Source of the DNA: a bacterium
GTDB lineage: Bacteria; JACRDZ01; JAQUKH01
DNA length: 58,891 bases
Direction: 5' to 3'
Assembly (NCBI GenBank): GCA_028719205.1
Contig: JAQUKH010000012.1
Span: 1-58,891 of the forward strand
Shown here: positions 1 through 58,891 of the stretch, in pieces
How the letters are laid out: each line of letters opens with the position of its first letter
Numbering within the stretch: the first letter of the stretch is position 1
Translations under genes and position numbers: made by a program
Notes under the pieces: generated by a model
Told to the model about the DNA's origin: nothing
The model's input: the letters and a program-made list of their open reading frames with translations, nothing else
Databases searched by the model: none

Positions 1-1
1 G

Positions 2-1006
2 ATATCGCCGGAGCACCCGGTACTGATCGACAAGTTCCTGGAGGACGCCATCGAGGTGGACGTGGACGCCATCTGCGACGGCGCCACGACCGTGATCGGC
101 GGGATAATGGAGCATATCGAGGAGGCTGGGGTTCATTCAGGCGACTCCGCGTGCGTTCTTCCGCCTTTCAGTATAAGCGATGATATCATCGAAGAGATAA
201 GAAAAACAACCCATAAACTGGCTAAACATCTTAAAGTGATCGGGCTTATGAATATCCAGTTCGCGATAAAAGATGATATCCTGTATATCTTAGAGGTTAA
301 TCCGCGCGCCTCAAGAACGATCCCTTTTATCAGCAAATCTATCGGGGTGTCGCTCGCGAAGTTAGCGGCCAGGGTAATGGCCGGGAAAAAATTAAGCGAA
401 CTGGGATTTACCCAGGAAAAAAATATTGATCATATTTGCGTAAAAGAAGCGGTCTTGCCGTTTGTTAAATTTCCTGGAGTTGATATTATCCTTGGGCCTG
501 AAATGAAATCTACCGGAGAGGTTATGGGCATTGACACAAATTTAGGTTTTGCCTACGCCAAGAGCCAGCTTTCAGCGTCGCAGAGCCTGCCTTTGGAGGG
601 TATGGTATTTATCAGCGTGCGGGACAAAGATAAACGTCCGATGATCTTTATCGCGAAAAAGCTTGTGGATCTTGGTTTTAAACTTGTCGCGACAAGAGGT
701 ACAGCCGATTTATTGCAAAAAAGCGGGCTTGAAGTGGAAAAAATATTTAAATATAAAGAAGGTTCGCCTGATATTTATGATTATGTTTGTCAGGGGAAGA
801 TCAACTTAATCATTAATACGCCGCAAGGCAAAAAATCAAAATATGATGATAAGATCATCCGTACAGAGGCCACATTACGCGGGATCCCGTGTATTACAAC
901 CCTCGCGGCGGTTGAGGTTTCTGTTATGGCGATCGAAGCGCTGAAAAAAGGTAAATTAAAGGTTAAATCCTTGCAGGAGTACCATGCACCCCAGTCCAAA
1001 ACTTAA
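2..1006 (+). CDS. carB: Carbamoyl-phosphate synthase large subunit, C-terminal part (5' truncated by window edge)
   Basis: Open frame from nt 2 (ISPEHPVLIDKFLEDAIEVDVD); motifs MEHIEEAGVHSGDS, EVNPRASRT, GPEMKSTGEVMG; C-terminal MGS domain. Confidence 0.97.
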   Translation: MSPEHPVLIDKFLEDAIEVDVDAICDGATTVIGGIMEHIEEAGVHSGDSACVLPPFSISDDIIEEIRKTTHKLAKHLKVIGLMNIQFAIKDDILYILEVNPRASRTIPFISKSIGVSLAKLAARVMAGKKLSELGFTQEKNIDHICVKEAVLPFVKFPGVDIILGPEMKSTGEVMGIDTNLGFAYAKSQLSASQSLPLEGMVFISVRDKDKRPMIFIAKKLVDLGFKLVATRGTADLLQKSGLEVEKIFKYKEGSPDIYDYVCQGKINLIINTPQGKKSKYDDKIIRTEATLRGIPCITTLAAVEVSVMAIEALKKGKLKVKSLQEYHAPQSKT

Positions 1007-1415
1007 CGCGATGTTGATCTGTGACCAGATAATCACTGAGGCAGGTACAGGGAAAAAAAGCCTGATCGGAATTTTTGAAAATATCGGCGTGAAAAAATTC
1101 CCGTGTATCCATTATCTTTTGAATGTCTATGTGAAATTTACGGACGCGGAAGGTTTGTATAAATTTAAATTAGAACTGGTTGACCTTATTACAAATGAGA
1201 TTGTAGGTTTTGGCGAGACACCTGAAATTAATCTTCCGGGTAAACTCCAAAGTTATGACCTTCCTTTTATGCTTCACGGAATAAATTTTAAACATCCGGG
1301 GAAATACGAATTTCGCATTTACGCGAATAATCATTTATTCGGCCAGAAGTTTTTTACGGTTGAACAAATTAATCCACCTGACAAAACAAATGAAGATCAA
1401 TCAACAAAACATTAG
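984..1415 (+). CDS. Hypothetical beta-sandwich protein (DUF6941-like)
   Basis: 143-aa ORF overlapping carB and pyrK; LICDQII..GKKSLIGIF and PGKYEFRI pattern recalled from DUF6941-type proteins. Confidence 0.6.
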   Translation: MHPSPKLNAMLICDQIITEAGTGKKSLIGIFENIGVKKFPCIHYLLNVYVKFTDAEGLYKFKLELVDLITNEIVGFGETPEINLPGKLQSYDLPFMLHGINFKHPGKYEFRIYANNHLFGQKFFTVEQINPPDKTNEDQSTKH

Positions 1416-2190
1416 GATAATTAGAAATATAGCTCTGGTTCCTGATAAAATATTTTTAATGGAACTGGAATCGGCTCATCTTTCGCGCGAAGCAAAACCC
1501 GGGCAATTTATTGAGGTCAGGTGCGTTCAGACACTGGATCCGTTATTGCCCCGTCCGTTCAGTATCCATGACGCGGAAGATAACAAAATAAAAATATTAT
1601 ATCAGGTTGTCGGAGAGGGGACGAAACTGCTTTCCCTGAAGAGGCCCGGCGATGAGATCAGCGTTCTGGGGCCTTTGGGCACCGGTTTTTCCGTTGATAA
1701 AAAAAAGAAGAAAGCTATTCTTTTCGCGGGAGGAATGGGAGCGGCTCCGCTTTATTTTTTAGCGCGCAAACTAATTGAAAAAAATATTGATGTGGAACTA
1801 TATTTTGGTACAAGAAACAAAGAAAATTTAATAACAATTAATCCGTTCAAGAAGCTCGGTATCAAAATCCATATCGCGAGCGAAGATGGTTCCTGCGGCG
1901 AAAAAGGAATGATCACTTGTTTATTAAACAATAAGGTAGGGGCCCCGATAGCATCATCGGGGCAATCAATATTTACCTGTGGCCCGCGACCCATGATGAA
2001 AGAAATAGCCAGATGGGCTTTAAAAAATAATTTAACAGGTCAGGCATCGCTTGAAAAAGAGATGGCATGCGGCGTTGGTGTGTGTCTGGGTTGTGTGGTG
2101 AAGATAAAAGGGGATTATAAGCGGGTTTGTAAAGACGGGCCGGTTTTTGATATTAATGAAGTGGATTGGGAAGAAAATGAAAATAAATAA
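1390..2190 (+). CDS. pyrK: Dihydroorotate dehydrogenase electron transfer subunit
   Basis: PGQF, RPFS, GPLG, AGGMG, CGPRPM and 2Fe-2S motif MACGVGVCLGC...VCKDGPVF; ATG at 1390 chosen. Confidence 0.95.
   Translation: MKINQQNIRIIRNIALVPDKIFLMELESAHLSREAKPGQFIEVRCVQTLDPLLPRPFSIHDAEDNKIKILYQVVGEGTKLLSLKRPGDEISVLGPLGTGFSVDKKKKKAILFAGGMGAAPLYFLARKLIEKNIDVELYFGTRNKENLITINPFKKLGIKIHIASEDGSCGEKGMITCLLNNKVGAPIASSGQSIFTCGPRPMMKEIARWALKNNLTGQASLEKEMACGVGVCLGCVVKIKGDYKRVCKDGPVFDINEVDWEENENK
1936..1963 (+). repeat. GTAG-family REP-like palindrome inside the pyrK reading frame
   Basis: GTAGGG followed by perfect 8-bp inverted repeat GCCCCGAT/ATCGGGGC; same architecture as intergenic REPs in this window. 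Confidence 0.6.
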
Positions 2191-3100
2191 ACCAAATTTA
2201 TCAGTAACTATTGCCGGGGTTAAATTTAAGAATCCTGTCATTGCCGCATCGGGATGTTTTGGGTACGGGCAGGAGTATGCCGAAATATTTGATATAAATA
2301 AACTGGGCGGGTTTGTCGTGAAGGGGATATCTCTTAAACCTCAACAGGGGAATAAAACGCCGAGGATCGTTGAAACTCCGTCCGGGATGTTGAACGCTAT
2401 CGGGCTTCAAAATGTGGGGCTTGAGGTTTTTATTAAAGAAAAATTGCCGTTCTTGAAGAAACTCGATACAAACGTTATTGTAAATATATACGGTAAAAAA
2501 ATTGAGGAATACGCGGAATTGGCGGAAAAAATAAGCGGTGAAAAAGGCATATCTTTTTTAGAGGTGAATATATCGTGTCCTAATGTGGAAAAGGGCGGGA
2601 TGGCCTTCGGCCATGACCCGGAAGTTGTTTATAAACTTGTTAAAGAGGTAAAAAAAAGATCTAAAATTCCGGTTATAGTGAAATTATCGCCCAATACGGA
2701 TAAAATTACAGAAATCGCTAAGTCAGCTGAAGATGCCGGCGCGGACGCGGTATCTTTGATCAACACGATTCTAGGTATGGCGATCGATATTGAAAAAAGA
2801 AAACCGGTACTCGCGAATATCACAGGCGGCCTTTCCGGGCCCGCAATCAAACCGGTAGCGCTTCGTATGGTGTGGCAGGTGGCTCAAACCGTAAAAATAC
2901 CTGTGATCGGGATGGGCGGGATAACGGATTGTTCCGGCGCGCTGGAATTTATTATCGCGGGAGCCGCCGCCGTACAGGTCGGGACAGCTAATTTTATTAA
3001 TCCGCTGGTAACGCTGGAGGTCATAGAAGGAATCGGGTCATACCTCAAAAAGCACAAGCTCCGGAATATTAGTTCGTTAACCATCCAAAAAACCGCTTGA
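2177..3100 (+). CDS. pyrD: Dihydroorotate dehydrogenase family 1B catalytic subunit
   Basis: NPVIAASG, NAIGLQN, EVNISCPN, VKLSPN, GGLSGPAIKP, IGMGGI; adjacent to pyrK. Confidence 0.97.
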   Translation: MKINKPNLSVTIAGVKFKNPVIAASGCFGYGQEYAEIFDINKLGGFVVKGISLKPQQGNKTPRIVETPSGMLNAIGLQNVGLEVFIKEKLPFLKKLDTNVIVNIYGKKIEEYAELAEKISGEKGISFLEVNISCPNVEKGGMAFGHDPEVVYKLVKEVKKRSKIPVIVKLSPNTDKITEIAKSAEDAGADAVSLINTILGMAIDIEKRKPVLANITGGLSGPAIKPVALRMVWQVAQTVKIPVIGMGGITDCSGALEFIIAGAAAVQVGTANFINPLVTLEVIEGIGSYLKKHKLRNISSLTIQKTA

Positions 3101-3159
3101 CATAAATCAAAAAACATGATATATATCTTCTTTGTCCTGTAAGGTGGGCCTAGATTATT

Positions 3160-3528
3160 ATGTATGAAATTTCTATAAAAACAAATTTTTCCGGAGCTCA
3201 TTATCTTAAGGGCTATGAAGGTAAATGCAGCGACCTGCACGGCCATAATTGGATGGTTGAGATCGCTGTTCTCGCGGAAAAAGTTGATAAGCTTGGAATG
3301 GGAATTGATTTTTATATTTTAAAAAAAGAATCTGAGGAGATAATAAACGATTTAGATCATAAGAATCTTAATGATATTCCATATTTTAAAAAAGATAATC
3401 CAAGCTCGGAAAATATTGCCCGCTTTATCTACCAGAACCTTAAAGCTAACCTTGCGAAAAAAAATGTAGAAATCAGTTGGGTTAAGGTTTCAGAGACATT
3501 AAACAATTCAGTAACTTATTGGGAATAA
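3160..3528 (+). CDS. queD: 6-carboxy-5,6,7,8-tetrahydropterin synthase
   Basis: FSGAH..Y.GKC..LHGHN, LDHKNLN, NPSSEN motifs; queE and queC nearby. Confidence 0.93.
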
Positions 3529-3565
3529 CAATAAAAAATATTTATTGGAAGGAGGTGCAACAATA

Positions 3566-3853
3566 ATGAAAATTACGCCATTGGGAGACAGAATTTTAGT
3601 TAAGAGGCTTGAGGCTGAAGAGAAGACTAAAGGTGGAATTATATTACCTGAGACAGCTAAAGAAAAACCACAGGAAGGTAAAGTTGAGGCTATTGGAACA
3701 GGTAAGATTAATGAGGATGGTAAGGTTATACCTTTAACTTTAAAAAAGGGTGACCGTATCATATTCACATCTTATGCCGGTACAGAAGTGAAAAGCGCGG
3801 GTGAAGATTATCTTCTCATGAGAGAGGAAGACGTTCTGGCAAAAGTTGAATAG
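3566..3853 (+). CDS. groES: Co-chaperonin GroES
   Basis: [32 protein letters not shown] upstream of ATG 3566. Confidence 0.98.
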
Positions 3854-3891
3854 ATTTTTTCAGGGAAAAATATTGAAAGGAGATGAAGTCA

Positions 3892-5538
3892 ATGTCAAAG
3901 CAAATGGTATATGATGAAGAAGCACGTCGTTATATTTTGAATGGAGTGGCTAAATTATCCAGAGCGGTTAAAGTAACACTCGGCCCAAAGGGCAGAAATG
4001 TGGCTATTGACAAGAAATTTGGCGCGCCGACCATTACAAAAGACGGTGTGACAGTCGCGAAAGAAGTTGATCTTAGTGATCCGTATGAAAATATGGGCGC
4101 CCGGATGGTAAGGGAAGTAGCTTCAAAAACCAGCGATATAGCGGGTGACGGAACTACTACTGCCACAGTTTTAGCTGAATCCATTTACCGCGAAGGCTTA
4201 AAGAATGTTACTGCCGGTGCGAATCCAATGGCTTTGAAACGCGGAATTGAGAAAACGGTTGAAGCGGTAGTAAAGGAATTGAAAAATTTAAGCAAGCCGG
4301 TTAAAGAAAATAAAGAAATAGCCCAGATCGCTACTATATCCGCCAATGGCGACAAGACTATCGGCAGTACGATCGCCGATGCTATGGAAAAAGTCGGAAA
4401 AGACGGAACTATTACGGTAGAAGAGGCAAAAGGTATTGATACTACTCTTGACGTAGTAGAAGGAATGCAGTTTGACCGCGGGTATTTATCCCCTTATTTT
4501 GTTACAGACGCGGAAAGAATGGAAGCAGTTCTTGAAAACGCTTTTATTCTTATCTATGAGAAAAAAATATCCGTAATGAAGGATATGGTGCCTTTATTAG
4601 AGGCCGTCGCGAGAGCTGGAAGGCCTTTGATGATCATTGCTGAAGAGGTTGAGGGTGAGGCGTTAGCTACACTGGTAGTTAATCATTTACGCGGAGTTTT
4701 AAAATGCTGCGCGGTAAAGGCTCCCGGTTATGGCGACAGGCGCAAGGCAATGCTGGATGATATCGCTGTTCTTACCGGCGGGAAATGTATCTCTGAAGAT
4801 ATGGGAATTAAACTGGAAAATATCAAACTTGAAGATCTTGGAAAAGCAAAGAGGATCGTAGTGGAAAAAGAAAATACCACTCTTATCGAAGGTGAAGGTA
4901 CCGGTGCGGATATCAAGGGCAGAATTTCACAGATAAGAAGACAGATCGAAGAAACAACCTCCGACTATGACCGTGAAAAACTGCAGGAAAGGCTTGCGAA
5001 GCTTGCAGGCGGTGTTGCGGTTATTCATGTCGGCGCGGCTACCGAGACCGAGATGAAGGAAAAGAAATCAAGAGTTGAAGACGCGCTTCACGCGACCCGC
5101 GCGGCTGTTGAGGAAGGTATAGTCCCCGGCGGCGGTGTTGCATTAATTCGTTGTCTTCCCGCGTTAGAAAAAATGAAATTGGAAGGTGACGAGAATATCG
5201 GAGTTCAGATAATAAGAAGGACCCTGGAAGAACCGTTACGGCAGTTGGTTCAGAATGCCGGATTGGAAGGTTCCGTTATTGTCCAGAAGATCAAAGATGA
5301 GAAGAAAAATATTGGTTTTGACGTGGAAAACGGCACATATACTGATATGTTAGAGGCAGGAATAATCGATCCTACAAAGGTAACTCGTGTAGCAATTCAA
5401 AACGCGGCAAGTATCGCGGCATTGCTCTTGACTACTGAGGCCTTGATAACTGATATGCCTGAGAAGGAAAAAACAGCAGGAATGCCTGGCGGAATGCCTG
5501 GTGGAATGCCCGGCGGCGGCTACGGTGATATGTATTAA
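3892..5538 (+). CDS. groEL: Chaperonin GroEL
   Basis: [26 protein letters not shown]-terminal GGM repeats; start could be 3883. Confidence 0.99.
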
Positions 5539-5550
5539 TAAATAATTAAT

Positions 5551-5594
5551 AAGAAAGGGATGGAAGTATATTCTGTCCCTTTCTTGTTTTTTTT
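5551..5594 (+). terminator. Rho-independent terminator of groESL
   Basis: AAGAAAGGGA...TCCCTTTCTT stem followed by T-tract. Confidence 0.85.
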
Positions 5595-5647
5595 CCGGAA
5601 CGGATCACTTTGTGAAAAAAACTGATATTTTTTAAAAGGGGCATATT

Positions 5648-5887
5648 ATGAAAACGGTTAATTATAGTGAAGGAAAAAGGTTGTATCCTTTGAATAAAAA
5701 TAGGTATGAATTAGTCGGTTCATTAATTTCACATATAAGAAAAGGTATGAAAGAAGCTCATAAGGTTGATCCTTTGGATACCAGGGCTTTGAATCCGGAT
5801 TATCATGTGATATATGAAGATCCTGTTCAGTTAGCCGTAGATGATTTTATAGCCGGGAAGGTTGAAGGACAGACAAATAAGAATTAA
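5648..5887 (+). CDS. Small protein resembling RNA polymerase omega subunit (divergent)
   Basis: NRYELV near N-terminus and PVQLAVDDFIAGKV at C-terminus match the RpoZ pattern, but the central AKRAR motif is absent. Confidence 0.5.
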   Translation: MKTVNYSEGKRLYPLNKNRYELVGSLISHIRKGMKEAHKVDPLDTRALNPDYHVIYEDPVQLAVDDFIAGKVEGQTNKN

Positions 5888-5897
5888 AATAGATTAG

Positions 5898-6530
5898 ATG
5901 AAAATTACTGAAATATATAAAAGTCTGCAAGGCGAATCGTATTTTAGCGGTTTGTCTTGCGTTTTTATTAGAACGGCAGGCTGTAACCTCAGATGTTCTT
6001 ACTGCGATACAAAATACGCTTATGGCCCCGGTAAAACTCTTTCTGTCCCAAAGATCATATCTGAAATAAAAAAATATAAAATAAAATTAGTGGAAATAAC
6101 GGGCGGTGAACCTTTGTTGCAGGAGGATATCGGCCTTTTAACGGATAGATTATTAAAAGACGGGTATTCTGTTCTCATTGAGACTAATGGAAGTTTAGAT
6201 ATAAGCAGTTTAGCGCGTAAAGTTGTAAAGATCATGGATATTAAATGTCCCGGCAGTAAAATGGATGGTAAAAACCGGTGGGAAAATATTGATCATTTAA
6301 CAAAAAATGATGAAATTAAATTTGTAATAAGCGACGAATTTGATTATGGTTGGGCCAAGCAAAAGATAAAAGAATATTCTCTGGATAAAAAGACTAAAAT
6401 TAGTTTTTCATCGGCATGGGAATCGCTCCCGCCTGTGAAACTCGCTGACTGGATCGTGAAAGATGGATTAAATGTAAGGTTCCAAATTCAGCTTCACAAA
6501 GTTTTGTGGCCGGGGAAAAAGAGAGCATAG
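5898..6530 (+). CDS. queE: 7-carboxy-7-deazaguanine synthase (radical SAM)
   Basis: EIYKSLQGE, CNLRCSYCDT, TGGEPLLQ, ETNGS, QIQLHK. Confidence 0.95.
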   Translation: MKITEIYKSLQGESYFSGLSCVFIRTAGCNLRCSYCDTKYAYGPGKTLSVPKIISEIKKYKIKLVEITGGEPLLQEDIGLLTDRLLKDGYSVLIETNGSLDISSLARKVVKIMDIKCPGSKMDGKNRWENIDHLTKNDEIKFVISDEFDYGWAKQKIKEYSLDKKTKISFSSAWESLPPVKLADWIVKDGLNVRFQIQLHKVLWPGKKRA

Positions 6531-6624
6531 AGCGAAAAAAGTTGCAAAGTCACCCTCCTATGGCCCTCCATAGGCGGGTAAACGGGCAGGCAAGTTCAAA
6601 AAGTTACAAGTTAAGAAGGTAAAG

Positions 6625-7314
6625 ATGATAAGAAAAGCAGAAAAAATAAAAAAAGAATCGGCCATTGTTCTTGTGAGCGGCGGGATGGATAGTGCGGTTA
6701 TCGCGGCTATTGCTATAAAAAAATTTACTCCGATATTTCTGCATTTTAACTACGGGCAGAGAACCGTCAAAAAAGAGTTATGGTCCTTCAATAAATTAAA
6801 AGAGTATTATGGTGTTAAACAAAGCAAAACGGTAGATATCCCATATCTAAAAGAAATTGGTGCTTCAAGCCTTTTAGACACTAAAATGGAAATCCCGCTG
6901 GACAGGGCTCATACTTCAAAAATCCCTTCAACATACGTTCCCTTCAGGAATACTCAATTGTTATCCATCGCCGTATCGTGGGCGGAGAGTTTAGGAGTCC
7001 ATCAGGTCTTTTACGGTGCTAATCAGGTTGATTCGTCAGGTTATCCCGATTGCAGGGAAAATTATCTTAAAGCGTTCAATAAATTAATAAAACTCGGCAC
7101 AAAACCGGAAAGCCGTATAAAAATAACCGCCCCTCTGATAAAAATGAACAAAAATGAAATTGTCCGCATGGGAATAAAACTGGGCGTGCCATTCCAGTAT
7201 ACCTGGTCCTGCTACAAAAACACCGATCGAGCCTGCGGCCATTGTGACAGTTGTAAACTAAGATTAAAAGGTTTCAAATCCGCCGGTATTTCAGATCCTA
7301 TCAAATACGAATAA
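6625..7314 (+). CDS. queC: 7-cyano-7-deazaguanine synthase
   Basis: SGGMDS, YGQR, TYVPFRN, GYPDCR, TWSCY, CGHCDSC. Confidence 0.97.
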   Translation: MIRKAEKIKKESAIVLVSGGMDSAVIAAIAIKKFTPIFLHFNYGQRTVKKELWSFNKLKEYYGVKQSKTVDIPYLKEIGASSLLDTKMEIPLDRAHTSKIPSTYVPFRNTQLLSIAVSWAESLGVHQVFYGANQVDSSGYPDCRENYLKAFNKLIKLGTKPESRIKITAPLIKMNKNEIVRMGIKLGVPFQYTWSCYKNTDRACGHCDSCKLRLKGFKSAGISDPIKYE

Positions 7315-7493
7315 AAATAAATGTAATCCACAGCAGCTTTTTGTCCTTGTCAAAAATTGTCTTGAAATGTATAATATGAACCAAAGATTATAAATATTTT
7401 AATCTTTAGGATACATTGTTTCTGCCAATCATTAGGGAATCTCCAAATAGTGTAATTGTGATATAATATCAGCAAGATAGAAAGGAGGTAATT

Positions 7494-7709
7494 ATGATAA
7501 AAACAAATGAACTTATTGAAGAAGCGATTTTATTACCCGTGGAACTTAGAGCCCAAATTATTGATAAACTTCTACAAAGCTTAAATCCATCACAAAAAGA
7601 AATTGATAAATTATGGGCAAAAGAAGCAGAAAAGAGAGTGGAAGAAATACGAAGTGGGAAAGTAAAAACTATTTCAGGAGAAGAAGTATTTAAAAAAATA
7701 TTAAAATAA
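7494..7709 (+). CDS. Addiction-module antitoxin (TIGR02574-like)
   Basis: LPVELRAQIIDKLLQSL...WAKEAEKRVEEIRSGKV pattern; directly upstream of a RelE/ParE toxin. Confidence 0.85.
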   Translation: MIKTNELIEEAILLPVELRAQIIDKLLQSLNPSQKEIDKLWAKEAEKRVEEIRSGKVKTISGEEVFKKILK

Positions 7710-7711
7710 AT

Positions 7712-8011
7712 ATGAATTATTCTTTTCACCCGGAAGCTGAAAAAGAGCTGCTTGAAGCTATTAATTATTATAATGAATGCCAAGATAAACTTGGTATAGA
7801 ATTTGCCAAAGAAACTTATAAATCAATTCAAAATATCCTTTTATTCCCCAAAGCGTGGGCTCCTCTTTCCTCAAATACCAGAAGATATCTTATAAATCGA
7901 TTTCCGTATGGAGTAATATATCAAATAACTGAAAAAGAAATATACATAATTGCAATAATGCAATTAAGCAGAAAACCAAATTATTGGGAAAATAGAGAAA
8001 AATATAAATAA
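7712..8011 (+). CDS. RelE/ParE family toxin
   Basis: FHPEAEKELLEAINYY...RFPYGVIY...IIAIMQLSRKPNYW. Confidence 0.9.
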   Translation: MNYSFHPEAEKELLEAINYYNECQDKLGIEFAKETYKSIQNILLFPKAWAPLSSNTRRYLINRFPYGVIYQITEKEIYIIAIMQLSRKPNYWENREKYK

Positions 8012-8020
8012 AAAGATGTC

Positions 8021-8040
8021 AATCGGGTAACCGGGGGTTT
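8021..8040 (-). other. Possible relic of a group II intron 3' terminus (domain VI)
   Basis: Reverse complement reads CCCCCGGTTACCCGATT, like class C intron 3' ends; only ~20 nt, no domain V or RT. Confidence 0.35.
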
Positions 8041-8229
8041 TACAAAATTATATTAACACTCCTGGAAAAATGCCTGATCGAAAAATTTTAGACGGTATAG
8101 GCGAGCTTCTTGATGCCAAACAAAAAACATGGCAAAGGCAAAACTCTGGACAGAAACTATATTTTTGCTCAAATTAATGCTTAGTAATGAAAAGTAATTA
8201 TCCCATTTAAAAATCCTATATATTTTATT

Positions 8230-8254
8230 GTAGGGGCGATTCGCGAATCGCCCT
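8230..8254 (+). repeat. GTAG-family REP palindrome
   Basis: GTAG then perfect palindrome GGGCGATTCGCGAATCGCCC followed by Ts. Confidence 0.8.
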
Positions 8255-8304
8255 TTTTGTTTGGATTATTTTGTACGGAAAGGTTGGTATATTAAACGGA
8301 AACT

Positions 8305-8384
8305 GGATAAACAAGACTTAAGCGTCCCGATTTATTGGGATGGGTGAAAGCCAGGTTCTTTCCGCTTCTAGTCCTTGTTTATCC
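8305..8384. other. Nested inverted-repeat structure (possible ncRNA or element end)
   Basis: GGATAAACAAGACT pairs with AGTCCTTGTTTATCC; inner AAGCG/CGCTT, TCCCGATTTATTGGGA and GGTGAAAGCC hairpins. Confidence 0.45.
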
Positions 8385-8410
8385 TCGTAGGGGATAACTT
8401 AATGCTAAAA

Positions 8411-8486
8411 GGCTATTCATAACGGGTCATCGGCTAATTTTTCAAATGGAGGAGGTGCAAGCTGCAATTTACCATTTAAATTCCTT
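8411..8486 (-). pseudogene. Internally deleted yoeB relic
   Basis: Three abutting blocks match the yoeB stop region, 19045-19069 and 19177-19206. Confidence 0.7.
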
Positions 8487-8509
8487 TTATTGAAAATATC
8501 ATTATTATG

Positions 8510-8537
8510 TTGCATTTATGTGCAAAATCTGTATAAT
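8510..8537 (+). promoter_or_regulatory. Sigma70-type promoter with overlapping operator-like palindrome for brnTA
   Basis: TTGCAT-16-TATAAT; TTGCA..TGCAA inverted repeat; ATG 8 nt after the -10 box. Confidence 0.6.
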
Positions 8538-8545
8538 ATCAGCAT

Positions 8546-8818
8546 ATGAATTTTGAATGGGATAAGAATAAAAGTGAAATTAACAAAGATAAACATGGCA
8601 TCGCTTTCAAAACTGCAATGGATATTTGGACAGATGAAAACAGTATAGAGATCCATGCTTCACATCCGATAGAGAATAGACGGATCATTATCGGAAAACT
8701 TCAAAATAAATTATGGACCGCAATATATACAATGCGAAACGATATTGTCCGTATAATTTCAGTAAGACGTGCCAGAAATAAGGAGAAGCAATTATATGAT
8801 AAAGAAAAAACTAGCTAA
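8546..8818 (+). CDS. BrnT family ribonuclease toxin
   Basis: MNFEWDKNKSEINKDKHGIAF...RIISVRRA. Confidence 0.92.
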   Translation: MNFEWDKNKSEINKDKHGIAFKTAMDIWTDENSIEIHASHPIENRRIIIGKLQNKLWTAIYTMRNDIVRIISVRRARNKEKQLYDKEKTS

Positions 8819-9056
8819 AAATACTAAAGAATTTGACATCCGATTTGATTCAGGGGAAGATATACATGATCTAATTGATATGTCAAAAGCAAAAGTTATT
8901 CCTCACGGGAAAAAGGTTCGTATTACCCTCGATGTAGCTGAATCACTTGTTAAAGAAATAGATGATATACGCAGAACAATAGGTGTTGACCGCGGTGCGT
9001 TAATAAAAGTTTGGCTTCAAGAAAGAATAAAACAAGAAAAAATTTGTGGAATATAA
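8796..9056 (+). CDS. BrnA/CopG-like (RHH) antitoxin
   Basis: EFDIRFDSGEDI...VRITLDV...GVDRGALIKVWLQERI; overlaps brnT end. Confidence 0.85.
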   Translation: MIKKKLAKNTKEFDIRFDSGEDIHDLIDMSKAKVIPHGKKVRITLDVAESLVKEIDDIRRTIGVDRGALIKVWLQERIKQEKICGI

Positions 9057-9078
9057 TTAAATAGATAACTGGAATATA

Positions 9079-9172
9079 TTACTTCGCCCGTTCAATATAT
9101 TTTTCTGTTCTTGTATCAATTTTAACCAGTTCTCCTTCATTTATAAGAAGGGAACGCTTACGGTCATGCCTG
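9079..9172 (-). pseudogene. Relic copy of efp 3' end
   Basis: Aligns to efp from 19721; encodes [29 protein letters not shown] with one frameshift and mostly synonymous changes. Confidence 0.9.
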
Positions 9173-9264
9173 AAAATAAGCACCCCTCTGATAAAAATGA
9201 ATAAAGATGAGATTAATCCGCCGGTATTTTAGATCCTATCAAATACGAATAAAAATAATCCACA
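9173..9264 (+). pseudogene. Relic copy of queC 3' end with internal deletion
   Basis: 9173-9214 matches ~7120-7161 (KISTPLIKMNKDEI vs KITAPLIKMNKNEI); 9215-9258 matches 7277-7320. Confidence 0.9.
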
Positions 9265-9276
9265 AAATATTTAATT

Positions 9277-9302
9277 GTAGGGGCAGGTCTTGTGCCTGCC
9301 CT
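9277..9302 (+). repeat. GTAG-family REP palindrome
   Basis: GTAG-GGGCAGG..CCTGCCC. Confidence 0.75.
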
Positions 9303-9518
9303 GAACCATACGATACATAGTCGGCCCGAATTGTTTAATTTAGGATAATATGAATAATGGGATGTTATCCAAGTTGATAAGAGTAATGTTGTTAAATAGT
9401 TATGTTAAATTACTTTTTTATCTTCTTGATTATGATAGAACATTTTGAGATAATATCTAGAAACTATCTAATAATATGTTGAATATACAAATAAATAGTA
9501 AATAAACCGAGGTCAAAT

Positions 9519-9781
9519 ATGAATCCACCAAGAGTATTTATTTCATACTCACATGACTCTGCTGAACATAAAAAATGGGTTTTGGACTTTTCAACCACCT
9601 TAAGGAATCGTGGAGTTGATGCAGTACTGTCATACAATATTCTTCGATGCACCGATTGACATTAGATCGATATATAAAAGATGCAACAAATCAAGGTTTG
9701 TTCAAATGGCTTGGCGCAAATTACTTAAAATTTACAGATAAGGATTTAGATTATTTAGTATCACATAAAATAATTGCATAA
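9519..9781 (+). pseudogene. Internally deleted SEFIR/TIR-domain cassette gene
   Basis: ATG 9519 gives MNPPRVFISYSHDSAEHKKWVLDFSTTLRNRGVDAVL, stop at 9659; an out-of-frame C-terminal remnant ends with TAA inside the attC-like R'' box. Confidence 0.8.
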
Positions 9782-9838
9782 CCATCTGCTGTAAGGGACA
9801 GCATAAAAACCACGCTGTCCCTGAGCAACCCATTAGAA
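9776..9838 (+). repeat. attC-like site (R' degenerate)
   Basis: GCATAAC ... AGGGACAGC/GCTGTCCCT stem ... ATTAGAA; 63 bp between two co-oriented genes. Confidence 0.6.
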
Positions 9839-9857
9839 ATATAAATAAGGAAGAAAG

Positions 9858-10529
9858 ATGTCTTTAAGCTGTTTTGAGAATAATATTGCTAATCAAAGTA
9901 TCAAAACGCATCAAATAGTTGAAAAATCTGATATAGTTCTAATATGGCCACAAGAATGGCAATCAAATATGGGGCCGCAAGTTAATAATTGTGAAGACAT
10001 GGCTCAATGGCTTAACACCGCTTTCAATATTATGCACAGTTGGACGAGTGTTGATCCGAATGTAATATATATGAAAAGAAATAGTGTACGCGATAGGCTT
10101 ATTTTTGTTTACAATGGGAGTAATGATTTTATTTTTGGTAATTTTCGACCATATATTGGTCTTAGAGACGGAATATCTCCTCTTCTAGGTACAGAAGATT
10201 GGTTTGGTTGGTTACTCCATGAACTTAGTCATGATTTTTTTCATGGAAATCTATTTGTAGATCAAAAAATAAATAATATTGATGTGTGGAGAGATGGTAT
10301 GTGTGATTATTCCAGATACTATCTTTTATTAGATTTAAAAATGAAAAAAGCTGCTGATAATTTTTTTAAAATAATTACTAAAAATATAAATCTTAAAAAT
10401 CAATGGCTTGAACCTGCACGTTTATTTCTCAAATACGAAAAAGACAATGGTATATCTGGACCCAAAGAGTTATGGGATAAAATAAAGTTTGTAAATTTTA
10501 ACAATACAATTGGTCGACCAACATGGTAG
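9858..10529 (+). CDS. Hypothetical protein with HExxH (zincin-like) motif
   Basis: WLLHELSHDF and downstream WRDGMCDY. Confidence 0.6.
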   Translation: MSLSCFENNIANQSIKTHQIVEKSDIVLIWPQEWQSNMGPQVNNCEDMAQWLNTAFNIMHSWTSVDPNVIYMKRNSVRDRLIFVYNGSNDFIFGNFRPYIGLRDGISPLLGTEDWFGWLLHELSHDFFHGNLFVDQKINNIDVWRDGMCDYSRYYLLLDLKMKKAADNFFKIITKNINLKNQWLEPARLFLKYEKDNGISGPKELWDKIKFVNFNNTIGRPTW

Positions 10530-10676
10530 ATAGAAGATAGTAACGTTGTTGCTTAGTGTGAATAATTATTAAAAAATATTTGAAGGATGATACAACTTAT
10601 TTCAAGATTTGAGGAAAGTTAGTCAGCTAGACAACAACGTCAAAAACAAAAAGAAAAATCACATGGAGATTAAAAG

Positions 10677-12350
10677 ATGAGTCAGGAACCGTCGCGTCAA
10701 GGGAGTAAGCAAGCTAATGATATTCGACCCACGATGGAATTAAGGGATATACAACGTCAGTCACAAGGCCTTGGTGAGATTCCTTTGGATCGGTGGCAAT
10801 GGTTCAATCAAGAACTGTCTGGTACATACCTCGAAACAACTCAAGGGGAACGCTTAACCGATGCTTGCCTGAATGAGTTGTCTGCATTCTATAGTCTACA
10901 TTATGGAATATGGAGTAAAAATACGACAAACCGCCCTTGCGGGAGAGTACACATGAGTCCATCGCTAATAAAGAAGTTTATCAAACAACCTAATGTTCAT
11001 GTTACAAGGGCTCGAATCGGTGAGAAACTTATTGGGTATGCCGTTGCTAACGCAAGCCCCATACCTAGACTTGGGTTGCTTTGTTGGATAACGCAACTTG
11101 TTGTGGACAGCAATCACAGGAACAAATGTGTCGCGAAACGTCTTATTCTTGAGCTGTCAAAACGATATCAATTTTCTTCATGGGGACTTATAACTTCAAA
11201 TCCCTATGCCGTTCGTGCGTTAGAATCTGTGACACAAAGGCGATGCGACTCCACCCATATAAGAAAGTACTCAGAACTGCTAATTGGATTTGGACAAAGT
11301 GCTATCCCACTAATTCAAAATGCATCACTACAAATCGATACTGAATACTGTGTGCTGAACTCAGGATACTGCCTAGATCTATCCGATATACCCTCCATGA
11401 TGAAGAATGCTGAGAGAGATAACGCGCCATGGCCTCTTGGTGTCATTAAAGAAGGGCAAGAATGGTTCGCGTTTACATTTTCAGAGCAACCCTATCAGTC
11501 TATTATAAGCAGCCAGAGCGATCCTGAATGTGATAAAGGAGATTGCATAGCATTTGAGGCGCTTAGCCGCATGCGACTCGACCATCGACATGCATGGCAT
11601 CGGCATACAGCTAAAGAGGTGAACCTCATCCTAGATGCGTTAGGCCTTGCCCCTGGTATGAGTATTCTTGACATTGGTTGCGGGAATGGAAGACATACAC
11701 TCGAGTTGTCAGGTATAGGTTTTGCAGTAGTAGGCATGGATAGGATCTCAGAGTTCATTAGCCACGCACAGTTTTTAGCTGATTGCCGCATGGTTCCCAA
11801 TGCAACATTTCTTGTAAGTGATGCACGATTTTTTAAGTATAAACAAATATTTGATAGCGCGATTTGCCTGTATGACGTGTTATGCACCTTCACTAAAATG
11901 GAAGAAAACGAGAAGATTTTAAAGAGAGTAGTTGACCATCTCAAGCCTGGAGGACGAATACTCTTGTCAGTGATGAATAAGGTGTCCACCGTGGAAAATG
12001 CTCTATATAAAGCTCCCATTGAGCAACATATTAAAATTTGTGATGGTTTCCAAAGGAGTAACACAATGCAAAATACTGGAAATGTATTTCAAAATAAATC
12101 ATATGTAGTGGATCCATCAAACGGAGTTGTCACGAGAAGAGAAGTGTTTGACCTTTACAGCGGAGAAGAATTTGAGATGTATGTTCAAGACCGAAGATAC
12201 TCGCAGAAGGATATTGTTGATATGTGCAAACGCCATGGCATCCATGAGCTGTGGTCCAGGTGTGTTCGAGCAGGGAGGTGGGAGGAGGATCTGCCAGAAG
12301 ATAGCGAACAAGCGAAAGAAGTCCTATTTCTTGGAGAGTATAGAAAGTAG
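10677..12350 (+). CDS. GNAT acetyltransferase - class I SAM methyltransferase fusion
   Basis: ITQLVVDSNHRNKCVAKRL (GNAT motif A); ILDIGCGNGRH and HLKPGGRILL (MTase). Confidence 0.8.
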   Translation: MSQEPSRQGSKQANDIRPTMELRDIQRQSQGLGEIPLDRWQWFNQELSGTYLETTQGERLTDACLNELSAFYSLHYGIWSKNTTNRPCGRVHMSPSLIKKFIKQPNVHVTRARIGEKLIGYAVANASPIPRLGLLCWITQLVVDSNHRNKCVAKRLILELSKRYQFSSWGLITSNPYAVRALESVTQRRCDSTHIRKYSELLIGFGQSAIPLIQNASLQIDTEYCVLNSGYCLDLSDIPSMMKNAERDNAPWPLGVIKEGQEWFAFTFSEQPYQSIISSQSDPECDKGDCIAFEALSRMRLDHRHAWHRHTAKEVNLILDALGLAPGMSILDIGCGNGRHTLELSGIGFAVVGMDRISEFISHAQFLADCRMVPNATFLVSDARFFKYKQIFDSAICLYDVLCTFTKMEENEKILKRVVDHLKPGGRILLSVMNKVSTVENALYKAPIEQHIKICDGFQRSNTMQNTGNVFQNKSYVVDPSNGVVTRREVFDLYSGEEFEMYVQDRRYSQKDIVDMCKRHGIHELWSRCVRAGRWEEDLPEDSEQAKEVLFLGEYRK

Positions 12351-12387
12351 AGAGGTGTATGGGGATCAGGAAAGTGTGCAACATAGC

Positions 12388-12458
12388 ACCCAACATTATT
12401 TTGCGCCTGACTGATGTTCCGCTGCGCTCCACACCAGCAGATGAAAATTGCGTTAGAT
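12388..12458 (+). repeat. attC site
   Basis: ACCCAAC (RYYYAAC) ... CTGATGT..CCGCTGCGCTCC..ACACCAG ... GTTAGAT (GTTRRRY); 71 bp imperfect palindrome after the MTase gene. Confidence 0.75.
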
Positions 12459-12486
12459 TGAATTAAATAAGGGATTATGCTATAAT
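12458..12486 (+). promoter_or_regulatory. Near-consensus sigma70 promoter
   Basis: TTGAAT-17-TATAAT with extended TG. Confidence 0.75.
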
Positions 12487-12492
12487 GTAAAT

Positions 12493-12602
12493 ACATGGCA
12501 AAGAAGAGTTTGGAGCTCTTCTCCCGAAAAGTTGTAAGTCACTCAAAGTTTTGGAGACTAAGAGTGTGCGCTCTTTTGACTTAGTCGGTGCCATGTTTTT
12601 TT
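12493..12602 (+). ncRNA. Candidate structured small RNA
   Basis: Begins ~7 nt after the -10 box; closing stem ACATGGCA/TGCCATGT, two AAGAGT..GCTCTT hairpins, ends in T-tract. Confidence 0.45.
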
Positions 12603-13347
12603 ATTCTTCAATTTCCATTTCTATAAATTCTAAGTATTTCCTTATTTTTTGAATATCTTTTTTACTAATCTTTCCAGGTAGTTTTATTAGGGCCATTCCT
12701 TCGGATAGAGGGAAAGAATGTTGATGTTGGCCCTTTATTATTTCATTTTCTAATTTATCAGTCAATATTTCTTTATTGTCAGTAATTCCAACTAAATTGC
12801 TTTCTTCTGTTTTCTCTAAGCTATTTACTTCTGAATCATCATTTAATGATATTAATATTTTTCCTTCTTCATTAAATGCTTTTGCATAAACACCTGATTC
12901 TTTAAATATTTGAGCAGCTGTTTTAGCGGCGCTCTCTGTTATATTATATTTACGATGCAAAATTGTTTCAATATTTTTTGGAAGAATAGTGCCTTGTTCA
13001 AATTCATTTAATAATTCAAAATAAATATTTGGCCTTTTAAACGCTTCTAGTAATTCAACATTCTTTTCATTATCTGATAAAGGATCTGTTATTTTTAATG
13101 CACTATCTGCTATTGAATAATAATTAACCTTTTTTTTAACTAAGAGTCCAAATTGAATTAGCGCAGAAATTTTTGATAAAAATATTCCACAAATGTCTTT
13201 ATACCCAAGAGCTTTAGCAAATGTCACTTTATCATGTTCCCCTTTTCCAATCGCTTGTTTTATCTTAATAATGCTTTGGATACATTCTTCAAGATTGATT
13301 CTTGGATAAGATCGACTCCGTTCTCTTTTTATTTTTATTTCTTCCAT
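12601..13347 (-). CDS. Hypothetical protein, possible N-terminal winged-helix DNA-binding domain
   Basis: GGAGGT RBS before ATG 13347; SRSYPRINLEECI...AKALGY...KISALIQFGLL pattern; inverted relative to neighbours. Confidence 0.7.
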   Translation of the reverse strand: MEEIKIKRERSRSYPRINLEECIQSIIKIKQAIGKGEHDKVTFAKALGYKDICGIFLSKISALIQFGLLVKKKVNYYSIADSALKITDPLSDNEKNVELLEAFKRPNIYFELLNEFEQGTILPKNIETILHRKYNITESAAKTAAQIFKESGVYAKAFNEEGKILISLNDDSEVNSLEKTEESNLVGITDNKEILTDKLENEIIKGQHQHSFPLSEGMALIKLPGKISKKDIQKIRKYLEFIEMEIEE

Positions 13348-13387
13348 TTTAAATACCTCCATTATTAATTTTGATTATCATGGGGAT

Positions 13388-13416
13388 ATAATATCAGATT
13401 AAAATGGTTATGTCAA
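13388..13416 (-). promoter_or_regulatory. Sigma70 promoter of the inverted gene
   Basis: Minus strand TTGACA-17-TATTAT with extended TG. Confidence 0.7.
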
Positions 13417-13539
13417 GAGATTATTTTATATTTAGCCAAGCTTATTTCTAGGTTAATTATATAGTGGGCTGATTTATGGACTTAAATTCAATAAAAATCC
13501 ATCGACAAACAAAAAGAAAAGATATAAAATAAATTAAGA

Positions 13540-13597
13540 TTTTAACAACAGCACTACAGGCGACGGCTTACAGCCGCGGCTGATTTTATCGTTAGGC
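13540..13597 (+). repeat. attC-like site
   Basis: TTTTAAC ... CGGCT-TAC-AGCCG hairpin ... GTTAGGC; 58 bp; next gene starts 32 nt later. Confidence 0.7.
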
Positions 13598-13628
13598 TTA
13601 ACTAATAAAATTCACATGAAAGGCATTT

Positions 13629-14351
13629 ATGAAAGTGTTAATTCTTGGAGCAAGTGGGGCAACTGGTAAATTAGTTGTATCGCAATTAATAAAGAGAGAA
13701 ATAAATATCAGGATTGTTATCAGGAAGAATGCAATTCTTTCTGATAATATACTTAATAATAAGCTTGTGGAAATTGTTTATGGAAATATTGCCGAACTGA
13801 ATCCAATAGAGAACAAAAACCTTATTGAAGGGTGCGACGCGGTTGTGTGCTGTTTGGGGCATAATATTACTTTTAAAGGCTTATTTGGAAAACCCCGGCT
13901 GCTGGTTTATACGTCTATAAAAAATGTATGTGAAGCAATTATTCATTATTCTCCAAAAAAAATGAAAATTATTCTTATGAATACTGTTGCTGTTGCCAAT
14001 GAAAATAAAGATGTGAATGAAAACAGGTCACTTTCGGAAAAGATTGTCCTTTCAATACTGGGCGTATTATTACCGCCACAGAAGGATAATGTAAGCGCCG
14101 CGAATTATTTACTGAGAGTAATCGGAAAAGATAATGAAAAAATCGGATGGACAGCGGTGCGGCCGGATTCATTAATTGATGATGATGAAGTAAAGCCATA
14201 TGAAGTATTTGAGACAATAAAAAGAAGTCCTCTATTTAACCCCGGAAAAACCAGCCGTATAAATGTCGGCCATTTTATGGCGGAATTAATAACCAATGAC
14301 GAATTGTGGCAAAAGTGGAAGAATAAGATGCCGGTTATATATAATAAATAA
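13629..14351 (+). CDS. NAD(P)H-binding oxidoreductase (atypical SDR / flavin reductase-like)
   Basis: ILGASGATG Rossmann motif, DAVVCCLG, WTAVRP, TSRINVGHFM. Confidence 0.85.
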   Translation: MKVLILGASGATGKLVVSQLIKREINIRIVIRKNAILSDNILNNKLVEIVYGNIAELNPIENKNLIEGCDAVVCCLGHNITFKGLFGKPRLLVYTSIKNVCEAIIHYSPKKMKIILMNTVAVANENKDVNENRSLSEKIVLSILGVLLPPQKDNVSAANYLLRVIGKDNEKIGWTAVRPDSLIDDDEVKPYEVFETIKRSPLFNPGKTSRINVGHFMAELITNDELWQKWKNKMPVIYNK

Positions 14352-14357
14352 AAAATA

Positions 14358-14419
14358 CAGGATTATTCATAATGTGTCCACATGCGGATTATTTTTACTT
14401 TTTTCTTTTCAGGAAGGAC
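14358..14419 (-). pseudogene. Relic copy of yoeB 3' end
   Basis: 62 bp closely matching 18924-18985. Confidence 0.85.
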
Positions 14420-14483
14420 AAACTTAAAACACCTATTTATTATTGAAATTGACTAAAATAAATGTTTATGCTATGTTATACAT

Positions 14484-14675
14484 ATGTCAAATAGTAAAAT
14501 CACCGCAATTTTAAAAAAATATCAAAAAGCTTCCCGCAATAGCAAATCACGCCGGGATTATTTTAGTTTATTTGAGAAAAAGATGTTATATCGTACAACC
14601 AAAACGGAAAATCCGCAAACAACCATGGGTATGGTCAATAAAGTTTTAGATAAATTGTCGACAAAAGCCTTATGA
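14484..14675 (+). CDS. Fic antitoxin (FicA/VbhA-like)
   Basis: Small ORF overlapping fic start; carries inhibitory (S/T)xxxE(G/N) motif TTKTEN. Confidence 0.7.
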   Translation: MSNSKITAILKKYQKASRNSKSRRDYFSLFEKKMLYRTTKTENPQTTMGMVNKVLDKLSTKAL

Positions 14676-15295
14676 AAAAGGAAATAGGCGAAACAAGCTA
14701 TAAGGAAACAGCTTTCGGCATTATTCCACGGTCAAAATTGATTCCTCTGGAAATTGAAGGAACTAAAAGAGCATGGGATTTTGTTATCGATCAATTTAGT
14801 AAAAATAAAATCAATATAACACCCGCCTTTATTCAACAAGTACATAAAATCGGCTTTGATTGGATATTTCCGGCATTGGGTGGCAGGTTTAGAAAAATTG
14901 ATGTTACTGTTTCAAAACATATTCCTCCGAAATTCTATCTTATCCCTCAGTTGATGACTGATTTCACGAAGGACCTTAAAATTAGATTAAAATATTTACC
15001 CAAAATAGATAATCCAAATTTTATTAGTGAACTAACCGCACTTCTAGCATGGACTCATCATAGATTCTTATGGATTCATCCGTTTCAAGATTATAACGGG
15101 CGAATTGGCAGACTATTGAACAACATCGTCCTATTGAACCAAAATCTGCCTCCAATTGAATTAAAAGTAGAAACGCTATCCGGCAGAAAAAAATATGTTG
15201 GAGCTTTACAAAAAGCTGACGGTGGCGATTATGGCAATTTAGAAAAATTAATTCGATCAGCAATTGAAGAATCAATAAAAGAAATTCAAAAGTAA
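14672..15295 (+). CDS. Fic family protein
   Basis: HPFQDYNGRIGR Fic motif. Confidence 0.93.
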   Translation: MKKEIGETSYKETAFGIIPRSKLIPLEIEGTKRAWDFVIDQFSKNKINITPAFIQQVHKIGFDWIFPALGGRFRKIDVTVSKHIPPKFYLIPQLMTDFTKDLKIRLKYLPKIDNPNFISELTALLAWTHHRFLWIHPFQDYNGRIGRLLNNIVLLNQNLPPIELKVETLSGRKKYVGALQKADGGDYGNLEKLIRSAIEESIKEIQK

Positions 15296-15303
15296 TTAGA
15301 AAC

Positions 15304-15362
15304 TGTCAACAATTCAATGCACTGGACGGGCAGTAGCCCGCCTCTGATTTCTGGTGTTAGGC
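15304..15362 (+). repeat. attC-like site
   Basis: TGTCAAC ... CGGGC-AGTA-GCCCG hairpin ... GTTAGGC; 59 bp, 8 nt after the fic stop. Confidence 0.7.
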
Positions 15363-15409
15363 AATATTAATGAACATAAAATATCTATTGGAGGTAAAAG
15401 AGTAGAAAT

Positions 15410-15976
15410 ATGAATATGCTTGAATCTCTTTTTGTTACATTATTGCCAACAGGATTTTTAATTGTTTTGTTTGGCGGAGAGGAATTGTTGCGGCGTAAAA
15501 ATATTGATATGGGAGGTGAGCCGCCAATTGGTAAAGTGCTTTTTTCCAGCAGTAAGTACTCAATTATTCTTCTTTGGGCCGCTATGGTGGTGCACAGTTG
15601 GGGAATAAACCTTTCTTTTATTAAGGTCCCCGGGTTATTTAAATGGATAGCTTTATTTCTATGGATTTCAGGATTCGGGTTGTTGTTTACCGGGCGATTT
15701 GGGCTTGGAAACGCTTTTCGGATCGGGTCTCCCAAAGAAAGTACGAGTTTGAAGGTTGATGGATTATTCAGATTCAGCCGTAATCCGATGTACCTTGGGG
15801 TGTACACAACATTACTCGCATCAGTTTTATACACATTAAATCCCTTCTTGTTCGTCATTGGGATATTCGTGGTTATTGTTCACCACAAAATTGTGCTGGC
15901 GGAGGAACAGTATTTGCAAAAAATTTTTGGTGAACTTTATACGGAATATTGTTATCATGTAAGGCGGTATCTCTAG
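15410..15976 (+). CDS. Isoprenylcysteine carboxylmethyltransferase/PEMT family membrane protein
   Basis: GLFRFSRNPMYLG, EEQYLQKIFG..Y..YCYHVRRY. Confidence 0.88.
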   Translation: MNMLESLFVTLLPTGFLIVLFGGEELLRRKNIDMGGEPPIGKVLFSSSKYSIILLWAAMVVHSWGINLSFIKVPGLFKWIALFLWISGFGLLFTGRFGLGNAFRIGSPKESTSLKVDGLFRFSRNPMYLGVYTTLLASVLYTLNPFLFVIGIFVVIVHHKIVLAEEQYLQKIFGELYTEYCYHVRRYL

Positions 15977-16022
15977 AAACTGCTTATTCGTCTTCCTTGT
16001 CTTTTCCGAAAAGAGGTTTATT

Positions 16023-16277
16023 ATGAGTTTACACGAAACTTTCAATCAATCGGGGTTCTCGAAATTCCTTAACAGTCCGTCGGGCCGCTTCTTTCGTTTG
16101 GTCGCAGGAGCAGGATTTCTCCTGGCCGGCTTTGTATATCGGAACCATACGCTCGGGGTGGTATCCATGGTGTGGAGTGTTTTTCCATTGAGCGCCGGAG
16201 CACTTGACATTTGCTACATCAGCGCTGTTTTGGGTGGCCCGCTGTCTGGCGCAAAGATCCGTAGTAAGTACAAGTAG
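16023..16277 (+). CDS. Small membrane protein (YgaP/DUF2892-like)
   Basis: GRFFRLVAG, two hydrophobic helices, DIC..SAVLG. Confidence 0.6.
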   Translation: MSLHETFNQSGFSKFLNSPSGRFFRLVAGAGFLLAGFVYRNHTLGVVSMVWSVFPLSAGALDICYISAVLGGPLSGAKIRSKYK

Positions 16278-16329
16278 TTACAGTGAAACTGGCGCTGCTT
16301 AGCGGTGCGGCTTATTTCAGGCGTTATAA
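16278..16329 (+). repeat. Partial attC-like site (right half)
   Basis: GCGCTGCT-T-AGCGGTGC hairpin then GGCTTATTTCAGGC-GTTATAA; no clear R'' box. Confidence 0.5.
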
Positions 16330-16531
16330 ATAATATTTAGGAGATATTATGTTATACGTTATTTATGAAGAAAAAAATGAAAGTGTTCCACTACATCCGG
16401 ATTTATTTTTATTGGTGGATTTTTAAAGATCTGGAATGATGCTGTTTCTTTAACACACAAAGTGAATGTTCCTGAACAAATTTTAGGAATAAAGAATGAT
16501 TTAAAAGAAAACTCAATTGATTTGTATGGAT

Positions 16532-18016
16532 ATGAATAAATTAATAAAATATTTTGAAAGCATTCCAGCATGTTTAAAACATGAAGAAAAATATCCTGTT
16601 AAAGATCTTTTAATATGGATGTTTAAAAATGGAGAAATAAAAAAACGGCTATTAATAACATTTGGAATTCTGGTTGTTTCATGGATATTATCTTCTATCC
16701 CTTTACCCGGCATTGATTTAGTAGTTTTCCAAAGTTTTTATAAAGGAACAATAAATGGTAATTCAATAATTGCAATGTTTATGGGAACTTATAGAAGAAT
16801 GTCAATCTGTTCGGTGGGTTTAATGCCACTTATTAATTCGTGCCTGATAATACAAATATTATCATCTGTAATACCACCGCTAAGAAAATTATCTTTTGGG
16901 GGAGAAACAGGCAGAGAACGCATCTCCAAATATACATATATTTTAACCATAATACTTACTGTTATCCAAACATATTACATTACTTTATGGCTTGAGTCAT
17001 TAAAATCATCAGCTGGGAATATAGTCCAAAATCCGGGTTTGGGGTTTAAAATAGTTTGTATTATTACTGTGTTAGCTTCAGTAATGTTTATGCTTTTCAC
17101 CGCAAATCTTATTAATCAATTTGGGATTGGAAACGGTTTTGTGCTTATACTTCTTTTCCCTTTAATTATTGAGAATGTTTCACATGGTTTATTATGGCCC
17201 TTAAAAAAAACAAATTATACTGATAATATAACAATGTTAAGAATAATATTTTTCATTGCTTCTATTATAATAACTTATGGAATGTTTTATTTTACAAGAA
17301 TGGCAAAAAGCATAAAGATCAAAAGAGAAAACTTTGCTGCCATTTCGATCCTGTTCCGGCCTACCTTTATAGGAGGGATGCCTGTATTATTAGCTTCAAC
17401 TATTCTTACCAGATCTGATATGTTAACATCTTTTTTAAAAAATAACCCTATACAGATAGAATATAATTCAATTAGTTGGATTATATTCAAGTGTATTTTG
17501 GTTTTTGTTTTAACATATGTATATATTCTGGTTGTTTTTAGCAGCGATAGTTTACAAAAACAAATGGGAAAATATGGATATGATCTTGTTGACAATGAAA
17601 ATAAACCAGCAGATGATTATTTTCTGGAAATTCTTTCAAAAGTTATGTTTGCAACAGCAATGTTTCTTATCATATTAAATTTAATTCCCGATATATCCAG
17701 AAAAATATTTACGCAATTCTATTTAGGGATATCAGTATTTTCGATATTTGTCATTATTTTTTCAGATACTCTGGACCAACTTATATTTTATAAGGATAAA
17801 GAAAATTCCGGGACAAAAGATTGGAGTATTTGTTATACCGCTTTTGATGAAATAGACGCGGAAATAAAAAAGGGATATTTAAGGGATAAGGGTTTTCCTG
17901 CGCTTGTTAAGCCATACCGTTATTCCTGGGGTATGCCGATAAGGACTATTATTGATCAGTATCAGATATATGTCCCCTCTGAAATGAAAGATAATGCGAG
18001 AAATTTAATAATATGA
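16532..18016 (+). CDS. Divergent SecY-like membrane protein with C-terminal DUF2007-like domain
   Basis: KRLLITFGIL..IPLPGID, SICSVGLMPLINSCLIIQIL, GGETGRERI, GIGNG, GGMPVLLAS (SecY TM pattern); C-terminal DEIDAEIKKGYLRDKGF...IYVP...ARNLI; start uncertain. Confidence 0.75.
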   Translation: MNKLIKYFESIPACLKHEEKYPVKDLLIWMFKNGEIKKRLLITFGILVVSWILSSIPLPGIDLVVFQSFYKGTINGNSIIAMFMGTYRRMSICSVGLMPLINSCLIIQILSSVIPPLRKLSFGGETGRERISKYTYILTIILTVIQTYYITLWLESLKSSAGNIVQNPGLGFKIVCIITVLASVMFMLFTANLINQFGIGNGFVLILLFPLIIENVSHGLLWPLKKTNYTDNITMLRIIFFIASIIITYGMFYFTRMAKSIKIKRENFAAISILFRPTFIGGMPVLLASTILTRSDMLTSFLKNNPIQIEYNSISWIIFKCILVFVLTYVYILVVFSSDSLQKQMGKYGYDLVDNENKPADDYFLEILSKVMFATAMFLIILNLIPDISRKIFTQFYLGISVFSIFVIIFSDTLDQLIFYKDKENSGTKDWSICYTAFDEIDAEIKKGYLRDKGFPALVKPYRYSWGMPIRTIIDQYQIYVPSEMKDNARNLII

Positions 18017-18723
18017 AAAACAAAATTATTTTAATATATCTTTTGCCGATACTTTTCCTGGGCTGCTCTTCTGATTCAGTCGTTTCTCGCAAACGACAAT
18101 ATAATGAAGAACCCTTGTTCGGTAATATCGAAAAAACTGATTATCAAAAACAAGCCGATACTCGATTTATTCAAGAAGTTATAACGGAATCCGGCAATAA
18201 AGAAGCTGCTACCGGCAATACACTGAAAAGTGCCTGGAATTATTACTATAAAGGTGACTACTCATTGGCTATGAAAAGGTTTAACCAAGCTTGGCTGCTC
18301 GATAATAATAATGCTGAGGTTTTCTGGGGTTTTGGTTTAATAATGGGGATAAGGGCATGGAGTGAAAACCCGGGAAAAAACTTAAGTGAATCCATAAAGT
18401 TTTTAGAAAAGGCAAATGAGTTGTTTAAAGATAATCCTAATCTGCTGATAGATCTCGCTCATTCCGAAATAATGCTGGGGAATTTTTTAAAAGATAATAA
18501 GAGGGAAGAATTCCAAAACCATTTTGATAAAGCGAGAAGTTTATTCCAAAAATCGGAAGGATTAAATAAAAATATCCCTTTACTTTATTTAAATTGGTCA
18601 CTTTTGGAATTCTTTGAAAAAAAATATGCAGAGGCTAAAGTTAAATTAGATATTGCAAAGAAAATGGGATTTAAACCGGATCTTAACTATGAAAAAGATC
18701 TGGAAAAACATTTAAAAAAATAG
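18013..18723 (+). CDS. TPR-repeat lipoprotein
   Basis: Lipobox FLGC; AMKRFNQAWLLD.NNAEVFWGFG TPR motif; ATG overlaps the secY-like stop. Confidence 0.8.
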   Translation: MKNKIILIYLLPILFLGCSSDSVVSRKRQYNEEPLFGNIEKTDYQKQADTRFIQEVITESGNKEAATGNTLKSAWNYYYKGDYSLAMKRFNQAWLLDNNNAEVFWGFGLIMGIRAWSENPGKNLSESIKFLEKANELFKDNPNLLIDLAHSEIMLGNFLKDNKREEFQNHFDKARSLFQKSEGLNKNIPLLYLNWSLLEFFEKKYAEAKVKLDIAKKMGFKPDLNYEKDLEKHLKK

Positions 18724-18869
18724 CTATTTTGCCCGTTCTATATATTTTTCTGTCCTTGTATCAATTTTAACGAGTTCCACTTCATTGATAAAGAACGGGA
18801 CGCTTACGGTTATTCCTGTTTCGAGTTTCGCGGGTTTTCCGCTTCCGGATACGGTGTCTCCCTTGAATG
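18724..18869 (-). pseudogene. 146-bp duplicate of efp 3' end
   Basis: Colinear with 19721-19866; few, mostly synonymous differences. Confidence 0.95.
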
Positions 18870-18928
18870 TCAGGGACATTGGTTTCTAGTGATACTAACT
18901 ATAAACAAAAAAATAAAAATAGCCAGGA

Positions 18929-19195
18929 TTATTCATAATGCGTCCACATACGGATTATTTTTACTGTTTTCTTTTCAGGGAGGACCTGATAAACAAGGCG
19001 GTGTTGAATATTGATCCGCCGTGAATAAGCTCCGGACAGGTCTCCGACTAATTTTTCAAATGAAGGTGGTTGTTTAAAGGGGTTTTCTTTTAATAAAGCA
19101 AGAAGGATTTCCGCTTTAGGTTTTAGTCCGGAAGCGGAAAGTTTTTTAGCATCTTTTTGGGCCTGCTTTGTAAAGACAAGCTGCCAATTCACCAT
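18929..19195 (-). CDS. yoeB: Txe/YoeB family toxin
   Basis: EKLVGDLSGAYSRRINIQHRLVY...MWTHYE. Confidence 0.95.
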   Translation of the reverse strand: MVNWQLVFTKQAQKDAKKLSASGLKPKAEILLALLKENPFKQPPSFEKLVGDLSGAYSRRINIQHRLVYQVLPEKKTVKIIRMWTHYE

Positions 19196-19431
19196 TTTAA
19201 TTCCTTATTGCATTTTTCTATGGGTGTTTTAAGGCCTTTTTGGATAGATTCTCTCATTTTAGGGATCGACAAAAGATATAAAGTTTCTTCTATAGCCCGC
19301 CAATCCCCTTCAGAAATTAAAACAGCTTTATTCCTTTTTCCTGTTATTTGAATAGGTTCATGTGATTCAGCGGTTTTGTCCACCAATTTATAAAGTTGAG
19401 ACCTTGCCTCGCTGGTTGTAAGTGTGGTCAT
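19189..19431 (-). CDS. yefM: Phd/YefM family antitoxin
   Basis: SEARSQLYKLVD..HEPIQIT..AVLISE..ETLYLLSIP. Confidence 0.93.
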   Translation of the reverse strand: MTTLTTSEARSQLYKLVDKTAESHEPIQITGKRNKAVLISEGDWRAIEETLYLLSIPKMRESIQKGLKTPIEKCNKELKW

Positions 19432-19451
19432 ATTTTGCTACCTCCATGGAT

Positions 19452-19480
19452 AGCGTACTATATAACGTACGCAATGTCAA
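19452..19480 (-). promoter_or_regulatory. yefM-yoeB promoter and operator palindrome
   Basis: Minus strand TTGACA-17-TACGCT; GCGTAC..GTACGC inverted repeat overlapping. Confidence 0.65.
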
Positions 19481-19499
19481 GTTGTTTTTTGCGTTAATT

Positions 19500-19618
19500 G
19501 TAGGGGCGACCCGCGGTCGCCCGAATGTAACTGATAATGAACGCAAAACAAGGGATATCGGACAGAATGTGAATACCATCGGAGGATTCACCGGAGGGCG
19601 ACCGCCGGTCGCCCCTAC
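19500..19618. repeat. Inverted REP doublet (REPIN/BIME-like)
   Basis: GTAGGGGCGACCCGCGGTCGCCC (19500-19522) and inverted GGGCGACCGCCGGTCGCCCCTAC (19596-19618). Confidence 0.85.
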
Positions 19619-19660
19619 GGGAGGGTCATTAATTGTGGGAATTATCAGGCTATTTAAAAT

Positions 19661-19688
19661 AAAAAAGGGCGATTAATAAATCGCCCTT
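19661..19688 (-). terminator. Rho-independent terminator of efp
   Basis: AAGGGCGATT/AATCGCCCTT stem with T-tract on the minus strand. Confidence 0.75.
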
Positions 19689-19720
19689 CAATTTGAAAAT
19701 TATCTTCGAAAATATTTATA

Positions 19721-20281
19721 TTATTTCGCCCGTTCTATATATTTTTCCGTCCTTGTGTCAATTTTAACGAGCTCGCCTTCATTGATAAAGAACGGGACGC
19801 TTACGGTTATTCCTGTTTCGAGTTTCGCGGGTTTTCCGCTTCCGGATACGGTGTCTCCCTTGAATGACGGGTCAGTTTCGATCACTTTTAATATGACCGA
19901 GGCCGCCATATCTACTCCTATAGGCTTTTCTTCAAAGAAAACTATTTTTACCGTTTGATTTTCCGTAAGGAATTTCCACGTGTCGCCGGTCTGCTCTTTT
20001 CTTAATTCAATCTGTTCAAAAGTATCATTGCTCATAAAAGTAAAAGTGTCGCCTGATTTGTATAAAAACTGTACTTCTCTTTCTTCATAATCTGGTTCCG
20101 GGAATTTTTCACCGGCCTTGAAGGTCCTTTCTATCACGCTTCCATCACTAAGATTTTTTAATTTAGTCCACACTACCGCCTTGCGCATCGCGGTTTTATT
20201 GTGCTGGAAATCAACAATTTCAAATATCTTATTTTCAATCCCTAACTTTTTACCTTTTGAAAAATCAGCTGTATCGATCAT
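19721..20281 (-). CDS. efp: Translation elongation factor P
   Basis: [36 protein letters not shown]; loop is KTAMRK rather than KPGKG. Confidence 0.95.
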   Translation of the reverse strand: MIDTADFSKGKKLGIENKIFEIVDFQHNKTAMRKAVVWTKLKNLSDGSVIERTFKAGEKFPEPDYEEREVQFLYKSGDTFTFMSNDTFEQIELRKEQTGDTWKFLTENQTVKIVFFEEKPIGVDMAASVILKVIETDPSFKGDTVSGSGKPAKLETGITVSVPFFINEGELVKIDTRTEKYIERAK

Positions 20282-20376
20282 TTCACGTCTCCTTAAATAT
20301 TAACATTTCAATTTTTGTAGAGTATATATTATAAATCTTTTTCTAAAAATGTCAATAATTTGTTATAATAAAAATC

Positions 20377-21561
20377 ATGCCAAATTATCACTATAAAGTC
20401 GGGACAAAAGAAGGAAAAGTCATTACAGGTGTCAAGGAAGCCGAGAACGAGCTTAAACTGCGCCAGGAAATGGAAAATAAAGGATTTTATGTTTTCGCGA
20501 TAACAAAAAAAATCGGCGGCTGGAGTAAAAAAGTAAAATTGTATGAAGTCCTGCTTTTTATACAGGAGTTGTCGGTTCTTTTAAAAGCCGGATTAACAAT
20601 GGTCCATAGCCTCGGTATTTTAAAAGAGAGGGCTGAAAATGCTTCTTTCCAGTATATTATTTCTGATATTAAAAGAGAGGTGGAAGGGGGAATGGCGCTC
20701 TCAGACGCGCTGAATGCCTATCCGCATATATTTTCAAGCATGTTTGTTTCAGCGATAAAAGTCGGTGAAACAAGCGGTAATCTGGTTAGTATCCTGGAGA
20801 GGCAATCCGCTTATTTAAAAAAGATAATGTCCGTGCGGCGGACGGTGATCGCGGCTTTGATCTATCCTATAATACTTTTGACTATTTCCATATCGGTTGT
20901 GATCGTTCTTCTGGCATTTGTTGTCCCGACCTTTTCCAAATTATATGAAGACATGCACAAGGCTTTGCCGCCGGCTACCGTATTTTTATTATCTGTCAGC
21001 CATTTTGTGAAAAGTAATTTCCTGCTTCTTACCATAATTATTTTTTCGGCATTCTATGCCTTAGTTCTCTGGTACCGGACAGAAAAGGGAAGAATAACCG
21101 CTGACAGTTTGAAATTAAAAATACCTCTTATAGGCAATATCCTCGCTAAATATTCACTTTCACAATTAACAAAAATGCTTGCCACGGTACTCAGGGGAGG
21201 TATTCCTTTAATTACTTCATTAAAAGTCGCGGGAGAAACACTGGAAAATAAATATCTGAGTGCCTGTATAAAGGAGATCATCCCCAAAGTGGAAGGCGGG
21301 ATGAGCCTTGCCGAATCTATGAAGGATATAACCATAGTGCCGAATATGACTATTGAAATGATCGCTGTCGGCGAGGCTACGGGATCGCTTGAAGAGATGC
21401 TTGAGAATATTTCCAATTTTTACGATGAAGAAATTGATATGTATGTGGCTTCTTTTACCGCGTTAATAGAACCGCTGATGATCCTTTTTATGGGATTATT
21501 GGTCGGGGGGATCGTTATCACGATGTATCTTCCTATTTTCCAGATGGCAAGCGGATTCTGA
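20377..21561 (+). CDS. pilC: Type IV pilus/T2SS inner-membrane platform protein (PilC/GspF)
   Basis: LLKAGL, VGETSGNL, ALIYP, VGEATGSL, LIEP, MYLPIFQM. Confidence 0.9.
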   Translation: MPNYHYKVGTKEGKVITGVKEAENELKLRQEMENKGFYVFAITKKIGGWSKKVKLYEVLLFIQELSVLLKAGLTMVHSLGILKERAENASFQYIISDIKREVEGGMALSDALNAYPHIFSSMFVSAIKVGETSGNLVSILERQSAYLKKIMSVRRTVIAALIYPIILLTISISVVIVLLAFVVPTFSKLYEDMHKALPPATVFLLSVSHFVKSNFLLLTIIIFSAFYALVLWYRTEKGRITADSLKLKIPLIGNILAKYSLSQLTKMLATVLRGGIPLITSLKVAGETLENKYLSACIKEIIPKVEGGMSLAESMKDITIVPNMTIEMIAVGEATGSLEEMLENISNFYDEEIDMYVASFTALIEPLMILFMGLLVGGIVITMYLPIFQMASGF

Positions 21562-21567
21562 AAAAAG

Positions 21568-21658
21568 GTCACCAGCGAAAAAAGTCACAATGTCACCAGT
21601 CTCAACGTCACCATTATTAATTTTTTACTTGTGACTTGTGACTTTTAAACTTGTGACA
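21568..21658. repeat. Inverted heptamer array (GTCACAA/TTGTGAC)
   Basis: Several GTCAC(A/C)A units facing several TTGTGAC units; related copy at 23971-24039. Confidence 0.75.
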
Positions 21659-21688
21659 TTTTTAAAATTTTATAACGGGTTAATTAAA

Positions 21689-22435
21689 ATGAAAGTCAGG
21701 GAAATAATCGATGCTTTTGTGGACTTCATATGGCCGCCTAAATGCCTGATTTGTGATAATAGTTTGGAGGATGGAAAAAAATTTATTTGCGATGAATGTG
21801 CTAAAGGTGTTAATTTGTTTTCTCCGCCTTTTTGTTTCCATTGCGGTAAACCTCTATTTTATTCCGGCGATCTTTCGGAAAGGCTATGCGCCCCATGCAA
21901 AGAAAAAAAAGGCCATTTTGACCGTGCGTTTATTATTGGGAGTTATGAAAATAGCCTGAGAGAGGCGGTACATCAGTTTAAATATAATAAAAAGGCCGCG
22001 TTACGAAAATATTTTTCAGTTTTAATTAATGATTATGTCGAAAAAAATAATGTTTTGGATAAAGTTGATGTTATTGTTCCGGTTCCTTTATTTTTAACAA
22101 AAAAAAGAGAACGCGGTTTTAATCAGTCAGAACTTCTGGCTAAGGAAATTTCAAAAAAATGGAGTTTGCCCGTTTCAACAAAAAATCTTTATCGCGCCAG
22201 GCATACCGAGCCCCAGTATAACCTGGATTATACCGGGCGTGAAAAGAATATTAAAGGGGCCTTTAAACTGAAAGATAAAGATATTATTGAAGGGAAAAGG
22301 GTCCTTCTCATAGATGATGTTGTTACGACTGGCGCGACGATCAATGAGTGCAGCCGTATTTTAAAAAATGAAGGGAAGGCGAAAGACGTTTTTGTCCTTT
22401 CCCTGGCAGGTAAACTGCTGGATTACAGACTTTAA
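21689..22435 (+). CDS. comF: ComF family protein (double zinc ribbon + PRTase)
   Basis: Four CxxC pairs, VPVPL, RGFNQS, LLIDDVVTTGAT. Confidence 0.93.
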   Translation: MKVREIIDAFVDFIWPPKCLICDNSLEDGKKFICDECAKGVNLFSPPFCFHCGKPLFYSGDLSERLCAPCKEKKGHFDRAFIIGSYENSLREAVHQFKYNKKAALRKYFSVLINDYVEKNNVLDKVDVIVPVPLFLTKKRERGFNQSELLAKEISKKWSLPVSTKNLYRARHTEPQYNLDYTGREKNIKGAFKLKDKDIIEGKRVLLIDDVVTTGATINECSRILKNEGKAKDVFVLSLAGKLLDYRL

Positions 22436-22534
22436 AATTTTTTTGTTGATTTGTCTTAAATTTAGGAGTACAATTCCTGTGTTTTTATTAATTGATCTGG
22501 TAAAATTTTAAAAAGAAAGGGGGCGATTAAAATA

Positions 22535-22816
22535 ATGAAAAAGAACATGATAAAGCTGATTGTAGTGGCTCTTTTGATATCTCCGATGTTATCTTCCTGT
22601 AATACTAAAAAATTAGAGGAAGAAATTGCAAGCCTTAAACAGGAAGTTGCAACTTTAACTTCTGAAAAGTCCGCGGCGGAAGCTCAGGTAAAAGAATTAA
22701 CCATTAAGTGTGAAGAAGCAACAAAGGCTAATGATGACTTGAAGGCTGAGTTAGAAAAAGCTAAGGCTCCTAAAGCCAAGGCTCCGGCAGCTCCAGCAAA
22801 AAAACACAAGAAGTAA
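22535..22816 (+). CDS. Small coiled-coil lipoprotein
   Basis: Lipobox LSSC, heptad pattern, Lys/Ala/Pro tail. Confidence 0.75.
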   Translation: MKKNMIKLIVVALLISPMLSSCNTKKLEEEIASLKQEVATLTSEKSAAEAQVKELTIKCEEATKANDDLKAELEKAKAPKAKAPAAPAKKHKK

Positions 22817-22844
22817 AAAAGAACTACTATATATTAATGTGAAT

Positions 22845-22875
22845 GGGCCGATTATTAAATCGGCCCTATTTTTTT
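22845..22875 (+). terminator. Rho-independent terminator
   Basis: GGGCCGATT/AATCGGCCC stem plus T-tract. Confidence 0.8.
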
Positions 22876-22937
22876 GGATTCAATTTTTATTGATTATAAA
22901 ACTATGCTGTGGTAAGATTTGGGATAAAAGGAGCCAA

Positions 22938-23966
22938 ATGATAAAAGTTGGAATAATAGGAGCGGGCAGTTTAACCGCTGAAGAGCTATTAAAAATATTG
23001 TTAAACCATAAAAATGTTGAAGTTAATATATTACATTCTGAGACATATCAGGGGAAAAAAGTAGATTCTGTCTGGCCTGCTTTTAAAAATTTAACGGATC
23101 TCTCTTTCAGTGCACCGTCATTGCAGAAAATTAAAGAAGTATGTGATTGTATTTTTATAACACGGCCGCATGGAAAAGCAAGTGAAGTTGTAAAAGAATT
23201 AAATTCTTCTAAAATAAAGATCATAGACCTGAGCGCGGATTTTCGGTTGCCTGATCTTTCATATTATAAAAAATGGTATCCGGGAATGAATCATCAGATC
23301 CCGGAATTATTATCGAAAGCGGTTTATGGTTTACCGGAGCTTTTCCGGGATAAAATAAAGAAAAGCAGTTTAACAGCTAATCCGGGCTGTTACGCGACAG
23401 CTGTAATTTTGTCTTTAGCTCCTTTGTTAAAAAATAATATTATTAAAAAACAGATAATAGTTAACGCCTTTTCCGGTGTGTCCGGCGCGGGGCGGATGCA
23501 TAAAGAGAATTTTAATCTATTCGGAGATATTTACGGCAATTTAAAGATCTATAAACCGGGTACTCATCAGCATACGCCCGAAATGGAGCTTACACTCGGG
23601 AAACTCGCCGGGGATGAGGTTAAAATAACTTTTATTCCGTGTTTAATACCTGTTAACAGGGGAATTCTCGCGATAAGTTCGCATCCTTTGGAGAATAAAT
23701 TAACCAAAAAAGATATTATTGATATCTATCAAAAGTTTTATAAAAATGAAAAATTTATCAGAATTTGTGAAAACGGGTATCCTGAGATAGCTTCCGTTGC
23801 CGGGACGAATTTTTGTGATATAGGTTTTGAGATCGATGCAAGAAACAATATTTTAATGGCGGCTTCAACTATAGATAATATTGTTAAAGGCGCTTCCGGC
23901 CAGGCTGTCCAGAATATGAACCTGATGTTTGGATTTGATGAGACAGAAGGACTGATAAGTCATTAG
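22938..23966 (+). CDS. argC: N-acetyl-gamma-glutamyl-phosphate reductase
   Basis: IDLSADFR, ANPGCY, SGVSGAG, IDNIVKGASGQAVQNMN; AGGAG RBS before 22938. Confidence 0.95.
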   Translation: MIKVGIIGAGSLTAEELLKILLNHKNVEVNILHSETYQGKKVDSVWPAFKNLTDLSFSAPSLQKIKEVCDCIFITRPHGKASEVVKELNSSKIKIIDLSADFRLPDLSYYKKWYPGMNHQIPELLSKAVYGLPELFRDKIKKSSLTANPGCYATAVILSLAPLLKNNIIKKQIIVNAFSGVSGAGRMHKENFNLFGDIYGNLKIYKPGTHQHTPEMELTLGKLAGDEVKITFIPCLIPVNRGILAISSHPLENKLTKKDIIDIYQKFYKNEKFIRICENGYPEIASVAGTNFCDIGFEIDARNNILMAASTIDNIVKGASGQAVQNMNLMFGFDETEGLISH

Positions 23967-23970
23967 TCTA

Positions 23971-24039
23971 AAGTCACAAGTCACAACGTCACCAGTATTA
24001 ATTTTTACTTGTGACTTTGAAACTTGTCACTTGTGACTT
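23971..24039. repeat. Inverted heptamer array (GTCACAA/TTGTGAC)
   Basis: AAGTCACAAGTCACAACGTCACCAG...CTTGTGAC..CTTGTCACTTGTGAC, homologous to 21568-21658. Confidence 0.75.
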
Positions 24040-24059
24040 TTATATTGGAGTGCAGCAAT

Positions 24060-24533
24060 TTGTTTACTATCAATAGTGAGAGCAGTAAAAAGACTGAAAA
24101 GATTGCTGAAAAAATTTCTCTTCTATTGTCCCCGGGTGATGTTATTTGCCTTATCGGAGAATTGGGCGCGGGAAAAACCTGTTTTTCAAAGGGTTTGATC
24201 AGGGCCCTGGGTGTAAAAAACAAGTATGTCGTAAGCCCTACCTTTACTATTATCAATGAATATCAAGGAAAGTATCCTATATATCATTTTGACCTGTATC
24301 GTTTAAAAAATGAAAATGAATTAGAGGCCCTGGGTTTCGAAGAATATTTTTACGGTAAAGGAATAACCCTTATCGAATGGGCGGATAAGATGAAAAAACT
24401 ATTGCCGAAGGACAGGCTTGAGATATATTTTTCTTACGTAAATGAAAATACACGGCGTATTATTTTAAAACCGAAAGGAAAACTTTGGGTTAGCCGTGAT
24501 ATGGAGTCTTTCAGTGAAAATATTGGCAGTTGA
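24060..24533 (+). CDS. tsaE: tRNA threonylcarbamoyladenosine biosynthesis ATPase
   Basis: GELGAGKT, VSPTF, HFDLYRL, IEWAD; start uncertain (TTG 24060). Confidence 0.95.
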   Translation: MFTINSESSKKTEKIAEKISLLLSPGDVICLIGELGAGKTCFSKGLIRALGVKNKYVVSPTFTIINEYQGKYPIYHFDLYRLKNENELEALGFEEYFYGKGITLIEWADKMKKLLPKDRLEIYFSYVNENTRRIILKPKGKLWVSRDMESFSENIGS

Positions 24534-25215
24534 AACATCAGGCTTGAGGGAAAGTGTCGCTGTTTATAATAATGGCAAAATAACCGAACTCAATCAGGAG
24601 GTAAAATCCCATTCCTCGCATCTTTTGAGGGCTATAGACAAAGTATTAAAAAAATCGGATACCAGGCTGGAAGACCTGGATTGCCTCGCGGCCTCGACAG
24701 GCCCTGGGTCCTTTATGGGGATCAGGATAGGTTTAGGCACAATGCAGGGATTAAGTCTCGCGCTGGATATTCCTTTGATCGGGATACCGGCACTGGATGC
24801 TGTCGCGGAAAATGTCAGGAATTCAGGTTTGGATCTTAATAATATCAAGTACATATGCCCTTTGATCCTGAGCAAGGGAGAAGAGGTTTATTCCGCTGTT
24901 TATATTGTTAAAAACAGGCAGTTTAAACGTAAAAGCAAGTTTCAATACATTTCAATTAATGAATTCCTTAAAATATTCCGAAAAGATAAGATATCAGGGT
25001 GTGTAATTTTCTTTAGCGAGGCAAGGAGATTTGAAAGCCAGATCATCAATGTTTTAGGTGAAAAGGCGGTTTTTTTACAGGATAAAATTTCTTTCCCCGG
25101 AGCCGGGAATATAGCAAAATTAGCCGGGAAAAATATCAGAAATAATAAAACAAAAAAATCAGTTTATCCATCACCATTATATGTCAGGCCCTATTTAACC
25201 AAGAAAACGGGCTAA
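24514..25215 (+). CDS. tsaB: tRNA threonylcarbamoyladenosine biosynthesis protein
   Basis: ILAVETS, HS, GPGSFMGIRIG, PLYVR. Confidence 0.92.
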   Translation: MKILAVETSGLRESVAVYNNGKITELNQEVKSHSSHLLRAIDKVLKKSDTRLEDLDCLAASTGPGSFMGIRIGLGTMQGLSLALDIPLIGIPALDAVAENVRNSGLDLNNIKYICPLILSKGEEVYSAVYIVKNRQFKRKSKFQYISINEFLKIFRKDKISGCVIFFSEARRFESQIINVLGEKAVFLQDKISFPGAGNIAKLAGKNIRNNKTKKSVYPSPLYVRPYLTKKTG

Positions 25216-25229
25216 GGAGAAAAGAGAAT

Positions 25230-25790
25230 ATGGCTAAAAAATTGAGAGAAGCGGATGTTTTGCTTCGCTCAGCCTTATTCTTTTTTACTTTTTGGACCAC
25301 GCTGACATTCCCATCGTATTTATACTTAGAACATTTTTTGATCAATCTGGCGCAGTATTTTATAGCAGGCGCGGTATTGTCGGTCTTTGTTGCCTGGGTA
25401 ACCAGGGGGATGTTCCTGGTAATTGAAGAATTATCGTTTTTTTATTTAAAATATATGTTTCGTATTTTTTTGTATTGGATGAATCTGTTTTTAAATATTA
25501 TTCTTGCAGGAATAGATGTCGCCCGCCGCGTAATGCGTAAAGATCTTCTTATTTCACCGGGAATTATTGAATTTTATACCCCCTTAAAAGATGACTGGTT
25601 GATAGCGTTTAACAGCAATTCCATTACCCTGACACCCGGGACTATTACTGTAGATGTTAAAAAAACAAAAGACGGAACAAGATTTTTAATACATTGCATT
25701 TGCAGGGAGGCTGTACAGGATATTCAGGCAAGCATGGGTTTTGTTAAAGAGATCGAGAGGATCTATCGGGACAGGAGCCAGGATGATTGA
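25230..25790 (+). CDS. mrpE: Mrp/Mbh antiporter subunit E
   Basis: NSITLTPGTITVD. Confidence 0.9.
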   Translation: MAKKLREADVLLRSALFFFTFWTTLTFPSYLYLEHFLINLAQYFIAGAVLSVFVAWVTRGMFLVIEELSFFYLKYMFRIFLYWMNLFLNIILAGIDVARRVMRKDLLISPGIIEFYTPLKDDWLIAFNSNSITLTPGTITVDVKKTKDGTRFLIHCICREAVQDIQASMGFVKEIERIYRDRSQDD

Positions 25791-26049
25791 ATTCAGTTTA
25801 GTCCTTAAATTCGCGATGATGATCTTATCAATAACAATATTTTTTTGTTTGTACCGCGCGCTGATCGGGCCGACGATCCCGGACAGGATAATCGGGATAA
25901 ATCTGATAGGTACAAAAAACACCGTTATGATAGTTTTTGCGGGGGTGTTGTTCAATGAAAACGGTTTTTTTGATATAGCGCTTTTATACGCGATGCTGGC
26001 ATTTATTACAAATATCGCGTTGGTTAAATATATGGAGACGGAAAAATGA
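25783..26049 (+). CDS. mrpF: Mrp/Mbh antiporter subunit F
   Basis: RALIGPTIPDRII, DIALLYAML. Confidence 0.9.
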   Translation: MIEFSLVLKFAMMILSITIFFCLYRALIGPTIPDRIIGINLIGTKNTVMIVFAGVLFNENGFFDIALLYAMLAFITNIALVKYMETEK

Positions 26050-26402
26050 TACTGGGATTTTTTGAAACATTTTGCCGGATATTGGCATCTATTTTTATTT
26101 TTTCAGGCCTTTTCTTTTTTATTACCGCGACAGTCGGTGTAATAAGGATGCCTGACCTTTATAACCGCGGGCATGTCGCCGGAAAGGGCGACAGCCCGGG
26201 TTTTTTTCTTACATTATTGGGTATCTGGCTTTACGAGCTTACGATAAATCCGATCCAGAGTTTAAAGATCCTGCTTATACTGTTTTTTATGTTTTATTCT
26301 CATCCTATAATAATTCACGCGATATTGCGTGTTTCCTTTATTAAAAAAATACCTTTTATGAAAGGAACCACTGAGCAATATTTAGAAAAGGATAAAGAGT
26401 GA
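26046..26402 (+). CDS. mrpG: Mrp/Mbh antiporter subunit G
   Basis: GVIRMPDLYNRGHVAGKGD. Confidence 0.9.
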   Translation: MILGFFETFCRILASIFIFSGLFFFITATVGVIRMPDLYNRGHVAGKGDSPGFFLTLLGIWLYELTINPIQSLKILLILFFMFYSHPIIIHAILRVSFIKKIPFMKGTTEQYLEKDKE

Positions 26403-26659
26403 TGGATCTGGTTCTGGTATCCCATATAATTATTTTAGTATTTTTAGTTGTAACCGCTTTGGCCGCGATCTTTCTTGAGGACCTGTTCGCGTCTGTAATA
26501 GTTTACAGCGCTTATAGTTTCTGCATGTGTTTGACTTACCTGATACTTCGTTCAGCGGAAATAGCTATGACAGAGGCGGCGATAGGCGCGGGGCTTACAA
26601 CAATACTTTTTGTTGCCGCGCTCGCGAGAACCTCCCGTAAGGAGGAAGACAAGGAATGA
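26402..26659 (+). CDS. DUF4040/MbhD-like membrane subunit
   Basis: AEIAMTEAAIGAG. Confidence 0.85.
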   Translation: MDLVLVSHIIILVFLVVTALAAIFLEDLFASVIVYSAYSFCMCLTYLILRSAEIAMTEAAIGAGLTTILFVAALARTSRKEEDKE

Positions 26660-27453
26660 AAAAATTATTTATTCCCGCGTGTTTTATTCTCTTGTGTTTT
26701 GCTATGATACTGGTGGTTTTGCGCCTTTCACCGGTAGGTGACCCTAGGCTTCCAAGTTATTCAGGTTATCTTGACCCTAAAACCCCGGCTGAAGAAATTG
26801 TTCAAAAAGGCCAGTCCGTCGCGCTTTATTACAACAAAAACGCGGTTTCAGATGTTAATTCAATGAACGTGGTTTCCGCGATGATCCTGGATTACCGGGC
26901 CTATGATACCCTGTATGAGGCAGTAATACTTTTTACCGCGATGATATGTGTATTATCTGTTCTATTATTTGGTTCAGGGAATGGATCCGGATCAGGCAAA
27001 GATTGGGTGCCAAGCATTAATGTAATGGATATTACTAAAAGAATGGTGCCTTTTATTTTAATGTTCGGGCTATATATTATTTTCCGCGGGCATCTTTCAG
27101 CGGGCGGAGGTTTTCAGGGAGGGGTAATTATCGGAGCCGGGTTTATCATTTATACAATAGTTTTTGGATCGGAAAAAGCCGGGCGTTACATCCCTGAAGG
27201 TATTTTAACAATAATGAATAGTTTAGGCATGAGTATTTTTGTATGTTTTGGGCTTTTAGGAATAATTACCGGCTACAATTTTTTAACAAATAAAATCGCG
27301 GGTATTCCACCGATGGGACAAGCCGGAGTTCTGTTAAGCTCGGGAACACTTCTTTGGATCAATATTGGAATCGGAATGAACGTCTCGGGCGCGATAATAC
27401 GTATATTTTATGCTTTTCAGAAAAACGCGGATGGAGAAAGAAGCAATGTTTAA
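26656..27453 (+). CDS. mrpB: MrpB/MbhE+F-like subunit
   Basis: NVVSAMILDYRAYDTLYE and GHLSAGGGFQGG. Confidence 0.88.
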   Translation: MKKLFIPACFILLCFAMILVVLRLSPVGDPRLPSYSGYLDPKTPAEEIVQKGQSVALYYNKNAVSDVNSMNVVSAMILDYRAYDTLYEAVILFTAMICVLSVLLFGSGNGSGSGKDWVPSINVMDITKRMVPFILMFGLYIIFRGHLSAGGGFQGGVIIGAGFIIYTIVFGSEKAGRYIPEGILTIMNSLGMSIFVCFGLLGIITGYNFLTNKIAGIPPMGQAGVLLSSGTLLWINIGIGMNVSGAIIRIFYAFQKNADGERSNV

Positions 27454-27829
27454 CAAAATTACAGGCAATATAGATTTTATTTTTGCCATTATACTTTTTT
27501 GCATCGGTCTTTATGGTTTAACAGTCAAAAAAAATCTGATCAAAAAACTTATCGGGCTGAATATTATGGAAACATCCGTATATCTTTTTTTTATCGCTTT
27601 AGGCGATGTCAGATTAGGTGCAAATATTCAATACTGGGGAAGAACTCCAATAGTTTTGGATACTGTTAAAGCGCGGGCGGGCATTGAGTTTATGGTCAAC
27701 CCGGTTCCTACCGGATTAATACTTACAGCCATCGTAGTAAGCGTGAGTATAACAGCCCTGGGTTTAGCTCTCTCAGTAAAACTATATGAACATTACGGAA
27801 CACTTGACACATCAAAGATGAAAAAATAA
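27446..27829 (+). CDS. mrpC: Mrp subunit C
   Basis: NLIKKLIGL, NPVPTGLILTAIVV, YGTLD. Confidence 0.9.
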   Translation: MFNKITGNIDFIFAIILFCIGLYGLTVKKNLIKKLIGLNIMETSVYLFFIALGDVRLGANIQYWGRTPIVLDTVKARAGIEFMVNPVPTGLILTAIVVSVSITALGLALSVKLYEHYGTLDTSKMKK

Positions 27830-27830
27830 T

Positions 27831-27878
27831 ACCTCCCCTAATCCCCTCCTTGGCAAGGAGGGGACTAAGGGGTGGTGG
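27831..27878. repeat. GC-rich intergenic palindrome (half copy at 30978-30998)
   Basis: CCCCTCCTTG/CAAGGAGGGG stem with outer CCCCT/AGGGG. Confidence 0.7.
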
Positions 27879-27890
27879 AGCGAAGCGACA

Positions 27891-29447
27891 ATGGGCTCTC
27901 ATTTACAGGTTTTAATACCGGTTACATTGATATTAGGCGCTTTCCTGATACCGATCCTTGAACGCTGGTTCAGGAAACTCCTGGAACCATTGGTTATAGG
28001 TATAACCTTTTTTTGCCTGATTTATTCCTGCCTGCTTCTTTATGGGATTTATTTATCCCCGTTAAAAGTTTTTCAGTATTTTGTGGGTTTCTCCTGGAAC
28101 GCGAAAACACTTCTTATCACCGGCGAGCCGATCGGTATTGTCCTTCAGACAGACCTCATAGGCGGGTTTATTTTAGTGCTCATAAATTTTATTTCATTTT
28201 TAGCCGCGATTTATTCTTTGAGATATGTGCCCCAAAATATACCGGATGGAAAAAAGGGTGTTTATTATACATTATTTCTTCTTATGACTGCAGGGATGTC
28301 AGGAATTTGTCTGACGGGGGATATTTTCAACCTTTATGTTTTGTTTGAAGTCGCGAATCTAAGCTCATACGCTCTGGTTTCTATTGACGGAGAAGCAGAG
28401 GCGGTTGAAGCGGCAATTAAATATTTACTGATCAGCGCGCTCGCAAGCATTTTCATTTTTTTCGGCATAGGCCTTTTATACGGCGCTACAGGGACATTAA
28501 ATATGTCTTATGCTTCAAACCAGATCCGAAAGGTTTTGCTTTCAGGGCATGATACATTTCTATTCTCATATAGATATCTTATATTTGCCTCGCTTGCTTT
28601 ATTTACAGCGGGTTTTGGAATAAAAAGCGCGCTGGTGCCAGTTCATGGCTGGCTGCCGGACGCCCATTCAAAGGCTCCATCGCCTATAAGCGCGATGCTT
28701 TCAGGCTTGTTAATAAAAGTTACAGGCATATTTTTGTTTATCCGTTTTTATTTTTCCGTGTTCAGGATCCAGGATGGTTTATACGGCGATATGTTCCCCG
28801 CTTTTATTTTATCTATTGGCGCGATTTCAGCTATCAGCGGGTCTGTATTTGCCATCGCGCAAAAAAATTTAAAAAGGATGCTCGCCTTTTCAACGGTTTC
28901 CCAGATGGGTTATATCTTGATAGGAATAGGATTTTTCAGCCGTGACGGTTTAACAGGAGCGGTACTTCATCTTTTTAACCATTCTGTAATGAAATCGGCC
29001 TTATTTTTGTCGGCAGGAGCGATCTTTTATAAGACAAAATTTACGCGGATAGATGAATTAAAAGGGCTTGGTTTTAAAATGCCTGTTACCTGCGCCTGTT
29101 TTACAATAGCTGCTTTGGGAATGGTCGGGATCCCTCCCATGAGCGGATTTTTCAGTAAGTGGATACTTGGGATCGCGGCCATAAGAGCCGGGTTCCTGCC
29201 GGTTTCAATTATATTTCTTTTAGGGAGTTTACTGAACGCGATTTACTATTTTCGAGTTATAGGAAAGATGTATTTTTTTAACAGGGATTCTTTATCCGTT
29301 CCGGCGCCGGAGGCAGGCATGCGGGAACTGCCGGAAAGTATTTATATTCCGATCGCGATCCTTGCTTTCGCGGTTTTATTTTTTGGCCTTGGGTCGGATA
29401 TCCTTTTAAAGATAATAAGGCCGGGAGTGGAATATTTGTGGAAGTAA
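27891..29447 (+). CDS. mrpD: MrpD/NuoN-like proton-conducting antiporter subunit 1
   Basis: DIFNLYVLFE, KSALVPVHGWLPDAH, KRMLAFSTVSQMGY, GFFSKW. Confidence 0.9.
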   Translation: MGSHLQVLIPVTLILGAFLIPILERWFRKLLEPLVIGITFFCLIYSCLLLYGIYLSPLKVFQYFVGFSWNAKTLLITGEPIGIVLQTDLIGGFILVLINFISFLAAIYSLRYVPQNIPDGKKGVYYTLFLLMTAGMSGICLTGDIFNLYVLFEVANLSSYALVSIDGEAEAVEAAIKYLLISALASIFIFFGIGLLYGATGTLNMSYASNQIRKVLLSGHDTFLFSYRYLIFASLALFTAGFGIKSALVPVHGWLPDAHSKAPSPISAMLSGLLIKVTGIFLFIRFYFSVFRIQDGLYGDMFPAFILSIGAISAISGSVFAIAQKNLKRMLAFSTVSQMGYILIGIGFFSRDGLTGAVLHLFNHSVMKSALFLSAGAIFYKTKFTRIDELKGLGFKMPVTCACFTIAALGMVGIPPMSGFFSKWILGIAAIRAGFLPVSIIFLLGSLLNAIYYFRVIGKMYFFNRDSLSVPAPEAGMRELPESIYIPIAILAFAVLFFGLGSDILLKIIRPGVEYLWK

Positions 29448-29508
29448 TATAAAGCATGGTGCATAGAGCATGGGGCATGGAAAACAGAATTTAAAGAGGG
29501 TGTTATAG

Positions 29509-30978
29509 ATGATCATTTTTTTGCCGGTGATTGTACCGGTCATAATTTCGTTCCTGATTTTCCTTTGCGGGGAAAAGAGGGATAAATTGCGTTATATATT
29601 TTTATTTACTGCCAGTATATTTGATTTTCTGGCGGTTATTTTTATCATGCCTCTGGTTTTAAAACACGACCTGCCTCCGTTAATTCTTCTTCATACTACA
29701 TTTTTCGATCTTAAATTTAAGGTTGATATCCTTTCACTGCTTCTTGCCGTGGTAGTAACTTTTTTATGGATAGTGACAAATTCATATTCGATAGGTTATA
29801 TGGAGAAAAACCATAGTTTAAGGCGTTATTATACGGCCCTGGCATTTTGTGAAGGCGCTGTGATGGGAATTATATTCGCGGCTGATCTTTTTACACTTTT
29901 TGTATTTTATGAGTTATTGACTATAAGCGTATTTCCATTGATCATCCATGAAGAGACTGAAGAAGCGGCAAAGGCAGGAATAATGTATCTGGTATACACG
30001 CTTTCCGGAGGGGCAATGATACTTTTTGGTTGTTTTATAACCTATGCCTTGAATAATGGAAATATTGAATTTATGCCCGGCGGTATGCCGGGTTTGGCAG
30101 GACAAAATAAAATTGTGCTTTATCTTCTCTTTATTCTTTTTACCTGCGGATTCGGCGTGAAAGGCGCGCTTGTGCCTTTGCACGCGTGGCTTCCCAGGGC
30201 AATGGTCGCGCCTACCCCGATCAGCGCGCTTCTCCATGCCGTGGCAGTGGTAAATGTCGGGACCTATGGGCTTATCAGGATGATCTATAATATTTTCGGC
30301 AGGGATCTGTTCCTGAGGCTTCATTTAAATACCATACTCGCGCTTGTTTGCGTGATCACAGTTCTGGGAGCGGCTTTTATGGCCTTCAAACAGCGTCAAT
30401 TAAAAAAGCTTTTAGCCTATTCAACGGTCAACCAGCTTGGTTATGTCGTCCTTGGCGCATCCTCCCTTAATTATTGGGCGCTTACAGGGGGATTGGTCCA
30501 TATCATGTATCATTCAATTATGAAGATCAGTTTGTTCTATGCCGCAGGGATGATCATCAGGTTTAAAGGTAAGATCAGGATCCCGCAATTATCAGGGATA
30601 TCAAAAGAAATGCCTGTTACTATGGCCTGTTTTGTAATAGGGGTTATCGGCATTGTAGGGCTTCCGCCTATGGCAGGATGGCTAAGCAAATGGAATCTGG
30701 TTAAAGGGCATCTTTTAATTAATGAGCCGGTTTTAGCGTCTGTTTTTCTGATCAATACGGTTATAGAAGTCGGATATTTTTTGCCGCCGATACTTTACGC
30801 GTATTTTGGAGTTTTGGATGAGTCTCCCGGATCTTCGGAAAAAACATCAGAGGCTCCATTAAATATGTTAATACCTTTAGTTATAGTTACTGTTTTATCT
30901 TTTACATTTGGTTTGTTCGGTTCATTGCCGTATGTTTTGTCAAACAAAGCGGCGGCAGAACTGTTGATGATAAAATGA
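29509..30978 (+). CDS. MrpD-like antiporter subunit 2
   Basis: FVFYE, KGALVPLHAWLPRAMVAPTPISALLHAVAVV, LAYSTVNQLGY. Confidence 0.9.
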   Translation: MIIFLPVIVPVIISFLIFLCGEKRDKLRYIFLFTASIFDFLAVIFIMPLVLKHDLPPLILLHTTFFDLKFKVDILSLLLAVVVTFLWIVTNSYSIGYMEKNHSLRRYYTALAFCEGAVMGIIFAADLFTLFVFYELLTISVFPLIIHEETEEAAKAGIMYLVYTLSGGAMILFGCFITYALNNGNIEFMPGGMPGLAGQNKIVLYLLFILFTCGFGVKGALVPLHAWLPRAMVAPTPISALLHAVAVVNVGTYGLIRMIYNIFGRDLFLRLHLNTILALVCVITVLGAAFMAFKQRQLKKLLAYSTVNQLGYVVLGASSLNYWALTGGLVHIMYHSIMKISLFYAAGMIIRFKGKIRIPQLSGISKEMPVTMACFVIGVIGIVGLPPMAGWLSKWNLVKGHLLINEPVLASVFLINTVIEVGYFLPPILYAYFGVLDESPGSSEKTSEAPLNMLIPLVIVTVLSFTFGLFGSLPYVLSNKAAAELLMIK

Positions 30979-31007
30979 GGAGGGGATAAAGGGGTGGTAA
31001 TTATATT

Positions 31008-32507
31008 ATGTTAATAAATTATATTCCTCTAGTTATAATAATTTCTCCGGCGATCTGGTTTTTACTAAACCCTTTTCTATCCCGGCGGATAATGCATAAT
31101 CTTGTGCCCGTTATTTGCGCGGCTAATTTTTTGCTGATAATGTCTATTTATCCGTATATTTTCAGCGGGAATATCATAGAGTTAACAATATTCAACGGAC
31201 TGGATATTGAACTGAAATTCAGTGTAGACAGCTTTAATTTTTTCATGGGAGGTATTTCCGTTTTTATCTGGATATTATCGAGTGTTTACGCTGTTGAATA
31301 TCAAAAGCAAGATGAAGCGCTCGGGCGGTATGATACTTTTTCTCTTCTTTCCCTGAGCGGGATGCTGGGAATAGTTTTTAGCGGTAATTTATTTACTTTA
31401 TATATCTTCTTTGAACTTCTAACGATCGCGTCAGCCGTTTTGATATTCCATTCGCAGACACAAGCATCATTAAAGGCAGGGCTTTTATATATATTTTGCG
31501 GCGTTATCGGAGGCATGATACTTTTACTGGTTATTATCGCTACTTATAATTATACCGGCACGGGAGACCTTTCATTGATCGGCGCCGGATTGAAAAATCA
31601 TCCCGCGCTTCCCTATATTTTTTGGGGATATATTATAGGCTTCGGTATTAAGGCAGGGCTTTTTCCATTTCACATCTGGCTTCCAAGCGCGCATCCCGTC
31701 GCGCCGTCGCCCGCGTCAGCCCTGCATTCGGGTATAATGATAAAGGCGGGGGCTTATGGAATTATCAAGGTTATTTATAATATTTTTGGAAAAGAGATTT
31801 TAGGTAATTTTCATTCCGCGATGATGAGCTGTTTTTTGATATTGGTTTTGATAACTATTTTATTCGGCTCGATTATAGCTGTAACCCAGATCGATATTAA
31901 AAGAATGCTCGCGTATTCCTCCATTTCACAGATAGGGTGTATTACTATGGGAGCGGTTTTACTTTCTCCCTCCGGTTTGAAAGGCGCGTTTCTGTATATT
32001 TTTAATCATGCCCTTATAAAAAGCAATCTTTTTCTTTGCGCCGGGTGTTTTATAAAAAAGACAGGCTTAAAGGAAATACCGGGCCTGCGCGGTATTGGAA
32101 GAAAAATGCCTGTAACCACGTTCTGTTTTACAATTTCAGCGCTTTCAATAATCGGGATCCCGCCTTTAAACGGATTTGCGAGCAAATGGCTTCTGGCCCT
32201 TGGGGCGTTAGAAGCTGAGAAAATCGGTTTTTATTATCCGGGAACCGGAGTAATTTGCCTTGTTATTTTATTGATCAGCAGTTTTCTCGGCCTTGTTTAT
32301 TATTCCCCGCTTGTGATCGGCGGGTGGTTTGGAGATAAAGACGCGAAAAAATTAAATTTAAGCGCGGCAATATCGGAAGAAATAAAAGATGGAAATCTCT
32401 GGATGATAATCCCGATAGTAATTTTAACATTTTGTATTATATTTTTTGGAATATATCCAAAATTCCCTATGAGCATGGTGGAAAAAATGACAGCGGAATA
32501 TTTTTAA
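31008..32507 (+). CDS. MrpD-like antiporter subunit 3
   Basis: YIFFE, KAGLFPFHIWLPSAHPVAPSPASA, KRMLAYSSISQ. Confidence 0.9.
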   Translation: MLINYIPLVIIISPAIWFLLNPFLSRRIMHNLVPVICAANFLLIMSIYPYIFSGNIIELTIFNGLDIELKFSVDSFNFFMGGISVFIWILSSVYAVEYQKQDEALGRYDTFSLLSLSGMLGIVFSGNLFTLYIFFELLTIASAVLIFHSQTQASLKAGLLYIFCGVIGGMILLLVIIATYNYTGTGDLSLIGAGLKNHPALPYIFWGYIIGFGIKAGLFPFHIWLPSAHPVAPSPASALHSGIMIKAGAYGIIKVIYNIFGKEILGNFHSAMMSCFLILVLITILFGSIIAVTQIDIKRMLAYSSISQIGCITMGAVLLSPSGLKGAFLYIFNHALIKSNLFLCAGCFIKKTGLKEIPGLRGIGRKMPVTTFCFTISALSIIGIPPLNGFASKWLLALGALEAEKIGFYYPGTGVICLVILLISSFLGLVYYSPLVIGGWFGDKDAKKLNLSAAISEEIKDGNLWMIIPIVILTFCIIFFGIYPKFPMSMVEKMTAEYF

Positions 32508-32518
32508 GGAGTGAATAG

Positions 32519-34807
32519 TTGAATAATTTTATTACACCGGATATCAGTAATGCCGCTTATTATCCAATATGGTGTATTTTACTGCCTGTTTTCGGCGCGT
32601 TTTTAGTTATGATCGCGGGAAAAAGAGAACGGATTCGGCAGGGAATTACAGTATTGACTGTGGCGGTTAATTTTATATTGCTGTTAATGATGATAAACCC
32701 GGTGATTAACGGAATAGGATCAGGCGGTGAACTTTATAAAGGATTATTTTTCAAGATAGAATATTTTTACACCTACAGCTTTAGTTTTAAAGTGGATCCT
32801 GTAAGTTTATTGATCGCGCTCGCGACAAATTTCGTCTGGCTGATGTCAGTGATATACGCTATAGGATATATGCGGGGCGAGCATAAAAGAACCAGATATG
32901 ATTTTTTTGTTTTAATAAGCCTGATGATGAATTTAGGCGTGCTTTTAGCAGGGGACCTGTTAACATTATTCATATTTTTCGAAGGAATGCTTTTAGCATT
33001 ATATCCACTGGTAATACACGAAGAAAACGAATCATCGAGGATGGCGGCAAAGGTGTATTTATATATGGGAGTCGCGACCGGGCTTTGTTTACTGGCGGGA
33101 ATATTTTTATTGAACTATTTTACAGGGAGCCTTGATATCGGGACTATGGGCGATAAGCTTGGGATGCTAGGCGTATGGAAATATATCATCGCGGGGTTAT
33201 TGATCTTAGGCTTTGGAGGTAAGGCCGGTATATTTTTTGAGCATATTTGGCTGCCTCTGGCGCATCCTGTGGCGCCAAGCCCGGCAAGCGCGATATTATC
33301 CGGGGCGGTGATAAAGGCAGGGGCATACGGAATAATACGGGTTGTGAATATGTTTTATTTACCCGTAATGGAAAACGCGGATAACTGGCTTACGATGAGT
33401 AATATCGGATATGTAATGATATGGATCGGAGTCCTTACAATGTTTTTAGGAGTATTGAGCGCCCTGATCTCGTCAAACGCTAAAAAGATGCTCGCGTTCC
33501 ACAGCATAAGCCAGATGGGTTACATTGTTATGGGTATAGGATGCGCGGCTTATCTTGGCAAGGATGGCGCGATGGGATTGTCCGGCGCGTTGTATCATAT
33601 AATAAATCACGCGCTATTCAAGGCGAGTTTGTTTTTGTGCGCGGGCGCGGTTTATTTCAGGACGAAAGAATTGGATATGTATAAGCTGGGCGGACTGTGG
33701 AAAAATATGCCGGTAACCTGCGTTTGTCTGTTTATAGCGGTTTGCGGAATATCAGGGATGCCGGGATTTAACGGTTTCGCGAGCAAGACGCTTTTGCATC
33801 ATTCGATAGTGGAGGCTTATGAACATTCCTCGCTTTATTTCGGGAAACCGGATAAAATGCTGCGTGTGGCGGAAATAATATTTATGTTAACGGCCGGCGG
33901 CACCTTCGCGTCGAATTTTAAATTATTTATTTTAATATTTTTGGGTAAAAACAAAAATGAGGAATATAAGGCTCTGAAAGAGGTCCCTTTCACGATGAAA
34001 ATATCCTTGATCAGTTTTTCAGCAATGATCATTTTTATCGGATTATTTCCAAATCTGCTTTTGAAATATTTGATCAGCCCGGGGGTAAGTTATTTAGGAT
34101 ATGAGCCGCTCGGAAACGGGCTTTTTACAGGCAGTGAGATTTTGCGTAATTTACCGGGTGTCGGGACTGTAATATTGCTGGGTGGGATATATTTTGTCCT
34201 TGGATTTAAATTAGGATGGTTCCATGTCCGGGTGCCGCGATATCTAACGGTTGAATATTACTATAGAAAAATATTTAATGGTTTTATTAATTTATGTTCA
34301 GGCCCGGTTTTTATTTTAGGGGAACGGATAAAAACCGCGGTTCAGTACATATTTTTAGATTTCTGGCAGGGTGAAGATCTTTTGGAAAATAAAACATCAT
34401 GGCGGTTTTTTGATAAAATAGATACAGCTGTGGATAATGAAATAAATAAGATCAGCCTTATTGGAAAAAATTGGCGTTTTTATGAGGAGCTTGAGGATAA
34501 TTATTCAAAAAAACTGGATAAATTAGTAGATACGAAAAAATATTGGGAAATATTCAAAAAAGTTGACAGCTCATACGAAATGTCGCTTGATAAGGCAGTA
34601 TACAGCGTTTTGGGACTGGAGGAATTGAGGGTATGCAAGATCGAACCCGAAAAAATACCCGGAGAAAAGGCCGCCCCATGGTTCATGAAACTGACACAGG
34701 AAATAACCCTGTTGGACAGCGGTGATATTAGTAACAACATAGCTTTGATAATATTTACGCTTAGTATATTGATCGCTTTGCTTATCGGAATCGCGTTTTT
34801 TATTTAA
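32519..34807 (+). CDS. MrpA/NuoL/HyfB-like antiporter subunit 4 with long C-terminal lateral helix
   Basis: FIFFE, HIWLPLAHPVAPSPASA, KMLAFHSISQMGY; ~170-aa hydrophilic extension before a final TM helix; TTG start after AGGAG. Confidence 0.88.
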   Translation: MNNFITPDISNAAYYPIWCILLPVFGAFLVMIAGKRERIRQGITVLTVAVNFILLLMMINPVINGIGSGGELYKGLFFKIEYFYTYSFSFKVDPVSLLIALATNFVWLMSVIYAIGYMRGEHKRTRYDFFVLISLMMNLGVLLAGDLLTLFIFFEGMLLALYPLVIHEENESSRMAAKVYLYMGVATGLCLLAGIFLLNYFTGSLDIGTMGDKLGMLGVWKYIIAGLLILGFGGKAGIFFEHIWLPLAHPVAPSPASAILSGAVIKAGAYGIIRVVNMFYLPVMENADNWLTMSNIGYVMIWIGVLTMFLGVLSALISSNAKKMLAFHSISQMGYIVMGIGCAAYLGKDGAMGLSGALYHIINHALFKASLFLCAGAVYFRTKELDMYKLGGLWKNMPVTCVCLFIAVCGISGMPGFNGFASKTLLHHSIVEAYEHSSLYFGKPDKMLRVAEIIFMLTAGGTFASNFKLFILIFLGKNKNEEYKALKEVPFTMKISLISFSAMIIFIGLFPNLLLKYLISPGVSYLGYEPLGNGLFTGSEILRNLPGVGTVILLGGIYFVLGFKLGWFHVRVPRYLTVEYYYRKIFNGFINLCSGPVFILGERIKTAVQYIFLDFWQGEDLLENKTSWRFFDKIDTAVDNEINKISLIGKNWRFYEELEDNYSKKLDKLVDTKKYWEIFKKVDSSYEMSLDKAVYSVLGLEELRVCKIEPEKIPGEKAAPWFMKLTQEITLLDSGDISNNIALIIFTLSILIALLIGIAFFI

Positions 34808-34857
34808 TAGACTAGAAGTGTTTACTTTTAACCAAAAATATTGTAAAATAAACAACT

Positions 34858-35772
34858 ATGAAAAAGTTAATTACTTTATCCCTTTTTCTTGTTTTTGCCA
34901 GTGCCTGCGGGAAACCATATAAAAAAGAAGATATTGCCAAAAAAGAAGTTATTGCAGAGAAGGAAGAAGGCATTAAAAAAGAAGATGATATCAGAACGGA
35001 AGAGTGGAAAAGGACAGGGATTACCAATATAGCCGGAAATATGACCTGGCGGAATGATGTGCAGGTCAGAGGAATAATACAGGTAGAAAAGGGAGCTAAA
35101 CTTACGATACTTCCGGGAACCAAGATTGAATTTATACGTATTGATAAGAACAATGACGGAGCCGGGGAAGCAGGTATGGTAATTTATGGTAATGTAGTCG
35201 CGGAAGGAATTGAAGCTAATCCAATTATTTTTACATCGGCCGCGTCCGTTAAAAATAAAAACGACTGGCAGGGGATTTATCTTGAGGGCAGTAATGATAG
35301 TTTATTCAGGAATTGTATTATTGAATACGCGGATAAAGCGCTTCATATGCATTCCTCTCCGGCAGTGATTTCAAGGTGCGAATTAAGATTTAATCAGGGT
35401 GCCCTGCATTTCCGCGACTCTAATATAATGCTTGACCATAATTATATCCATCATAATATTATCGGATTGCGGATCTGGGATTCTGATCCTGTGATCACAT
35501 CGAACACTGTCAGGGAAAATCAAACAGGTATTTTTTGCGCGGAAGGGGTAAAAAATATATTTATCCAGAATAATAATATTTATGAGAATAGTGAATATAA
35601 TGTCGGATTGGGAGAATCGCAGAAAGATAATGTAAATGCCCAGAACAATTATTGGGGTTCTAAAAATTATAAAGATATTGAACAAAAGATATATGATAAG
35701 TCTGATTCGGAATATATCGGTAAGGTGATCTATTCTCCGTTCCTTTTTGAAATGGTTGATATAAATAAATAG
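34858..35772 (+). CDS. Lipoprotein with right-handed parallel beta-helix (NosD/pectin-lyase-like)
   Basis: Lipobox ASAC; LTILPGT, PIIFTS, DWQGI, Asn ladders, NNYWG. Confidence 0.8.
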   Translation: MKKLITLSLFLVFASACGKPYKKEDIAKKEVIAEKEEGIKKEDDIRTEEWKRTGITNIAGNMTWRNDVQVRGIIQVEKGAKLTILPGTKIEFIRIDKNNDGAGEAGMVIYGNVVAEGIEANPIIFTSAASVKNKNDWQGIYLEGSNDSLFRNCIIEYADKALHMHSSPAVISRCELRFNQGALHFRDSNIMLDHNYIHHNIIGLRIWDSDPVITSNTVRENQTGIFCAEGVKNIFIQNNNIYENSEYNVGLGESQKDNVNAQNNYWGSKNYKDIEQKIYDKSDSEYIGKVIYSPFLFEMVDINK

Positions 35773-35782
35773 ACAAAAAAAT

Positions 35783-36943
35783 ATGGTAAAAAAGAAATTG
35801 ATCTATCTCGATAACGCGGCGACATCTTTTCCCAAACCTGAACAGGTTTATCAAAAGATGGATCATTGTATGAGAAATATTGGGGCTAATCCCGGCCGCT
35901 CAGGGCACCGTATGGCGATAAAAGCGGACGAGATGGTCTACAATACCCGTGAAACAATTAAAAAATTATTTAATATATCTAACTCGGAAAATATTATATT
36001 TACATCTAACGCTACAATAGCGTTGAATTTAGGGATTAAAGGTGTCTTGCAAAAAGGGGATGAGGTTATATCAAGTTCAATAGAACATAATTCAGTTTTC
36101 AGGCCGCTTATGCAGTTGATAAAAAAGGGTGTCAGGGTTAAATTTATACCTTGTTCAGAGGATGGTTTTCTTGATCCTGATGATGTCGAAAAGGCCGTAA
36201 CTGATAAGACTAAATTAATTATCGTTAATCACGCCTCAAATGTTACAGGAAATATAACCCCCATTAAAGAAATTGGAAAGATAGCGAAAAGATCAGGAGC
36301 CATTTTTTTTATTGATGCCGCCCAGACCGCCGGGAACATATCTATTGATGTTAAAAGAGATTATATTGATATGCTTGCCTGTTCAGGCCATAAAAGCCTT
36401 TTAGGCCCTCAGGGAACAGGGATCTTATATGTCCGCCCGGGAATTGAGTTAAATACAATAATCGAAGGCGGTACCGGCAGCAGTTCTGAAAGTGAGAATC
36501 AACCTGAACTTTTACCGGATAAGTTAGAGAGCGGGACACTTAATACCGTAGGAATAGTCGGATTGGGCGCGGGTGTGGATTTTATCTTAAAAACCGGATT
36601 GGACAAAATTAGAAACAGAAAAGTGTTTTTAACAATAAAATTATTAAAAGGTTTAGAAAATTTAAATGGAATAAAAATTTATGGCCCGGGAGACGCGGGT
36701 AAAATTGTACCAATAGTTTCATTTAATATAAATTCAATTGATCCGTCTGAAGTAGGTTATCTTTTAGATGAGCGTTTTGGAATAATGACAAGGGTGGGAT
36801 TGCATTGTTCACCACTGGCTCATAAAACGATCGGCTCATTTCCCAAAGGGACAGTCAGGGTTAGTTTGGGTTATTTTAATACTGAAGGTGATATCGATTA
36901 TTTGATAAATAGCTTGAAAAATATTTTAAAAACGAAGGCATAA
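35783..36943 (+). CDS. Cysteine desulfurase/selenocysteine lyase family (class V PLP) protein
   Basis: YLDNAATSFPKP, DAAQTAG, SGHKSLLGPQG, RVGLHCSP, RVSLGYFN. Confidence 0.93.
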   Translation: MVKKKLIYLDNAATSFPKPEQVYQKMDHCMRNIGANPGRSGHRMAIKADEMVYNTRETIKKLFNISNSENIIFTSNATIALNLGIKGVLQKGDEVISSSIEHNSVFRPLMQLIKKGVRVKFIPCSEDGFLDPDDVEKAVTDKTKLIIVNHASNVTGNITPIKEIGKIAKRSGAIFFIDAAQTAGNISIDVKRDYIDMLACSGHKSLLGPQGTGILYVRPGIELNTIIEGGTGSSSESENQPELLPDKLESGTLNTVGIVGLGAGVDFILKTGLDKIRNRKVFLTIKLLKGLENLNGIKIYGPGDAGKIVPIVSFNINSIDPSEVGYLLDERFGIMTRVGLHCSPLAHKTIGSFPKGTVRVSLGYFNTEGDIDYLINSLKNILKTKA

Positions 36944-37200
36944 TGGATAAAGAGCTGAAAGAGGAATGTATCCTGGTTTTTCAGACTACGCACAGGACAT
37001 TGCAGGCGGAAAATATTTTAAAAAAAGAGAAGATCAAAATCAAGATTGTATTAAAACCGCGTTCAATTACAACTGATTGCGGACTGGCAATTAGATTTAA
37101 CGCTGAAGACAAAGACGTTATTTTTAAAATTATCAAAAATAATAATTTATCATTAATGGGTGTATATAGCAGGAGCGGAGAAAAATGGATAAAACTCTAA
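36943..37200 (+). CDS. DUF3343 family putative S/Se carrier
   Basis: FQTTH..LQAE..L...PRSITTDCGLAIRF; overlaps the desulfurase stop. Confidence 0.75.
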   Translation: MDKELKEECILVFQTTHRTLQAENILKKEKIKIKIVLKPRSITTDCGLAIRFNAEDKDVIFKIIKNNNLSLMGVYSRSGEKWIKL

Positions 37201-38714
37201 TAAAAATATTGCATAAAGGATTTATTTTTTGTGTCTTGTTTGCCGTATATTTTAATTTACATGAAAATATTTTCGCGAAAGATGACCAGAATTGCTCTGA
37301 ATGCCATGCTCAGAAAAATATGCGTAAATATGATGATGACGGCAAGCTGACAGAGCTTTTTACGGATAAAGATATGTATGACCATTCCATACACGCGAGA
37401 TTAACCTGCCAGACCTGTCATACCAGTGTCAAGAGTACTCCGCACAAGACGGAAGAAATTGAAAAAGTAGATTGTTCAGCGGAATGCCATATAGATGATA
37501 CAACTATTCCAAAAGCATATCGTCATAAGGCGCAGTATGATACCGTGTTCCGAAGTGTCCATGGCGCGAGTTTTGAGGAGAAAAATGTATGCGGCTGTCA
37601 TGACCCTCATCGTATGACGAAAGCCGGGGAATTAAGTTCAAATGAGGCTATAAGAGAATGTCTTAAATGTCATAATGACGTGTACATGATGAAAAAACAT
37701 AAGGTTTCAATAAAACCGCAGGAAACTTATGCTAATTCGCTTCATGGAGAGATGATGAAATTTGGCGATACTCTCGCGCCTAGTTGTATTTCCTGCCATA
37801 ATTACCATGATATTCGAAGAAAAGATGATCCAAAATCCACTCTTCATTTCGGTAATTTATTAAAAGTTTGTAAACTGGAAAGCTGTCATCCAAGCGCCAG
37901 GCCCGCGTTCGCGGAGGGGAGTATCCATTTTATTTACCGCGGGTCCAGAAAAAAAATCATATATTGGATAGAAGAAATATTACTTTATATTATGCTTCTT
38001 ACTGTCGTGGGGATGCTGATCCATTATATTATGGATTTTTTAGGCAAAGGGAAAGAACGCAGGAAGAGTTTAAATATCATAATCAATATTATTATTCTTT
38101 TATTTATTGCCGGAAGCGCCGGCGGGTATTATTATTTTAATATTAATAAAAAATTACCGTTTAAATTTGATACATTTAATCTAAGCGCTGAATTCCGCAG
38201 TGTCTGTTATACATGTCATGGAGAGATCGTTCATAAAAAAAATAAAATTAACAGGGCATTTATGAACAGGCATACGCAAAAGATCGTTTGTGAAACATGC
38301 CACTTAAAAAAGAAAGAAATAGTGGAAAAAGAAAAAGTTTTAGCCGCCGCGGGAGATGATAGTACATTGGTTGTACAGGAAAAAGGCGAGATCATGTATC
38401 GCTGGTATGATGGAAGCGGCCGGTTTCTCGCGGGTTTGCGGGGTAATGACGGAGATGACAAAGCTAAGATTTCCCCATATTTTCAAAATGATAAAGAAAT
38501 AACATTTATTTTATCGGATAAAGAAGGTAAAACTCCTTTGGATTTTGCTGTTTCAAAACGGGGCAGGGAATGTTCTGAGTGCCATAAAAAAGAAGGCCTG
38601 CTTGATTTTAAGGTATTAGGTTATTCTGATATAAGAATAAAGAAAATGGAAGAGTTGAATGTTTATAAGCGGATGCAGAAAGGCGAAACATTTTTCCAAC
38701 AGCAATTATTCTAA
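37185..38714 (+). CDS. Membrane-anchored multiheme c-type cytochrome (7 CxxCH plus 3 atypical motifs)
   Basis: Signal peptide; CSECH, CQTCH, CLKCH, CISCH, CYTCH, CETCH, CSECH; atypical CSAECH, CGCH, CKLESCH; two central TM helices. Confidence 0.9.
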   Translation: MDKTLIKILHKGFIFCVLFAVYFNLHENIFAKDDQNCSECHAQKNMRKYDDDGKLTELFTDKDMYDHSIHARLTCQTCHTSVKSTPHKTEEIEKVDCSAECHIDDTTIPKAYRHKAQYDTVFRSVHGASFEEKNVCGCHDPHRMTKAGELSSNEAIRECLKCHNDVYMMKKHKVSIKPQETYANSLHGEMMKFGDTLAPSCISCHNYHDIRRKDDPKSTLHFGNLLKVCKLESCHPSARPAFAEGSIHFIYRGSRKKIIYWIEEILLYIMLLTVVGMLIHYIMDFLGKGKERRKSLNIIINIIILLFIAGSAGGYYYFNINKKLPFKFDTFNLSAEFRSVCYTCHGEIVHKKNKINRAFMNRHTQKIVCETCHLKKKEIVEKEKVLAAAGDDSTLVVQEKGEIMYRWYDGSGRFLAGLRGNDGDDKAKISPYFQNDKEITFILSDKEGKTPLDFAVSKRGRECSECHKKEGLLDFKVLGYSDIRIKKMEELNVYKRMQKGETFFQQQLF

Positions 38715-38725
38715 ACATTAAAGAA

Positions 38726-41700
38726 ATGCAAAAATTAAATCGGATTCGTATAATACTTTTTTCTTTTTCAATACTATTAATTTTTGTATATATTCCTTTT
38801 ACTTTTGCCCAGGAACAGCAAAAACCGCAAGAATCGCAAGAACCTCAAAAAGCTCAAGAGCCTCAAAAAGTTCAAGAACCTCAAAAAGCTCAAGAGCCTC
38901 AAAAACCGCAGGAACAAGGCCAGGCAGCAGTTAAAGAAGAACCTGTAGCACTTGAAAAACAGGATATCTCAAATGAAGAATGCGTTAAATGCCATTTTGA
39001 AGAGGATCCAAATCTGAAGGCCGGTTTGGGCTCGGATATTATTACATATAAGGGTGAAAAATATGTAGCGGATGAGATGATGTGTTATAGTTGTCATGAT
39101 GGTTCGACTCTGGATGACCGGTCTGTCCGGTGGCAGGGGATGCAGCATCCTATGGGGATGAAACCTTCTGAAAAGGTAATTATACCCCCGAAATTCCCGC
39201 TTACAAAAGACGGTAAACTATATTGCGGCTCATGTCATACCCCTCATGCTGTTCAAGGTTCAAGCAACCTTCGGAAAGAGACAGTTAATTCTTCTTATTG
39301 TGAGTTATGCCATGTAAAATTAAGCCAGGGAAAGAAAACAGGTGATCATCCTGTTAAAGTTGTTTTTAGCAAAAAGCTTCCTAAGGAACTTGCCGGGACA
39401 AACGCCAAGATATCTTTATCTGATAAACCGGGTGAAGAAGGTAAACCGATCCTGATATGCCAGACTTGCCATGTTGTTCACGGCGCGCCTAAGGGAACCG
39501 AGAAATTACTTGTAATAACAAAAAAAGAGGGAGGAGTTTCAGGCCCGCAGCTTTGTGAAATTTGCCATGACAATAATCCAAGCAGAGGTGAATATAAGTA
39601 TGGTACAACAAGCCATTCTATAGATGTTATCCCGAGCGAGGGGAGTAAAATTCCTGATGAATGGGAACCCGGGAAGAAAAGTGTAAAAGGCGATAATGGA
39701 AGATTAACCTGCAGAACCTGCCACACACCGCATTTCGCGGCAAAAGAATCTGCCATGCTTGTTATTGATAACAAAAAAGGAGCGTTTTGTCAGAAATGCC
39801 ATACAAAGTACAGGGGAGAGGGAATAAAGGAGAAAAATACCGGCGCGCATCCTGATATGATAAAGCCAAAAGAGGATATGAAAATTACCAAAGTTGTCGC
39901 GTCCCGCCTGGAAGAAGGTATGGTGACCTGCAATACATGCCATACAAATCACAATTCAGCTGAAAATAAATTTCCGGGAAATCCAAAAGCATTATTAGTA
40001 AGTAATAATGATAATTCCAATTTTTGTAAAAGTTGCCACGAGAATGATTTCAGCATAAGCAAACAAGATGCTGAAGAAAAAGGCAACCATCCTGTCGGGA
40101 TTAAAACCGAAAAAGTTAAGTATTTACCAATTTTAAAGATCTCTGAGTTAGGCGGCAGGTTAAGCAATGAAAATCAGGTTGTTTGTAATAGTTGCCATAG
40201 AACGCATGGCGGAGTAAAGGGGACAGGAAATCTTCTTGCCACTACTGATGACGGTAAATTATGCGGATATTGCCATCAGGATTATGGGATAGAGGGTTTG
40301 GATTTTCGTGTAAAAATGATAGATACCACCAAACTTGATTTATTAAGGAAGGGTTATAATTCCTCGGAAATTATGATTGAAAAAGAGGATGTTCATATTG
40401 ATTATAGTAAAGTAGTTCCCGCGTCTTCGCATCCCATTAATCGCACATCGGAATTTGTAAAAATAAATAAAGATATTCTGGATGCCGGCGGCAAATTGGA
40501 TAAAGATAATAAAATTATTTGCCATACGTGCCATAAATCACATGGCGCGTATAAAAATACCGCTAATTTGGTTATGGAAAATAGTAATTCCGGTTTTTGC
40601 CGGAAATGCCACAAGGATAAAGAGCCTGTATTAAATAGTGAGCATAGTTTAGTTAAGATCGCGCCGTCTGATAAAAATATTTATGGAAAGACGCAGGCTG
40701 AAAGCGGTATTTGCGGAATCTGCCATGTGGCTCACGGCGGAACAGTAACCACAATGTTTAGCCGTGAAATTGATACAACCTTAAACGATCCGGTGTCTGA
40801 GATGTGTCTCAGCTGCCATACAAAAGGGAAGAATGGAGAGAAAAAACCGGTCGGCGAGTACCGGCATAGCACTAATATCGCTATAGAAGAGACGAACCGT
40901 AAAGAAACATCACTGCCCTTGTATGATAAATTAGGCAAGATCATACGGGTTGCCCCTAAGACTATAAACAAAGAAGGATTTGTTACATGCGGATCATGTC
41001 ACAATGTCCACCAATGGGATCCTCTGGATTCAAGCAAGGGAAGTGTTGAAAATCAGGAAGGTGGAAGTAACAATAGTTTTTTACGTATGGTTTATAATAA
41101 AAAAGAATATAAATTCTGCGGAGAATGCCATATTGGATATGAGGCTGTTGAAGGAACAGAACACGATCTAAGGGTAACAGCCCCTAAGGAGAAAAATAGC
41201 AGGGGTGAAACAGCTGAAGAAAGCGGGGTTTGCGAGAGCTGTCATTATATACACAACGGCAATCAGGCAAACATTTGGGCTAAGGAAGTAAAAGGAGATG
41301 CTGATAATGTAACACTTTTATGCCGTGAGAGCTGTCATTGGCAGGGAAAATCCGGAGAAAAAAAATTAACAGGAAAAAATTCTCATAGTGTTTTTGTCAG
41401 TATGAAATTTACGGACGGGGAAACGTTATTACCTCTTTATGACAGCAGCGGAAGAGCTGTTAAAGGTAAAAGAAAAGAGGAAAGAAAAAATGAGCTTTTA
41501 GTAACCTGCGGAAGCTGTCATAATGTTCATCAATGGGACCCTGAAGATTCAACTGCCGGCAGGGATAAGAAAAACATTGAAGGGACCCGTTTAAATAGTT
41601 TTTTAAGAATAAAAGATAAAGAGGAATCAGAATTATGCATGGATTGTCACGCTAATAAACCTACTTCCCGTACGGAACATGATATGCGCGTTGTGGCTAA

Positions 41701-44700
41701 AGATGAGAAAAATATCCTGAAGCAAAATACATCAGAGAGCGGTATTTGCGGCGCGTGCCATATAGTGCACAACGCGAAAGATACGATCCTCTGGTCCAAA
41801 GAGTTGGATACAACTACAGGAAAAGGCGGGGCGATCACAAGAGAATGTGAAAGCTGTCATATGGAAAAGAAGTGCGGTGAAAAGAAATTGATCGGTAAGA
41901 TAACACATCCTATAGATTGCGGGCTCCCGGGATATGAGGTGGTTCCGACTTTGCCTTTATACAGCGATTCGGGTAAAAGAATGTGGCCGAAAGAAAATGA
42001 AAAAAATATATATGGGAATGTGACTTGCGCTTCCTGCCACGACTCGCATCAATGGGATCCGAATGATACCTCAAAAGGCCGTGATAATAAAAATGAAGAA
42101 GGAAATGTGTCAAATAGTTTTCTTCGCATGAGAGATGATTCTACCTCCGTTCTTTGCGGGAATTGCCATGTTGAAAATGTATTAATTCTTAATACTGAAC
42201 ATGACCTGAATGTTTCCGCGCCGAAATCGGTTAATGTTATCAGGCAGACTGTTAAAGAATCAGGGACTTGCGGGGCCTGTCATTTGATCCATAACGGGCT
42301 GGAGTTAAAACTTTGGGCAAGAGTGCCGGTAATTGTCGAGGGTGATCTTATAGCGACTCTTTGTTTCAGCTGTCATTCTGCCGGAAATTGCGCGGAGAAA
42401 AAACAAACAGGCAAATTTTCCCATCCGACAGGCATATCAATTTTTGAAGCAGGATTAACTACAAGCCTTCCGCTTTTTACTCAGGATATAGAAAAGCGGG
42501 TAGATGGTAAAATGTATTGCAATACATGCCATAGTGTCCATCAATGGACTCCGTCTTTTCGCGGGTCCGGCCCAGGTGTTAATACAGAGGGAGACGGGAC
42601 AAATAGTTTTTTAAGGCTGCGTAATGATAAAGAATCTACCCTTTGCCTTGACTGTCATCAGTTGGAAGCGTTAATGGTCAACACGGATCACGATCTGTCG
42701 GTAACAATTCCCAACGAACAAAATATTAATAAAGAAGTAGTAGCTCAATCCGGTTCCTGTTCGGCTTGTCATCTTCCTCATAACGGCGGTGAAGGCCAGA
42801 GATGGGCTAAGCCGTTAGGGCCCGGGGATGACCTCGTGACTAAACAGTGCCAGAGTTGCCATTATGAAGGCAAGATCGCGGGAACAAAGGTGGGCACGCA
42901 TAGCCATCCTATTAACGTAACGATCTCAAAAAAAGATATGTCAACTTCATTACCTTTATATACCATAGATGGTAAAGTAGATAATGTAGAAGGCGGGATA
43001 AGCTGCCTTACCTGTCATTTTGTCCATCAGTGGAGCCCGAATCAGTTTGAAAAACAAGACCGGGCGTCAGGTATTTTTGATGTAGAAAATATTAAAAGTA
43101 AGATCATGGGAAAGATAGTTCATGTTTCGGAAAAATTTTCATATATTGATCCGACAGGTTATCCGGCAAGCAGGGAACTTAATGAAGGAGAGATCCTTTC
43201 AATTGTAAAAAAGAAAAAGATAGCCGCGAAACTAAAAGTTGAGAAGGTAAATCCTTTCTCAGCAAACTTCAAGATTTTCGCCCAAACCCTTTCCATAGAT
43301 GAAGATGTTGTTCTGGAAGTCGGAGATGAGGTTTTGGACGACCGGCAAATGCAAAAAGGCCTGGAAGGAGACGGAAGAAATAGTTTTTTAAGAAAAGATA
43401 ACGGTATATCAACCGCGTTATGTATGGATTGTCATTATAAATATATTGGGACAATAGGAACGGATCATGACCTGTCAGTGACTTTTCCGACCGCGAAAAA
43501 CGCTGCAGGGTATACTGTTTTTGAATCCGGTATTTGTTCTTCCTGTCACCTGGCTCACGGAGGTACCGGACGTTCAATTGCGGCACAAGCATTAACTGTC
43601 GGACAGCCGGACAAAGAAGATTTACCTGTTTTTAAACCCCTTTGCTACGCGTGTCATCGTGACTCCGGCGGAATGGCTGACCAAAAGAAAATTTCCGTGC
43701 ATCATAAAATTTTTAAATATCCGGAATACAGTAAAATGGTTGTTATTCCTACATTTCCCTTCCCTTTCTATACTAAAGATGACCTGCTTTGGAAAGGAAA
43801 GGATGATATGTATATGAGTTGCGCTACCTGTCATGACCCTCACCAGTGGGATCCTGAAAAGAAAAACAGCCGTCATCCGATTGATCCAAAGACCGGGAAA
43901 TATGTAGTAAAAGTTGAAGGTGATGATACCAACAGTTTTTTAAGAATGCGTAATGATAAGTGGCAATTATGCAATAGCTGCCATACCTCTGAGGTTCATT
44001 TACAGGCAGAAGAAATGTTAAAAAGCGTGGGCCTTTGGCAAAATCTTGGGACAACTGCTGTTATGGGTACAGGAGAACCAGAGACGACAACAGTTGCTTT
44101 ATCCTCAACTTTGGTTAACAAGACAGTTGAGAATATAGCTTTATCAGCAATAGATGCTACCAATGTCAATTTAAAAAACGACACAACAAGTGTTGTTAAT
44201 GTTAGTTTAAAAAGTGATACCGGTATAGTTATGGATACTGCTTTAGCAGTAAAAGATACCGCCAATGTCAGTTTTAAAAAAGACACGACAAGTATTGTTA
44301 ATGTTAGTTTGAAAAGTGATACCGGTATAGTTATGAATACAGCTTTAGCAGCGATAGATACCGCTAAAATCAGTTTAAAAAGTGATACCGGTGTAGCCGC
44401 GGATACCGCTTTAGCAGCAATAGATACCACTAATGTCAGTTTAAAAAGTGATACCGGTATAGCTGCGGATACAGCTAATATTACAGAGTTGCAGGATACA
44501 ACCTTAGGCCCTTCTCCTGAGGAATTAGCACTTCAGGAGAAACCAAAGGTTATAGCGTACAGATATGAGCGTCCAATCCGTATTTCAAAAGATTTTCGTA
44601 TCAGTATTACCTTTAGTGAAATGCTGAATATTAATATTACTCCCAAGATCACATTAATCAGTGATGGAAAGAGGTCTCCGGTAGTTCCTGACACAGGCGG

Positions 44701-46306
44701 AACTTTTGGCACAAGTGAATTTGAGAACGATACTTATATAACTCCCCCGATTGCGATGGAAGAAGACATGGGAGGCAATATTACTATTGTTGTTGAGAAG
44801 GCAGAGGGTGTTGTTGAGAATGTAATGGATGTTACCGCGGAGCATACTTTCTTTTTTGATACCAGGCCCGAGACGCTGGAATTTTACAGGACCGCGAAGC
44901 TTACTGTGAAAGAGGGAAGTTACACCCTTTCTCCGGAAATAACTCTTTTAATGGAAGCAAAAGGCGCAATGAAAGTTCTGATCAGCGAAGATCCCGGTTT
45001 TAAAGACGCGACATGGATGAATTTTAAACCGGAAAATAAATTTATGCTTTCTAAAGGGGATGGAGAAAAGCTGATCTATGTTAAATATAGAAAGGGTGAT
45101 GAGCTTGAAACGGCTCCTATAAATGTAAAGGTTGTTTTGACAGGCGCAAAGAACGAAAGTGAACTTCGCGGAACAATTACTGACAATATAAGATTGACTG
45201 CCGCAGGCAGCCCGTATATTGTCCGCGGGCAGGTAAATCTACCTGCCGGTTTTTCTATGACGATTGAACAGGGAGTAAAGGTTTTGTTTGATGACTTAAG
45301 TTACAGCCAGAAGCAGAACGAAAAGGGAAAGTTAATTATTGAGGGGAATCTTACCGTTCGCGGAACAACAAGTATTCCTGTAATATTTACATCACGTAAA
45401 GAAAATCCCGCGCCAGGGGATTGGGAAGGTATTTCTATTATTCGTTCTAAAGCCCTAAGTGCACTTGAAGGATTCATCCTGAATTATTCTAAAAACGGAA
45501 TTTATCTGGAAGCGGCAATATTCCTGATAAAAAATGGAAGTATTGAAAAATGTTCCGAGTCCGGAGTTGTTTGCGCTGACCGTTCTGACGGCAGAATTAC
45601 AGAATGTTCTATAATGGAAAATAACTTTGGGGTATCGGTTCGACAATCTAATCCTGTAATTAATAAAAATACAATTTTAAAGAATAAAATAGGGATAACA
45701 TCTAAAGCGGTTTCTAAACCTAAGATAGCTACCAATACCATTAAATTTAATGAGATCGGGATAAATTGTGAAGAAATATCCAGCCCATGGATCCTGGATA
45801 ATTTAATCTCTGAAAATAGTAGAGGTATCCGGTGCGCGATTTACTCACCGCCAATTATAGCTAATAATGAAATAACAAAAAACAGCGAGTCAGGGATCTA
45901 TATAGATGAAGCATGCCCGATGGTCTTTAAAAATATAATAAAAGAAAATAAGGTCGGTATTCAAATTGAGAACGATTATCGTAAATTCCTGATAAGTTAT
46001 AATAACATAACAAATAATATCGATTACGCCGTTAAAATGGATAAATATATTATGCAGGTTAACGCGATTGATAATTACTGGGGAGCTGAAAAACGAGAGA
46101 TAATTTCGAAATTAATTTATGACGGGAATTCAATTAAAGAAGAAGTAAAAGTTGAAAAAGAGGTCGTAAAAGAAACTTTTACTATGTTTTCGGCGGAAGA
46201 AAAAGAAGAACTGCCGGAAGAAGAGAAAAAAGTTAAACTGGGTTTGGTAAAATATCTTCCGTATCAGATTGAGCCGATAAAGGATGCCGGCATATCAACA
46301 GAATAG
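38726..46306 (+). CDS. Giant multiheme cytochrome c (37 CxxCH + 1 CxxxCH) with DT-rich stalk and C-terminal beta-helix
   Basis: Signal peptide, manual motif count, six HQW..NSFLR repeat modules, C-terminal domain similar to the 34858-35772 protein. Confidence 0.93.
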   Translation: MQKLNRIRIILFSFSILLIFVYIPFTFAQEQQKPQESQEPQKAQEPQKVQEPQKAQEPQKPQEQGQAAVKEEPVALEKQDISNEECVKCHFEEDPNLKAGLGSDIITYKGEKYVADEMMCYSCHDGSTLDDRSVRWQGMQHPMGMKPSEKVIIPPKFPLTKDGKLYCGSCHTPHAVQGSSNLRKETVNSSYCELCHVKLSQGKKTGDHPVKVVFSKKLPKELAGTNAKISLSDKPGEEGKPILICQTCHVVHGAPKGTEKLLVITKKEGGVSGPQLCEICHDNNPSRGEYKYGTTSHSIDVIPSEGSKIPDEWEPGKKSVKGDNGRLTCRTCHTPHFAAKESAMLVIDNKKGAFCQKCHTKYRGEGIKEKNTGAHPDMIKPKEDMKITKVVASRLEEGMVTCNTCHTNHNSAENKFPGNPKALLVSNNDNSNFCKSCHENDFSISKQDAEEKGNHPVGIKTEKVKYLPILKISELGGRLSNENQVVCNSCHRTHGGVKGTGNLLATTDDGKLCGYCHQDYGIEGLDFRVKMIDTTKLDLLRKGYNSSEIMIEKEDVHIDYSKVVPASSHPINRTSEFVKINKDILDAGGKLDKDNKIICHTCHKSHGAYKNTANLVMENSNSGFCRKCHKDKEPVLNSEHSLVKIAPSDKNIYGKTQAESGICGICHVAHGGTVTTMFSREIDTTLNDPVSEMCLSCHTKGKNGEKKPVGEYRHSTNIAIEETNRKETSLPLYDKLGKIIRVAPKTINKEGFVTCGSCHNVHQWDPLDSSKGSVENQEGGSNNSFLRMVYNKKEYKFCGECHIGYEAVEGTEHDLRVTAPKEKNSRGETAEESGVCESCHYIHNGNQANIWAKEVKGDADNVTLLCRESCHWQGKSGEKKLTGKNSHSVFVSMKFTDGETLLPLYDSSGRAVKGKRKEERKNELLVTCGSCHNVHQWDPEDSTAGRDKKNIEGTRLNSFLRIKDKEESELCMDCHANKPTSRTEHDMRVVAKDEKNILKQNTSESGICGACHIVHNAKDTILWSKELDTTTGKGGAITRECESCHMEKKCGEKKLIGKITHPIDCGLPGYEVVPTLPLYSDSGKRMWPKENEKNIYGNVTCASCHDSHQWDPNDTSKGRDNKNEEGNVSNSFLRMRDDSTSVLCGNCHVENVLILNTEHDLNVSAPKSVNVIRQTVKESGTCGACHLIHNGLELKLWARVPVIVEGDLIATLCFSCHSAGNCAEKKQTGKFSHPTGISIFEAGLTTSLPLFTQDIEKRVDGKMYCNTCHSVHQWTPSFRGSGPGVNTEGDGTNSFLRLRNDKESTLCLDCHQLEALMVNTDHDLSVTIPNEQNINKEVVAQSGSCSACHLPHNGGEGQRWAKPLGPGDDLVTKQCQSCHYEGKIAGTKVGTHSHPINVTISKKDMSTSLPLYTIDGKVDNVEGGISCLTCHFVHQWSPNQFEKQDRASGIFDVENIKSKIMGKIVHVSEKFSYIDPTGYPASRELNEGEILSIVKKKKIAAKLKVEKVNPFSANFKIFAQTLSIDEDVVLEVGDEVLDDRQMQKGLEGDGRNSFLRKDNGISTALCMDCHYKYIGTIGTDHDLSVTFPTAKNAAGYTVFESGICSSCHLAHGGTGRSIAAQALTVGQPDKEDLPVFKPLCYACHRDSGGMADQKKISVHHKIFKYPEYSKMVVIPTFPFPFYTKDDLLWKGKDDMYMSCATCHDPHQWDPEKKNSRHPIDPKTGKYVVKVEGDDTNSFLRMRNDKWQLCNSCHTSEVHLQAEEMLKSVGLWQNLGTTAVMGTGEPETTTVALSSTLVNKTVENIALSAIDATNVNLKNDTTSVVNVSLKSDTGIVMDTALAVKDTANVSFKKDTTSIVNVSLKSDTGIVMNTALAAIDTAKISLKSDTGVAADTALAAIDTTNVSLKSDTGIAADTANITELQDTTLGPSPEELALQEKPKVIAYRYERPIRISKDFRISITFSEMLNINITPKITLISDGKRSPVVPDTGGTFGTSEFENDTYITPPIAMEEDMGGNITIVVEKAEGVVENVMDVTAEHTFFFDTRPETLEFYRTAKLTVKEGSYTLSPEITLLMEAKGAMKVLISEDPGFKDATWMNFKPENKFMLSKGDGEKLIYVKYRKGDELETAPINVKVVLTGAKNESELRGTITDNIRLTAAGSPYIVRGQVNLPAGFSMTIEQGVKVLFDDLSYSQKQNEKGKLIIEGNLTVRGTTSIPVIFTSRKENPAPGDWEGISIIRSKALSALEGFILNYSKNGIYLEAAIFLIKNGSIEKCSESGVVCADRSDGRITECSIMENNFGVSVRQSNPVINKNTILKNKIGITSKAVSKPKIATNTIKFNEIGINCEEISSPWILDNLISENSRGIRCAIYSPPIIANNEITKNSESGIYIDEACPMVFKNIIKENKVGIQIENDYRKFLISYNNITNNIDYAVKMDKYIMQVNAIDNYWGAEKREIISKLIYDGNSIKEEVKVEKEVVKETFTMFSAEEKEELPEEEKKVKLGLVKYLPYQIEPIKDAGISTE
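38837..38905 (+). repeat. 18-bp coding tandem repeat (QEPQK[A/V])
   Basis: CAAGA(A/G)CCTCAAAAAG(C/T)T about four times. Confidence 0.85.
44137..44480 (+). repeat. Coding repeat array (ALAAIDT.NVSLKSDTG)
   Basis: Recurrent AGTTTAAAAAGTGATACCGGT and GCTTTAGCAGC units. Confidence 0.85.
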
Positions 46307-46312
46307 AATAAA

Positions 46313-47104
46313 ATGGATATAGAATATAACATGGATTTAAATCATCCGGTTGATTTGATGGTATACCGTTTTGACGCCAGGGCAAAAATTATTTTCTTAT
46401 TTTCTATTTTTATTGTTATTTTTTCAATAAAGACGTGGGCTGGTATTCTTATATTTTGTTTATTTTACGGGTCTATTATCTTATTAAGTAAAATACCATT
46501 AGAAAAATTATTTAGCGGTGTTAAGACATGGTTAATAATAATTATTTTATTGTGTATGTTCCCTTTGTTTGTTATAAAAGGCCGGCAGTTTATTCATATA
46601 GGATGGATAAATATCACTTATGAAGGGATAAGAGAAAGCGAAATACTTTTCGCTAAACTTTTTTTAACCTCATTGGGCGCTAAGATCCTGACCGCGACAA
46701 CATCAATAAGTCAGATTATATTAGCTTTTAAGTATTTCTCGTATCCTTTAAAAATATTCGGGTTTTCTGACGATGAAATGGGACTTATAATAAGTGTTGG
46801 TATCGGATTCATCCGGTTTTTCACGAAAGAGGCAAAAGAAATCATTCAAATCGGGAATCTACGCGGAATTGACTGGAATCCGGGTAATATTTTCAGACAG
46901 CCTTCAAAGTTTTTGTTTTTAATACAGGCGATAATAACCCGTATGTACATCATTGGTTTTAATATAGAAGAATCTTTAGAACTCTATGGATATAACCAAT
47001 GCGGCATAAAAACATCTTTTTATGAACTAAAATGGAAGCTGGCAGACAGTATCCCGATTTTTTGTATTATTTTATTAGGTTTAGCAGTTTATTATGTTAA
47101 TTAG
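46313..47104 (+). CDS. EcfT/CbiQ-like transmembrane protein (divergent)
   Basis: [20 protein letters not shown] near the coupling helix; no EcfA or S component adjacent. Confidence 0.7.
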
Positions 47105-47282
47105 CAATTTTGGTGGCTTTTAAACAGCTGGTACATACAAGAGATCGTTTTGTACTTCCTTTTAAAGTTATTTTTGCCTTTTGGAGATTTGGCAAAAAAT
47201 CGCGTTTGGTTCTATTATTGGCATGACTTATAGTATTGCCTTTCATTGTTCCTTTACCACAAATTGCACATGCTCGAGCCAT
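47097..47282 (-). CDS. rpmB: 50S ribosomal protein L28
   Basis: [29 protein letters not shown]...VCTSCLK. Confidence 0.97.
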
Positions 47283-47350
47283 GTTATAACTCCTTTTTTA
47301 GATTAAAGTCTTTTATGAACAGAAAAAATATATTATACCATTAAAACAAA

Positions 47351-49420
47351 ATGTGTCAAGAAAAAATAGACGCGATAGATATTCAGTATTTGAAAGGTGT
47401 TGGGCCTCACAGGGCAGAGGTTCTGAAAAAACTCGGAATTTTCAGCATTTTTGACTTGTTGTATTATTTCCCGCGGGATTATGATGATAGAAGTAATATC
47501 AAACCAATCAGCTTTGTGATCCCTGGTGAGAGGGAAACTGTTAAAGGGGTGATTATTTCCTCAAGTGAATTCAGGCCAAGAACGAGGGGGTATGTCCGTT
47601 CTATTTTTAAAGTTTTAATCAGGGACAATACAGGAATTTTAGAAGGAATTTGGTTTAACCAGCCTTATTTAAGAGAAAAATTTGATACCGGTAAAAAGGT
47701 GTTTTTTAGAGGCAAAATAGAGATTAATAGAGGCATAAGGCAGATAAATTCTCCTGATTTTGAGTTAATTGATTCAGAAAATGATGAAATATTTTTGGGA
47801 ATTGTGCCTATCTACCGTTTGACCCAAAATATTACACAAAAGCAATTCAGGCTTCTTATTCAAAACGCGGCAGATAAATATTTGAATTCAATTTCCGATT
47901 TTTTGCCGGTAATTATCAGAAAGAGGAATAATTTGATCGCGTTAGAAGACGCTTTACACAATATCCATTTCCCAAAAGATCCGGCCTGTAAAGAACGAGC
48001 GAGAACAAGGCTTGTGTTTGACGAGCTTTTTCTTTTTGAATTTAAAATGGTATATAAAAAGAAACATTTATTATCTAAACCCGGCATAAAATTTGTTAAA
48101 AACGATAATTTAACAGAAAGCTTTTTAAAAAGCCTGCCATTCTCCTTAACACGGGCGCAAAAGCATGTTTTATCTGAGATTGATCTGGATTTATCAAGCG
48201 GAAAAATTATGAGCAGGTTATTACAGGGGGATGTAGGGTCAGGTAAGACGATTCTCGCAATTTATTCTCTTGTTTTAGCTTCTGCCAATAATTATCAGAG
48301 CGCGATCATGGCGCCGACTGAGATTCTGGCAGAACAGCATTTTCGAAATATAAGCAACTATTTATTAAACCTGAATATAAAAATATGCCTCCTGATCTCA
48401 GGCGTAAAAAATAGAAAAGAAATTGAAAAAGGAATTTCTGACGGCTCAATTCATATCGTTGTCGGTACGCAGGCCCTTATTCAGGAAAAAATAAAGTTTA
48501 ATCGTTTAGGAATGGTTGTAATCGATGAGCAGCATCGTTTTGGCGTGGCCCAGCGCGGCGAGTTAAGGCAGAAAGGGATTAATCCTCATATTTTAGTTAT
48601 GACTGCGACTCCGATACCCCGGACTTTAGCGCTTACATTATACGGAGATTTAGACCTGTCTGTAATTGATGAACTTCCTCCGGGAAGGCAAAAGATAATA
48701 ACCCGCTGGATAAGTGAGAGTAAAAGGGCTCAGGCATATTATTTTGTCCGTCAGGAGATCTCCAAGGGCAACCAGGTTTATTTTGTTTATCCTTTAATAG
48801 AAGAATCCGAGAATCTGGACCTGAAAGCTGCTTCTAAGATGTATGAAAATTTTAAACGCGATGTATTTCCTGATTTACGGCTGGGGCTGCTTCATGGTAA
48901 AATGAAACCTTTAGAAAAAAACAGCGTCATGCAGGCCTTTAGAAAAGGTGATATTCAAATGCTTATAAGTACTACTGTAATTGAGGTTGGAATCGATGTG
49001 CCAAGAGCAACCGTTATGTTTATAGAACATCCTGAGCGTTTTGGTTTGGCACAATTACATCAATTACGGGGTAGGGTCGGAAGAAGCAAAAGCCAGAGTT
49101 ATTGCATTCTCTTAACTTCAGGGAAAGTATCTCTTGATGCGAAAAAAAGGATGGAAATTTTTGTTAAAACTCAAAATGGCTTTGAACTGGCGGAAGAGGA
49201 CTTAAAAATAAGAGGGCCGGGTGAATTTTTCGGGACAAGGCAGCATGGTATGCCGGAATTTAGAATAGTTGATTTGATCCGGGATGCCAGGGTTGTTCCG
49301 GTAGCAAGAAAAGAGGCTTTTACTTTTTTACAGGATGAAACTTTAAAAAAAGATAATAGTATTTTATTAATAGAAGAAGAAATTAAAAAAAGATATAGTG
49401 AAAAAACGGAGGCAAGTTGA
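47351..49420 (+). CDS. recG: ATP-dependent DNA helicase RecG
   Basis: LLQGDVGSGKT, DEQHRFGV, MTATPIPRTL, QLHQLRGRVGR, DLKIRGPGE. Confidence 0.98.
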   Translation: MCQEKIDAIDIQYLKGVGPHRAEVLKKLGIFSIFDLLYYFPRDYDDRSNIKPISFVIPGERETVKGVIISSSEFRPRTRGYVRSIFKVLIRDNTGILEGIWFNQPYLREKFDTGKKVFFRGKIEINRGIRQINSPDFELIDSENDEIFLGIVPIYRLTQNITQKQFRLLIQNAADKYLNSISDFLPVIIRKRNNLIALEDALHNIHFPKDPACKERARTRLVFDELFLFEFKMVYKKKHLLSKPGIKFVKNDNLTESFLKSLPFSLTRAQKHVLSEIDLDLSSGKIMSRLLQGDVGSGKTILAIYSLVLASANNYQSAIMAPTEILAEQHFRNISNYLLNLNIKICLLISGVKNRKEIEKGISDGSIHIVVGTQALIQEKIKFNRLGMVVIDEQHRFGVAQRGELRQKGINPHILVMTATPIPRTLALTLYGDLDLSVIDELPPGRQKIITRWISESKRAQAYYFVRQEISKGNQVYFVYPLIEESENLDLKAASKMYENFKRDVFPDLRLGLLHGKMKPLEKNSVMQAFRKGDIQMLISTTVIEVGIDVPRATVMFIEHPERFGLAQLHQLRGRVGRSKSQSYCILLTSGKVSLDAKKRMEIFVKTQNGFELAEEDLKIRGPGEFFGTRQHGMPEFRIVDLIRDARVVPVARKEAFTFLQDETLKKDNSILLIEEEIKKRYSEKTEAS

Positions 49421-52400
49421 AATTGTTAAATTGGTTATTTAAATATTTAATTATTTATATACTGTTATTTTTATCGTTTCATCAAAGTTATGCTATAACC
49501 GATGTGGATAAAACAATTGAACTTCTTCTTTACGGTAACGACCGTGAGAGAGAGTATGCGGCAGAATTTTTGGGTAAGCTAAAGATAAAGAAAGCAATCC
49601 CTTTTCTTAACGGCGCGATAGCTAAGGATAAAAGCTTTTTGGTCCGTCTCGCTTCTGTTTCATCTTTGAATAAATTAGGAGAGCCTTATGACGCGAAAAT
49701 TATTGAAGAGGCCCTGCAAAGTGATGACAGATTTGTAAGACTGAAAGCTGTCCAGGTATTACAGGGTTTATCTGAATGGAAAAACAGGGAGCTTGTTTTA
49801 AGCTTATTTAATGATAAAGATGTTGAAATCAGGAAAAATATAATTATTGCTGCCGGGAAATTGAAGATAAAAGGAGCGTTGGATCTGCTTATTTCCATGC
49901 TAAAAGATCCTGATCCGGAGATCAGGGAATCAGTGGTCATATCATTAGGCAGCCTGAATGATACAAAAGCACTAAAACCTCTTCTTGAAATTTTGGGGGA
50001 TTCTTCTATAAAGATAGTCAGGGCGGCTGTTATTTCCCTGGGTGAGCTCGGGGATGAAGAGATCTCTATGCCTATGATAAGGATGTTAGGACATAGAGAT
50101 AAATCAATTCGTTACCATGCAATAAATATTTTAGGAGAGCTGGGTACAAAGGCAGGTTTTAAAGCAATTCTCGGTATGGTGAAAGATAAAGATCCGCAAG
50201 TGAGATTAGCGGCAATAAATGCCCTGGGAAGACTAAAAATAAAGGAATATATTCCGGTTTTTCAAGAGGCGTTAGGCACAGATACAGATTCTTATGTAAA
50301 ATTAGCAGCCGCAAAAAGTTTGATCTTATTGGAAGATTATACCGGTTATAGTTTAATTAAAAATGAAGTTTTCAGCAAAAATACTGACCTGAAGAGGGAT
50401 GCGATAGAAACATTAGGAATAATTAAAGATAAAAACTCGATATCAATAATTGAAGATTTATTTATTTACCCAAACCCTGAGATCAAGGAAAAGGTTATTT
50501 GGTCGCTTGGCGAGATCAAGGGGACAAGCACTTTTGGATTTTTATTAAATAAATTAAATGATGAAAAAGAATTTAAGGTGGAGATTATTGACGCGTTGAG
50601 AAAGTTCCAGGATAAAAAGTTGATTCCATATTTAAGCAGTTATTTGGATGATGAAAATTTTATAATCAGGAAAAATGCGGCAAGTGTTCTTAGTAATTTT
50701 CCCGATAAGAATCCTGAAATTGAAAGAAAACTGATTAATCTTCTATCGGACGAATATTTTGAAGTAAGGAGGGCCGCTCTTACTACTTTGGTTAAATGGA
50801 AGTCAAAAATAGATCTGGAATTGTTGAATATTGCTAAAAATAATTCCGATCCGCTTCAGATGACGGCTATCTCGGGATTGGCAGAGCTTGGTAATAAAGA
50901 AGTAATACCGGTTATTCTCGATTTATCTAAACAAAAAATAGCAGAAAGGTACAGGCTATTATTGGCCTATCAATTAGCCTCATTTGGTGATTATAGCGGA
51001 AAAAATGTGATAATAGAAATTGCGAAGTCAGATGATTATGTTTTAAGAAAACAGGCGGCGGAATATTTATTTAAATTTATGGACGCGGATGTTTTTGATG
51101 TCCTTTCAAGCCTTATCAAAGATAATAAGAAAGAAGTCAGGTCAGCGGCGGTAAAAACTCTGGGATTGATGTTTGACGGGCGCGCCGTTGATATTTTACT
51201 GAATAATCTCGTTTCTGAGAATCTGTATTTTGAAATGGAAATAGATAATTCTTTAATTAATCTGCGGGATATCTCTACTGACCCTCTCATTAATATTTCT
51301 AAAAATATAAAACCAACAGAGAAGGAAAATCTTAACATTGAAAGGGCTGGTTCAATTTTGGTTAAGATCGGAATGCCTTGCGTTGATAAAGTTATTAAAG
51401 CATCTTCAGGGCAGGATACCGGACAAAAAATTTATATGATGAATATCCTGTCCAGGATCGGGAAAGACAGCTTAAAACCATTAATTAATTATTGGGATGG
51501 GAATTTTGATCCTTCAAATAACATATTGGTTGATACAATAATAAAAATAAGCAAAGAGGATCCAAAGATACTGATTGATCTGTTAGATGATGAAGTCCTG
51601 CAAAGTAAATCCGCAAAGCTTATTGTCCGGTTTGCACCGGAAAAGGTTTTGGATTTGCTTTTTAGCAAATTATACGTGTCAAGCGGAATGGTGAGGATAA
51701 AGGTTATTGAATGTTTAAGAGGAATGAGCGGTGCTGCATCTGATAGATTAATAACAGATCTATTTAAATCAGATGAGTCAAGGCAACTGGTTATTATTGA
51801 AGTTTTAGGAGAAATGAGAACTGAAAAAGCAATTGTCCCTTTAGAAAAAATAACGGCTGAAACTAAAAATGAGAAGATAAAAGAAGTTGCCGGCCAGGTT
51901 GTCACTAATCTCAAAAATACGCTTTCTGCTATGGCAAACAGTGATAAATCGCAGATAGATAACCTAAAGAAAAAACGCGGTAAAGTTTCTATGATCGAGA
52001 AAAATTTTATTTTTATAAATTTAGGATGGAAAGACGGTGTCAATAACGGAATGATCTTTAAGATCTTTGATGATAAAAATACCGTGATCAATAAATTGGA
52101 AATTACAGAGGTTGTGGGTAATAATACATCCATAGGCAAAATGCTTAGTGATACTAAAGTTGAAGTTGGTTATAATCTGGAAGAAGAGGTCAAAGAAGCA
52201 GATATAAAAGCGACTGATAACGATGAAATAAAGATTCAGTTAGAACGTTTAAAAAATAATAACATTGAAATTAAAGCAGACGCGATCAATATTTTAGGGG
52301 ATAAAGGAGATGGAAGTATTCTCGCTGATATTATTCAAGTTTTGGAGGATGAAAATATAAACAAGTATTCCGCAAATGAGCTGAAAACCCGTGTAGATAT

Positions 52401-52950
52401 CAGAAAAAACGCGGCATGGGCTATTGGAGAAATAGAGTATAAACTGATCTCTAAAATTTACAAGGAGAGAGAAGGGAAAAAAGATTTAAAAGATAAAGAA
52501 CAGGAAATGTTAGATAAAATAACTAATATTCTTATTAAATTATTTTCTGACGCGGATAGCGGTGTTTGTTTAGCCGCGGTAAGGAATATAATCAGATTGA
52601 TACAATTGAGGGATGCTTTTGGGTTGAAAAATGATTTTATCCTTGATCCTCTTTGTAATCTTTTAGGCAGCGAGGATAATTATGTTAAGCGTGCGGCTGT
52701 TGAAGCATTAGCTGAATTAAAAGATCCAAAAGCTATACCATTTCTGGTTAAAAGTTGGAATGATAATGATGCGACAGTGAAGGGAAATATTGCTTACGCT
52801 CTTGAAAAAATAGGTAAACCCGCAGTGCCGAGTTTGAAAGAAGCTCTGAAAGATCCAAGCGATGAGAAAAAACGGTTAGCTGCCAGTGTCCTTTATAAGC
52901 TGGGTTACAAAATAAAAAGGACCGGAAATAATTACGAGGTGATAGAGTAG
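49417..52950 (+). CDS. Exported HEAT/PBS-lyase-repeat protein with an inserted beta domain
   Basis: Signal peptide; many L.D.D..VR..A...LG repeats; INLGWKDGV..G insert. Confidence 0.85.
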   Translation: MKLLNWLFKYLIIYILLFLSFHQSYAITDVDKTIELLLYGNDREREYAAEFLGKLKIKKAIPFLNGAIAKDKSFLVRLASVSSLNKLGEPYDAKIIEEALQSDDRFVRLKAVQVLQGLSEWKNRELVLSLFNDKDVEIRKNIIIAAGKLKIKGALDLLISMLKDPDPEIRESVVISLGSLNDTKALKPLLEILGDSSIKIVRAAVISLGELGDEEISMPMIRMLGHRDKSIRYHAINILGELGTKAGFKAILGMVKDKDPQVRLAAINALGRLKIKEYIPVFQEALGTDTDSYVKLAAAKSLILLEDYTGYSLIKNEVFSKNTDLKRDAIETLGIIKDKNSISIIEDLFIYPNPEIKEKVIWSLGEIKGTSTFGFLLNKLNDEKEFKVEIIDALRKFQDKKLIPYLSSYLDDENFIIRKNAASVLSNFPDKNPEIERKLINLLSDEYFEVRRAALTTLVKWKSKIDLELLNIAKNNSDPLQMTAISGLAELGNKEVIPVILDLSKQKIAERYRLLLAYQLASFGDYSGKNVIIEIAKSDDYVLRKQAAEYLFKFMDADVFDVLSSLIKDNKKEVRSAAVKTLGLMFDGRAVDILLNNLVSENLYFEMEIDNSLINLRDISTDPLINISKNIKPTEKENLNIERAGSILVKIGMPCVDKVIKASSGQDTGQKIYMMNILSRIGKDSLKPLINYWDGNFDPSNNILVDTIIKISKEDPKILIDLLDDEVLQSKSAKLIVRFAPEKVLDLLFSKLYVSSGMVRIKVIECLRGMSGAASDRLITDLFKSDESRQLVIIEVLGEMRTEKAIVPLEKITAETKNEKIKEVAGQVVTNLKNTLSAMANSDKSQIDNLKKKRGKVSMIEKNFIFINLGWKDGVNNGMIFKIFDDKNTVINKLEITEVVGNNTSIGKMLSDTKVEVGYNLEEEVKEADIKATDNDEIKIQLERLKNNNIEIKADAINILGDKGDGSILADIIQVLEDENINKYSANELKTRVDIRKNAAWAIGEIEYKLISKIYKEREGKKDLKDKEQEMLDKITNILIKLFSDADSGVCLAAVRNIIRLIQLRDAFGLKNDFILDPLCNLLGSEDNYVKRAAVEALAELKDPKAIPFLVKSWNDNDATVKGNIAYALEKIGKPAVPSLKEALKDPSDEKKRLAASVLYKLGYKIKRTGNNYEVIE

Positions 52951-52974
52951 GGGCACGGCGTGCCATGTCCCTAC
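52947..52974. repeat. Double-ended GTAG REP palindrome between convergent genes
   Basis: GTAGGG..CACGGCGTGCCATG..CCCTAC; supplies both TAG stop codons. Confidence 0.75.
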
Positions 52975-54179
52975 AATTTTTGGTTTTTTATTTCTTTAAT
53001 AAGAAGCGGCACTATCTCAAACATATCTCCCACGATCCCATAAGTGGCTATATTAAAAATAGGAGCGTTCGGGTCTTTATTGATGGCAATGATAATGTCG
53101 GAAGACTGCATTCCCGCAAGATGCTGTATCGCGCCTGATATACCACACGCGATATAAACCTTTGGAGATACTGTTTTTCCCGTTTGTCCTACCTGATGGT
53201 ACGAAGAGATCCAGCCTGCGTCTACCGCGGCTCTTGAGGCGCCCACAGTCCCTCCCAGGATCTTAGCAAGATCAAAAAGCATTGAGAAATTTTCCGCATT
53301 TTTTATGCCTCTTCCGCCGGATACTATAATTTCACTTTCTTCAAGATTAACGTTTTCTTTTAATTCTTTTGTTGTTTTAATAATTTTGCAAATAGAACTT
53401 TCTTCAAGAGACGGAGTTAAGTTTATTATTTTGCTTTTTCTTGCCGGGTCTGGCGTACCTTTTTTAAATACATGAGGCCTCACAGTGGCCATTTGAGGCC
53501 TTTTTTGAGGACAGGTGATGGTAGCCATAATATTACCGCCGTAAGCGGGACGGGTTTGCAACAGCAGCCTTTTATCAGGGTCAAGATCTAACTCAGTGCA
53601 GTCAGCGGTTAGCCCGGTTTTAAGCCGGGAGGCTATACGCGGGGCTAAATCCCGTCCGATAGTAGTGGCCCCGATAAGCACAATTTCAGGTTTGATCTTT
53701 AGAATAAGATCGCAAATTATTTTTGTATACGTAAGCGTATGGTATTCTTTTAAAATTATATCGGAAGCTTTATAAATTACATCCGCGCCGTATTCTGTTA
53801 ATTCTTTTATCTGGTTATCAAGTTCTCCGCCGATAATTACGGCGGAAAGGTCTTCTTTTAATTTATTGCTTAAGTTCCTTCCAAGGTTTAAAAGTTCCAA
53901 AGCAACATTATGAAGTTTATCTTCCCGTTGTTCAGCAAATATCAGGATCCCCCGGTAAAGCAGGGGGGAATAATCATTCGCCTTTACACTTTTGGAATTA
54001 GAAATTTCCTTTTCTAATTTTATGGCATCATAATCGCAAACGCTTAAGCAGGCATTGCATAATTGACATTTGTCGTTAACATTGACTTTGGTATCGGCTA
54101 ATTCTAACGCTCCGTACAAACAGGCATCAATACAACGGCCGCATCCTATACAATTTTCTCTTACAATTTTTATTCCCAT
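52971..54179 (-). CDS. etfA: Electron transfer flavoprotein alpha subunit with N-terminal 2x[4Fe-4S] ferredoxin domain
   Basis: CIGCGRCIDAC and CQLCNACLSVC; TGLTADCT, SGGRG, QVGQTG, GISGAIQHLAG. Confidence 0.93.
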   Translation of the reverse strand: MGIKIVRENCIGCGRCIDACLYGALELADTKVNVNDKCQLCNACLSVCDYDAIKLEKEISNSKSVKANDYSPLLYRGILIFAEQREDKLHNVALELLNLGRNLSNKLKEDLSAVIIGGELDNQIKELTEYGADVIYKASDIILKEYHTLTYTKIICDLILKIKPEIVLIGATTIGRDLAPRIASRLKTGLTADCTELDLDPDKRLLLQTRPAYGGNIMATITCPQKRPQMATVRPHVFKKGTPDPARKSKIINLTPSLEESSICKIIKTTKELKENVNLEESEIIVSGGRGIKNAENFSMLFDLAKILGGTVGASRAAVDAGWISSYHQVGQTGKTVSPKVYIACGISGAIQHLAGMQSSDIIIAINKDPNAPIFNIATYGIVGDMFEIVPLLIKEIKNQKL

Positions 54180-54193
54180 AGATGTAATTAAAT

Positions 54194-54541
54194 TTATTTA
54201 GAGTTATATTTCAGGACTGTTTCCGCGATAGTATATAATTTATCAATATCATCAGTCGATCTATCTTTTAAAAAATAAACCAGTTTTAAAATTTTCTGTT
54301 TTTTATTATCCTGTTTTATTTCATTTGTTTTCATATCGAGGAGCGATTTCAGGGAACCTTCAAGGCTTTGTTCTATTTCTTCCAGTATGTTAACGGAAGG
54401 GCTTCTTAATCCGCGTTCCAAAAGCGAAATATAGGGAGTCGATACATTTAACCGTTTAGCCAGATCTCCCTGGCTTAAATTTTGTTTTTCCCTGAGTTCT
54501 CGTATTTTGTCTCCAAATTTATTTTTTGTAATTTTCCCCAT
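54194..54541 (-). CDS. XRE family HTH transcriptional regulator
   Basis: IRELREKQNLSQGDLA..YISLLERG.RSPS; GGAGGT RBS. Confidence 0.9.
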   Translation of the reverse strand: MGKITKNKFGDKIRELREKQNLSQGDLAKRLNVSTPYISLLERGLRSPSVNILEEIEQSLEGSLKSLLDMKTNEIKQDNKKQKILKLVYFLKDRSTDDIDKLYTIAETVLKYNSK

Positions 54542-54723
54542 TTTACCTCCTCTCCCCCTCAGCATAAAATAAAAGTTTAAAAAACTTAATCCGATATTGT
54601 GTAATATTTATTAACAAAAGTCAATAAAAATATTTTCCAAAAACAGGTTAATAAAAAAATATCTTTAAATAAATACAGAAATAATGTAAAATATTTTGTT
54701 AGTTTAAAAAAAAGGAGGCCATT

Positions 54724-56805
54724 ATGAAGGATTATACTTCAAATGATATTCGGAATATTGGCATAACAGGGCATGGAGGAACCGGGAAGACGTCCTTAAC
54801 AGAGGCTTTGCTTTTTACGGCAAAAGTTACAACCCGCCTGGGGCGGGTTGATAATGGCACCACTGTAACGGATTACGACGAAGATGAAATAAAAAGAAAG
54901 ATTTCAATAAATTCCGCGCTGGCTTTTTGTGATTGGAAAGGTTTGAAAATAAATATTGTTGATTTACCCGGCGACGCCAATTTTTTTGTTGATACCCAGT
55001 TTTCGCTTTTGGCTGTGGATAATGCTGTTATAGTTGTTGATGGAGTTTCCGGGGTTAAGGTTCAAACGCAGAAGGTTTGGGATTTAGCCAAAGAATATCA
55101 GATTCCAGCAATATTTTTTATAAATAAGATAGAAAAAGAACGAGCGGATTTTTTCGCGGTGCAGGAGGAAATAAAAAAGAAATTCAGTACAGCAATTTCT
55201 ATTCAGATCCCGATAGGGTCTGAAACAAGGTTTTCCGGTATTGTTGACCTTGTTCTGAATAAAGCCTATGAGTATGCCGATGATGAAACAGGTTCAAGCG
55301 TGGAGATTCCTATACCGGATAATTTAAAGGAAAAAGTTAAAAAATACAGGGAAATGTTGATTGAAAAGGTGGTAGAAACGGATGATTCCCTTTTGGAAAA
55401 ATATTTAGGAAAAGGTGAAGTTTCTGATCTGGAGATGCAGTCAGCCTTAAAAAAGGCCGTAAGCGAACGGAAAATTTCTCCGATTTTATGCGGTTCGGCT
55501 TTAAAGAATATAGGCATGTTTCATTTGTTTGAAGTTATAACCGGATTATTGCCGAGCCCTTTATTCAGGCAGAAGATTACCGGAAAAAATGCTAAAGGTG
55601 AGGATGAATTTCGCGAGCAGAATGGATCTGCCCCTTTTTCCGCGTTTGTTTTTAAAACATTAGTTGATCCGCATTCAGGCCATATAAGCCTTTTCAGGGT
55701 ATTCTCAGGGACGGCTAATTCTGATCTGATCGTGAATAATCCGGCTGAGGGCCAGAATGAAAGGCTTGGGCATATTTGTTTTTATGTCGGTAAAAACGCG
55801 AAAGCGGTTTCAAAAGTTATAGCCGGCGATATCGCGGGTGTAACAAAATTAAAGAAAACTTTTACAGGACAAACGCTTTGTGATGAAAAACACCCGATAT
55901 TATTGCATTCCGCGAAAGTTGCTGAACCGTCAATATTTTTTGCGATCGAGCCGAAAACCAGAAGTGATGAAGAGAAGATGAGTTCGGCGATCGCGAAACT
56001 GGTTGAAGAGGATCCGAGCCTGAAATTTTCATGGGACGCGGAAACTAAAGAAAGTATTTTAGGAGGGGCGGGCCAGTTAGAAATAGAAATTGATATAGAA
56101 AAGCTGAAAAGAAGGTTCGGGGTAGAAGTATTACTTAAACCGCCTCATATACCGTATAAAGAGACCATTAAAGCCAGGAGCCAGGCGCAGGGAAAATATA
56201 AACGCCAGTCCGGCGGACGCGGGCAGTATGGGGACGCGTGGCTGGAATTAGAGCCTGTGGCGCGCGGGAAGGGTTATGAATTTTTAAATAAAATAGTCGG
56301 AGGCTCTATTCCGCGGCAATATGTTCCCGCGGTAGAAAAGGGAGTAATAGAAGCGATGGCTGACGGGATCCTCGCGGGCTATCCTGTAGTTGATGTAAGA
56401 GTTTCCGTCTATGACGGTTCTTATCATGATGTGGATTCTTCGGAGATGGCGTTTAAAATAGCAGGCTCTATGGCGTTTAAAAATGCCATGGAACAGGCAA
56501 GGCCGGTTCTTCTGGAACCTATCATGAATATGGAGGTTGTGGTGCCGGAGGAGTGTGTCGGGGATATCATGGGTGATCTTAATTCCCGGAGGGGGAGAGT
56601 TCACGGGGTAGAGCCGGATAAAGACAATTCAGTAATTAAGGCAGAAGTTCCAATGGCTGAGATGTTAAAATACGCGCCGGACCTGAAATCAATAACAGGC
56701 GGGCGGGGAAATTATCATATGGAATTTTCACATTATGAAGAAGTTCCGGCTCATCTTAAAGACAAAATTATAAATGAAACGAAAAAAGAAAACTTGAAAA
56801 GTTAA
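54724..56805 (+). CDS. fusA: Elongation factor G paralogue (EF-G2-like)
   Basis: GHGGTGKT, DLPG, NKIE, KRQSGGRGQYG, DGSYHDVDSSEMAF; not in a str operon. Confidence 0.9.
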   Translation: MKDYTSNDIRNIGITGHGGTGKTSLTEALLFTAKVTTRLGRVDNGTTVTDYDEDEIKRKISINSALAFCDWKGLKINIVDLPGDANFFVDTQFSLLAVDNAVIVVDGVSGVKVQTQKVWDLAKEYQIPAIFFINKIEKERADFFAVQEEIKKKFSTAISIQIPIGSETRFSGIVDLVLNKAYEYADDETGSSVEIPIPDNLKEKVKKYREMLIEKVVETDDSLLEKYLGKGEVSDLEMQSALKKAVSERKISPILCGSALKNIGMFHLFEVITGLLPSPLFRQKITGKNAKGEDEFREQNGSAPFSAFVFKTLVDPHSGHISLFRVFSGTANSDLIVNNPAEGQNERLGHICFYVGKNAKAVSKVIAGDIAGVTKLKKTFTGQTLCDEKHPILLHSAKVAEPSIFFAIEPKTRSDEEKMSSAIAKLVEEDPSLKFSWDAETKESILGGAGQLEIEIDIEKLKRRFGVEVLLKPPHIPYKETIKARSQAQGKYKRQSGGRGQYGDAWLELEPVARGKGYEFLNKIVGGSIPRQYVPAVEKGVIEAMADGILAGYPVVDVRVSVYDGSYHDVDSSEMAFKIAGSMAFKNAMEQARPVLLEPIMNMEVVVPEECVGDIMGDLNSRRGRVHGVEPDKDNSVIKAEVPMAEMLKYAPDLKSITGGRGNYHMEFSHYEEVPAHLKDKIINETKKENLKS

Positions 56806-56835
56806 GAGCCTCAGGCTCTAAAGGAGGAATGTTCA

Positions 56836-57588
56836 ATGTCAGGTCATTCAAAGTGGAGCAGTATTAAACACAAAAAAGGGAAATTGGATTCCCAGAGAAG
56901 TAAAGTGTTTACGAAGATAATTCGTGAATTAACGGTCGCGGCACGGTCCGGAGGCAGCGGTGACCCGGATAGTAATGCCAGGTTGAGGTCTGCTATGCTG
57001 GCAGCGAAAGAAGCAAATATGCCGGGTGATACGATGAAAAAGGCCATTCAGAGAGGAACAGGTGAGTTGCCGGGTGTTACATATGAAGAAATGAATTACG
57101 AAGGATATGGCCCCTGTGGTGTCGCTATTATGCTGGAGATAGTTACTGACAGTAAAAACCGGACAGCTGCTGAGATAAGAAATATGTTCTCAAAGTATAA
57201 TGGGAATTTGGGAGAAGTCGGCTGTGTTGGCTGGATGTTCCACAAAAAAGGTTTAATTGTAGTTGATAAGAAAAAGGCTACAGAAGACCAGCTGATGGAA
57301 ATTGTTCTGGATGTGGGCGGTGAGGATATTACTGATATCGGGACCGGTTTTGAGATTACCACAAAACCTGAAAGTTTACATGCTGTTAAAGAAGCTTTAT
57401 CTAAAAAAGGGATAACGCCTGATTCCGCGATAATGTCAATGATCCCGAGCAATACCATAAAAGTTGAAGATAAAGACGCGGAAAAGGTCCTGAGATTGAT
57501 CGAGGCTTTGGAAGAGCACGACGATGTTCAGAACGTATATGCTAATTTTGACATTGATGAATCTGTTATAGAAAAAATATCAGGATAA
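56836..57588 (+). CDS. yebC: YebC/PmpR family protein
   Basis: MSGHSKWSSIKHKK, YEGYGP, DDVQNVYANF. Confidence 0.97.
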   Translation: MSGHSKWSSIKHKKGKLDSQRSKVFTKIIRELTVAARSGGSGDPDSNARLRSAMLAAKEANMPGDTMKKAIQRGTGELPGVTYEEMNYEGYGPCGVAIMLEIVTDSKNRTAAEIRNMFSKYNGNLGEVGCVGWMFHKKGLIVVDKKKATEDQLMEIVLDVGGEDITDIGTGFEITTKPESLHAVKEALSKKGITPDSAIMSMIPSNTIKVEDKDAEKVLRLIEALEEHDDVQNVYANFDIDESVIEKISG

Positions 57589-57592
57589 AAAA

Positions 57593-58072
57593 ATGAGAGC
57601 TTTAGGAATTGATCCCGGACTGGTCCATTTGGGTTATGGAATAGTAGATAAAAACGGAGACAAGCTTGAAAAGGTTGTTTACGGTTGTATTAATCAAAGG
57701 GCCGGGGAAAATTTATCCAAGCGGGTAAAAAAAATATATGACGGGATCTTCGAATTGATCCAGACTTATCATCCGGATATTATTGCCATAGAACAGATCT
57801 TTTTAAACAAAAATATCAAGTCGGCCCTTTTGCTCGGCCATGCGAGGGGCGCGGCTATGGCGGCAGGTATGAACGCTGTGGGCAAAATTTTTGAATATAC
57901 TCCGCTTGAGGTAAAACAGGCTCTGGTCGGGTATGGCAGGGCCGAGAAACAGCAGGTGAGTTTTATGGTAAAAAAATTACTGAATTTATATGAACCCATA
58001 GCCTCCGAAGATGCCTCCGACGCCTTGGCAGTCGCGATCTGCTGCCTGCATTCACAAACTCCTGTGCGATAG
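57593..58072 (+). CDS. ruvC: Holliday junction resolvase
   Basis: LGIDPG, LGHARG, EYTPLEVK, DASDALAVA. Confidence 0.96.
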   Translation: MRALGIDPGLVHLGYGIVDKNGDKLEKVVYGCINQRAGENLSKRVKKIYDGIFELIQTYHPDIIAIEQIFLNKNIKSALLLGHARGAAMAAGMNAVGKIFEYTPLEVKQALVGYGRAEKQQVSFMVKKLLNLYEPIASEDASDALAVAICCLHSQTPVR

Positions 58073-58183
58073 CTCTATAATCAAATCAAGATTCGAATTT
58101 GAGTTGAGAAAAATATAAAATTATATGGTAGAATAGCAAATATAAGGAAATATGTTTGGCAGAACTATTTGCAAGGGAGAAAA

Positions 58184-58774
58184 ATGATCGCGTTCTTATC
58201 CGGAATATTAGATGAAAAGTTTTTGGACAGGGTATTTATTGATGTACAGGGAGTCGGTTACCTTGTTTATATTCCTGCTACTGTTTATAACCGCCTGCCG
58301 GAAAAAGGGGCTGAAATAAAAATTTATACATATTTCCATGTGCGTGAAGACGCTCATGTCCTTTATGGTTTTTTAGCAAATGAAGAGGTTGAATTTTTTA
58401 AACTTTTATTAAAGGCCTCCGGTATAGGCCCGAAATCAGCGTTAAAGATCCTTTCTTCGGTTTCTGTGTATGAATGCCAGAAAGCCATACTGCAGAATGA
58501 TGTTCAATCACTTACGAATATTTCCGGTATTGGCAAAAAAACCGCTGAAAAATTGATAATTGAGTTGAAGGATAAGATAAAAAATATTTCTTTCCCTGAA
58601 CAGGGTAAAGAGATCTTCTCGGAAGATACTGCCGTTAATGAAGCGATATTGGCTCTTCAGGCGTTAGGTTATAAGCTAAATCAGGCAAAACAGGCTGTTC
58701 TTAAGGCAAGGAGCCTGGTGACCGGCAAACATAAAGCGGAAGATCTGATCAAAACCGCGTTTAATTATATATGA
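58184..58774 (+). CDS. ruvA: Holliday junction branch migration protein
   Basis: MIAFLSG, VREDA..LYGF, SGIGPK, GIGKKTAEKLIIEL, ALQALGY. Confidence 0.96.
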   Translation: MIAFLSGILDEKFLDRVFIDVQGVGYLVYIPATVYNRLPEKGAEIKIYTYFHVREDAHVLYGFLANEEVEFFKLLLKASGIGPKSALKILSSVSVYECQKAILQNDVQSLTNISGIGKKTAEKLIIELKDKIKNISFPEQGKEIFSEDTAVNEAILALQALGYKLNQAKQAVLKARSLVTGKHKAEDLIKTAFNYI

Positions 58775-58782
58775 GGGATAAA

Positions 58783-58891
58783 ATGAAACGAAAAGCAGTT
58801 TCAGTGATTGTAATATTTATTCTTGCGGCTTTAAGCGGCTGTTCCGGCGGGGCAAGCGGAGTGGATAATAATAACGGCTCGACAAATCCCA
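58783..58891 (+). CDS. Lipoprotein, 5' part only (runs off window)
   Basis: MKRKAVSVIVIFILAALSGC signal peptide and lipobox, frame open to the window end. Confidence 0.65.
   Translation, partial: MKRKAVSVIVIFILAALSGCSGGASGVDNNNGSTNP

Follow-up and report, generated by a model that had tools for sequence, protein, structure and literature searches.

A conserved structured element at the 3' end of a winged-helix gene in a predicted integron cassette: a candidate cis-antisense RNA

A structured element of about 105 nt, found beside members of the same protein family in two distant hosts, may well be two things at once: a new cis-antisense small RNA gene and, on the other strand, the 3' untranslated region (3' UTR) of a convergent winged-helix gene, the pair forming a mobile two-part module. 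As for novelty, comparison of the two sequences makes a new RNA family of two members a well-supported conclusion, and the kind of RNA itself, cis-antisense RNA, is a familiar one.

The window, i.e., the whole stretch of 58,891 nt that was analysed, is contig C12 of a 68-contig genome that is 92.66% complete and was found in landfill metagenome runs. A sequence-only reading had drawn attention to a promoter and a small structured transcript near position 12,500, and this observation is confirmed. That reading took the RNA to be free-standing, a description that is revised here: the RNA is bound to the convergent gene, whose stop codon (TAA, 12601-12603, minus strand) lies inside the RNA's T-run.

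The promoter-like site and the predicted fold

The promoter that had been described, TTGAAT and TATAAT 17 nt apart with an extended TG, is present (Table 1), and the promoter scan lists it at 10 of 12 positions with TG. As also described, it stands directly after an attC: the bases before it fold as an imperfect, attC-like palindrome whose core shares its final base with the -35 box. Such sites are rare in this genome. Over 2.59 Mb and both strands, 191 sites reach at least 10/12 plus TG, and 82 of them have a perfect TATAAT. Under a slightly stricter definition, 102 of 175 sites fall outside ORFs of at least 120 aa, i.e., in 9.3% of the genome, which is an approximately six-fold enrichment, and 95 of the 175 are followed at 5-300 nt by the start of a long ORF on the same strand. 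Because of the enrichment outside long ORFs, motifs of the sigma-70 type are meaningful in this organism. The window holds four strong TG-promoter-like sites, and two of these are the convergent pair of a single cassette, located at 12453-13591. Three DNA contig runs over 12441-12581 returned the source contig alone, with zero variants.

Both strands of the stretch 12486-12602 fold well. The + strand has a predicted energy of -35.3 kcal/mol (z -3.43), the - strand one of -32.6 kcal/mol (z -4.57), and in each case none of 200 shuffles was as good. On the + strand, the 8-bp closing stem and the terminal T-run of the earlier description are both found; the stem, P1, spans ~90 nt, and no terminator was called at this place when the window was scanned. 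Inside P1, two TTTGGAG loops lie ~40 nt apart. The remark that the RNA matches no recognised family also stands, given that Rfam 15, which holds the GadY family, was searched with the whole window and gave no match at the gathering thresholds (GadY, ctRNA and Rsm/Csr included). The best local match, to ctRNA_pT181, scored 19.9 bits against a threshold of 56 (E 4.8).

Table 1. Features in and around the cassette (positions in the window)
Feature	Position	Strand	Details
attC-like site ending the upstream cassette	12388..12458	+	ACCCAAC ... GTTAGAT; constrained fold scan
Promoter-like site	12458..12486	+	-35 TTGAAT 12458-12463; 17-nt spacer; extended TG 12478-12479 (TGc); -10 TATAAT 12481-12486
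Predicted ~105-110-nt RNA; same bases are the 3' UTR of the minus-strand gene	12493..12602	+	fold and alignment
Closing stem P1, 8 bp	12493-12500 with 12589-12596	+	ACATGGCA with TGCCATGT
29-codon ORF (MAKKSLELF...)	12495..12584	+	ORF list; judged not to be the selected feature
Hairpin P2	12502..12522	+	AGAAGAG 12502-12508; loop TTTGGAG 12509-12515; CTCTTCT 12516-12522
Hairpin P3	12540..12566	+	CACTC 12540-12544 with GAGTG 12562-12566; inner pairs 12547-12548 with 12558-12559; TTTTGGAG 12549-12556
T7 run	12596-12602	+	after P1
Convergent 248-aa gene (253 aa from the upstream ATG at 13362)	12601..13347	-	tandem winged-helix protein, unnamed family
Promoter-like site of the 248-aa gene	13388..13416	-	TTGACA-17-TATTAT with TG, 11/12
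attC-like site closing the cassette	13540..13597	+	TTTTAAC ... GTTAGGC; constrained fold scan
Third attC-like site	15304-15362		imperfect palindrome with core boxes

The cassette and the convergent winged-helix gene

The cassette that holds the element measures 1139 bp and lies between two attC-like sites of the form RYYYAAC ... GTTRRRY, an imperfect palindrome. An integron integrase is encoded in the same genome (419 bits against an NCBIfam cut-off of 265), on contig C35, a different contig from the window. With attC-like bounds and a genomic integrase both at hand, the stretch reads as an integron gene cassette. The module fills it, with a promoter-like site at each end, and its G+C content is 29%, compared with 38% for the window. 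An 11-nt inverted repeat near the cassette ends (12457-12467, ATTGAATTAAA; 13482-13492, TTAAATTCAAT) was considered as a further feature and dropped, being absent from the second locus.

The 248-aa product of the convergent gene belongs to no Pfam, NCBIfam or PADLOC family. A word-index search with it found one relative, and 1728 representatives came up at E <= 0.001 in an exhaustive HMMER search, with 13 of them at E <= 1e-30; the closest proteins are P0002 (Logan) and P0003 and P0004 (both JGI). Of 60 relatives, 15 show weak matches to winged-helix Pfam families. A sequence search of the PDB yielded noise only, Foldseek with the AlphaFold model gave nothing at E <= 0.001, and the Atlas search led to unnamed clusters only. 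The AlphaFold model, built from 60 relatives (mean pLDDT 88.3), has two winged-helix-like units, a disordered linker at residues 175-204 and a C-terminal beta-hairpin followed by a helix. In a wide VIA structure search with residues 13-176, the matches were the DNA-recognition domain of FokI (Z 9.6), N.BspD6I (Z 8.7), an uncharacterised protein (Z 8.4) and BrxA (Z 8.2), a range of 8.2-9.6 that the tool itself rates as middling. The product is read as a predicted nucleic-acid-binding protein.

The position of the gene has a direct consequence for the element. Because the T-run overlaps the stop codon and the element starts only 4-5 nt after it, the element must also be the 3' UTR of the mRNA of this gene.

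A second copy of the element

When metagenome contigs were scanned with two relatives at 48% identity, one locus emerged: L024, a contig of 2131 bp. It contains the 3'-terminal 145 codons of a related gene, whose product is 46.5% identical to the window protein over 144 aligned codons, and 4 nt after the stop codon of this gene a homologous element begins (4-5 nt across both loci). Here the element sits between the winged-helix gene and a convergent gene of 126 aa that adjoins obg, and by reading of the contig sequence no attC-like site was seen beside it. The Obg fragment is only 53% identical to the Obg of the window's genome, so the two hosts are distant. The module of L024 has a G+C content of 36.8% compared with 46.4% for the rest of the contig; it is compositionally foreign (AT-rich) in both hosts.

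The two elements are identical in 77 of 115 aligned columns (67%). In the coding DNA beside them, identity is 57% overall and 40% at third codon positions, so the element is under selection at least as strong as that acting on the protein. RNAalifold finds three common helices on the + strand, P1, P2 and P3. In this comparison of one pair of sequences, the two copies present in all the DNA searched, 24 of 24 consensus pairs form in both copies, and seven of them are changed on both sides (one in P1, four in P2 and two in P3, the latter being the inner pairs of that hairpin). When the 3' partners were slid by 1-3 columns as a control, 0-1 both-side changes and 31-52% pairing were left, and 5 of 500 column shuffles reached the observed covariation values. 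Despite the changed stems, both loci have exactly the same loops, TTTGGAG and TTTTGGAG, and the closing stem is again followed on the + strand by T7, kept exactly.

Upstream, the antisense strand of L024 carries TTGCTT-17-TATACT, which ends 7 nt before P1 (6 nt in the window). The TTG of the -35 box and five of the six -10 positions are kept, and the 17-nt spacers are unrelated. By hand count this in-register site scores 8/12, and it is absent from the promoter scan listing, which instead has an overlapping TTGTCT-16-TAAAAT, at 9/12, located 9 nt further upstream. The homology between the window and L024 stops at the -35 box in both loci, which suggests that promoter, RNA and gene travel together.

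How does the structure first described fare against this comparison? A conserved element of ~105 nt, its fold and the place of its promoter are all upheld by L024, as are the closing stem and the T-run, and the check that had been proposed, covariation downstream of homologues of the neighbouring gene, came out in favour of pairing, with seven compensatory pairs and a shifted peptide frame. Three of the five pairings first listed do not survive a hand reading of the alignment, although each is present in the window: the second look-alike hairpin, AAGAGT/GCTCTT, is not maintained in L024 and competes with the conserved P3; TCTCC/GGAGA keeps three of five pairs, with two broken; and GACTAAG/CTTAGTC keeps three of seven, with four broken. 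The alignment places the conserved core in P1, P2 and a hairpin missing from the earlier list, namely CACTC...TTTTGGAG...GAGTG.

Search for further copies

Further copies were sought by sequence, by pattern, by covariance model and by way of the protein. An exact 32-mer of the element has no match in genome contigs, blastn of the element against plasmids found none, and blastn of 40 relatives returned noise only. A loose two-loop pattern gave at least 120 matches, and among the matches listed (121 loci, hmmsearch) L024 alone encodes the protein family; a tighter pattern gave six matches in genome contigs, none with P1 or the protein, and none in viral contigs. The covariance model R1, run on 149 relatives and the own genome, recovered the own copy alone, the best other match having an E of 0.026 per genome. 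In one genome, four copies of a ~93-nt element (G024:C1 at 807960, 847014, 875845 and 1016135; L155-L158) each score ~21 bits to the covariance model; these are probably an unrelated repeated structured element.

Protein-guided locus scans yielded no locus in genome and viral contigs and L024 alone in metagenome contigs, and tblastn of the protein against plasmids and phages found none. A profile search of 401 plus 30 genomes detected relatives of the N-terminal domain only, besides full-length ones in G340, G418 and G407. These three full-length relatives are distant, and the element is absent beside their genes. In G340, two tandem gene copies are followed by what is, by hand reading, a plain terminator hairpin; in G418 and G407, a small ORF follows the winged-helix gene on the same strand. 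Since no further copy was found and the distant full-length relatives come without the element, the RNA appears to be confined to one sub-branch of the protein family.

This small ORF, at 2248-2500 of L151 (G418) and in the matching stretch of L152 (G407), is conserved, very basic and ~42 aa long, with no Pfam match. The motif GGTGGGCGCCGACCC follows the stop in both loci, and its reverse complement recurs after the small ORF in L151.

A proposed mechanism and its alternatives

If the element is indeed both an antisense RNA and a 3' UTR, a mechanism can be sketched. The + strand transcript would start at the base of P1, show the same UUUGGAG loop on two hairpins and end at the U7 run that overlaps the stop codon of the protein gene. 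The mRNA of that gene has no room to terminate before the element, so its 3' UTR would be the exact complement of the RNA, with CUCCAAA loops. The two RNAs would meet by loop-loop contact and then form a duplex over the entire 3' UTR, and this duplex would set the stability or the 3'-end formation of the winged-helix mRNA. Pairing of the two RNAs in the cell, and its effect on the protein, is what we infer from this arrangement. The promoter points to transcription of the + strand: a cis-antisense small RNA is expected to have its own promoter on the opposite strand, reading into the 3' region of its target, and the sequence, which is the evidence here, contains such a promoter-like site. Two observations sit less easily with the proposal. 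P1 closes a branched structure of ~90 nt, which is unusual for an intrinsic terminator, and the identity of the loops between the loci hints at a further partner, protein or trans-RNA, because a purely cis-antisense pair needs no loop constancy between loci.

Which of the two strands, then, carries the selected fold? It may be that of the mRNA, because the gene-sense strand gives the fuller consensus (33 pairs, all formed in both loci, eight of them changed on both sides) and z-scores slightly better than those of the + strand in both loci (-4.57 in the window and -4.84 in L024). Four one-sided changes stay paired only as G-U on the gene-sense strand; on the + strand, one such change is kept as G-U and one U-G is invariant. 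It is accordingly conceivable, if on the unlikely side, that only the gene-sense strand matters, as a folded 3' UTR that is also the terminator of the winged-helix mRNA and protects the 3' end, terminates in both directions between convergent genes or offers a site to a regulator, the opposite promoter-like site being incidental to AT-rich DNA. The element begins so close after the stop codon in both loci that the mRNA has to contain it, both loci lie between convergent genes, and the L024 scan rates the sense-strand P2 hairpin with its T-run as terminator-like. What speaks for an antisense transcript is the conservation on its own side: the promoter hexamers, still 17 nt apart, stand at an unchanged distance from P1 while the spacers have become unrelated, and the T7 run is kept exactly, whereas the T-run on the sense side is T5 in L024 and a weak TATTTAC in the window. 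Moreover, neither a length of ~100 nt nor invariant loops would be required of a plain terminator. The simplest reading would be that both strands are made, one as the 3' UTR and terminator of the mRNA and the other as a complementary RNA of ~105 nt. Could the element instead have no RNA function at all, being a chance similarity or a signal at the DNA level such as a single-strand recombination or binding site? The two strands fold equally well, as a DNA hairpin would, and the element adjoins attC sites, which act as folded single strands. Yet it has no attC core boxes, its L024 counterpart has no attC-like site beside it, and its identity of 67%, accompanied by 7-8 compensatory pairs, greatly exceeds the 40% at third codon positions, all of which makes such an account very improbable.

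Two further possibilities concern the loops and the small reading frame. Rather than by antisense pairing, the RNA might act through its two identical loops (UUUGGAG / CUCCAAA), as part of an RNA-protein module of the toxin-antitoxin or decoy kind; the loops would be bound by a protein, e.g., a dimer of the neighbouring winged-helix protein, or would pair in trans with Shine-Dalgarno or anti-Shine-Dalgarno sequences. The invariance of the loops amid changed stems and their distance of ~40 nt agree with this, as do the self-contained build of the module, with two promoters and reversed in an array that also holds ParE, BrnT and Fic genes, and the resemblance of the first ~170 residues of the protein to tandem winged-helix nucleic-acid-recognition domains. 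Binding is predicted at most, however, from structure matches with middling Z values, and no toxin or defence match was found for the protein in PADLOC, Pfam or NCBIfam. A CsrA/Rsm sponge, suggested by two GGA-containing loops, was rejected: no CsrA gene (PF02599) occurs in the 92.66%-complete genome, and control genomes were positive. Neither strand is more complementary to the 5' region of the gene than shuffles are (fractions 0.45 and 0.16). Taken together, we consider action through the loops unlikely. In a bolder and slightly less probable version, the pair would be a selfish or defence module, in which an RNA antitoxin or decoy for a DNA-binding effector holds the protein or its mRNA in check through the UUUGGAG/CUCCAAA loops and which spreads between distant phyla, as a cassette and otherwise. 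As for the reading frame, the 29-codon leaderless ORF of the sequence-only reading does exist, and at both loci the predicted transcript reaches the ATG after 2 nt. The counterpart in L024 is open for 27 codons and agrees with the window's frame in seven of the first 12 residues. That the element encodes a small, basic, leaderless protein of 27-29 residues is nonetheless the least credible of these accounts. A 1-nt indel at alignment column 42 shifts the L024 frame after codon 12, so the conserved nucleotides of the second half are read in different frames and identity beyond that residue is zero. The replacements in the first 12 residues (A to P, K to G, S to G, L to P, S to P) map to co-varying stem positions, the ATG itself sits within P1, and the peptide has no Pfam match. 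Between peptide and pairing, it is the pairing that L024 has kept. On the other strand, the frame is 39 codons long in the window and, by hand reading, six in L024.

Relation to known systems and significance

The arrangement recalls GadY/gadX of Escherichia coli. GadY is cis-encoded and acts in the cleavage and stabilisation of the gadX mRNA, and it is counted among the short antisense RNAs of 100-300 nt in the review PMC5415839. Like the RNA proposed here, it is a short RNA placed tail-to-tail with the gene of a DNA-binding regulator and complementary to its 3' UTR. No similarity in sequence or model links the two, given the Rfam search without a match; and unlike GadY, the present RNA would cover the entire 3' UTR up to the stop codon, has a long-range closing stem and appears mobile together with the gene.

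The type I antitoxin RNAs of the pairs SR4/bsrG, SR6/yonT and RatA/txpA overlap their partners at the 3' end and lie on mobile DNA, and the toxin of a type I pair is a hydrophobic membrane peptide of small size (under ~60 aa). Our element shares with them the convergent layout and, as proposed above, the overlap at the 3' ends, an antisense RNA of ~100 nt and a first contact via loops. According to PMC3834814, the terminator loop of SR4 meets loop 3 of the bsrG mRNA, and PMC5848175 describes SR6 as an antisense RNA of 100 nt that overlaps the 3' end of yonT. The partner in the cassette is of a different nature, i.e., a soluble winged-helix protein of 248 aa rather than a small hydrophobic peptide. 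A type I toxin-antitoxin system was thus set aside, the modelled partner combining tandem winged helices with a beta-hairpin and a helix, and toxicity of the protein is suggested by no library match (Pfam, NCBIfam, PADLOC).

An intrinsic terminator that works in both directions would be a compact, G+C-rich hairpin with a U-run right after it on either strand. The element resembles one in that, at both loci, a palindromic stem stands between an A-run and a T-run where two genes converge. The difference lies in the three-helix structure of ~100 nt, the invariant loops and the promoter reading in.

RNAs and promoters inside gene cassettes have also been reported. In the review PMC8876359, sRNA-Xcc1 is an integron-encoded, trans-acting small RNA, and ORF-less cassettes of oral Treponema carry sigma-70-like promoters; they have in common with the present case a non-coding RNA or a promoter inside a gene cassette. 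Unlike the ORF-less cassettes, the present one combines the RNA with a protein gene in reverse orientation, and in L024 this combination stands outside any cassette. The comparison of the element with sRNA-Xcc1 and the RNAs of ORF-less cassettes was made through Rfam only.

What would such an RNA gene offer? Very few integron-borne RNAs have been described, PMC8876359 naming sRNA-Xcc1 and the promoter-bearing ORF-less cassettes, and cassette arrays are usually annotated for proteins only. Here, a covariation-supported candidate RNA gene appears to move with a protein of a large unnamed family, the 1728 representatives mentioned above. We know of no function for this family, and the RNA may provide a handle on the control of the winged-helix protein. 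The cassette is small and self-contained and has two sigma-70-type promoters, so that the proposal is directly testable in a laboratory strain. If the loops served to bind a protein and were not simply a consequence of antisense pairing, the pair would constitute a new RNA-protein module.

Other features of the window

The stretch that contains the attC-like sites also holds a ParE-toxin ORF (7712-8011), a BrnT-toxin gene (8546-8818) and a Fic/DOC gene (14672-15295). Three copies of one sequence, 87-95% alike, lie at 9080-9146, 18725-18874 and 19722-19871, and the last of them forms the 3' end of the EF-P gene (19721-20281, minus strand). The pattern resembles a repeated duplication of the efp 3' end, as left by site-specific insertions, and it brackets an accessory region with the cassettes. 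Within that region there are intergenic direct repeats without the attC form, of 42-84 nt and 85-98% alike (14336-14419/18902-18985, 7120-7161/9173-9214 and 7277-7320/9215-9258), and at 16517-18016 an ORF of 499 aa that matches the SecY family of Pfam (E 1.6e-35), may encode a second SecY of accessory kind and is followed by a TPR protein (18013-18723). Further along, a 2526-aa ORF (38726-46306) has many internal DNA repeats, with a 9-nt tandem array at 38810-38917; by hand reading, its repeated TGC..TGCCAT stretches code for Cys-x-x-Cys-His, as in multihaem cytochromes.

Follow-up and report, generated by a model that had tools for sequence, protein, structure and literature searches.

An integron-type gene cassette with an inverted tandem winged-helix gene and a predicted small transcription unit placed tail to tail

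A stretch of 58,891 nucleotides from a bacterial contig (the window, in what follows) contains, between two attC-like sites, a protein gene that is inverted relative to the array and, on the other strand, a short structured segment resembling a small RNA gene. The question raised by this locus is whether the two form one functional system, as a preliminary description had proposed. That description listed only the candidate RNA (+) and a 248-aa gene (-) between the sites, and this is borne out by the sequence and by the ORF list, in which 12601-13362 (-) is the sole ORF of at least 40 aa between both sites (frames antisense inside another ORF being excluded). The two units are convergent, tail to tail, and the features of the cassette are the following.

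12376..12458 (+): left attC-like site, attC1; R'' GTGCAAC at 12376-12382, R' GTTAGAT at 12452-12458
12454 or 12455: first cassette base, if the crossover is G|TT at the left site
12458-12463 and 12481-12486 (+): predicted promoter of the small transcript, TTGAAT, 17 nt, TG-n-TATAAT; 10/12 matches
12493..12602 (+): candidate small transcript of ~108-110 nt, from predicted start, fold and U-tract
12494-12500 with 12589-12595: 7-bp terminal stem, CATGGCA paired with TGCCATG, enclosing ~100 nt
12495..12584 (+): 29-codon frame, an alternative reading of the small unit; ATG 8 nt past the -10 box
12502-12522: predicted internal hairpin of the candidate transcript, followed by a long imperfect hairpin
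12596-12602: T7 (U7) tract, directly 3' of the 3' arm of the stem
12601..13347 (-): gene of the 248-aa tandem winged-helix protein (P0001); stop TAA at 12601-12603, GGAGG 8 nt 5' of the ATG
13416-13411 and 13393-13388 (-): predicted promoter of the winged-helix gene, TTGACA, 17 nt, TATTAT; 11/12 matches, TG present
13501..13597 (+): right attC site, attC2 (site proper ~13536-13597); R'' TTTTAAC at 13540-13546, R' GTTAGGC at 13591-13597
13536-13597: conserved family block of attC2, with AAGATTTTAACAA at 13536-13548, a bulged central stem, CTGATTT at 13580-13586 and then the R' GTTAGGC

Judged from its sequence, the segment 12459-13594 is a 1.14-kb integron-type gene cassette bounded by attC-type sites. 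Both attC1 and attC2 have an R' of the form GTTRRRY and an R'' ending in AAC. In attC2 these motifs are accompanied by an imperfect hairpin with an extrahelical base, the structure of which is kept among its relatives and the stem sequence of which is variable. In fact, two near-copies of attC2 were found on contig C30 of the same genome (C30a and C30b), with the ends AAGATTTTAACAA and CTGATTT kept and with different central stems; the 35 nt 5' of the block (13501-13535) are also common to one of the C30 sites. The bottom-strand folds of all three members show the same single bulged base, and one compensatory change (C-G to T-A) was observed. The bottom strand of attC1 folds into a 10-bp stem with one bulge, which is no better than shuffles (z 0.30); with the core motifs present and a weak fold, it is plausible that attC1 is an attC site. 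Of the two boundaries that had been claimed for the module, the right one is therefore well supported, whereas the left one is only plausible. Purpose-built attC finders were uninformative, giving 0 matches with strict rules and 185 scattered matches with loose rules; Rfam has no attC model, and the alignment of five attC sites of unequal length with MAFFT and RNAalifold gave a 4-pair consensus that is meaningless.

The two sites are part of an array of attC sites, all on the + strand and separating ORFs, with site ends at 12458, 13597, 15362 and ~16326; attC2, attC3 and attC4 can be aligned and have CTKATTT-n-GTTA in common. An integron integrase is present elsewhere in the genome (IntI, TIGR02249, 419 bits with a cut-off of 265, G000:C35:7256-8215) and, since no IntI match of the genome lies on the contig of the window, the attC array is integrase-less. 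In sequencing run X2, one low-depth contig follows the window to 13594 and then diverges at the attC2 core, and another contig keeps the junction of the window at attC2, these being single contigs from one study. Two read joints, 13532>15324 and 13541>15307, were set aside, considering that their sides are 20-30 nt only and that they are likely to derive from arrays elsewhere in which the attC sites are related.

The true start of the inverted gene is the second ATG of the ORF, at 13347, which has GGAGG upstream and gives a protein of 248 aa; the same 248-aa form is present in the protein database (P0001). The TTGACA-17-TATTAT promoter earlier assigned to this gene is indeed a strong promoter-like site, as listed above. 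The product had been described as wHTH-like; the AF2 model (pLDDT 88) and the fold matches agree with this and specify a tandem winged-helix protein. According to the model, it comprises a pair of winged-helix domains together with a disordered linker and a small C-terminal tail formed by a beta-hairpin and a helix, and it is most likely an oligomeric DNA-binding protein. Residues 18-90 of the AF2 model align with many chains of the MarR family (Z 6-7.5, rmsd 2.2-3.0); since there is no Pfam MarR match, this likeness is one of fold only and not of family membership. Pfam, NCBIfam and PADLOC gave no match to the protein, and no effector or toxin domain was found with them. The search against PHROGs gave a best E of 0.04-0.085 only, a profile search of the PDB gave nothing below E 0.28, and Foldseek had no PDB match at E ≤ 0.001.

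The 248-aa protein belongs to a family of 1722 clusters (at E ≤ 1e-3) that is without a Pfam model of its own. Its closest homologues are 48-57% identical, and a protein word-index search returned one relative only. When 50 family members were compared with Pfam, eight matched HVO_A0261_N (PF25213), a winged-helix family, with a best E of 5e-8, and none matched DUF5343 at E ≤ 0.01; the 248-aa protein itself matches neither of these models. DUF5343 (PF17278) is carried by the nearest named ESM Atlas clusters (score 0.87-0.89), which is a lead only, and a literature search on HVO_A0261 found no paper. Family members occur as a stand-alone gene or as a tandem pair, and the remote homologues all lie behind a strong TTGACAAAGCG...TATATT promoter-like site. 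A tblastn search for homologues in plasmids and phages found nothing, the DNA of close homologues had no match in the genome, metagenome and viral contigs searched, and in the 401 genomes from the phylum of G312 no homologue reached full length at E ≤ 1e-25.

The N-terminal tandem winged-helix module is shared with remote proteins that match the family profile with E values from 1e-9 to 3e-22. Nine such proteins were scanned: two carry a CAP12/Pycsar TIR domain (Pfam E 7e-19 and 2e-15) and another four match the PADLOC TIR-effector model PDLC00733. In these remote relatives, TIR-type effector domains stand in the place of the C-terminal tail. In L022 and L030, for instance, the agreement with the family profile extends over both winged-helix domains in the N-terminal halves, and the PADLOC models match the C-terminal halves only.

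On the opposite strand, the small unit begins at the very edge of the cassette. The -35 hexamer of its predicted promoter overlaps the final base of the attC1 R' core, and this promoter is 76% identical over 37 nt to that of the 63-aa ORF at 14484 (D2). The predicted transcript start is flush with the 7-bp stem; out of 200,000 shuffles, 0.07% had a stem of this length linking the predicted start with the base that precedes the T-tract. The GC content of the element forms a local maximum (42%, as compared to 21-33% in the gene). Structure prediction, which had been suggested as a check on the RNA, gave a divided answer: the fold of the + strand (-35.0 kcal/mol, z -3.3) beats all 200 shuffles, but that of the - strand (-32.6 kcal/mol, z -4.6) does the same and is equally strong. 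The structure is not strand-specific, and its role may lie in the minus-strand mRNA or in the DNA itself. Moreover, the minimum free energy structure accounts for 2% of the ensemble, so that the internal fold is poorly defined. The stem is flanked by an A7 / T7 pair; on the minus strand it is followed by UAUUUAC, with no U-run. The stop codon of the gene (TAA, 12603-12601 on the minus strand) overlaps the T7 tract by two bases, in agreement with the earlier remark that it touches the T-tract of the RNA, and a simple scan of the minus strand found no terminator-like site between this stop codon and attC1.

Rfam gave 0 matches at the gathering threshold in the whole window; below the threshold, the best matches in 12350-13650 had E values of 1.8-9.3 and belonged to unrelated eukaryotic families. 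A DNA search in 61 genomes returned, apart from the self-match, nothing but fragments no longer than 52 nt at E ≥ 0.0066. With the RNA model R1, the element itself was the sole match in the whole 2.59-Mb genome and in 22 sources (171,731 bases), which included 19 homologue loci. On this comparison of sequences, the small RNA is a singleton among those searched. Other roles of the element were considered and rejected. An RNA anti-CRISPR or solitary repeat was discarded because the assembled genome has no CRISPR array, a tandem repeat of 90 nt at the end of C2 being all that turned up. A small RNA acting in trans on the 5' region of the gene's mRNA was also discarded, the duplex having -23.7 kcal/mol as compared to a shuffle mean of -23.6, and so was a shared protein-binding motif AGTTTKGGAG, with 7 matches against 9.05 expected.

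The reading that we prefer, tentatively and with somewhat less than even confidence, is that the cassette consists of two convergent self-promoted units, the small one being a cis-antisense and terminator unit for the winged-helix gene. The promoter at the first bases of the cassette would give rise to a transcript of ~108 nt, whose 5' bases would pair with the last bases before the U7 terminator. Since no terminator is seen between the stop codon of the gene and the small unit, the mRNA of the protein would run into the small unit, and the two RNAs would therefore be complementary over up to ~105 nt. The convergent promoter-like sites and the stop codon inside the T-tract give a geometry that permits this 3' overlap. 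The small unit would then act in cis as antisense to the 3' end of the gene, either by duplex formation or by transcriptional collision, and its U7 terminator would also halt transcription that reads through from upstream cassettes and that would, if unchecked, run antisense to the inverted gene. What the analysis establishes is the set of sequence features, the protein fold, the attC family and the absence of the RNA from the other sequences searched; we infer from the sequence the firing of either promoter, the transcript ends, their overlap and any regulatory effect.

Two other accounts of the small unit have to be weighed against a cis-antisense role. It may be a protein gene, the mRNA of which is leaderless (or has a leader of 2 nt) and encodes a basic peptide of 29 aa, a possibility that we regard as rather doubtful. 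In this case the start codon would be masked by the pairing with the 3' end, in the manner of small-toxin mRNAs that are inhibited by folding back, and the winged-helix mRNA would be the antisense, an arrangement that is equally doubtful and that is compatible with the antisense role. The ATG at 12495 lies 8 nt past the -10 box, exactly as at the BrnT gene at 8546 (Pfam E 7.8e-23), which is without a Shine-Dalgarno sequence, and two other cassette genes, the ORF at 14484 and a BrnT gene on C30, have the ATG 6 nt past the -10 box. The frame, which is uninterrupted over 29 codons, closes 4 nt 5' of the 3' arm. A purely non-coding RNA would be unlikely to have both an ATG at the right place (~5%, as estimated from base composition) and an open frame (15%). 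However, a frame of at least 29 codons is found in 15% of shuffles, and the peptide (net charge +6) lacks a hydrophobic segment (on the Kyte-Doolittle scale, the best mean over 15 residues is 0.58) and a Pfam match. The helical hydrophobic moment is unremarkable, being equalled or exceeded in 26% of shuffles, there is no amphipathic or transmembrane signal, and a 2-nt leader is poorer for leaderless initiation.

It is also conceivable, but unlikely, that there is no separate small transcript, and that the dyad-rich 100 bp do no more than form the terminator region or 3' end of the winged-helix gene and block read-through from upstream, the plus-strand promoter being a chance product of AT-rich DNA. 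The minus-strand structure is at least as significant as the plus-strand one, as reported above, and promoter-like sites are as frequent in the AT-rich region as in shuffles (9 observed vs. 7.0 ± 2.6), with another 11/12 site inside the winged-helix gene itself. The A7 and T7 runs flank the stem as in bidirectional terminators, and structured DNA or RNA motifs that lie close to attC sites can readily be misread as RNAs, according to the available part of PMC5737381. On the other hand, a multi-branched insert of 100 nt in a terminator stem would be unusual, the minus-strand stem is not followed by a U-run, and the start given by the extended -10 promoter coincides with the first base of the stem, with the rarity among shuffles given above.

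As for the question of a single system, the RNA and the winged-helix protein might be the two parts of an addiction, defence or regulatory system in which, for example, the RNA binds the protein or antagonises it. The mobile cassette has no units other than these two, each with its own promoter-like site, and the N-terminal module of the protein is homologous to that of proteins with defence-type effector domains. Moreover, in the accessible portions of the sources, inverted and self-promoted cassettes are typically toxin-antitoxin modules (PMC13108822) and cassettes can encode phage defence (10.1101/2024.07.02.601719). We nevertheless consider such a system quite improbable. The preliminary description had named as a check the co-occurrence of the RNA with homologues of the protein, and the RNA was found beside none of the loci of remote homologues examined. 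Five remote full-length homologues from three GC-rich genomes were compared (two in G340, one each in G462 and G451; E 1e-59 to 1e-67 to the family profile), and two divergent homologues in G164 and G317 were covered by the model R1 search only. Neither the reading of the loci in the three genomes nor model R1 revealed a convergent unit of this kind at remote full-length homologues, and model R1 had no match beside protein homologues at 19 loci. This is a weak refutation of the coupling, since the homologues compared are distant and belong to GC-rich genomes, and the loci compared are those of homologues more remote than the 48-57% identical ones. The remaining evidence points in the same direction: family members stand alone or in tandem pairs, neither an effector nor a toxin domain is seen in the protein, which also has no PADLOC match, the units are convergent and do not form an operon, and there is no complementarity in trans. 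The claim of one functional RNA-protein system is thus not supported, there being neither co-occurrence at the loci compared nor trans complementarity beyond chance. That of self-expressing units fares better as far as the two predicted promoters (11/12 and 10/12, one of them flush with the closed structure) are concerned, but it does not extend to a joint system.

A bolder version of the same idea, to which we give very little credence, is that the cassette is a mobile two-part conflict module of a new type. It would combine an effector-less member of a winged-helix sensor family with a toxic or regulatory small transcript (the RNA or the 29-aa basic peptide), the 3' UTR of the protein gene would provide antisense control, and the outcome would be addiction or anti-phage activity. 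All in all, the layout of the cassette is real, and the idea that its two units work together is a lead rather than a finding. If the tail-to-tail pairing controls the gene, the locus would be a compact example of an inverted cassette that is both insulated and regulated within an array; should the pair turn out to be toxic or to give protection, it would represent a new and small module for addiction or defence.

The function of most integron cassettes is not known, and those with their own promoters tend toward toxin-antitoxin or defence modules that stabilise arrays. Cassette-borne promoters, ORF-less cassettes bearing promoters and cassette-encoded sRNAs are on record in the available parts of PMC8876359 and PMC13108822, and sRNA-Xcc1 of Xanthomonas campestris is a cassette-encoded sRNA, as stated in the portions at hand of PMC8876359 and PMC6557892. 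The present cassette resembles these in being bounded by attC sites, in having sigma-70-like promoters independent of Pc and in its predicted small transcript with no ORF or a mini-ORF. It differs from the sRNA cassettes, as far as these partly available sources describe them, in that a small unit and an inverted protein gene lie tail to tail in one cassette and in that the searches gave no homologue of the RNA. A DNA-binding gene that is inverted and opposed by a small, closed transcript with its own predicted promoter is a layout that does not appear in the accessible parts of PMC8876359 and PMC13108822. With respect to type III toxin-antitoxin systems (ToxIN-like), which have short RNA repeats in tandem, upstream of an endoribonuclease gene and in its orientation, the differences are that there is no tandem repeat family in 12458-12602, that the units are convergent and that the protein is a winged-helix one.

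Tail-to-tail arrangements are known among type I toxin-antitoxin loci, such as Fst/RNAII of par, TxpA/RatA and BsrG/SR4, and the hok mRNA folds back from its 5' to its 3' end. The locus is predicted to share with the former the convergent promoters, the overlapping 3' ends and the common terminator region, and with hok mRNA the pairing of a 5' end containing the start codon with the 3' end. It departs from type I systems in that the 29-aa frame does not encode a hydrophobic membrane peptide and in that the partner is the mRNA of a 248-aa DNA-binding protein and not a dedicated antitoxin RNA.

As regards the protein, its tandem winged-helix part (residues ~8-177) is similar to BrxA (BREX, 7zge), the recognition domains of FokI and N.BspD6I, SspB and the uncharacterised 3bhw, the five Z values being 7.2, 8.3, 8.6, 8.9 and 9.4 over 142-167 residues (151-167 with 3bhw set aside), of which Z 8-9 is near the level that the tool calls common. 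It differs from these fold relatives in that the sequences are 7-12% identical, that neither PADLOC nor Pfam gave a match to their families and that the C-terminal tail is absent from their aligned parts. In particular, the likeness to BrxA / DUF1819 is confined to the fold (Z 8.3 over 151 residues), with no PADLOC or Pfam match that would indicate membership. With respect to the TIR-type single-protein defence candidates (PADLOC PDC-S35; CAP12/Pycsar TIR), the protein of the window is without an effector domain in Pfam and PADLOC searches, whereas its N-terminal winged-helix module is homologous to that of L022 and L030. This cassette also brings to attention a large winged-helix family, as yet without its own Pfam model, whose N-terminal module is common to TIR-effector proteins.

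Contig C12 makes up the whole window; it belongs to a 2.59-Mb genome (68 contigs, 92.7% complete) whose lineage is thinly sampled, since only 5 of 400 relatives belong to the same phylum, two of those to the same genus. The stretch is present in three public runs, all DNA, from one study and labelled landfill metagenome. The cassette is part of a 9-kb variable island, bounded by queC (6625-7314) on one side and a SecY-family gene (16517-18016) on the other. The island contains:

7494-8011, toxin-antitoxin pair, Unstab_antitox + ParE
8546-8818, toxin-antitoxin pair, BrnT with a downstream partner
10677-12350, GNAT-methyltransferase fusion
12459-13594, the cassette studied, with its inverted gene on the - strand (12601-13347)
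13629-14351, NAD(P)-binding gene
14484-15295, self-promoted 63-aa ORF, then Fic gene
also in the island, PEMT-like gene

The integron-integrase model gave no match here; it did identify a true integron integrase on contig C35 (TIGR02249, 419 bits, cut-off 265). Two perfect 21-bp direct copies of the queC 3' end (7300-7320 and 9238-9258) flank a 1.9-kb insert carrying the two toxin-antitoxin pairs; the insert resembles an element that has integrated into the queC end, separate from the attC array. A short frame at 9520-9640, starting MNPPRVFISYSHDS, may to the eye encode the beginning of a TIR-type domain that breaks off after about 45 residues. The attC-bounded unit 13598-15362 comprises two separate parts (the NAD(P)-binding gene; the 63-aa ORF with Fic) with no attC seen between them, and may be a fused cassette. 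Directly after the array, 16517-18723 encodes the 499-aa SecY-family protein (Pfam E 1.6e-35, weak for a housekeeping SecY), which may be an accessory SecY, and then a TPR protein. Elsewhere in the genome, a ~90-nt tandem repeat that reaches the end of contig C2 (~166100-166364) is no CRISPR array.

The preliminary description took the cassette to be bounded by attC sites, and this is well supported for the right-hand site. It terminates in GTTAGGC (13591-13597) and aligns with the next two downstream sites, ending at 15362 and ~16326, all three having CTKATTT-n-GTTA in common. A genome motif search added two members of the family on contig C30, and in the closest members (the right-hand site, C30a and C30b) the ends AAGATTTTAACAA and CTGATTT are invariant, whereas the central stem sequences differ. 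Every bottom-strand fold shows the same single bulged base, and one stem pair changes from C-G in the right-hand site to T-A in C30b. In sequencing run X2, one contig tracks the window as far as 13594, a position within the GTTAGGC core, beyond which its sequence is different, while another keeps the window's junction; cassette exchange would leave this pattern, seen here in single low-depth contigs only. The left-hand site (12376-12458) is a plausible attC, with core motifs GTGCAAC...GTTAGAT and a bulged 10-bp stem, but its fold is no better than that of shuffles (z 0.30).

Contig C30 carries a second cassette array of the same genome (L035 ~7000-9000, - strand), with attC sites of the same family. 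It is ordinary and co-oriented, with BrnT and BrnA paired among its genes and a canonical site, GCCTAAC...GTTAGAA (z -4.9); one of its sites also has in common with the right-hand site the ~35 nt that precede the attC.

The inverted gene is read from its second ATG (13347), which GGAGG precedes; its product is a 248-aa protein (P0001), the same form as the database entry. The promoter of its own previously attributed to it was recovered as a promoter-like site with 11/12 matches and TG, and its stop codon, said to touch the T-tract of the small RNA, in fact overlaps it by two bases. The convergent unit is made up as follows:

12458-12486, + strand, promoter-like site (10/12 matches, TG), its first base being the last base of the left attC core
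12494-12500, + strand, CATGGCA, beginning 7-8 bases past the -10 box
12589-12595, + strand, TGCCATG, pairing with CATGGCA
12596-12602, + strand, T7, immediately next

Part of this layout exceeds chance. Promoter-likeness does not (9 sites in the region vs 7.0 ± 2.6 in shuffles, with another 11/12 site inside the winged-helix gene). A closing stem that abuts the predicted start at one end and the T-tract at the other turned up in 0.07% of 200,000 shuffles, the unit folds better than 200/200 shuffles (z -3.3), and it forms a GC peak (42% vs 21-33% in the gene). Caution is due on two points: the reverse strand of the unit folds just as well (z -4.6), and the minimum free energy structure makes up only 2% of the ensemble. 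We consider a plain terminator behind a chance promoter, with no separate small transcript, unlikely. The unit could also be a mini-gene with a leaderless-type start, which is compatible with an antisense role and can coexist with it. The ATG at 12495, in the 5' arm, opens a 29-codon frame ending 4 nt before the 3' arm, and lies 8 nt from the -10 box (stretch 12481-12497), as in the BrnT gene of the window, which has no Shine-Dalgarno. However, a frame of such length occurs in 15% of shuffles, and the peptide lacks a hydrophobic segment, its hydrophobic moment being ordinary. Leaderless starts seem usual in these cassettes, judging from the sequence, because BrnT (8532-8548), the 63-aa ORF before Fic (14472-14486) and the C30 BrnT (L035 ~8135-8110, - strand) begin 6-8 nt past the -10 without Shine-Dalgarno (6 nt for the latter two); the small unit fits this pattern.

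Promoters carried by cassettes, ORF-less cassettes that have a promoter, and a cassette sRNA are already known (PMC8876359), as are toxin-antitoxin cassettes with their own promoters (PMC13108822). In a limited search of the open-access literature, neither this layout nor the P0001 family was found described.

P0001 has no match in Pfam, NCBIfam or PADLOC models. With an E-value limit of 1e-3, exhaustive phmmer matched 1722 cluster representatives, a number that falls to 450 at 1e-10 and to 13 at 1e-30; among aligned members, HVO_A0261_N (a winged-helix family) was matched by 8/50 and CARF-assoc_HTH by 3/50. In the AlphaFold model (pLDDT 88), residues ~15-90 form a winged helix and 92-155 a second helical domain; a disordered linker (175-202) leads to a beta-hairpin with a long helix (207-247). 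Foldseek returned nothing at E<=0.001. In a wide structural search, the best matches span both N-terminal domains together:

FokI recognition domain, Z 9.4, 165 residues
N.BspD6I, Z 8.9
3bhw (uncharacterised), Z 8.6
BrxA, Z 8.3, 151 residues
SspB, Z 7.2, 167 residues

For MarR-type regulators the match is confined to residues 18-90. Since these Z values are close to the level that the search tool calls common, we claim only the fold, not membership of these families: the model and its matches point to a tandem winged helix of DNA-binding type, which bears out the wHTH-like assignment.

The family profile matched 10/401 diverse genomes at E<=1e-5 (the window's own included), 6/79 genomes of the phylum of G340 at E<=1e-15, and none of 401 genomes of another phylum at E<=1e-25. 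Apart from the window's own genome, G340 (with two tandem copies), G462 and G451 encode full-length homologues; those of G164 and G317 are more divergent, with the C-terminal motif kept. At the three loci inspected, in G340, G462 and G451, the genes are chromosomal and have a MutL-family gene (PF13941) nearby or housekeeping genes around them, each behind its own TTGACAAAGCG...TATATT site, and no attC was seen there. In G462 (L027:2265-2480) and G451 (L028 ~1180-1420) the homologue is directly followed by a conserved, co-oriented, very basic 42-aa ORF, enclosed by a GC-rich 14-15-bp inverted repeat, with a U-run afterwards in G462; this ORF has no Pfam match and does not evidently resemble the small frame of the window.

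It had been proposed that RNA and protein form one system, which is possible, but the comparisons lend it no support. The covariance model of the small unit (R1) matched only itself in 22 sources (171,731 bases), including 19 homologue loci, and across the whole genome of the window; the DNA search in 61 genomes and Rfam gave nothing, and complementarity of the small RNA to the 5' region of the gene is no greater than chance. The absence at homologues is weak evidence against coupling, because those compared are remote and GC-rich, whereas the closest homologues are 48-57% identical.

A role in cis is the most likely one for the small transcript. The sequence scan found no terminator for the gene mRNA before the small unit; therefore the predicted mRNA must overlap it, which would make the small transcript an antisense partner, over up to ~105 nt. 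Its U7 would also block read-through from the cassettes upstream; such read-through would run antisense to the inverted gene.

Tail-to-tail type I loci work in a manner resembling this proposed arrangement. They have a hydrophobic toxin, whereas the small unit has none, and for this reason we do not place it among them. Partial relatives of P0001 match its two N-terminal domains only, and unlike P0001, which has no effector, the TIR-type ones carry an effector domain: a CAP12/Pycsar TIR domain is present in L022 (Pfam E 7e-19) and L030 (2e-15), both of which also match PADLOC PDC-S35, and L019, L020, L029 and L031 match the PADLOC TIR-effector model PDLC00733, with Nuc_deoxyrib_tr below cut-off in 3/4. 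The fusion in these six remote relatives therefore suggests that the tandem winged-helix module serves as a sensor or DNA-binding front end of single-protein defence candidates such as PDC-S35.
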